Source: a virus (Duplodnaviria; Caudoviricetes). Taken from it: a DNA stretch of 30,789 bases. The position numbers were made by a program, and so were the translations under genes. Under the pieces are notes generated by a model that was not told where the DNA came from, ran no database searches, and was given only the letters and a program-made list of their open reading frames with translations. Where the stretch lies: positions 1 to 30,789 of the IMG/VR virus record IMGVR_UViG_3300005512_000215; one strand, written 5' to 3'. Below are positions 1 through 30,789 of the stretch, one piece after another (positions within the stretch are counted from its first letter, which is position 1; every line of letters starts with the position of its first letter).

Positions 1-98
1 ACTTATCGACTTGTAGCAATATTAAATTAACACAATTTCGAGATTATTTTTTAATTTGCTACTGTGTTGCTTTTCCTACTTGACCGGGGGTTCGAGAT

Positions 99-602
99 AT
101 GAAAGGCGGAACGGGTAAGCAAAAGCACTTTGCAAGGCTAGTGGCGGAAGGTTCTACGCTCGCGGACGCATACGCGGACGCATATGAGACAAACGGAAAA
201 CGAGAGACGATACGACGTGAAGCCGTACGGGTGGCGCATAGCCCCACTGTCGCCCCATTGATCGAAGCGGAAGCGAAGGCGATAGAGGCTAGGGAACTGC
301 CCTCTAGGGGCAGTCGAAGGCGATGGGTTCTGGAACGTCTAGCGAGGGAAGCCGAAGAAGGCAGCGACGCATCAAGGGTGAGAGCATTGGAGCTACTAGG
401 GAAAGCCTGCGGAGCGTTCGACGACGATGTGGAAGCGGATATGGGAACGGATGCGGATAGCCTCTTGGATTCGCTCCGATCCAAGCTTGCCAGCGTACTA
501 CCAGAGCCGATAGAAGTGACACCCTCGTGTGTAACACCAGAATGTGACGGGACCCCTGAGAATCCTGCGGAGCCCGAAGGCGAAGGGGGGGACCCCATGT
601 GA
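99..602 (+). CDS. terS: Terminase small subunit (putative)
   Basis: 167 aa. N-terminal HTH-like KQKHFARLVAEG...ADAYADAY...EAVRV..SPTV and C-terminal RVRALELLGK..G.F match the TerS pattern. Lies upstream of terL. Confidence 0.7.
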   Translation: MKGGTGKQKHFARLVAEGSTLADAYADAYETNGKRETIRREAVRVAHSPTVAPLIEAEAKAIEARELPSRGSRRRWVLERLAREAEEGSDASRVRALELLGKACGAFDDDVEADMGTDADSLLDSLRSKLASVLPEPIEVTPSCVTPECDGTPENPAEPEGEGGDPM

Positions 603-696
603 GCGAGGCGTGGTCAACGGATTGCCTTACACACTGTTTTGCATATTCAACAACCAATTTTCATAAAACTGGCTGAAGTTGTAGTTATATACAAAT

Positions 697-738
697 AAAA
701 AAAGCTCTAGGATTCCCTTAGGAGTCCCAGAGCTTTGT
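697..738. terminator. Probable bidirectional intrinsic terminator
   Basis: Stem AAAGCTCT-a-GGATTCC (701-716) / GGAGTCC-c-AGAGCTTT (721-736) with a CTTA loop. A-run before and T-rich sequence after. Sits between converging terS and the minus-strand genes. Confidence 0.55.
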
Positions 739-801
739 AATTTTTTACAAAAAATCAAAAACCGATTTTCAATTAGACGAAATACATCTTTCAATTAGCC
801 A

Positions 802-924
802 GGTGCAACATTTTGTTGCATCCAGCATAGATTCTATGGTGCAACAATATGCTGCATCTAAGCTGTATTATAAAATATTATTTACATTCTAAAGAATTCA
901 TAAGGTGCAACGATTTGATGCACC
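802..924. promoter_or_regulatory. Three palindromic operator-like sites, consensus GGTGCAAC-N5-GNTGCAYC
   Basis: TGCAACA-TTT-TGTTGCA (804-820, perfect), TGCAACA-ATA-TGCTGCA (840-856) and GGTGCAACG-ATT-TGATGCACC (904-924), all in non-coding AT-rich DNA. Confidence 0.6.
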
Positions 925-933
925 GATATGCTG

Positions 934-963
934 TTGACAGCCACCAAGATTTCCTAGTATGTT
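934..963 (+). promoter_or_regulatory. Possible sigma70-type promoter
   Basis: TTGACA (934-939), 18 nt spacer, TATGTT (958-963). Immediately after the third palindrome. Confidence 0.35.
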
Positions 964-1113
964 CCCATATGTCTTAGCTCCCATACGGGTATGCTCCCAT
1001 ATGACTATGCCTCGGAGCTTCAGAGTGCATATGACTATGCCTCGGAACTTGCATAGCTTAAAGATCTGCTGAGATTGCAGATCTTCGTAGGAGTAAGCAG
1101 AGCATACTAGGAA
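951..1113. repeat. Inverted-repeat-bounded element with internal direct repeats and hairpins
   Basis: Terminal inverted repeat TTCCTAGTATG (951-961) / CATACTAGGAA (1103-1113). TCCCATA at 963, 979 and 995. CATATGACTATGCCTCGGA at 998 and 1028. Hairpin AAGATCTGC / GCAGATCTT (1061-1085). Confidence 0.75.
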
Positions 1114-1133
1114 CGGTTGGTTTAAGTTCTGTC

Positions 1134-1382
1134 TTAAGTTTTCAATACAACCCTTCCTCTAGTCTCTCCCCAGCATCTAGCGCCGCAGGAAAGCGGCTTT
1201 TCTGGCCTGTAGATAAAATCTAAATCTCCTGACACTGTTAAATCTTTAGCCCTGTATACAGAACCATTGCATTTAATGGTGTATACAGGGTTTTTTTCTT
1301 CATTCTTCTGATTTGATTTAATGATGTGCTGATTCACATGGATTCTCTTGAGGTTTCCCTCTACCAGAACCACTTTCGGCAT
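1134..1382 (-). CDS. Conserved phage hypothetical protein (82 aa)
   Basis: KRIHVNQH.IK.N....EKNPVYTIK...Y.PEKPLSCGARCWGET is a pattern I recognise from small phage proteins. Start moved to the ATG of MPKVV. Confidence 0.7.
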   Translation of the reverse strand: MPKVVLVEGNLKRIHVNQHIIKSNQKNEEKNPVYTIKCNGSVYRAKDLTVSGDLDFIYRPEKPLSCGARCWGETRGRVVLKT

Positions 1383-1696
1383 TTTCTTTGCCCCGAAATA
1401 TATAGTATGAACAAAATACCTATCGCCGCGCCAAGGGTGAAGGCTGGTTCTGGCGAATAAACCGGGAGCTGGTTGGACCATCCGGTCGGACCCTCCATCC
1501 CCACAGCCCTAGACCGAACCAGAATGGCTGTGTTGGGTAATTCCACCACCGCCTGGAAGCATTCCAAGCAGTCATCCACGGGATCCACTTGGATGACCCA
1601 CTCCCACTCATTAGACCCCACTCTTTGAAACTGAAATTCCCAGAAATCCACCAATTCAGGCTGGGGCTGCTGCCAGTAAACAGTTCTTAGAGGCAT
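1361..1696 (-). CDS. FN3-like small protein with PEP-CTERM-like C-terminal membrane anchor
   Basis: GGAG RBS 6 nt before ATG. FN3-type ending VRSRAVG.EGPTGWSN, then SPEP, a hydrophobic helix AFTLGAAIGILFILYI and a basic tail QRKCRK. Confidence 0.6.
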   Translation of the reverse strand: MPLRTVYWQQPQPELVDFWEFQFQRVGSNEWEWVIQVDPVDDCLECFQAVVELPNTAILVRSRAVGMEGPTGWSNQLPVYSPEPAFTLGAAIGILFILYISGQRKCRKWFW

Positions 1697-1716
1697 AATT
1701 CGCTCCAGTAAGCAGC

Positions 1717-2154
1717 TTACTCTTCGATTTGCGCCGCCTTGGGTTCCACTTCCCTTCGACAGCGGTACATCACCTTGTCGAACCCATGCTCCTTGCCATG
1801 CTCCATCACTTCAGGACTGCCTGTGATGAACTCCACGGCGTTGCAGCCGGAGTTAGCGGCCATGTCCGCGATGATCTCATGCACCCGGCCAGCGGTCTCA
1901 GGAGCCTCGGAGTGGGCGATCCAGAGAAACAGCACCTTTTCACCAGTGGAGTTGTTTTCGTCTATGCGAGCAATGAAAAAGCTTTCCCCTAAGGGAAAGC
2001 CGGTGTCAATAAAAATCGCGGCGGTGCCGCCAGCGCAAGATGCATAGAGATCTTCCTTCCTGAAATCCTTCCAGGGCAGATCCGACATGATCTTGTCGAT
2101 GTGAGGAGATATGAAATCCCAGGAATCTTGAACTCGGACAGCTTGAATTGACAT
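1717..2154 (-). CDS. Phage protein with possible GNAT-like fold (145 aa)
   Basis: AAGGA RBS before MSIQAV. Pattern W..I.P.I.K...EDLY..C..G.A...KVLFLWIAHS...A..SGC.AVEF.T...GF resembles acetyltransferase-like phage proteins. Confidence 0.5.
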   Translation of the reverse strand: MSIQAVRVQDSWDFISPHIDKIMSDLPWKDFRKEDLYASCAGGTAAIFIDTGFPLGESFFIARIDENNSTGEKVLFLWIAHSEAPETAGRVHEIIADMAANSGCNAVEFITGSPEVMEHGKEHGFDKVMYRCRREVEPKAAQIEE

Positions 2155-2170
2155 TGTTTTCCTTTTTGAC

Positions 2171-2205
2171 CTTGACGGAATGTCAAGTTTCCAATAAAAT
2201 ATAAT
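2171..2205 (+). promoter_or_regulatory. Sigma70-type promoter of the morphogenesis operon, with a palindrome over the -35 box
   Basis: TTGACG (2172-2177), 17 nt spacer, TAAAAT (2195-2200). CTTGAC-GGAAT-GTCAAG (2171-2187) is a perfect inverted repeat. Confidence 0.6.
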
Positions 2206-2250
2206 CGGGAAAAAAGTATAGGTAGGAGGATACCATACTCTTTTCCTCAT

Positions 2251-2294
2251 GGCGCTCCCCCCGTTCCCTTTCCGGGGGTTGAGCGCCTTTTTTT
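2251..2294 (+). terminator. Intrinsic terminator in the operon leader
   Basis: GGCGCTC-CCCCCG (2251-2263) pairs with CGGGGG-tt-GAGCGCC (2273-2287), followed by seven T (2288-2294). Confidence 0.7.
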
Positions 2295-2328
2295 ATCCAA
2301 AATTAGATTTTGGTTTAGGAGATACGGA

Positions 2329-3090
2329 ATGTCTTTACGGGATACCCAGCGTCGGGCAGCACAGAGAAAGCGCGAGGAAGAGCGCAAGAAGGCTGCTGAG
2401 AAGAAGGCGCGCGACTCGAAGCGCATACCGGCATCGGAGCAAAAAGCTAACTTTGATGCTGAGGTGGAAAGAACTCTTAAGAACATGACACCGGCTCAGC
2501 GCGCAGCCTATGACAAGGCAATGGCTAAGCCGAACAGAAGGGCTGGGGGATCTTCGGCTACGAAGCCTCCCAAGTCTGCGGCCAAGCCCGCCAAGCCCGC
2601 CAAGGATGACAAGCCGCAAACATTTGCTCAGAAATTTGCTGCTGAGAGAGCGGAGCAGGGAGCGGGTGGCACCTTCACTTGGAATGGAAAAAAGTACAGC
2701 ACCAATAGAGCTGATGATAAGCCCACGAGTAATGGATCTGGAAGTAACGGGTCTGGAAGTAACGGGTCTGGAAGTAACGGTTCTAGAAACAACAAGTCCG
2801 AGGATAAAAAGGGCGGCTTTTTCAAAAATCTCGGCAAGAAGATTGAAAAGGCCACGACCCTTACTCCCGGTAGACCCAGGAAGCCCAGAGGCAAGGTTGG
2901 CATGAACTCTCCTCAGATGAGGAAGTACAAGGCCGATATGAAGAAGTGGAGAGAGTCTCAGGATAAGAAGGCTGCTGGTGGTCGAGTTGTGGCTAAGAAG
3001 GCTGCCAAGAAGAAGGCTGCCAAGAAGGTTGCACGAAAGAAGACTATGGCTAGAACTTCGGTCAAGAAGAAGTCGCCCCGCAGACCGTGA
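2329..3090 (+). CDS. Lys/Ala-rich basic protein, possible internal DNA-binding protein
   Basis: AGGAG RBS; 253 aa. Contains TFAQKFAAER...GTFTWNGKKYST, (SNGSG)n repeats and a histone-H1-like KKAAKKKAAKKVARKK tail. Stop overlaps the terL start. Confidence 0.7.
   Translation: MSLRDTQRRAAQRKREEERKKAAEKKARDSKRIPASEQKANFDAEVERTLKNMTPAQRAAYDKAMAKPNRRAGGSSATKPPKSAAKPAKPAKDDKPQTFAQKFAAERAEQGAGGTFTWNGKKYSTNRADDKPTSNGSGSNGSGSNGSGSNGSRNNKSEDKKGGFFKNLGKKIEKATTLTPGRPRKPRGKVGMNSPQMRKYKADMKKWRESQDKKAAGGRVVAKKAAKKKAAKKVARKKTMARTSVKKKSPRRP
2728..2787 (+). repeat. 15-bp coding tandem repeat, 4 copies (SNGSG)
   Basis: AGTAAYGGNTCTRGA at 2728, 2743, 2758 and 2773. Confidence 0.9.
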
Positions 3091-4607
3091 TAGATGGTTT
3101 ACAGCCTGAAATAGCGGCTGTTCTTCCGCATCTACACAAGCTCAGTGATGAGGACAAGCAAGAAGTCCTCGACATCATCAATAAGCTAGAGGAGATCCAG
3201 AAGTACGAGAAGGCTAGAAAAAACTTTATGGACTTTGTGGCTGTGGTTTGGCCTGCATTCATCGAAGGCTCCCACCACAGAATAATGGGTGAAGCGTTTC
3301 AAGAAGTGGTCATGGAAGATGAGAAGAGATTGATCATCAACATGGCCCCCCGGCACACAAAGTCTGAGTTTGCTTCCTACCTTCTCCCCGCTTGGTTCCT
3401 TGGGAACTTTCCTGAAAAGAAAGTGATTCAGACTGCCCATACTGCGGAGCTTGCAGTTGGGTTTGGTCGAAAGGTTAGGAATCTTTTCGATACAGATGAA
3501 TTCAAAAAGATCTTTCCGGGTGTGGCCCTGAGGTCTGATTCCAAAGCAGCAGGCAGATGGGCAACAAGTCACGGCGGAGAGTACTTCGCAATCGGTGTTG
3601 GTGGCGCTGTCACAGGAAAGGGTGCAGACCTTCTGATCATCGATGACCCCCACTCGGAGCAGGAGGCCCAGATGGGGGACGCGGGAGTGTTTGACAAGGT
3701 GTATGAGTGGTACACCTCAGGCCCTCGACAGAGATTGCAGCCTGGGGGGCGGATCATTCAGGTAGCGACTCGGTGGTCCCAGAGAGATCTAACCGGCCAG
3801 CTACTTAAAAACTCGGCGGAGAGACAGGGTACAGACGAGTGGAAGGTAATTGAGTTTCCAGCAATCCTTCCTTCTGGGAATCCGCTTTGGCCTGAATTCT
3901 GGTCTCAGGAAGAGTTAGAAAAGGTTAGATCTGAACTCCCTGCATCGAAGTGGTCTGCTCAGTACCAGCAGGATCCCACAGCAGATGAAGCGGCGATCAT
4001 CAAGAGAGAGTGGTGGAGAACTTGGGAGGGGCAGGATCCTCCTCAATGTGAATTTGTTATCCAGTCATGGGATACAGCGTTCCTCAAGACAGAAAGAGCA
4101 GATTACTCTGCCTGCACAACTTGGGGAGTTTTCTACAGCGATGACAACCATGACGGGAAGCTTCGACCAAATCTGATTCTTCTAAATGCGTTTCAGGAAA
4201 GAATGGAGTTTCCTGAGCTAAAGCAGACCGCGTTCGATCATTATCAGAGTTGGCAACCAGATGCCTGTATCGTGGAGGCAAAGGCAGCAGGATCCCCGCT
4301 TATATTTGAGCTTCGACAGATGGGGATACCAGTCAGTGAATATGTGCCGTCTAGAGGCAGAGACAAGATTGCAAGAGTTAATTCTGTTTCTGATCTATTC
4401 GCATCCGGAGTTATATGGGCTCCGAACACATGGTTCGCAGAAGAAGTTATTGAACAGTTTGCTGGATTCCCTGGGGCCTCTGCCCACGATGACCTCGTTG
4501 ATTCATCGACACAAGCAATTCTTAGATTTAGACAAGGTGGCTTCATCCCTATCCAAACAGATGAAGATCTTGTTTATGAACCAAAGCAGGCATACTCGCC
4601 TTACTAG
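3087..4607 (+). CDS. terL: Terminase large subunit
   Basis: Walker A-like INMAPRHTKSE, Walker B LLIIDDP, coupling motif ATRW, nuclease motifs QSWDTA and HDDLVDS. Confidence 0.95.
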   Translation: MIDGLQPEIAAVLPHLHKLSDEDKQEVLDIINKLEEIQKYEKARKNFMDFVAVVWPAFIEGSHHRIMGEAFQEVVMEDEKRLIINMAPRHTKSEFASYLLPAWFLGNFPEKKVIQTAHTAELAVGFGRKVRNLFDTDEFKKIFPGVALRSDSKAAGRWATSHGGEYFAIGVGGAVTGKGADLLIIDDPHSEQEAQMGDAGVFDKVYEWYTSGPRQRLQPGGRIIQVATRWSQRDLTGQLLKNSAERQGTDEWKVIEFPAILPSGNPLWPEFWSQEELEKVRSELPASKWSAQYQQDPTADEAAIIKREWWRTWEGQDPPQCEFVIQSWDTAFLKTERADYSACTTWGVFYSDDNHDGKLRPNLILLNAFQERMEFPELKQTAFDHYQSWQPDACIVEAKAAGSPLIFELRQMGIPVSEYVPSRGRDKIARVNSVSDLFASGVIWAPNTWFAEEVIEQFAGFPGASAHDDLVDSSTQAILRFRQGGFIPIQTDEDLVYEPKQAYSPY

Positions 4608-4613
4608 GTAACT

Positions 4614-7091
4614 ATGGCAATCGAATCTGCATTAGATCCGAATATTCCCCTTCTCCCGATGCAGGAAGCAGAGGAAGAGGAAGTCTCGATTGAAATCAAT
4701 AATCCCGATTCCGTTATCGTTGAGACGGAAGATGGTGGGATGCTGATTGATTTCAATCCCGATGCTTCGATGGACATGACTATGGACTTCGATGCGAATC
4801 TCGCAGAGTTCATGGATGACAGAGAGCTTGGAAGACTTGCTTCTGAGTTGATTGGTTTAGCTAGATCTGATGTTGATTCCAGAAAGGACTGGGAAGAGAC
4901 CTATATCGAAGGTCTCAAGCAGCTTGGAATGAAGATTGAGGACCGCTCGACGCCGTGGCCGGGAGCTTGTGGTGTTCAGCATCCAGTTCTCGCAGAAGCA
5001 GTTGTTAGATTCCAGGCGCAGACAATCACCGAGATCTTCCCCAACGACGGACCTGTAAAGGTGAAAATGTTTGGGAAGATGACCGATGAAAAGGAAAAGC
5101 AGGCGTACAGAGTCAAGGAGTATATGAACTACTTGATTACTGAGGAGATGCCTGAGTATCGCTCCGAGACAGAGAAGATGCTTTTCAATCTCGCGCTGGC
5201 TGGCTCGGCTTTCCGCAAGGTTTATTGGGATCCCACGATGGATCGGCCTTGTTCCATGTTTATCCCCGCAGAAGATCTTCTTGTTGCTTATGGATCGCCC
5301 TCCCTGGAGATGGCGGAGCGCGTTACCCATGTGATGAAGAAGACTGCCAATGAGGTAAGAAAGCTTCAGGTCTCTGGGTTCTACAGAGACACAGAGCTTT
5401 CCGCTGGCAGCGTGGATAACTCGGACATTCAGGAAGAGTACGACGATCTAACTGGGGATTCGCCGTCTTACGAGGCGGGAGACCGGCACCTCCTCTACGA
5501 GATGCACCTCGACTGGGATCTCGAAGGCTTTGAGGATATGAAGGACGGGGATCCCACGGGCGTTGCCCTCCCATACGTCATCACGGTCGATGCCACCAAT
5601 TCTGAGATCCTTTCCATCCGAAGGAACTGGATAGAGAGTGATCCCAACAAGATGAGAAGGAATCATTTCGTCCACTACGAATACCTTCCGGGCATGGGCT
5701 TTTATGGCTTTGGCCTGATCCATCTTATCGGAGGCATTGCCAAGTCGGCCACTTCGCTTCTCCGCCAGCTTGTTGACTCTGGCACGCTTGCGAATCTCCC
5801 CGGCGGGCTCAAGGCTAGAGGACTTAGAATCAAGGGTGATGACTCTCCGATCATGCCGGGAGAGTTCAGAGACGTTGATGTTCCGGGTGGTGCGATCAGA
5901 GACAACATCACGTTCCTTCCGTACAAGGAGCCCTCGAATGTTCTCTACCAGCTTCTCCAGAACATCGTAGAGGAAGGTAGAAGGTTTGCTTCCATTACCG
6001 ATATGAAGATCTCCGATATGAACCAGCAGGCCCCTGTGGGAACCACGCTGGCAATTATCGAAAGATCCATGAAGGTGATGAACGCGATTCAGGCCAGAAT
6101 TCATTACTCCATGAAGAAGGAGTTCAAGATTCTTTCCGGCATCGTGCGGGATTACATGCCTGAGGATTATGAGTGGGAGGTCGATGGCGGCGATGTCATG
6201 AAGACCGACGACTTTAACGGTCGCATGGACGTGATCCCCGTCAGTGATCCTAACTCTTCCACGATGGCCCAGCGCATCATGCAGTATCAGGCAGCATTAC
6301 AGTTGGCTTCTACTGCTCCGCAGCTTTACAACCTCTCCGAACTCCACCGCCAGATGCTTGATGTTCTGGGAATTCAGGACGCGGAAGACATCGTTCCGAC
6401 CGATGAGGACGTGAAGCCGATTGATCCTGTTTCCGAAAACATGAACATCTTAAAGACTGATCCCGTCAGAGCATTCGCTTGGCAGGATCATGATGCTCAT
6501 ATCCAAGTTCATCTTGACGCCGCCCAGGATCCGAAGATGCAGGAGATCGTTCAGAACTCTCCCAAGGCTGGGCAAATTGAAGCTTCGCTTGCTGCTCATG
6601 TGATTGAGCATCTTGGCTTCAAGTATCGAAGAGAGATCGAAAAGGAAATGGGCGTGGAGCTTCCGCCTTATGGCGAACCCCTCCCGAGAGACGTTGAGGT
6701 TAGAATTTCTTCGCTCGTTGCTGAAGCTGGTAGCCGCCTCCTTGGTCGTGATGTGGCAGAAATGCAGTTGAAGGAACAGATGGAGAAGATGAAGGATCCT
6801 GTTGTTCAGCAGCAGAATCGACAGCTTGATATCGACGAAGCGAAGGTTCAGGCCAAGATGCAGAGTGACGCTGCCAGAATCGCAGCGGATCTCAAGAAGG
6901 CAGCACTCAGGGCTGATGTTGAGAGAGAAAAGATGGAGTCTGCCGAGATGCTCAAGGGCATGGAAATCGGCGCTGAGACCGTAATAGAGAATCGAAAGAT
7001 CGATGTCCAAGAAGATGAGATCGAAGCTGAAAAGCTTTTAGAGGGACTCAAGCTTGGAAGTCAGATCGTTAGAGAATCCACGGGGGATTAA
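4614..7091 (+). CDS. Portal protein
   Basis: 825 aa directly after terL. Motifs PWPGACGV.HP, GSAFRKVYWD, PG.GFYGFGLIH, LRQLVDSGTLANLPGG.K and a long coiled-coil C-terminus as in P22-like barrels. Confidence 0.9.
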   Translation: MAIESALDPNIPLLPMQEAEEEEVSIEINNPDSVIVETEDGGMLIDFNPDASMDMTMDFDANLAEFMDDRELGRLASELIGLARSDVDSRKDWEETYIEGLKQLGMKIEDRSTPWPGACGVQHPVLAEAVVRFQAQTITEIFPNDGPVKVKMFGKMTDEKEKQAYRVKEYMNYLITEEMPEYRSETEKMLFNLALAGSAFRKVYWDPTMDRPCSMFIPAEDLLVAYGSPSLEMAERVTHVMKKTANEVRKLQVSGFYRDTELSAGSVDNSDIQEEYDDLTGDSPSYEAGDRHLLYEMHLDWDLEGFEDMKDGDPTGVALPYVITVDATNSEILSIRRNWIESDPNKMRRNHFVHYEYLPGMGFYGFGLIHLIGGIAKSATSLLRQLVDSGTLANLPGGLKARGLRIKGDDSPIMPGEFRDVDVPGGAIRDNITFLPYKEPSNVLYQLLQNIVEEGRRFASITDMKISDMNQQAPVGTTLAIIERSMKVMNAIQARIHYSMKKEFKILSGIVRDYMPEDYEWEVDGGDVMKTDDFNGRMDVIPVSDPNSSTMAQRIMQYQAALQLASTAPQLYNLSELHRQMLDVLGIQDAEDIVPTDEDVKPIDPVSENMNILKTDPVRAFAWQDHDAHIQVHLDAAQDPKMQEIVQNSPKAGQIEASLAAHVIEHLGFKYRREIEKEMGVELPPYGEPLPRDVEVRISSLVAEAGSRLLGRDVAEMQLKEQMEKMKDPVVQQQNRQLDIDEAKVQAKMQSDAARIAADLKKAALRADVEREKMESAEMLKGMEIGAETVIENRKIDVQEDEIEAEKLLEGLKLGSQIVRESTGD

Positions 7092-7285
7092 TGGCAGCTT
7101 CTTTAAGCGAGGTTTTTCTAGCCAAGCTTCGGGAAACTTTAAATGATAAAGCAGATGACTTAGCCACAGGTTGCGCTAACGATTTTGCTGATTATAGATT
7201 TCGTGTTGGATTTATTGAGGGCATCGCTACAGCAGAGCGTGAGTTCCTTGATCTAGTCGAACGCGCCGCAGAGATAGAGAGTTAA
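7091..7285 (+). CDS. Small conserved phage protein (64 aa)
   Basis: TAATG overlap with the portal stop. LATG.A.DFADYR..VG.IEG pattern, in the portal-GroES position. Confidence 0.7.
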   Translation: MAASLSEVFLAKLRETLNDKADDLATGCANDFADYRFRVGFIEGIATAEREFLDLVERAAEIES

Positions 7286-7348
7286 CGTCCAAAAGGACGC
7301 GAAGGGTTCTTCCTCCCCCTTAAGTGAGGATGCAACCAGCGAAAGCTG
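7286..7348 (+). promoter_or_regulatory. Candidate leader RNA structure (H-type pseudoknot flanked by hairpins) upstream of groES
   Basis: AAGGG (7302-7306) / CCCTT (7317-7321) crosses TCCTC (7311-7315) / GAGGA (7326-7330). Flanking hairpins CGTCC-AAAA-GGACG and CAGC-GAAA-GCTG. Confidence 0.4.
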
Positions 7349-7359
7349 CAAGGAAAACA

Positions 7360-7755
7360 ATGCCCGACACTGAGTCGTCAGAGGAGTTAGAGGATTATCA
7401 CGAGATTCTGAACAAAGCCGGAAATCAGTTACCAAAGCCAACAGGCTGGAAGATTCTGATTGCTGTGCCTAGAGCAGATCGAGTGACCGAAGGTGGTATC
7501 TACAAGCCCGATGAAGCGATGCGAGTCGAGGAGGTAGGTACGATTATTGGATTGGTTCTTCAGTTGGGAGATCTTGCTTACAAGGATCCCAAGAAGTTCC
7601 CTACAGGAAACTGGTGCCATCGCGGTGATTTTATCATGATGCGCTCTTATTCAGGCACAAGGTTCCGCGTAGGGGAGCAAGAGTTCCGATTAATCAATGA
7701 TGACACGGTAGAAGCCGTTGTTGAAGATCCCAGAGGGGTTGTGAAGGTAATATGA
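7360..7755 (+). CDS. groES: Phage co-chaperonin GroES (Cpn10 family)
   Basis: PKPTGWKILI, mobile loop TEGGI, G.V..LG..AY, GD.I....YSGT, FRLINDD.V.AVV. AAGGA RBS favours the ATG at 7360. Confidence 0.88.
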   Translation: MPDTESSEELEDYHEILNKAGNQLPKPTGWKILIAVPRADRVTEGGIYKPDEAMRVEEVGTIIGLVLQLGDLAYKDPKKFPTGNWCHRGDFIMMRSYSGTRFRVGEQEFRLINDDTVEAVVEDPRGVVKVI

Positions 7756-8711
7756 GTACGGAGCAGATCGTCTCGTCGCCTATGAGTGACGCACCCGAGG
7801 ATGATGAAGTTCTGGACGAACCGGGTCTTGAAGTCGATATCGTCGATGACACCCCGGAAGAGGACAGGGGGAGAATTCCTCCCGAGTCCAGATCCGCAGA
7901 AGAACATGAAGAAGAGCTGTCTAATGTCAGCAACAATGTTCAGAAGCGCATCCAGAAGCTTAAGTATGACTTTCATGAGGAGCGAAGAGCTAAGGAAGCT
8001 TCTTCTCGAATGCGAGACGAAGCAGTTTCCTACGCTCAAAAGATCCAAAAGGAAAATCAGAAGCTTCGTGAATTGGTAAATCGAGGAGAGCAGGTTCTCG
8101 TCGATGAAGTCAAGAACAGGACCGAGAAGGAATTAGAGGCAGCAAGGCTTCAATTAAAGAGAGCCCATGAGGAAGGTGATCCTGATTCGATCGTAGGTGC
8201 CCAAGAGCTTCTAGCTAAGGCTGCTTATGAATCGCAAAAAGCTCAGGAATACATTCCTGCTCCGGAACCCGAAAAGGTTCCTGAGTATCAGCCGAGGCAG
8301 GTACAGCCTGATCCCAAGGCCGCCAAGTGGGCAAGAGAAAATCCCTGGTTTAGATCTGATAAGGAAATGACGGCTGTCGCTTTAGCCGTTCATGAGGATC
8401 TAGTTACCCAGGGTGTCGATACAAAGTCTGATGATTACTATCAGGCGATCGATAACAGAATCAGGGAAAGGTTCCCTGAAAAGTTCGGTGGTGATAGTCA
8501 GGATGTAGAAATCTCTGACGATCCGGCTCTTCGTTCCGATGAGAACCGCCGAAAGCCCTCGACGGTGGTAGCACCTGCAAAGCGATCATCTGGTGCAAGA
8601 CCGCGCAAAGTTCAGCTAACGAAGACCCAGGTTGCCCTCGCAAGGCGTCTGGGTATTTCTCCTGAAAGTTACGCCAAACAACTCTTAAAGTTGGAGAATC
8701 AAAATGGCTAG
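7752..8711 (+). CDS. Capsid scaffolding protein (putative)
   Basis: Acidic N-terminus, long coiled coil, W...NPWF motif and C-terminal LT..QVALARRLGIS.E.YAK. Lies between portal and MCP. Confidence 0.7.
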   Translation: MSTEQIVSSPMSDAPEDDEVLDEPGLEVDIVDDTPEEDRGRIPPESRSAEEHEEELSNVSNNVQKRIQKLKYDFHEERRAKEASSRMRDEAVSYAQKIQKENQKLRELVNRGEQVLVDEVKNRTEKELEAARLQLKRAHEEGDPDSIVGAQELLAKAAYESQKAQEYIPAPEPEKVPEYQPRQVQPDPKAAKWARENPWFRSDKEMTAVALAVHEDLVTQGVDTKSDDYYQAIDNRIRERFPEKFGGDSQDVEISDDPALRSDENRRKPSTVVAPAKRSSGARPRKVQLTKTQVALARRLGISPESYAKQLLKLENQNG

Positions 8712-9183
8712 AGGCGATACCGCCAATGAGGAACAGGATCCTCGCGCTAAGAGAGAACATGACACTAGAGAGACGTTCTCTCGCCCGGCTTCTTGGACGC
8801 CCCCCACTGTGCTTCCTGTTCCCGATCCGCAGGACGGATGGGAATATCGTTGGATCAGAGTTTCCATGCGTGGAGATTCTGACAACACAAATGTTTCCCG
8901 AAAGTATCGGGAAGGCTGGGAGCCTGTCAGGTTGGAAGACCATCCTGAGTTAAAGCTGATCCCTGATATCGATAATCGATTTGACGGGGCTGCTGTGATT
9001 GGTGGCCTGATGCTTTGCAAGAACGAAACTGCTCTTATGGATCAGAAGCGTGAGCATAATAGGCAGCAGGCAGAGGGACAGATGAAAGCCGTTGATAACA
9101 ACATGATGAGAGAAAATGACGCAAGAATGCCTCTGCTCCCTCCGGACAGAAGCACTCGCGTCAAGTTTGGCGACGGCTCTTAG
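8704..9183 (+). CDS. Conserved head-module hypothetical protein
   Basis: GGAG RBS; W.PP..LP.P...GWEYRWIR...REGWEPV...GGL.LCK; 159 aa. Confidence 0.75.
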   Translation: MARGDTANEEQDPRAKREHDTRETFSRPASWTPPTVLPVPDPQDGWEYRWIRVSMRGDSDNTNVSRKYREGWEPVRLEDHPELKLIPDIDNRFDGAAVIGGLMLCKNETALMDQKREHNRQQAEGQMKAVDNNMMRENDARMPLLPPDRSTRVKFGDGS

Positions 9184-9230
9184 GAGATGTTCTCCTACAA
9201 GTCGCCGCTTGATTTTTAGGAGAAGCTAAA

Positions 9231-9818
9231 ATGGCTATCTATGGTGGCCTCAGAGTGGATTCTTCGGCCCTTTCCGGGGAATCCGTTACTAGAGGTTTTA
9301 AGATTGCAGCTAACGAAGGTGACAACATCTTCCAGGGCGATCTTGTTGTAATGGAAGCTGCTGGTAGCGTTACCGCTGCTAGTGGTGTCAGCGAAGTTGC
9401 CGCCGTTGGCGTTTTTGTTGGATGCGAATACACGAATAGTGATGGCGAAAGAGTTTTCGATAATCATTATGTAGATGCAATTAATAGAAATGACAACATT
9501 GCTTTAGTTAATGTCAACCCTCTCCAGTTTTTTAAGATTAGAGTTGGTACTGGAGGCACCGAGGGGACTGTCACCCAGGCCGCAATAGGTATGGGTTTTG
9601 ACATTGATTATACGAATGGCGGAAACACTACGACTGGGTTAAGCGGGATGATGCTTGACACCGCGACCGCCGCTACTACGGCTCAGTTGCGAGTTGTTGC
9701 TGTTACCAACGATGACGGAACAGATTACTTAAAGGAGGCTGCTGCTACTACCTACACGCACGCAATCGTCTTTATTGATCCTGCCGTGCATTTCTTTAAC
9801 GCTTCTGTCGGAATCTAA
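9231..9818 (+). CDS. Capsid decoration/stabilising protein (putative)
   Basis: AGGAG RBS; small-residue-rich; NIFQGD.V, GVFVGCEYT, G.TTTG.SG. Immediately upstream of MCP. Confidence 0.6.
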   Translation: MAIYGGLRVDSSALSGESVTRGFKIAANEGDNIFQGDLVVMEAAGSVTAASGVSEVAAVGVFVGCEYTNSDGERVFDNHYVDAINRNDNIALVNVNPLQFFKIRVGTGGTEGTVTQAAIGMGFDIDYTNGGNTTTGLSGMMLDTATAATTAQLRVVAVTNDDGTDYLKEAAATTYTHAIVFIDPAVHFFNASVGI

Positions 9819-9831
9819 GGAGTAACTAATC

Positions 9832-10767
9832 ATGGCTATTTCCAGAGCGCAAATGATGAAGGAACTCCTGCCGGGGCTGAACGCTCTTTTCGGTATGGAG
9901 TACGGCTCGTATGACAACGAGCATGAAGATATCTATGAGATGGAGACCTCGGACAGAGCGTTCGAGGAGGAAGTCCAGCTTTCGGGGTTTGGTACTGCTC
10001 CTGTGAAGTCTGAGGGCTCCGCTATCGCTTACGATACGGCGCAGGAAACTTTCACGGCTCGCTACAACCACGAGACGATTGCTCTTGGCTTCTCCATTAC
10101 GGAGGAGGCGATCGAGGACAATCTTTATGATTCGCTCTCGGCTCGTTACACCAAGGCCCTCGCTCGTGCTGCGGCGAACACGAAGCAGGTCAAGGCTGCG
10201 TTCCCGTTAAACAACGGGTTCACGAACGCTTACAATTCCGGTGATGGTGTTTCTCTGTTTAGTGCTGTCGGCGACGGCATTGATGGAGGCCATCCGGTTG
10301 TTAGCGGAGCGGCGAACAGCAACCGACCCGCGACGGCTTCCGATCTTAATGAGACCTCGCTTGAGCAGGCTGTCATTGATATTGGCAAGTACACGGATCA
10401 GCGTGGCCTCAAGATTGCGGCTCGCCCCGTGCGTCTCATTATTCCCTCGGAGCTTCAGTTCGTTGCTACCCGTATCCTTGATACGGAGCTTCGACCCAGC
10501 ACGGCGGATAATGATATCAACGCCCTCCGCACCAACGGTGCAATTCCGGAGGGCTACCGCATCAACCATTACCTGACGGACTCTGAGGGTGATGCTTGGT
10601 TCGTGATTACCGACGTGCCGAACGGCATGAAGGGCTTCACGCGAACCCCGATGCAGACCTCGATGGACGGTGATTTCGACACGGGTAACGTGAGGTACAA
10701 GTGCCGCGAGCGGTACAGCTTCGGCGTGAGTGACCCGCTCGGGATCTACGGTTCGCCGGGTGCGTAA
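9832..10767 (+). CDS. Major capsid protein (Mu gpT-like, HK97 fold)
   Basis: AAGGAG RBS; MAISRAQ..KELLPGLNALFG.EY, SDRAFEEEV.LSGFG, DFDTGNVRYK.RERYSFG.SDP; strongly biased codon use. Confidence 0.92.
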   Translation: MAISRAQMMKELLPGLNALFGMEYGSYDNEHEDIYEMETSDRAFEEEVQLSGFGTAPVKSEGSAIAYDTAQETFTARYNHETIALGFSITEEAIEDNLYDSLSARYTKALARAAANTKQVKAAFPLNNGFTNAYNSGDGVSLFSAVGDGIDGGHPVVSGAANSNRPATASDLNETSLEQAVIDIGKYTDQRGLKIAARPVRLIIPSELQFVATRILDTELRPSTADNDINALRTNGAIPEGYRINHYLTDSEGDAWFVITDVPNGMKGFTRTPMQTSMDGDFDTGNVRYKCRERYSFGVSDPLGIYGSPGA

Positions 10768-10794
10768 TTAGGGATCTGCGGGAAGTTCCCGTAG

Positions 10795-10841
10795 GGGGAG
10801 GGGAGGTCAATCGGGCAGATTCCTCCTCTCCCCACCCTTTT
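10795..10841 (+). terminator. Intrinsic terminator after the capsid gene
   Basis: GGGGAGGGGAGG (10795-10806) pairs with CCTCCTCTCCCC (10822-10833) with one G-U. TTTT at 10838-10841. Confidence 0.55.
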
Positions 10842-10868
10842 GACCGCTAAGCACCGCAAGGCTTAGAT

Positions 10869-11147
10869 ATGGCTATCAAGCGCGGTAGTGAAACATTTTC
10901 CGGTTACAACAAACCGAAGAGAACTCCCAATCACCCGAAGAAGAGTCATGCTGTTCTTGCCAAGGAAGGCGACAAGATCAAGCTGATCCGTTTCGGTGAG
11001 AAGGGTGCGAAAACTGCTGGCAAGCCTAAGGCGGGTGAGTCGGACAGAATGAAGGCGAAGCGTAAGTCCTTCAAGGCCCGACATGGCAAGAACATTGCCA
11101 AGGGCAAGATGTCTGCTGCGTATTGGGCAGACAAGGTTAAATGGTAA
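10869..11147 (+). CDS. Small basic conserved phage protein (92 aa)
   Basis: GYNKPKRTP.HP.KSHAVLAK.G..IKLIRFG...RKSFKARH...SAAYWA.KVKW, a widespread phage pattern. Confidence 0.8.
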   Translation: MAIKRGSETFSGYNKPKRTPNHPKKSHAVLAKEGDKIKLIRFGEKGAKTAGKPKAGESDRMKAKRKSFKARHGKNIAKGKMSAAYWADKVKW

Positions 11148-11149
11148 AC

Positions 11150-11210
11150 CAGACCTACCAGACTTAAAAAGACAGCACGCGGACTGGTAGGCAAGTTGCG
11201 TGCAACGAGG
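11150..11210 (+). ncRNA. Pseudoknotted RNA element, candidate Mu-gpT-DE RNA motif
   Basis: CCTACCAG (11154-11161) / CTGGTAGG (11184-11191) crosses GCACGC (11175-11180) / GCGTGC (11198-11203). Downstream of a gpT-like capsid gene and abutting the next RBS. Confidence 0.5.
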
Positions 11211-11218
11211 TGATTCAA

Positions 11219-11689
11219 ATGGGTAAGACGACTTTTAGTGGGCCGGTAGTTTCTCAGCAGGGTTTCCAGGCTTCGCCTGTCGAGCTTTCTGATGCTGATG
11301 CAACTATTACTGTTGAAAGCCATAACGGAAAGGTTATTGGCGTTCCTGCCATCGGCTCTAACAGAACCTTCACTTTAACCACTCCCACTGGCGCTGGGAT
11401 TGCTTACAAGTTTATTTGTTCTGGTGCTGCGACGGAAGCTCAGAATGTAATATTAAGAACCGAAACGACTGACAATAGCGTTTTCTTTACCGGCGGCGTT
11501 TCGTTCCTTGACTCCGATGCTACTGGAGCAGCAACGGTTAGCTCTGTTTTTGCTAACGGCAGTTCCAATGAACAGCTTACGCTTGTCACGCCTGGAGTTT
11601 TCGAGATCAACTTCGTGTCTACGAGTGCAACTGAGTGGTTTGTTTGGGGCTCTGTTGTTTCCGTGACGACTCCTGCTTTTGCTGATTAA
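11219..11689 (+). CDS. Virion structural protein (head fibre/decoration, putative)
   Basis: GAGG RBS; conserved N-terminus MGKTTFSGPV.S..GF; Thr/Ser/Gly-rich beta protein ending TPAFAD. Confidence 0.65.
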   Translation: MGKTTFSGPVVSQQGFQASPVELSDADATITVESHNGKVIGVPAIGSNRTFTLTTPTGAGIAYKFICSGAATEAQNVILRTETTDNSVFFTGGVSFLDSDATGAATVSSVFANGSSNEQLTLVTPGVFEINFVSTSATEWFVWGSVVSVTTPAFAD

Positions 11690-11692
11690 TCC

Positions 11693-11938
11693 TTGTCCGA
11701 CCCCCAATGGTACAGGGATCTCACTCCCCAACGACAAGAGGCCGTAGATCAGACATTACATCTGGTCTGCGGCCTCAGTCTTTGTGCCCTCGGTGGAGCT
11801 TATCTGTCGATGGTGTCTCTTTATATCAGAGAGTTCTGGCTCCAGTGGCCTGTTGAGCGAGTGGCAGACACTAGAAAAGACATGGCGTTCTGGACTGCTG
11901 GTGCTGGAGTCTGGGAGATAGTGAGGGCTTTCAGTTGA
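11693..11938 (+). CDS. Small membrane protein (81 aa)
   Basis: TTG start; fills the gap exactly; hydrophobic helices with DQ..H...G / REF / D...D..FW..G. Confidence 0.55.
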   Translation: MSDPQWYRDLTPQRQEAVDQTLHLVCGLSLCALGGAYLSMVSLYIREFWLQWPVERVADTRKDMAFWTAGAGVWEIVRAFS

Positions 11939-12297
11939 GTGTTTATCCGGCTGGCGTAAAGCAAGCGAGAATATTGAAGTTAGGAGTTAATGACGGAAAG
12001 ACTTCTTTAATTGCAAGCCCTTGCGTCGTCAAAAGCTTATCGTTTAGACCGTTGGATGAGTTTCAGCAGCAGCCTTCTGATACTTGCATCGCACTTTATG
12101 TTTACGACGGGGATACGGTTATTATGAAATTCCCTTTTATCGGCCCTCAGTATCTATCAACAAATGTCGCTATCCTGATCCCTGCTGACGGCCTTAAGAT
12201 AAATACCTCGCTTTCTTTTGAAGTGGAAAAACTTGAAGGAACTGTAGACGCCGCAAGTCTTAGCGTCACGAGCCTAAGGGTTGCTTACCAGCGATAA
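11935..12297 (+). CDS. Small beta-rich virion protein, paralogue 1 of 5
   Basis: SPCVVKSL...YVYDG...IPADGLKINTSL...LRVAY. Confidence 0.65.
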   Translation: MSVYPAGVKQARILKLGVNDGKTSLIASPCVVKSLSFRPLDEFQQQPSDTCIALYVYDGDTVIMKFPFIGPQYLSTNVAILIPADGLKINTSLSFEVEKLEGTVDAASLSVTSLRVAYQR

Positions 12298-12302
12298 GAA
12301 TT

Positions 12303-12686
12303 ATGAAATCAACCGATGTACAAAGTGTTTTCTATAATTCTCGCGCTACCCCGACTACCAAGCACAAGCTTGTAGACATTGGGGATAGCGGTTCTTGTAG
12401 AGTTTTTTCTGTAGTTTGGTGCCCTTATCAGATAGCTTCTGGTGATAAACCTGTAATAGAGCTTTGGGAAGGTGATCCCGATAGCGGAGGCACCAAAGTC
12501 TACGAAGACGGATGCCATGTCGGGGCTGGATCAATAGGAGGTTCATCCAACAGCGATCAACCGTGGATCAACTTTGAACCATTCCCGTCCCACTACTACC
12601 TATTTAAAAATGACGTTTGGGTTGTAGGCGGAGCAAACGCTTACGGCATCAATAACGTCACAATTACTTATCAGTTGGGTGGCTAA
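12303..12686 (+). CDS. Small beta-rich virion protein, paralogue 2 of 5
   Basis: STDVQS...GSCRVFSV...IELWEG...FPSHYYLFKNDVWV...VTITY. Confidence 0.65.
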   Translation: MKSTDVQSVFYNSRATPTTKHKLVDIGDSGSCRVFSVVWCPYQIASGDKPVIELWEGDPDSGGTKVYEDGCHVGAGSIGGSSNSDQPWINFEPFPSHYYLFKNDVWVVGGANAYGINNVTITYQLGG

Positions 12687-12688
12687 AG

Positions 12689-13063
12689 ATGTCTTTAGGT
12701 TATTGCCAAGTTTCTACAGTCAGCTTAAACCCATCAGCCGATGACAGGCAGTTGATTGATTCAAGCATTCCGTCACGCATAAAACTTGTGGGTTTTAGTG
12801 TAGGTATGACTAGGGTCCTTACAGCGGGTTCAACCAATGTATTCCAAAGATTTAGACTTTTTGATGGGTCTTCTTCTGATCCGTTTTGGACTATAGTTTA
12901 TGCTAGACCAACAGCCGAAACTATTTCTTACGAGCCTTCAGTTTTTATGGTAACAGAAGACTCGTATTTGCAAATTGAAAATGGTTTAAGCTACGAAGTA
13001 ACAACTGATGGGCTGGCTAGTGAAAGCTTCCCGTTTTTAGTAAATGTGTTCTACATAGGCTAA
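12689..13063 (+). CDS. Small beta-rich virion protein, paralogue 3 of 5
   Basis: SRIKLVGF...FRLFDG...VTEDSYLQIENGL...VNVFY. Confidence 0.65.
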   Translation: MSLGYCQVSTVSLNPSADDRQLIDSSIPSRIKLVGFSVGMTRVLTAGSTNVFQRFRLFDGSSSDPFWTIVYARPTAETISYEPSVFMVTEDSYLQIENGLSYEVTTDGLASESFPFLVNVFYIG

Positions 13064-13065
13064 CC

Positions 13066-13491
13066 ATGCGTAATTACTACAAAAGCAAAAGCAAGTCTAT
13101 ATACCATGAGTCTGCACAGAGCGATGGAGCCCTAGATAGTTCTACAACTATTGCTTCTTCGGGAACTCGCGTTTGTCTCAGGAGCTTTGATCTTTCTAGT
13201 GGAGCGGCGCAGTATCAAAACGTAAACATTACCCAATCTTCCCCTTGCTACGTTTATTTTGAAAAAATGGATTCTTCAAATACTGAAGTCCTTAAGATGC
13301 CTATCACCCTTGGGGGGCTTGGTGCTTTGGTTTTTTTGGGGGGTGGCGTAGTTACACCCTCTAGCTTTATGACTATACCAGGGCCAGGGATTCTTTTTGA
13401 CGATGGAATGAGAGTAAGGATTACTATGCCAGCCAACCCTGGGACTTTGGGCCCAATCTTTGCGCTAGTCAATGTGGTGTACTCAATATGA
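13066..13491 (+). CDS. Small beta-rich virion protein, paralogue 4 of 5
   Basis: TRVCLRSF...IPGPGILFDDGMRV...VNVVY. Confidence 0.65.
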   Translation: MRNYYKSKSKSIYHESAQSDGALDSSTTIASSGTRVCLRSFDLSSGAAQYQNVNITQSSPCYVYFEKMDSSNTEVLKMPITLGGLGALVFLGGGVVTPSSFMTIPGPGILFDDGMRVRITMPANPGTLGPIFALVNVVYSI

Positions 13492-13895
13492 CAGAAGATT
13501 ATACAAATATCTGGTCAAGCACAGACCCATACAACGATGGCAGCGCCTCCGGTACTCAGATAATTAGTGGGCGCGTTAGGGTTCATGCGTTTTGGGTTGT
13601 CAACGGTGGGTCAAATACATCCGGAGACAACGGCCATACACTTTCAAGACCTATGGCTTTGAGGCCAAGTTCAGGTGGTACTGAAATTTACAAGGTTGCT
13701 TTTCCTAACTCTAGCCGATTGGCTCAGTCAGCGGCTAGGTCTTTTTTCCCGTACCAGCATAGATTTGGTGGCAACGGTATTCTATTTGAAAATGGAGTTT
13801 GGTTTTCTGTAGACGCAAACGACCAGACTGGATCATCGACGGTAAGCCCATCTTCTTTTGTTGCAGTTCTCTATACAGGCGGGGCAAACACTTAA
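13488..13895 (+). CDS. Small beta-rich virion protein, paralogue 5 of 5
   Basis: GRVRVHAF...FGGNGILFENGVWF...VAVLY. Confidence 0.65.
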   Translation: MTEDYTNIWSSTDPYNDGSASGTQIISGRVRVHAFWVVNGGSNTSGDNGHTLSRPMALRPSSGGTEIYKVAFPNSSRLAQSAARSFFPYQHRFGGNGILFENGVWFSVDANDQTGSSTVSPSSFVAVLYTGGANT

Positions 13896-14179
13896 TGACT
13901 CATGTAACCCCGACGACTTTCTGGGCCTCCCTTGGCATCGTAGCTTCTGCCATTGGGGGCCTTTTTACTATGCAGATGTCACATGCCGGGGAAAACGGTC
14001 ATAGCTCTATGGCAGATCAGGCCGAAGTGGCTCAGGTAAAAATCAAGATTGAGCGCATTGAGACTGAGGTAAAGCACAACCGAGAGTTGCTAGGGGATCT
14101 CAAGGTTGAGCTAAGGGATCTCCGAGCAAAGCAGGCGGAGAACAGCGAAGAGATATTGGAGGCCATCCGTGGCAACTAG
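13895..14179 (+). CDS. Single-TM plus coiled-coil protein (possibly holin-like), 94 aa
   Basis: TAATG overlap places the start at 13895. FWASLGIVASAIGGLF helix followed by a heptad-rich segment. Confidence 0.55.
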   Translation: MTHVTPTTFWASLGIVASAIGGLFTMQMSHAGENGHSSMADQAEVAQVKIKIERIETEVKHNRELLGDLKVELRDLRAKQAENSEEILEAIRGN

Positions 14180-14870
14180 CGGCGCAGTATCGTTTTCACC
14201 CGATGTCGGTGAATTAGTGGAAGAAGCTTACGAGCGTGCTGGCCTCCAGATGGTCTCTGGGTATGATCTCCGCACAGCCAGGAGAAGCATTGATCTCATG
14301 CTCATGGAGTGGGCCAACAGAGGCATAAACCTCTGGTGCGTGAGCGAAGATGAAATCACGATGGTTGATGGTCAGGGTGCTTACACAGCCATTAACGCGA
14401 CCCCGAACGTGGCTGTCTCGATACTGGAAGCCGTGCTCAGAACTGATGATGGGGATGTGAACAATCAGTCTGATTATGACTTGGCTAGAATTTCCAGAAA
14501 CACATTCATGAGCATCCCCTCCAAGCTGTCTAAGGGGAGGCCGACTCAGATCTACGTCGATCGCCAGCAGGGCGAGATCAAGATGAACCTGTGGCCCGTT
14601 CCCAACGACGCCACTCAGAAGCTCGTCTATACCTACATCCGTCGCATGGAAGACTCTGGTCCCGGCGGCACTTATGACCCGGATGTGCCTGATAGATTTT
14701 GGCCCGCGCTAGTGGCCGGTCTTGCTTACAACATTGCCCTCAAGAAGCCTGAGGCTGGGCAGCGAATCCAAATGCTCAAGCAGGTATATGACGAGCAGTT
14801 CCAGTACGCAGCAGAAGAGGACAGAGAGAAGGCCCCCTTCAGGCTCTACCCCGGAGGCTACAGCTACTAA
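14169..14870 (+). CDS. Head-tail connector/adaptor protein (putative)
   Basis: GGAGG RBS with GTG start; MATSG..F..D..E.VEEAYER.G...SGYDLRTARRS, EWANRG.NLW, GRPTQ.Y, LWPVP, P.RF.PALVAGLAY. Confidence 0.7.
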   Translation: MATSGAVSFSPDVGELVEEAYERAGLQMVSGYDLRTARRSIDLMLMEWANRGINLWCVSEDEITMVDGQGAYTAINATPNVAVSILEAVLRTDDGDVNNQSDYDLARISRNTFMSIPSKLSKGRPTQIYVDRQQGEIKMNLWPVPNDATQKLVYTYIRRMEDSGPGGTYDPDVPDRFWPALVAGLAYNIALKKPEAGQRIQMLKQVYDEQFQYAAEEDREKAPFRLYPGGYSY

Positions 14871-15718
14871 TGGCTTCGTATGCTGAAGGCAGAAAAGCTT
14901 TTGGCTTTTGTGACAGATGCGGCTTCAGGTACAACCTGAAAGATCTGAAGACCGAGACTGTCAATCTTGCTACCACGAATCTGTTGGTCTGCCCTGAGTG
15001 CTGGGATCCGGATCATCCCCAGAACATGCTGGGTCGAATGAGGGTTGATGACCCTGAAGCTTTGAGAAATCCTAGACCTCTTGGTGGAATTAGCGGCAGG
15101 GATCTCCCGGCTGCCTATAGATGGGATTTCTCTACGGGCACAGCCCAGACTAGCCCTACTCGCATCGATGGCTGGCGTGTTGCTAATGGTACTCTTTCTT
15201 GGAATTCAGATTCCCAGTCTTTGAATCTTGTTTACTCTGGAACCTCTGGCGATCCGTATATCATTAGGGGTTACAACGGTACTCCATACTTAAACGACTG
15301 GATCAGCATAGATTCTTCCAAGTATAAGTATGTTGTTTGCGATTTTACCGTTAACAGCTTTCCTGACTTTGAGCCTGATGATTTTTTTGAATACGATTTC
15401 CAAGGAAAACTTTTTTGGACTAATAACACTAATGAAGGCGGCGGCTCAAATCCCTGGCCTTTCGATTCAGATCGGACACAAGAAGTCCAAGCGGTCCCGT
15501 ACTTTTTGATGTCTCAACCTGCTGATGGATTTTCAGCAGCTAACAAAAATTTAACCAGTCATTTTAAGATAGTTTACGACTTAAGCGACAATAATTACTG
15601 GACGGGGACTGTTACCGGGATTCGTCTTGACTTTTTCAATACGACGCCGGATGGAGACGCTGGCGATATAAACATTCATTACATAGAGGTTGTGTCCTTT
15701 CACAACCCGGATCTCTAG
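14870..15718 (+). CDS. Zn-ribbon (CxxC...CxxC) protein with C-terminal carbohydrate-binding-like beta domain
   Basis: N-terminal YA.G.KAFGFCDRCGF...VCPECWDPDHPQ. Aromatic/acidic C-terminal ~200 aa with ISIDSSKYKYV and WTGTVTGIRLD. Confidence 0.6.
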   Translation: MASYAEGRKAFGFCDRCGFRYNLKDLKTETVNLATTNLLVCPECWDPDHPQNMLGRMRVDDPEALRNPRPLGGISGRDLPAAYRWDFSTGTAQTSPTRIDGWRVANGTLSWNSDSQSLNLVYSGTSGDPYIIRGYNGTPYLNDWISIDSSKYKYVVCDFTVNSFPDFEPDDFFEYDFQGKLFWTNNTNEGGGSNPWPFDSDRTQEVQAVPYFLMSQPADGFSAANKNLTSHFKIVYDLSDNNYWTGTVTGIRLDFFNTTPDGDAGDINIHYIEVVSFHNPDL

Positions 15719-15727
15719 GAGAGACCA

Positions 15728-15913
15728 ATGCCCAAGGTAGGAACTAAGCACTTTTCGTATGACCAGTCCGGCTATGACAAGGCCATGAAGGAAGCCCAGA
15801 GAACGGGCCTTCCGATCGAAAACGAAGATAAGAACTACGCGCAGTTTGCTGCTGGCGGCTCCGTTTCGTGCCAGGGTTATCGCAAGGCCAGAAAGCCCAA
15901 GGGGAAGAAGTAA
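15728..15913 (+). CDS. Small basic protein (61 aa)
   Basis: AGGAG RBS; MPKVG.KHF.Y...G...A..EA; contains FAAGGSV. Confidence 0.7.
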   Translation: MPKVGTKHFSYDQSGYDKAMKEAQRTGLPIENEDKNYAQFAAGGSVSCQGYRKARKPKGKK

Positions 15914-16624
15914 TTGGCAGCCTTCACTCTTACAACACTGAGCGCAGCCATAGATGAATGGCTGGAAAATGATTTCTGGGGAGACGATTCCCAGGATCAG
16001 AAGAACAACATCATCGTGTTGGCGGAGGAAAAGATCAACTCGACTGTTAGCATTGCGAGTTTTAACACAAAGGAAGTCTCTGGCTCTGTTACATCGGGGA
16101 ATGGAAGCTTTGAGGTGTCCTCTTCCGATGTGATCGCCAGCCCGCTAACGCCGTTGTATCTGAGGGTGAGAACTGGGGATGGCTCCACTCCTTGGAGGTA
16201 TTTACTCTTAAAGGATTACAACTTCCTTTATGAGTATGCCCCGACGGAAAACACCACCGGATACCCCAAGTATTATTCTTTCTATAACAATACCGACAGT
16301 TCCAATGCTCCGACTGTAAACTTCGCCCCTCACGCAAATGCGACGTATAATTATGAGTTCAACTACTACTTTGAACCTACGTCCCTCACGGCAGTCCCTA
16401 CTGATAACACCACTTGGCTCAGCACCCATGCCAAGAACGCTCTTTTGTATGGATGTCTTGTTCAAGCATACATCTTCATGAAGGGCGATCCGAATTTGAT
16501 TCAAACATACGAAATGAAATTTATGGAAGCTCTCAAAGCCCTTGTTGTGATGCAGGGCGGAACCTTCCGAGACACTTCTTATAATGATTCGGATAACGCT
16601 CCGAACGTAATGGCGGCTCAGTAA
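15914..16624 (+). CDS. Tail tubular/adaptor protein (putative)
   Basis: TTG start; I..W.EN, I.LAEE.I, L..KD.NFL.EY.P...TG.PKYY, TTWLS..A.NALLYG.LV.AY.FMKG. Confidence 0.7.
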   Translation: MAAFTLTTLSAAIDEWLENDFWGDDSQDQKNNIIVLAEEKINSTVSIASFNTKEVSGSVTSGNGSFEVSSSDVIASPLTPLYLRVRTGDGSTPWRYLLLKDYNFLYEYAPTENTTGYPKYYSFYNNTDSSNAPTVNFAPHANATYNYEFNYYFEPTSLTAVPTDNTTWLSTHAKNALLYGCLVQAYIFMKGDPNLIQTYEMKFMEALKALVVMQGGTFRDTSYNDSDNAPNVMAAQ

Positions 16625-18231
16625 TGGCTTCTACTTATACCGAAGGTCTTGGTATTGAAATCATCGGCAATGGCGACAAAGCGGGTAGTTGGGGCAGTAC
16701 AACCAACAACAATCTTGAATCCCTTGAGTTCTCTATAGTTGGGTACGCGCAAATATCTTGTACAGGCTCTTCTCAAACTGTTAACGTGGTGGATGGATCT
16801 GATTGGGATGACGCAAATAGCTCCAGCAGGGCTGCTGTTATCGAGTTTACCGGGACTCCTGGGACGACTCATACAGTAACAATACAGACAGGTGGTGCAG
16901 CTAGGACTTACAGTAAATTCATAGCTATAAACAATACTGACTCTACCGTCGTTATAGATAACGCAACCGCTACAGACCTGAGTATTCCTTCTGAATTTAC
17001 TGCTTTTGTTCATATTGATAGTTCCGGAGATGTTGTCAACTCTATCGATACACTGTTTAGTGGTACTGAGCTTCGTGTAGGAGACAACTCCGATGCTACA
17101 ACGATCTCTAGTAATGGAGATCAGGATATTGTTTTACAGACCGGAAACACCACTACCGGAACCATTACTGTAACAGACGGAGCCAATGGCAACATTACTG
17201 TCGCTCCTAATGGGACTGGTGATGTTGTACTAGCACCGAGCGGGGCTGGTGATGTTGTTGTAGGGAATGGATCCGACGCTATTTCTGTCGAGAGTGGCGG
17301 GACTACAAACCTAACTCTTCAGAGTGGAGCATCTGGAGGATCGATTCTCCTCAGGAATAGTGGTAATATCACTATAACGCCAGCGGGCGGAGGAAATGTC
17401 ACAACAGCGTCAACTGTCGTTGCGCCGACGTTTCAGTACGGATCTGGCACAATGACTGTGCAGTCAACTGGCGGCAACGATCTGAACGTCGCTGCAAATG
17501 CGGCTAACTTGACTTTATCCACTGTAACTAGTGGCAATGTAGTGATAAATCCTGTTGGGAATGTTGTCGTCCAGTCAGCCGCTTTGGATATGAGTTCTTC
17601 AGACAGCTCTATCATCATAGGTAGCTCTTCCGCTGGTGCGTTAGCCATAAGTAGCGGTACTGATACTAGTATACTTCTAATAGATACATCTTCTAATATT
17701 GTCTACATAAAACCTGATTTTGAGTTTAGAGCTGGTGACATTAACCTCAGAAGTGCTGGTGGCGGATACATAAATATAGATGATTCAGTAGCCTCTGGTT
17801 CTAGTGGGTATGGCCTTAGAAGAAATTCCTCAACACTAGAGGTCAAAAATACATCCTCTGATGATTGGGGACAGCCCTACCATTCAGGAATGGTTAATGG
17901 ACAAGGGGCATATTTTGAATCTACAACATCTCCTATCACTGTGAGTTCTAACATCTCAGCATCTCACACTCTCTCCGCCACTCCGAGAATTGTTAAAGCA
18001 GTAATTAAATGCAACGATGCTGGCGGCGATGTTGGATGGGCACAAAACGATGAGATCGTCTTGGGCGCGGACGGGGGTCTAGGGGCTAGTATCGGTGCCC
18101 TCCCCTATGCAAATGGAACTGTTGTTGGCTGTGTTACCGGCAATGCTATTCAGGTTCTTAACAAAACTGTTTTTTCAGTCGCAAATATAGACCCGACCAA
18201 ATGGGACTTGATTATAAGAGCTTGGAAGTAG
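16624..18231 (+). CDS. Tail fibre protein
   Basis: Anchor MASTY...LGIE.IG.G..AGSWG.TTN.NL. Repeated GNIT.APNGTGDV / NITITP.GGG.V fibre motifs. Ser/Thr/Gly-rich. Confidence 0.75.
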   Translation: MASTYTEGLGIEIIGNGDKAGSWGSTTNNNLESLEFSIVGYAQISCTGSSQTVNVVDGSDWDDANSSSRAAVIEFTGTPGTTHTVTIQTGGAARTYSKFIAINNTDSTVVIDNATATDLSIPSEFTAFVHIDSSGDVVNSIDTLFSGTELRVGDNSDATTISSNGDQDIVLQTGNTTTGTITVTDGANGNITVAPNGTGDVVLAPSGAGDVVVGNGSDAISVESGGTTNLTLQSGASGGSILLRNSGNITITPAGGGNVTTASTVVAPTFQYGSGTMTVQSTGGNDLNVAANAANLTLSTVTSGNVVINPVGNVVVQSAALDMSSSDSSIIIGSSSAGALAISSGTDTSILLIDTSSNIVYIKPDFEFRAGDINLRSAGGGYINIDDSVASGSSGYGLRRNSSTLEVKNTSSDDWGQPYHSGMVNGQGAYFESTTSPITVSSNISASHTLSATPRIVKAVIKCNDAGGDVGWAQNDEIVLGADGGLGASIGALPYANGTVVGCVTGNAIQVLNKTVFSVANIDPTKWDLIIRAWK

Positions 18232-18232
18232 G

Positions 18233-20959
18233 ATGCCTTATAGAAAAGTCACATTTCCTCCCGGAATAGATAGAGAAGGAACTCAGTATTCCGCTGAAGA
18301 GAGATGGTATGACTGTGACTTAATCAGGTTCCGTCAGGGAAGACCTGAAAAGATCGGTGGCTGGACTAAGTATTCAACCAACGAGTTCCTTGGAGTATCC
18401 AGATCCTTGCTGAACTGGTCTTCGATTGCTGGTGCAAACCTGATGGCAATCGGATCCGACAAAAAGCTCTATGTAGATCTCGGTGGTGTTTACCATGATA
18501 TCACCCCAATGGACTACAAATCCCAGGGCACTCTCACAAACGCTGACATAACCGATGCTACCACGACGTTGCAGTTTGATTTTGCTGTGTCTGTTGACGA
18601 CATCGTGAGAATGGGTAGTGACGCCAATGCCGTTGGTGATGAGCTAATGCTTGTAACTGCGGTGGCTTCTTCTGGAGCGGTTGGCGAAGATATAACTATC
18701 TCAAGAGGCTACGCGAACACAACCCCCTCAGCGCATTCTATTGGCGATGCTGCCTTTCTTTTAGAAAACTTATCCGACCCGATATATCTAGTCCAGAACT
18801 CAACTACTGTTTTAATTAACTACGCCGCCCACGGACTTACCTCTGGGGACTTCGTTAATTTCTTAAAGATCGACGGTACGCTTACCGGAATCACCACTCT
18901 AGTCAAGGACGATCTTTTCTATCCTTCAAGAGCCACTGTTGAAGGATACGACACCACCAAGTCCACCCAAAGCTTCCCAGTTACCAAGGTTCTTACCAGT
19001 GACTACTTTGAGATTAGAATAGCTACTGCCCCTACGGGTCTTTCTAGTTCCACGCTGGACGGATCTATAACTAACTCCGACACGACTATCGTGTTGAATT
19101 CTTCTACTCCCATATTCCAAGCTAATGACTTGGTGAAGATTGGAGATGAATACATACAGCTAGGAACAAATCCTTCTACTGACAATGTTACTTTTGAAGG
19201 TTGCCTAAGATCTCAGTTCGGATCTATGTCTAAGGATTACGCCGACGGCGAGAGCGTGAATGAAGTTGGTACTGGTGGATCCGGTCAGGGTGGCAACACT
19301 GTCATCATGCGGGACATCCAGGCTTCCGAGTCCACATTCTCTGAGTTCAGTGGATGGGGTGCAGGAACCTGGGGTGGCATTCCTACAGCCACCACGTCCA
19401 CCACGCTAACGGCCAGCCTTGCTGCCGGAGCTGCAACTGCTTCCGTAGCCTCCACTACTGGATTTGGTGACGATAACGATACCGGAACCATGCTTATAGA
19501 ATCTGAAATTATTCTATACACAGTAAATGGTGGATCTGGATTTGACGGCATGACCAGAGGCCAAAATGGAACTGCTGATGTTTTGCACGCTTCGGGGACT
19601 TCAGTCTTCCTCGTAGATCAATACTGGACTGCCTGGGGTAATCCCACAGTCCCGCTTGCCGACGGCTCGGGTGCCGCTCTCAATGTGTGGTCTTTAGACA
19701 CCTTCGGTGAAGACCTTGTAGCAGCCAAGGATAGATCCAGGCCCTACTACTGGAACACGTCGCTCAAGATGAGCAACGGCTACCCATACAGCACTAGCTC
19801 TGATTCCAGCACAGATTACGCATCTGGAATTATCCTTGCTGATGCAGTCCCGATGTCTTCTCTCGGTTTATCTACTGATGATGGTTATGGCGATGTTCCC
19901 GAAGAAGTTGGCTTCCTGATGACCAACCCCGCGTCTCGTCAGGTCATTGCCTTTGGTGCATCCGACACATTCGGAAACTTCGATCCGATGCTTATCCGCT
20001 GGTGCGATCAAGACCACCCCGGATCTTGGAAGATGACAGACCAGAACTCTGCTGGCGGTGCCCCGCTACAGAAGGGCTCAAGGATTATTGCTGCCGCCAG
20101 ATCGGATAGGCAGATCTTGATCTGGACGGATAACGCCCTGTACTCCCTTCAGTACATCGGTGGAGACTTCGTGTTCTCCTTGCAGGAGATTGCGGACGGT
20201 ATTTCCATCTCCTCTAGGTACGCTCACAAAGCAGCCAGAGGCATTGTGTATTGGATGGGAGATAACAACTTCTATCAGAGTGACGGGAGATCCGTTCAGA
20301 AGGTTCCCTGCTCGGTTCTTTCTAAAGTATTTGAAGAGTTGAATTATGATAAAAGAGAAGTTGTGTTTTCTGCGCTCAACTCTCTGTTTAATGAGATCAT
20401 CTGGTTTTACCCCTCCGGCGACAGCATAGAGCCGGATATGTATGTCTTGTTCAATTATGTAGATCAGACATGGGCATACGGGTCGATGTCCAGAACTTCT
20501 TGGTCCGATTCTGGTCTTAGGGAAAAGCCCAACGCTTCTTTCGATAGAGGGGTCTATAACTCTGGGGTTTGGGACGGTATTGAAAGATCCATTATCTACA
20601 ACCATGAAGATGGTTACTTCGACGACGGATCTGCAATGAATTCGTTTATTGAGAGCGGATACTTCGACATAGAAGATGGAGACTATTCCATGTTCGTTGA
20701 CAGGTTTGCTCCTGATTTTCGTGGCCTGGACGGAACCACGCCGCAGATCTTCGTTGATGTTGTGGGTAAGAATTACCCCTCTTCTTCAACCTCCACGACC
20801 AGATCTTTGACTCTTTCAAATGACACAGAGTTTGTGAATACCCGAGTTCGTGGTCGAACGATGTCCCTTAAATTTTATGACCAAGACACAGCCACTACCG
20901 GAGCAGGCTGGGAACTTGGAGACTCTAGAATCCGTATGAAACCGGATGGAAGAAGATAA
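18233..20959 (+). CDS. Tail nozzle / packaged-DNA stabilisation protein with inserted repeat domains
   Basis: PGIDRE.T.Y..E.RWYDCD.IRFR.G.PEKIGGW, GWGAGTWG, WSLD.FGEDL, DPMLIRWCDQ, YWMG..NFY, FNEI.WFYP, C-terminal R.RGR...PDGRR. Confidence 0.75.
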   Translation: MPYRKVTFPPGIDREGTQYSAEERWYDCDLIRFRQGRPEKIGGWTKYSTNEFLGVSRSLLNWSSIAGANLMAIGSDKKLYVDLGGVYHDITPMDYKSQGTLTNADITDATTTLQFDFAVSVDDIVRMGSDANAVGDELMLVTAVASSGAVGEDITISRGYANTTPSAHSIGDAAFLLENLSDPIYLVQNSTTVLINYAAHGLTSGDFVNFLKIDGTLTGITTLVKDDLFYPSRATVEGYDTTKSTQSFPVTKVLTSDYFEIRIATAPTGLSSSTLDGSITNSDTTIVLNSSTPIFQANDLVKIGDEYIQLGTNPSTDNVTFEGCLRSQFGSMSKDYADGESVNEVGTGGSGQGGNTVIMRDIQASESTFSEFSGWGAGTWGGIPTATTSTTLTASLAAGAATASVASTTGFGDDNDTGTMLIESEIILYTVNGGSGFDGMTRGQNGTADVLHASGTSVFLVDQYWTAWGNPTVPLADGSGAALNVWSLDTFGEDLVAAKDRSRPYYWNTSLKMSNGYPYSTSSDSSTDYASGIILADAVPMSSLGLSTDDGYGDVPEEVGFLMTNPASRQVIAFGASDTFGNFDPMLIRWCDQDHPGSWKMTDQNSAGGAPLQKGSRIIAAARSDRQILIWTDNALYSLQYIGGDFVFSLQEIADGISISSRYAHKAARGIVYWMGDNNFYQSDGRSVQKVPCSVLSKVFEELNYDKREVVFSALNSLFNEIIWFYPSGDSIEPDMYVLFNYVDQTWAYGSMSRTSWSDSGLREKPNASFDRGVYNSGVWDGIERSIIYNHEDGYFDDGSAMNSFIESGYFDIEDGDYSMFVDRFAPDFRGLDGTTPQIFVDVVGKNYPSSSTSTTRSLTLSNDTEFVNTRVRGRTMSLKFYDQDTATTGAGWELGDSRIRMKPDGRR

Positions 20960-21120
20960 TGTCAGATGAGATCTACAATAGAGAACGCGATCCTTATCGC
21001 GGCGAGATCAGTAATCCTGTCAATGTGGTCAATCAAGCTGTCCCAGATAAGCGGGACAACAATAAGATCATAAAGCTTGCAATGGTTTTCCCTCCGATGG
21101 GTATCGTGACTCATGGCTGA
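20959..21120 (+). CDS. Small hypothetical protein (53 aa, not in the ORF track)
   Basis: TAATG overlap with the upstream stop. Translates MSDEIYNRERDPYRGEISNPVNVVNQAVPDKRDNNKIIKLAMVFPPMGIVTHG*, and its stop overlaps the next gene's start. Confidence 0.55.
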   Translation: MSDEIYNRERDPYRGEISNPVNVVNQAVPDKRDNNKIIKLAMVFPPMGIVTHG

Positions 21121-21535
21121 TGGATTCAAGATATTAGCTCAGGCCATGATGAGAGATTCCGGTTCAGGAAACCTTCCGCTTGCTGATAATGCACTTGATT
21201 TAATTTATGAAGTTCCTAGCCCGTCAGGTCAACGCTTTGCAACGAGAGGCAATTCTCAGGCGATTGTCTCATCTATATCTGTTTGTCATGTTCATGACTC
21301 TAGTGCTGCTCATGAGTACAGCATCAGAATAGTTGAAGATGTGTCTTCTCCAGGGTTTGATGATAAACAATATGTTATTTATAACAAAAGCATAAGTAAT
21401 TCGACGACAGACGTTTTATCACTTGGTATAGGTTTAGTCTCTGGTAATGGGATATACGCAGAGGCGGCGACTGGCGGAACCGCTGGTGATCCATCAGATA
21501 TCGCAATAACAATATTTGGAACGGAAGTTGTCTAG
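21113..21535 (+). CDS. Small virion structural protein (putative tail-associated)
   Basis: FKILAQ...IYEVP...AIVSSISVC...KQY..Y...I....T..L.LGI.L..G..I...FG.E. Confidence 0.65.
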   Translation: MADGFKILAQAMMRDSGSGNLPLADNALDLIYEVPSPSGQRFATRGNSQAIVSSISVCHVHDSSAAHEYSIRIVEDVSSPGFDDKQYVIYNKSISNSTTDVLSLGIGLVSGNGIYAEAATGGTAGDPSDIAITIFGTEVV

Positions 21536-21543
21536 GTGAAGAA

Positions 21544-22908
21544 ATGATGAGAAAAACCTTCGGACAGTTTGAACCTCCGCAGGAGTTGAACCCCACGGGA
21601 AGTCAGACCAAGGCTTCCACTCCTCCCATCATGGGCGCTCCTATGCCTAATGCCGGTATGAAGAATCAGAACATGGGGAATGTGTCGCCTCCCAAGGACA
21701 AGCCGTCCCCTAAGCAGTTTGCCCAGAGGCAGGCTGCTGGCAAGCGTCTGAATAAGATGCCCAACAGATCTCCGCTGGGTCCGATCACTGGTGGACCGGC
21801 CAAGCCTCAGGCTAGACCTCAGGCTAGATCTCAGCAGCAGCAACAGCAGCAGGAGCCTGTGGGTACTGGCGACCGATGGATGGGAGAACTCTGGCAGGGA
21901 CTCACCCTGAACGATCAGCCTCAAGGTGGCTTTGCGATGGGGGGGAAGGTTGGAAACACCCCTAGCCCTGAAATGGATCTTTACAACAAAGTCACTATGG
22001 AGCTTGAGTCCGGTGGCGTAGGCGGTTTCGCGCACGGCGGCATGGTTGAGAAGTCAAGAGAGATCGCTTCTAAGGGTCGCAATGGCGACACCATGCTCAT
22101 GCACATCCAGCCTCAAGAGCTTGAGGGTCTTCAGTCTCTTCTCGGTCCAGTAACCATAAACCCCGAGACTGGAAACCCTGAGGCTTTTGCTTGGTTCGCT
22201 GCGCTCCCCCTCCTCGGGAAGCTAGCAGTAGGGGCTCTGGGTGGTGGGGCTCTGGGTGCTGGGATTGGCGGAATCGCGGGTGGCAAGGAAGGCGCTCTTA
22301 AGGGGCTGGCAATGGGCAGTATGCTTGGTACTGGTGCTGCTGGTCTTGGAGCCGCTGCTGGCGTGGGTGCCGGAGCGGGGGCTTCTGCTGTGCCTTCAGC
22401 CCTAGCACCCGCTGTTGCGACACCCGGTGTGGCAGCAGGCACGGGTCCGTTAGCAGCAAGCACTCCTGCGGTAGCATCTCAGATAGCGGCAGGTAAGGCT
22501 GCGGCTGCGGCGAACTTGGCAAACCTCACGGGGGCAAGCTCTACCTTGGCTCCGGGCGCGGGCGTGTTGGCTCCGGGCTTCGGGGGCGGAGTGGCAGCTA
22601 GCCAGATCCCTGCTGGCCTTACGGGCCAAGCTGCGGTTGATGCGACGATGAAGGCAGGGATGTCCGGTGCAGGGTTTCAGCCCACGGGCCTTTCCGCAGC
22701 CGCGAAGAAGGGTCTTGCGAAAGCCGGAGCCTCTGGCCTTCAGTCGATTATGAATCAATCTGAAAGTCAGGAGCAATCGCCTCCTCCGATGCCTGCTCCC
22801 GCTCCTGCTCCTCGTCGATACGAAGGCGGAGAAAGCCCTTACGAAGAGATGAAAAGAAGACGGCTCGCTAGATCTGGATCCCTTCCGGGCTCCGGCGGCA
22901 TAGTTTAG
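21544..22908 (+). CDS. Internal virion / DNA ejection protein (putative)
   Basis: Pro/Gln-rich N-terminus; GRNGDTMLMHI.P.E..GL..L...TINPETGNPEAF, then a long Gly/Ala hydrophobic region. Confidence 0.65.
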   Translation: MMRKTFGQFEPPQELNPTGSQTKASTPPIMGAPMPNAGMKNQNMGNVSPPKDKPSPKQFAQRQAAGKRLNKMPNRSPLGPITGGPAKPQARPQARSQQQQQQQEPVGTGDRWMGELWQGLTLNDQPQGGFAMGGKVGNTPSPEMDLYNKVTMELESGGVGGFAHGGMVEKSREIASKGRNGDTMLMHIQPQELEGLQSLLGPVTINPETGNPEAFAWFAALPLLGKLAVGALGGGALGAGIGGIAGGKEGALKGLAMGSMLGTGAAGLGAAAGVGAGAGASAVPSALAPAVATPGVAAGTGPLAASTPAVASQIAAGKAAAAANLANLTGASSTLAPGAGVLAPGFGGGVAASQIPAGLTGQAAVDATMKAGMSGAGFQPTGLSAAAKKGLAKAGASGLQSIMNQSESQEQSPPPMPAPAPAPRRYEGGESPYEEMKRRRLARSGSLPGSGGIV

Positions 22909-22920
22909 TTAGGATTTTAA

Positions 22921-25452
22921 ATGTCTACTGATTTTCAGGAAGGTCCTCAGATTGACTTCGGAACTATGGGCGAGTTTGGCGAAGCTGAACTTTTTCAAAC
23001 TTTTCCCAATGAGGAGCCTGCTGTTCAGGAGCCCCAGGGTATCCAGAGTTTATCTGAGCAATTTGGTATTGACTTTGGAACTATGGGTGAGGTTGGGGAA
23101 GCTGACATCTTTCAGACCCTCCCGGAAAGACAGCCGGAGGTGCAAGAGTCAGACCTCTTTGTAGGGCCGGGAGGCCAAGTTCTTAATCGTGGGCAAGAGC
23201 TTCTCGCTCAGAACTTCCCAAACCAAGATCCGCTTTTTTATGATTTTTACTCCGCTCTAGATCAAAGCTACAGATTCCTAAGTCCTCAGGACATAATCCC
23301 TGAAGGCATAGAAGCTGTTTATGGACCCACAGAAAGAGACCCGTTTAGACAGGATTGGTCCGAAGCAGAGTTCAGAGTTCCTGTTGATTACGAAGGGGAG
23401 TTTCTTACTGGCGAAGAGATGAACGTCGTTCAGACCGCCTATGACTTTGTGGGCTCTTTAGCCCTAGAAGCCGAGGCTGCTGGCTACACCTCTACCAGAG
23501 ACTACTTAGCCGCCATGCAGGAGTACGAGCCAGGAAAGTACAACGCTATCGCTACTGCGCTCAATTCCTATGCCGGGGTGATCGATCAGTACGGCGACCA
23601 GTACAAGTTCCAAGCCGCTCTGCACGATGCGGATCAGATCTCTGTCGATCCAATGCAGAGAGAGGATATTATTAGATCCTCAATGGATCTATTGAGAGAT
23701 TATGTTGCTGCTGGTCTTGTGTCGCAGGAAGAGGCTGCGTATTTAGCTCAAAATCCTGTCGGTCTTATCTCTCTTATATCTTCTGGAGATTTCACTCCCC
23801 AGGCGGTACAAGCCCCGCAAGCCCCTTCCCCGCAAGCTCCTGCTCAGCAAGATCCCGCTCAGCAGGATGCTGCTCAGCAAGATGCAGGACAGGATGATGG
23901 ACAGGATGATGCAGCAGATGTAGAGCTAGATAATCAGGGAAGGGAGATAAGATACGCCGACTGGGATACAGAAGAAATGTATCCTTTTTATTATGATGAG
24001 TACGGCCAGAGTTTCTTCCCTGCCCTGAGAGAAGGAGAGAGGATAGTAAGGAGTCCTGATGGGGATTACGTCGAGAGCGTTGAGACCGGCGAAAGAATAA
24101 GAGACGACCACTCCAACTACTTTAATCCTCCCCCCGGAATTGCTGCCGGTCCTGATGACGACGGGATAACGGCAGTAGATGTTCCCGTTACTAGCGAAGG
24201 CACTTACGATCTTTACACAGACTCCCAGAGAGCCTTGTCTGATGTTGCAGATTTTTATACTGGCCCAGACGCTACGCTGGATCTCGGGGAAGCATTTAGG
24301 ACAAACTTCGGGCATTCCAAACCTATGTTTGACGAGACTTTATTCACGCAAACTGAACGCCCTGCATTCTATGATGATTATCCCAACATGCCTGTTGCGG
24401 AAGCGTTTACCGGCTATGAGTCAAGGAGTGTTCGTGGACCTGGCGGAGCGGGGCCAGTATACGAAAATCGTTATCTTTCCAGACCTTCTGATGCAAACTT
24501 AGTGACTTATCAAGATCAGCCCGTCCTAGAGTACGGCGATGGATTTAGGTTTGGAGGAGAAGACTCCGAGTGGCTGAATGAAAAGTTTGATGAGTTAGTT
24601 CAGACAAGACCATACGGAAATTCTGACAGGGCAGCGAGAGCTTTTGCTGGTAACGAATTTGAAAACCCTTGGTCTTTTGATATCGCAACTGAGCCACTTA
24701 TTCAGCAGAGCTTGTTTGAAGCCTTAATGGATTACTCCGACACCACAGGCGTTTCCATAGATCAGATACATAACTCCCGTTATGAAGACATAGGCTCTTG
24801 GGATGAAGGGAACACTGACATATTTGATATAGAGCATTTCATGTCTGGATCTGAGGATTCCGGATGGGGAGGCTTTATACCTATCTTCCAAGATCTCGCT
24901 AGGGATTATGGACTTGGGACCGTTGGGTCTGAACAAGACTTACTTGGAATGCAAGAGTTGGAAAGAATGGCTTTCCTTTCGTCTGCTGTGTTTAGGCCGT
25001 TGGCGAGGCAGGTTGATTCTATTATCGAAGAGAGGGAAGGCGGGTTCCCTTTTGACCAGAACGTCTCGATACCTTCAGAGTACAATAATCGATTTGGATT
25101 AAGACCCACCCCTGATTATCTGCAAACCTTTTTAGATGTAGGGGGACCGGAAGATGAGCCTCGGGGCTTGTTCGCTGAAGGCGGTTACATCGGCGGAATC
25201 GCAGGCGGGATGGACGATACTATCCCCGCGTCGATCGATGGCTCTCAGCCAGCAGCTCTTTCGAGTGGAGAGTTTGTCGTTCCGGCAGATGTAGTTTCTC
25301 ATCTTGGAGATGGGAACAACCAGAATGGAGCCGCAAAGCTCTATAATTTTATGGATCAAGTCCGAACGGTAAAGACCGGATCGACTGAGCAGCCTGATCC
25401 TTTCAATGATGGAATCATGGCGAATATGATCGGAGAGCCTTATGGGCAGTAG
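22921..25452 (+). CDS. Large acidic internal virion protein (putative)
   Basis: 843 aa, very Asp/Glu-rich and Lys-poor. C-terminal domain GGMDDTIPA.IDG.QPAALS.GEFVVPADVVSHLGDG...GA..LY..MD.VR. Confidence 0.65.
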   Translation: MSTDFQEGPQIDFGTMGEFGEAELFQTFPNEEPAVQEPQGIQSLSEQFGIDFGTMGEVGEADIFQTLPERQPEVQESDLFVGPGGQVLNRGQELLAQNFPNQDPLFYDFYSALDQSYRFLSPQDIIPEGIEAVYGPTERDPFRQDWSEAEFRVPVDYEGEFLTGEEMNVVQTAYDFVGSLALEAEAAGYTSTRDYLAAMQEYEPGKYNAIATALNSYAGVIDQYGDQYKFQAALHDADQISVDPMQREDIIRSSMDLLRDYVAAGLVSQEEAAYLAQNPVGLISLISSGDFTPQAVQAPQAPSPQAPAQQDPAQQDAAQQDAGQDDGQDDAADVELDNQGREIRYADWDTEEMYPFYYDEYGQSFFPALREGERIVRSPDGDYVESVETGERIRDDHSNYFNPPPGIAAGPDDDGITAVDVPVTSEGTYDLYTDSQRALSDVADFYTGPDATLDLGEAFRTNFGHSKPMFDETLFTQTERPAFYDDYPNMPVAEAFTGYESRSVRGPGGAGPVYENRYLSRPSDANLVTYQDQPVLEYGDGFRFGGEDSEWLNEKFDELVQTRPYGNSDRAARAFAGNEFENPWSFDIATEPLIQQSLFEALMDYSDTTGVSIDQIHNSRYEDIGSWDEGNTDIFDIEHFMSGSEDSGWGGFIPIFQDLARDYGLGTVGSEQDLLGMQELERMAFLSSAVFRPLARQVDSIIEEREGGFPFDQNVSIPSEYNNRFGLRPTPDYLQTFLDVGGPEDEPRGLFAEGGYIGGIAGGMDDTIPASIDGSQPAALSSGEFVVPADVVSHLGDGNNQNGAAKLYNFMDQVRTVKTGSTEQPDPFNDGIMANMIGEPYGQ
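22951..23148 (+). repeat. Diverged 117-nt (39 aa) coding tandem duplication
   Basis: IDFGTMGEFGEAELFQTFPNEEPAVQE at 22951 versus IDFGTMGEVGEADIFQTLPERQPEVQE at 23068. Confidence 0.85.
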
Positions 25453-26362
25453 CGGCGGCGGCGGGACTCAAAGAGTCATACAGGATCTACCCGATTGGTC
25501 TAAACCGTACTGGCAGGGCATTGCTGCTCAGGGCAGAGCGTTAGCCAGGGAGCCTTTTCAGCAGTATCAGGGGCAGCGCATTGCTGGCTTTACCCCTATG
25601 GAGCGTCAAGCTTTCCAGGGTGTTCAGTCTCTTTACGACCAAGGCCCAAGACCTGAGCTTGGTCAAGCTAGAGGTATTGCGACACAGGCTTCTCAGGTGG
25701 GTTTTGATACCCCCATGTTCCCCGACCAAGCCGGAAGGTACATGAATCCGTATTTGGAGAATGTGCTGGATCTAGGCCGGGAGCGCATGATGCGCGATTA
25801 CCAAGGCGCGATGGGGGATGCAAGAAGGAGATCTTCTGACGCAGCCATCCAGTCTGGAATCATGGGGGGTAGGGGAACCCTCATGGGCGCTAGGGAGTCT
25901 GGCAGGGTTTCCGATGAAGCTTTCCGGGCGATGAGGGAGTATGAAGCTGATACCAGATTCAGAGCTTTCGATCAGGCTCAGCAGGCTTTCGCCAGCGATG
26001 TCGCAGCCAGACAAGCCGGAGCAAGACTTGGGTTAGATGCGGGATCTCAGCTTCAGAGTCTTGCCCAGACTCAGCAGGCTCAGGCCCTAGAGAGAATCAA
26101 CGCTCTTCAGCAGGCCGGTGTTCGCGGTAGAGAGATGCAGCAAGCTATTCGAGATCAAGCATATCAGGATTTCTTGGATAGAAGAGATTGGAGAAGAAAC
26201 CAGTTAGGTTGGTACACCGGCCTCCTCTCAGGAACTCCCTACGCAACAATGTCAAACCAAACGCAGACCACTAGAGGCGGTGGTCCCGGTGTCGGCCAGA
26301 CAATCGCAGGGCTAGGCATCGCAGGACTTGGCGCTGCGGGCGCTTACTACGGGGCTCAATAG
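25442..26362 (+). CDS. DNA ejection/transfer protein (putative)
   Basis: GGAG RBS; GGGG.T....LP.W.KPY, YQGQRIAGF.P, YMNPY..NV; Gln/Ala-rich helices; C-terminal QTIAGLG.AGLGA. Confidence 0.7.
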   Translation: MGSSGGGGTQRVIQDLPDWSKPYWQGIAAQGRALAREPFQQYQGQRIAGFTPMERQAFQGVQSLYDQGPRPELGQARGIATQASQVGFDTPMFPDQAGRYMNPYLENVLDLGRERMMRDYQGAMGDARRRSSDAAIQSGIMGGRGTLMGARESGRVSDEAFRAMREYEADTRFRAFDQAQQAFASDVAARQAGARLGLDAGSQLQSLAQTQQAQALERINALQQAGVRGREMQQAIRDQAYQDFLDRRDWRRNQLGWYTGLLSGTPYATMSNQTQTTRGGGPGVGQTIAGLGIAGLGAAGAYYGAQ

Positions 26363-26363
26363 A

Positions 26364-28196
26364 ATGAGTGCAAATCTTTTAGAACTTCAGGAAATGCTTC
26401 GCAACCTTGACATGGGCTCTGTCCAGCGAGTTGCGCAGGGACAGTCTGGCAAAGCCGCGCAGCTTCTCGGCATGGATGAGATCAGGCGTCGTGGCGAGCA
26501 GATGCAGGAAGCTCAGGCCAATGAAGCTGAACAGCAGATGCAGCAGCCCCCGATGATTGACCAGTATCTAGCGATGTCCCAGCAGATAATGGGTCAGCCT
26601 CCGTCCATGCCTTCGGCTATGCCCCCGTCTATGCCTGCCCCTCCCCAGCAGGGCATCGGTTCCATGATGCCTCCTCAGGCTCTGCCCCAGATGGCTGCTG
26701 CGCCTCCTGCTCCCCAGCCTCCTGTTCAGATGATGGCTGGCGGTGGTTCCGTTGGTGGCTCCGACCTGATGAACAGGCCCAAGATGGGAAACATGGGCAT
26801 TGTTGAATACTTGGTTTCGACCGGGATGAGCAGGGAAGAAGCTATGGCTCTGGCTGACTCCATTGTCGGTGGAGATCAAAGCAACGCACTCAAGGCTGGT
26901 GGGTTTATACAGAAGTATGCCCCAGGTGGATCTGTAGCCTCTGGCCCGATCTCAGACTTGACCCCTGAAGAGCAGGAGGCCGCAGCGGATCCTGGCTTCC
27001 TTCAGGAATCTATAGAGTGGGTTAAAGAGAATCCTGTTGATGCCGCGCTACTCGGGATAGATGCAGTCGCTCTCACAGCTATGGCTTTCCCTGTTGCCGG
27101 TTGGGCCGCTGGTGCTGGCCTAAAGGGCGTCACTGGAGCAGCCCGGATAGCAAGAGCATTAGGGCCGAAGGCAATAAGGTTTTTAAGAAATCCAGTTCAG
27201 ACTGCGGGCAAGGCAAAGTTTTCCAAGACAGCATCTAAAATAGATGATTTAGCTGCTCCCGCTGGAGCTTCTCCGGCTGAGTTGGCCGCTGCAAGAGCCG
27301 CCCAGATGGAGGCAAGGCTTAATGCCCCAGGGGCAATGAGAACAACGATTAGAGACGGAAAGGTTGTTCAGGTTCCTAGAACTGATGCAGAGTTAATTAC
27401 TACGTTGGGTCGGCGCACAGTTTACCCTGCGGTTGGGGCCGCAACGTATGGATTGACCTCCCTTATCGGAGACGACGAAGGGGCTCCTCAGGAATTCCCC
27501 GCCCTCACAGATGAGGAGATGGCACCTGAACCTCCCGTTGAGACTGAAGATAAGTATCAAATTGGAGATATGGTCGGAGGTGCCAATGGTGGTACTGGTG
27601 ACATTGATGATGGTGAAACTGCACTAGGGTTCCTAGACAGGGTAAAGAGTGGTGAGTTCAACCCGTTCTTCCAGTTTCTAACTAGAGCCGGTCTTGAGCT
27701 TGCTGCTGGCAAGGGAGAGAATCTTGGTCAGGACATTGCTCAGGCTGGCATCGCTGGCATGGGCGAGGTTGAGCGTCTTGCTGATCGCGACATGGCTATA
27801 GCCGACCGGGAGAGAGAGCAGGCAAGGCAGGACGCAGCGGACGCTATCGCGCAGAGCCAGCTCGCTATCGCAGAGAGACAGCTACAGATGGAAGAAGAGC
27901 TTCTCCCCGCTCAGAAAGCCCTTCTTGAATCCCGAGCTTCAGGATTTGGAACCACTTCAGCTTCGGCTGCACAATCGCAGATTGAGAATGCTATAGAATC
28001 TGTTTTTGGTATCAATTACCTATCCAATCCGGATGCTCAATTAGAACAGACCAGACTTCTTAATATCTACACTTCTCAAGGGCCTCAAGCTCTAAGGCAG
28101 GCGATAGCCGATCTGACAGGTCAGTCGATTGCGATTGACACTGTGAATCAAGACAAGCTCAACAGAATTTTAAACCCTGGAGTTGCTGGTGGTTGA
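26364..28196 (+). CDS. Internal virion / ejection protein (putative)
   Basis: Start at MSANLLELQE directly after the upstream stop. Pro/Gln/Met-rich linker, hydrophobic Gly/Ala segment, coiled coil. Confidence 0.65.
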   Translation: MSANLLELQEMLRNLDMGSVQRVAQGQSGKAAQLLGMDEIRRRGEQMQEAQANEAEQQMQQPPMIDQYLAMSQQIMGQPPSMPSAMPPSMPAPPQQGIGSMMPPQALPQMAAAPPAPQPPVQMMAGGGSVGGSDLMNRPKMGNMGIVEYLVSTGMSREEAMALADSIVGGDQSNALKAGGFIQKYAPGGSVASGPISDLTPEEQEAAADPGFLQESIEWVKENPVDAALLGIDAVALTAMAFPVAGWAAGAGLKGVTGAARIARALGPKAIRFLRNPVQTAGKAKFSKTASKIDDLAAPAGASPAELAAARAAQMEARLNAPGAMRTTIRDGKVVQVPRTDAELITTLGRRTVYPAVGAATYGLTSLIGDDEGAPQEFPALTDEEMAPEPPVETEDKYQIGDMVGGANGGTGDIDDGETALGFLDRVKSGEFNPFFQFLTRAGLELAAGKGENLGQDIAQAGIAGMGEVERLADRDMAIADREREQARQDAADAIAQSQLAIAERQLQMEEELLPAQKALLESRASGFGTTSASAAQSQIENAIESVFGINYLSNPDAQLEQTRLLNIYTSQGPQALRQAIADLTGQSIAIDTVNQDKLNRILNPGVAGG

Positions 28197-30789
28197 TGAG
28201 ATTTTAGAAGAAGATTTACCTGTACGGATTGACGGTAAAATCGTCGTATTCAAGAAAGGTATGACTCATTCTGAAATTAGGGATGAATACCAGAGATTGA
28301 CTGGTGGCTTTATATCTGCTGCTAAGTCTGGCGTTGAGCGTTTAGTAGGGTCTTTAGGGGCTATCCCAGAGACCTTCCTTGGCGATGTCTTTTCAAGCCA
28401 AGAGCTTCTAGACGAAGCTGGCGAAGAGTACAAGGCCACAAGGGAAGCTGTATCCGAAGCTCTCCCTGCTCCTGTTACATACAAAGATGTAACTGAAGCA
28501 TATAAAAGAGAAGGGCTGACTGGTGCAATCCCTGATGCCTACAGATTCTCAGTAGAATCTATCGGGCAGAACCTCCCCTATGTCGGACCTTCGATGGCTG
28601 CGAGTAAGGTTGCTTCGACTGAACTTGGTTTGGGCGTAGCTTCTTATCTATCTAAGGCTGTCCCTTTCCTCAGAACTGCTGCGGTCGCACTCCCCCCTTC
28701 GGTTGCCAAGTTTGGTCTTGCTGCTGCTGCTGGTGTCGGGACACTTGCGCTTCAATTCTTTGGGGACAACCTCCAGAGACAGTATGAGGTTGCTCAGGGA
28801 GATGATCCTGAAGCTCAGGTCACGCCGGACCAGATCAACTCTTTCACCGCAGCTTTAGCTGCTGGCCCCCAGGCCGCGATGGATTACGTCGTTATCGCCC
28901 TCACGGGCGGTGTAGGCCGAGGTCCGCAGATCGCCGCAGCCAGATCCCTGAAGGAATCTCTGGGAGCAGTTGGAACCACCGCCAAGGCTGCAACATCCCC
29001 CACCCTCGCCGGGGCAGCCAGGGCTAGCTTTGCCGAGTCGGCGCTGGAGTTCCCCACCGAGTTAGCTCAGACCGTTCTGGAGAGAGCGCAGGCTGGGCTT
29101 TCTATTTCTCCTCAGGATGCTGAGTTTGTCGAGGAGATGATCGCCACTGTTGCAGGAACGATCCCCATGACTGGGGCTTTTGGTTCTTATGGAACCGTTA
29201 GATCCTACAGGGCAAACAAGAAGGCTTACGATAATTGGGAAAAGCTTTCTGATCAAGAGAAAGTTATCAGGAATGATTACGAGAACAGAAGGCAGCAATC
29301 CCTCCAGTCTGAGTATGATAATTCTGTAAGAATCTACGGTGACAATGTAAGAGAAGTTCAGAATAAAATAAATGAAGCAGGAAGGGAATCTGTAGAGAAT
29401 AGAAGGCTTATAGAGCAGGGTGTTCAAGAGGCCAAGGATTCCGTAGAACTCACTGTTGATGATGTCGTGGATGCTGCCGACTCCAGAAACATCAAGACTG
29501 ACGATCAAGCTTTTAAGAACTTTGTCTACAGAACCACTGGCGGTCAGACCAGCGACATCAATGAAGCTGACCAAGACGCCCTTCGCGCAATGCGTACAAT
29601 TCTTACGGGATTTACCGTTCAGAATTACTACGACGCCGACACTGAAGAGGGCGTAAGCGTTCCTTCTTTCACGTCCGAAGAGCTTGAGTCTGTCATTACT
29701 GGATTCAAAGGCGGCGCGAAGCTCACTCCTGAGTCTGTCAGAAGAAAACTGCATGAAAAGTTTTATTCAAAGGCAAAGGGAAGAGACCAGCTTGTAGATT
29801 TCACTGATTCTGAAAGCTCCAACAGCATTGCTTCTTCCATTATTGAAGAGATGAAGATGCGAGGCTACGCCGTCGAGGATAAGAACGGCAATGTGAAGGC
29901 TAGAAAGCCTAAGTACACAGAGAATCAGTACCGAGATCTGATGGAAAAAGCTTATAGGGATGGCTCTATAAACCTCAGAGACTACGAGCAGATCACTGGA
30001 AGGTTTGGGGAAAAGAACTTTCAGTCTTTTATAGATGACGCGATTATCAGGGGCGACATGCCCAGCGTTCAGTCTAGGCCGATGCAGAGAAGGGGAGAGT
30101 TTGCCCCGCTCGTGTTCAGAGCGACTCTAAGCGAGGACGCAGCACAGACCGGCGGAGATCTTGCACCGATCACCGACAAGAACGGTAGACCTGTAATAAA
30201 GGCAACCCCTGACCAGAAGGGCGGCATCAAGAAGCGTGTCACGGCAGGCAATGTTGTGACCGAGGTGGTCGAGGCCAACGGCTACTTCGTGAGGGATGGC
30301 AACGGCGAGATAGTCGGTGGTGCTACCTCAAGAGAAGAAGCAGCCAGAGAAGCCAAGTTCTTAAATGAAAATCAGTCTAATTATTTTATAACTGATCAGG
30401 CCACCGGCAACATCACTTACGGCTCCAAAAAGAAGCTTGATAAGATAATAAAAGATTCTAAGGGAATTCCTGAGTACCTTAGAAACACAGCTAGGGCACC
30501 TGATTACACTGGCGTCAGACCGAAGCTGATAAGAGGTGCTTACTCCACTGATAGAAATAAGAGTCAGGGCTTTGCCGTGAGGCAGTTCCTTTCCCCCGGA
30601 CTCGCCGTGAAGGATAAGGAGACCGGAAGGCTAGAGAACACCGGGGAAACCTTCGGTGCGCGCAGGCCGAGTGTCACTGAGCTTTCTTTTGCTCCAGACC
30701 TCCAGACCGCCAGTTCGGTTGAGCTTGAGTTTGCCAAGGAAACCATGCCCGGAGCAGCTAACTGGGACAAGAAGGTTGACGAGGTAGGC
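28189..30789 (+). CDS. Very large internal virion protein, 3'-truncated by the window (at least 867 codons)
   Basis: GGAG (28179-28182) then GTG at 28189 overlapping the previous stop; MVDEILEEDLPVRIDGKIVVFKKGMTHSEIRDEY... I read the first ~700 nt stop-free; absence from the ORF track fits a frame that stays open to the window end. Confidence 0.75.
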   Translation, partial: MVDEILEEDLPVRIDGKIVVFKKGMTHSEIRDEYQRLTGGFISAAKSGVERLVGSLGAIPETFLGDVFSSQELLDEAGEEYKATREAVSEALPAPVTYKDVTEAYKREGLTGAIPDAYRFSVESIGQNLPYVGPSMAASKVASTELGLGVASYLSKAVPFLRTAAVALPPSVAKFGLAAAAGVGTLALQFFGDNLQRQYEVAQGDDPEAQVTPDQINSFTAALAAGPQAAMDYVVIALTGGVGRGPQIAAARSLKESLGAVGTTAKAATSPTLAGAARASFAESALEFPTELAQTVLERAQAGLSISPQDAEFVEEMIATVAGTIPMTGAFGSYGTVRSYRANKKAYDNWEKLSDQEKVIRNDYENRRQQSLQSEYDNSVRIYGDNVREVQNKINEAGRESVENRRLIEQGVQEAKDSVELTVDDVVDAADSRNIKTDDQAFKNFVYRTTGGQTSDINEADQDALRAMRTILTGFTVQNYYDADTEEGVSVPSFTSEELESVITGFKGGAKLTPESVRRKLHEKFYSKAKGRDQLVDFTDSESSNSIASSIIEEMKMRGYAVEDKNGNVKARKPKYTENQYRDLMEKAYRDGSINLRDYEQITGRFGEKNFQSFIDDAIIRGDMPSVQSRPMQRRGEFAPLVFRATLSEDAAQTGGDLAPITDKNGRPVIKATPDQKGGIKKRVTAGNVVTEVVEANGYFVRDGNGEIVGGATSREEAAREAKFLNENQSNYFITDQATGNITYGSKKKLDKIIKDSKGIPEYLRNTARAPDYTGVRPKLIRGAYSTDRNKSQGFAVRQFLSPGLAVKDKETGRLENTGETFGARRPSVTELSFAPDLQTASSVELEFAKETMPGAANWDKKVDEVG

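Follow-up and report, generated by a model that had tools for sequence, protein, structure and literature searches.

The window analysed here comprises 30,789 nucleotides and equals a linear virus record (IMG/VR IMGVR_UViG_3300005512_000215), which is ~54% complete. It carries genes for a terminase, a SU10-type portal, GroES, a capsid protein and two SU10-type adaptors as well as tail and ejection genes. The capsid protein shares 61–64% identity with its counterparts in Pelagibacter phages HTVC023P and HTVC027P and 56–67% with those of CRP-901, DSL-LC04 and Pag-Yong1. Because of this capsid similarity and the gene order, we place the window as a fragment of an HTVC023P-type podophage. Bacterial genomes yielded no clue to the host of this phage, and sequence searches found no solved relative of its capsid protein. 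As confirmed by a gene-order check, five small ORFs, subsequently designated p1 to p5 and collectively the cassette, lie between the capsid and head-tail adaptor genes:

9832..10767, + strand: major capsid protein (Phage_capsid_4, phrog_371), context, presumed docking partner of the cassette
11219..11689, + strand: 156-aa gene after the capsid gene, with other types in its place in relatives
11693..11938, + strand: 81-aa hydrophobic ORF, conserved left flank of the cassette (56–96% identity in those 16 of 22 other arrays in which the ORF was found)
11935..12297, + strand: p1, putative subunit 1, TTG start, 120 aa, 96.5% to the single-copy family introduced below
12303..12686, + strand: p2, putative subunit 2, 127 aa, 95.6% to the single-copy family
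12689..13063, + strand: p3, putative subunit 3, 124 aa, 94.4% to the single-copy family
13066..13491, + strand: p4, putative subunit 4, 141 aa, 95.7% to the single-copy family
13488..13895, + strand: p5, putative subunit 5, 135 aa, 96.7% to the single-copy family
13895..14179, + strand: 94-aa ORF, conserved right flank of the cassette, unbiased clade marker
14169..14870, + strand: SU10-type head-tail adaptor, context

As the initial annotation had described, p1 to p5 are consecutive and tightly coupled ORFs of 120–141 aa, all on the + strand and spaced by 5, 2, 2 and −4 nt; the TTG start of p1 overlaps the stop of the upstream ORF. Their signatures are a YP.G N-terminus, a DG turn and a P..G.R motif in p1; an R.FS strand and a TYQ.G end in p2; a DG turn and a DSY..I..GL motif in p3; an IPG.G.LF.DG motif in p4; and a GR strand, a GGNGILF motif and a YTGG.N end in p5. 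By inspection, none of the five contains a signal-peptide-like or long hydrophobic stretch, and searches of Pfam and PHROGs gave no named family for any of them. The claimed absence of a DNA-level repeat also held, the best match being one of 40 nt and 73% between p2 and p5, at their ‘LF.N.VW’ motifs. The block is AT-rich as proposed (GC 0.441, compared with 0.562 in the capsid gene and 0.498 in the window), but this bias is not specific to the cassette, since the tail gene at 16624 has a similar GC content of 0.456.

Diversity-generating retroelements are characterized by near-identical template and variable repeats and a reverse transcriptase gene. No long repeat was found within positions 11000–14300 and no reverse transcriptase gene among the 29 ORFs scanned in this ~54% complete record; for lack of a long repeat in that range, a DNA-repeat or retroelement origin of the array was rejected. 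The 11219 gene was likewise rejected as a sixth paralogue: its 156-aa product has no full-length match to the five cassette proteins, and its best profile match reaches 18% over 22 columns. On the other side of the cassette, the 94-aa right-flank ORF has a hydrophobic N-terminus followed by a coiled-coil-like part (by inspection), and it shows a weak spanin-like match (E 0.034).

Profile comparisons relate p1 to p5 to a single-copy protein family

BLASTP with single sequences detected no significant similarity among p1 to p5 (best E 0.026), and paralogy therefore had to be assessed with profiles. A first profile combined 53 small proteins from relatives and included neither the window nor its closest relative. 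Searched against 6204 ORFs, it ranked p5 (E 5e-4), p4 (0.016) and p1 (0.29) directly below the family itself. When shallow position profiles were compared with the single-copy family, each of p1 to p5 scored above 40/40 of its own column shuffles. Finally, deep profiles (built from 23 sequences at each position and from 148 in the case of the single-copy family) were aligned with hhalign. All five positions matched the single-copy family at 94.4–96.7%, and in the all-against-all comparison nine of the ten pairs reached 88–97% probability, the weak pair being p1 with p5 (21–33%). At the profile level, these data establish the five ORFs as paralogues of a PHROG 28102-like family and bear out the view of the initial annotation that they are highly diverged copies of one gene.

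The single-copy family corresponds to PHROG 28102 (22 of 29 members), and the PHROG 28102-like family comprises 1153 clusters at 50% identity. Its members include HTVC027P gp63, HTVC023P gp42 and DSL-LC04 WJZ48057.1, all in the form of a protein annotated as hypothetical. Of p1 to p5, it is p4, with its IPG.G.LF.DG motif, that resembles this family most. None of the single window sequences p1 to p5 matches phrog_28102 directly, and no named Pfam family was found for the single-copy protein. Sequence searches of the PDB gave chance matches only, the ESM Atlas returned only ‘hypothetical protein’ clusters for p5, and matches in BFVD are close, but unnamed or uncharacterised.

Most relatives carry one gene, while a clade mostly carries five

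To determine copy numbers, 85 loci were collected by means of the capsid gene (80 contigs, 5 isolates), 34 of which span the interval from the capsid to the adaptor gene. One copy is present in 22 of these complete intervals, none was detected in 10, and two and five copies occur in one interval each. Among 120 loci found by the family motif, 40 of which held short flanks only, 111 have one copy, one has two, and in eight none was detected. Thus, the statement in the initial annotation that related phages possess one shorter gene at this place proved correct. The single-copy protein agrees with the cassette proteins in profile, gene slot and predicted fold, but differs in its size of about 90–100 aa, in its short loops and in usually being present once, as in the 111 motif-found loci.

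A further survey used the 94-aa downstream gene as marker, so that loci were not picked by the cassette itself. It yielded 56 loci, 16 of which are cut off upstream and were set aside. The remaining 40 complete loci comprise 33 with five copies, three with ten, one with seven, two with two and one with none. Included in the 33 are one locus in which p5 is split by a frameshift (L099) and three with a 300-aa first gene that ends in a family-like domain; such first genes occur in L132, L134, L136 and L137. Collapsing arrays with identical C-termini reduced the 40 complete loci to 30 distinct ones: 25 with five copies (one of them identical to the window array), one with ten, one with seven, two with two (L130 and L131) and one with none (L149). 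Arrays of three, four or six genes are absent from these 30 loci. The same five orthologues are hence routine in the clade, a group of uncultured aquatic phages. The initial annotation had named this outcome, in combination with known distinct roles, as one that would speak against its reading; no known roles were found.

The ten-copy array, represented by three assemblies, consists of p1–p5 followed by p1–p5. Profiles from which its first block had been left out assigned this block one-to-one to p1–p5 (98, 87, 95, 21 and 99%), and the two blocks are different alleles. In the seven-copy array (L129), a p3-like and a p4-like gene precede a full set of five. Locus L163, which is cut off upstream, holds at least six copies, namely five in addition to a remnant; the member at its start is like the single-copy family.

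The block varies as a unit that is uncoupled from the capsid gene

In a quick tree of 109 proteins and 132 columns, many forks of which are unresolved, the cassette proteins group by position and not by genome, and the same three allele types recur inside each position. One allele type was found at all five positions in 21 of 23 arrays and two were ambiguous; there was no chimera among the 21 assignable arrays. Distant arrays (L093, L162, L132, L137) partly join p1 and p3 with support of 83–87. This makes a single old expansion likely, with the fives not being independent origins, and the five-copy arrays probably descend from one such event.

The median identity of cassette orthologues is 24–30%; the corresponding medians are 78% (capsid protein), 80% (upstream gene), 56% (downstream gene) and 53% (adaptor). 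Cassette positions co-vary with each other (Spearman rho 0.49–0.70) and show no such relation to the capsid gene (rho −0.20 to −0.02; the correlation includes L110, whose capsid identity of 98% rests on a fragment). Two arrays illustrate this: L159 has a capsid identity of 90% and cassette identities of 16–29%, L089 one of 74% and identities of 78–94%. At the DNA level, blastn comparison with 13 relatives revealed one identical cassette and three that share it at 85–87%, while nine relatives lose similarity across the cassette and retain short similar patches only inside it. The limits of the dissimilar region are as follows:

11885..11964, no strand: left border, where DNA similarity ends in 8 of 9 relatives with another cassette allele (blastn); it coincides with the end of the 81-aa ORF and the first p1 codons
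13764..13895, no strand: right border, where DNA similarity resumes in the same 9 relatives, at the 3’ end of p5

By these measures, variation in the block does not follow that in the capsid gene and is bounded by conserved DNA on both sides. The linkage of the five genes could, however, follow simply from the absence of DNA homology inside the block. As a side observation, contigs of relatives extend over some of the cassette in three of four runs and over hardly any of it in the fourth, a gap that carries no weight.

In six close pairs, each of the five genes had a lower pN than pS (30 of 30 comparisons), and all five genes are therefore maintained. The dN/dS ratios were 0.02–0.20 in core columns and 0.15–0.37 in variable columns, with one pair saturated. 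Judged by these ratios, the loops are looser than the core, but no average exceeded 1 and there was no excess of amino-acid change that would indicate diversifying selection on the loops. The ‘free’ variation of the loops suggested initially was thus not borne out: purifying selection acts on the loops, and every position retains a signature of its own.

The cassette encodes predicted jelly rolls in a slot of changing content

Structure prediction returned an all-beta single jelly roll for both the single-copy family (pLDDT 94, pTM 0.82) and p5 (pLDDT 84, pTM 0.81), and the two models have fold neighbours in common; the models cover these two proteins, and the fold of p1–p4 rests on profiles. 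Foldseek found no match in the PDB at E ≤ 0.001, and among the structural matches none reaches Z 8, middling Z being common. Nucleoplasmin is a pentamer, and nucleoplasmin cores make up 16 of the best 18 VIA matches of the single-copy model (Z 6.4–6.9 for the best 18). The remaining two of these 18 matches belong to the HFTV1 turret (chain 8qpg_TD; Z 6.6, rmsd 3.0, 77 aligned) and to HHIV-2 (chain 6h82_b; Z 6.6, rmsd 2.9, 84 aligned). A wide fold search lists in addition SPV1, polyomavirus VP1, the STIV turret, XepA and YomS (Z 5.3–5.8 for the latter two) and a metagenomic pentameric phage protein; its top match is dopamine beta-hydroxylase (Z 7.0), and many carbohydrate-binding modules are listed. 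The matches of p5 include the Pam1 cement protein, the trimeric cement protein of KHP40 and TNF/C1q trimers (Z 5.2–6.2), and trimeric or hexamer-associated jelly-roll decorations appear at similar Z (7dou, 7eel_H, 8qpg_TD). In the models the fold class is clear, a predicted jelly roll, and the matches are of mixed symmetry. Profiles, predicted models, tree and dN/dS together support the earlier idea that a beta-sandwich scaffold underwent an ancient expansion and that its loops are more variable.

The place of the cassette can be taken by other genes. In L149, a single 939-aa protein with a signal-peptide-like start (by eye) lies between the two flanking genes; part of it is predicted as a right-handed beta-helix (a low-confidence model with an Atlas score of 0.91 and a TM below 0.5). 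It was rejected as a fusion of five subunits, as residues 22–500 have no profile match and the rest is beta-helix-like. In the 10 relatives without a detected copy, the slot is mostly occupied by long fibre-like genes or by small proteins of a different family. In some single copies, one loop contains an insertion that matches an endosialidase-type beta-barrel (E 4e-5), although the match falls short of the Pfam cut-off. The gene content suggests that surface modules may be exchanged in this slot.

A candidate ordered hetero-pentamer on the capsid vertices

We take the cassette proteins to be putative virion proteins on account of their gene position, their predicted fold and a homologue that is transcribed late. 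The geometry of a T=7 head gives a ratio of 415:55 between capsid and vertex subunits. HTVC027P_gp63, a homologue of the cassette proteins, is listed as a Late gene (PMC12753301 Table S3), and the late transcript ratio of capsid to gp63 is 7.9 at the last time point (PMC12753301); although this is close to the geometric ratio, we gave it no weight because the values at two earlier points were 5.4 and 3.2.

Since five or ten is the commonest number, the order is fixed, each position has its motifs and the block is exchanged as such, the cassette behaves like an obligate five-part complex; and since one gene is enough in most relatives, the simplest change would be from a homopentamer to an ordered heteropentamer. 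We therefore considered a model in which the five genes encode five unlike subunits of one ring that would cap the five-fold vertices of the head, while one-gene relatives would build the same ring from five identical subunits. After the old expansion to five, the interfaces of each copy would have become fitted to its two neighbours, which could explain why number, order and position motifs are kept while identity falls to about 25%. The longer and more variable loops would point outward; the asymmetric surface they create would make the initial contact with the host envelope or else hold one fibre in a socket. The whole co-adapted block would then be swapped by recombination in the conserved flanks, as is the case with receptor-binding modules. 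In our estimate, the chances are about even that the cassette forms such an ordered hetero-pentamer on the five-fold vertices and contacts the host through variable loops on its outer face. The five-fold vertex, which the initial annotation had offered as a speculative fit, is now the favoured reading. Its location in the virion, pentameric state, vertex position and host-binding role are all presumptive here, and several observations count against the vertex: the fold matches stay below Z 8 and their lists hold other symmetries (KHP40, Pam1, TNF/C1q, the hexameric HFTV1 base), the five-copy arrays probably share their ancestry, so that ‘five’ has not been repeated independently, there are exceptions with 0, 2 and 7 copies, the linkage of the five may stem from nothing more than missing internal homology, and the loops show no surplus of amino-acid change.

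An alternative is that the five proteins are distinct parts of a virion structure other than a vertex pentamer, for example decoration subunits for quasi-equivalent sites, a collar at the neck or portal vertex, or mixed trimers or hexamers. Fixed number and order would suit any obligate multi-part assembly, and the trimeric and hexamer-associated decorations among the fold matches agree with this. However, one gene suffices in 22 of 34 intervals, so five roles would have to arise from one, for which the step from homo- to hetero-pentamer is the simplest route, and pentameric folds head the match list of the single-copy model. We regard this explanation as unlikely, though it fares best among the alternatives.

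The initial annotation had also proposed a repertoire of surface-binding modules. In such a reading, the modules would be independent, each forming its own homo-oligomer or mixing with the others at random, and would broaden host range additively. High divergence and variable loops are in its favour, as are the loci with 2, 7 or 10 copies; the ten-copy phage, with two alleles side by side, is indeed repertoire-like at the level of whole blocks. Its weakness lies in the fact that the same five orthologues occur in the same order and near-fixed number: no complete three-, four- or six-copy array was seen among the 30 distinct loci, position-specific lineages and motifs persist at about 25% identity, duplication took all five genes in order, and the 21 assignable arrays lack chimeras, the block being duplicated and exchanged whole. 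Because of the near-fixed number, the separate lineage of each position and block variation independent of the capsid gene, the cassette would appear to be a fixed five-part unit exchanged whole and not a loose repertoire, which we hold to be quite improbable.

Least probable in our view is a late non-virion complex acting at the host envelope or in assembly or lysis, or a nucleoplasmin-like chaperone. XepA and YomS, which are among the fold matches, are pentameric jelly rolls with a proposed role in envelope, assembly or lysis, and the mature phage reportedly lacks XepA (PMC6834076). The ORFs on either side of the cassette are hydrophobic, the downstream one with its weak spanin-like match, and the signal-peptide-like start of the L149 replacement together with the hydrophobic upstream flank gene would fit a cell-envelope module. 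On the other hand, p1–p5 themselves have no such start or long hydrophobic stretch by inspection, the family is located in the head gene block of relatives, and the barrel in the loop of some single copies is of the tail-spike type.

Comparison with known vertex and turret proteins

One of the two closest precedents for the proposed ordered hetero-pentamer is RcGTA Rcc01079, described as a small jelly-roll pentamer that sits on pentons by N-terminal attachment and has one capsule-binding fibre (PMC7296036). Likeness exists in the small jelly roll on an HK97-fold head, and the penton role of Rcc01079 is the role proposed here; by analogy, the penton would be the natural site for a pentamer on a tailed phage head. 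In contrast to the five-gene cassette, Rcc01079 forms a homopentamer from one gene. It is not listed among our structure or sequence matches, an absence compatible with kinship, and no partner fibre gene was identified adjoining the cassette. If the vertex model holds, the cassette would work like a spike base sitting on the penton.

The other precedent, a vertex ring of related subunits that provides an asymmetric platform for host recognition, is reported for tectivirus PR772, the penton base of which consists of three copies of the P5 N-terminal domain and two of P31 (PMC6750898). Yet this ring involves two gene products instead of five, belongs to a tail-less, membrane-containing virus and is a component of the shell instead of capping it, and no exchangeable cassette is described in the part of that account used here. 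The window itself is not tectiviral, as it has a terminase, a portal, SU10-type adaptors and a Phage_capsid_4 protein. Small beta-sandwich rings of tailed viruses are further exemplified by the HFTV1 turret base gp30, a hexamer on hexons (bioRxiv 2024.12.09.627619), and by the pentamers XepA and YomS. According to the sources cited, all three are homo-oligomers, unlike the proposed cassette ring, and the matches to 8qpg_TD, XepA and YomS (Z 5.3–6.6) are too low to demonstrate kinship; moreover, chain TD may not be gp30.

We found no description of a five-gene cassette in the literature searched, outside of which lay most subscription journals and supplements. The main text of the paper on HTVC023P-type genomes makes no mention of a tandem, island or duplication (PMC9599517). 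A hypervariable island of unknown protein is reported for vSAG 37-F6 (PMC5490008).

Implications

With these findings, a family of more than 1,100 protein clusters gains a predicted fold as well as a role that can be tested, and they point to a putative head-borne module for host contact outside the tail genes. More tentatively, and with a little less confidence than in the ring itself, we propose that in a lineage of tailed phages a symmetric vertex cap has turned into an asymmetric ring of five position-fixed subunits. The colinear cassette that encodes them would be exchanged in its entirety and act as an allele for host recognition; sometimes two alleles would coexist, giving two kinds of cap per virion. 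If the ring exists, it would exemplify the natural conversion of a homo-oligomer into a fully ordered hetero-oligomer. As one-, two-, five- and ten-gene states coexist and cultured single-copy isolates exist, the general question of how and why a homo-ring becomes a hetero-ring would be directly testable in a virus.

Variation of the cassette and its replacement

The cassette of five diverged paralogues (p1-p5; window 11935..13895, + strand) lies between two small hydrophobic ORFs, both of which are far more conserved than the cassette itself. Its forms in relatives (L-numbers, coordinates per locus) and its neighbors are as follows.

Window 11693-11938: small hydrophobic ORF, upstream
Window 13895-14179: small hydrophobic ORF, downstream
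Window 14169-14870: adaptor gene
L149:3594-6413: 939-aa protein in place of the entire cassette, flanked by the same two genes
L105:3365-7423: two five-gene blocks in tandem, with differing alleles
L132:1002-1910, L137:1207-2157, L134:2516-3460: enlarged first cassette gene (~300 aa)
L099:4394-4781: p5 interrupted by a frameshift

The downstream bracketing ORF gave a weak, spanin-like match (E 0.034). The start of the 939-aa protein resembles a signal peptide, and a beta-helix is predicted for it. The same double-block array is also present in L091, L124, L150 and L151, and L113 carries a single block, of the same type as the leading block of L105. Enlarged first genes combine a 200-aa N-terminal part with a family-like C-terminal domain, and scanning two of them returned no Pfam or PHROG matches. 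The p5 frameshift is either a true lesion or an assembly error. Within the cassette clade, two adaptor types occur (~80% or ~50% identity to the window adaptor), varying independently of cassette type.

Other occupants of the slot

Between capsid and adaptor genes, other relatives carry:

L002:1865-2272, L005:4322-4723, L031:7692-8096, L066:5838-6242, L086:7512-7925 (CRP-901 gp55): separate 133-137-aa family
L012:2491-3009, L007:9816-10809, L037:3019-4038, L209: long family copies (160-200 aa), single or double

The 133-137-aa family fills the slot in five of the ten relatives without a detected family copy and is possibly a functional alternative. Double-copy loci seen outside the cassette clade are of the long form. 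Long copies have an extra domain inserted within a loop; in L012, its sequence suggests an endosialidase-type beta-barrel.

A second variable slot

Two further genes lie after the capsid gene.

Window 10869-11147: small Lys-rich ORF (phrog_7595)
Window 11219-11689: gene following the capsid gene, with a short conserved N-terminus and a variable body

Basic ORFs like the former occur in relatives in runs that vary, 3' of the capsid gene. L089 has two genes of the latter kind. In the close relatives L089, L097, L098, L105 and L110 the body of this gene is exchanged for dissimilar types, and the 11219-11689 position is a second variable slot.
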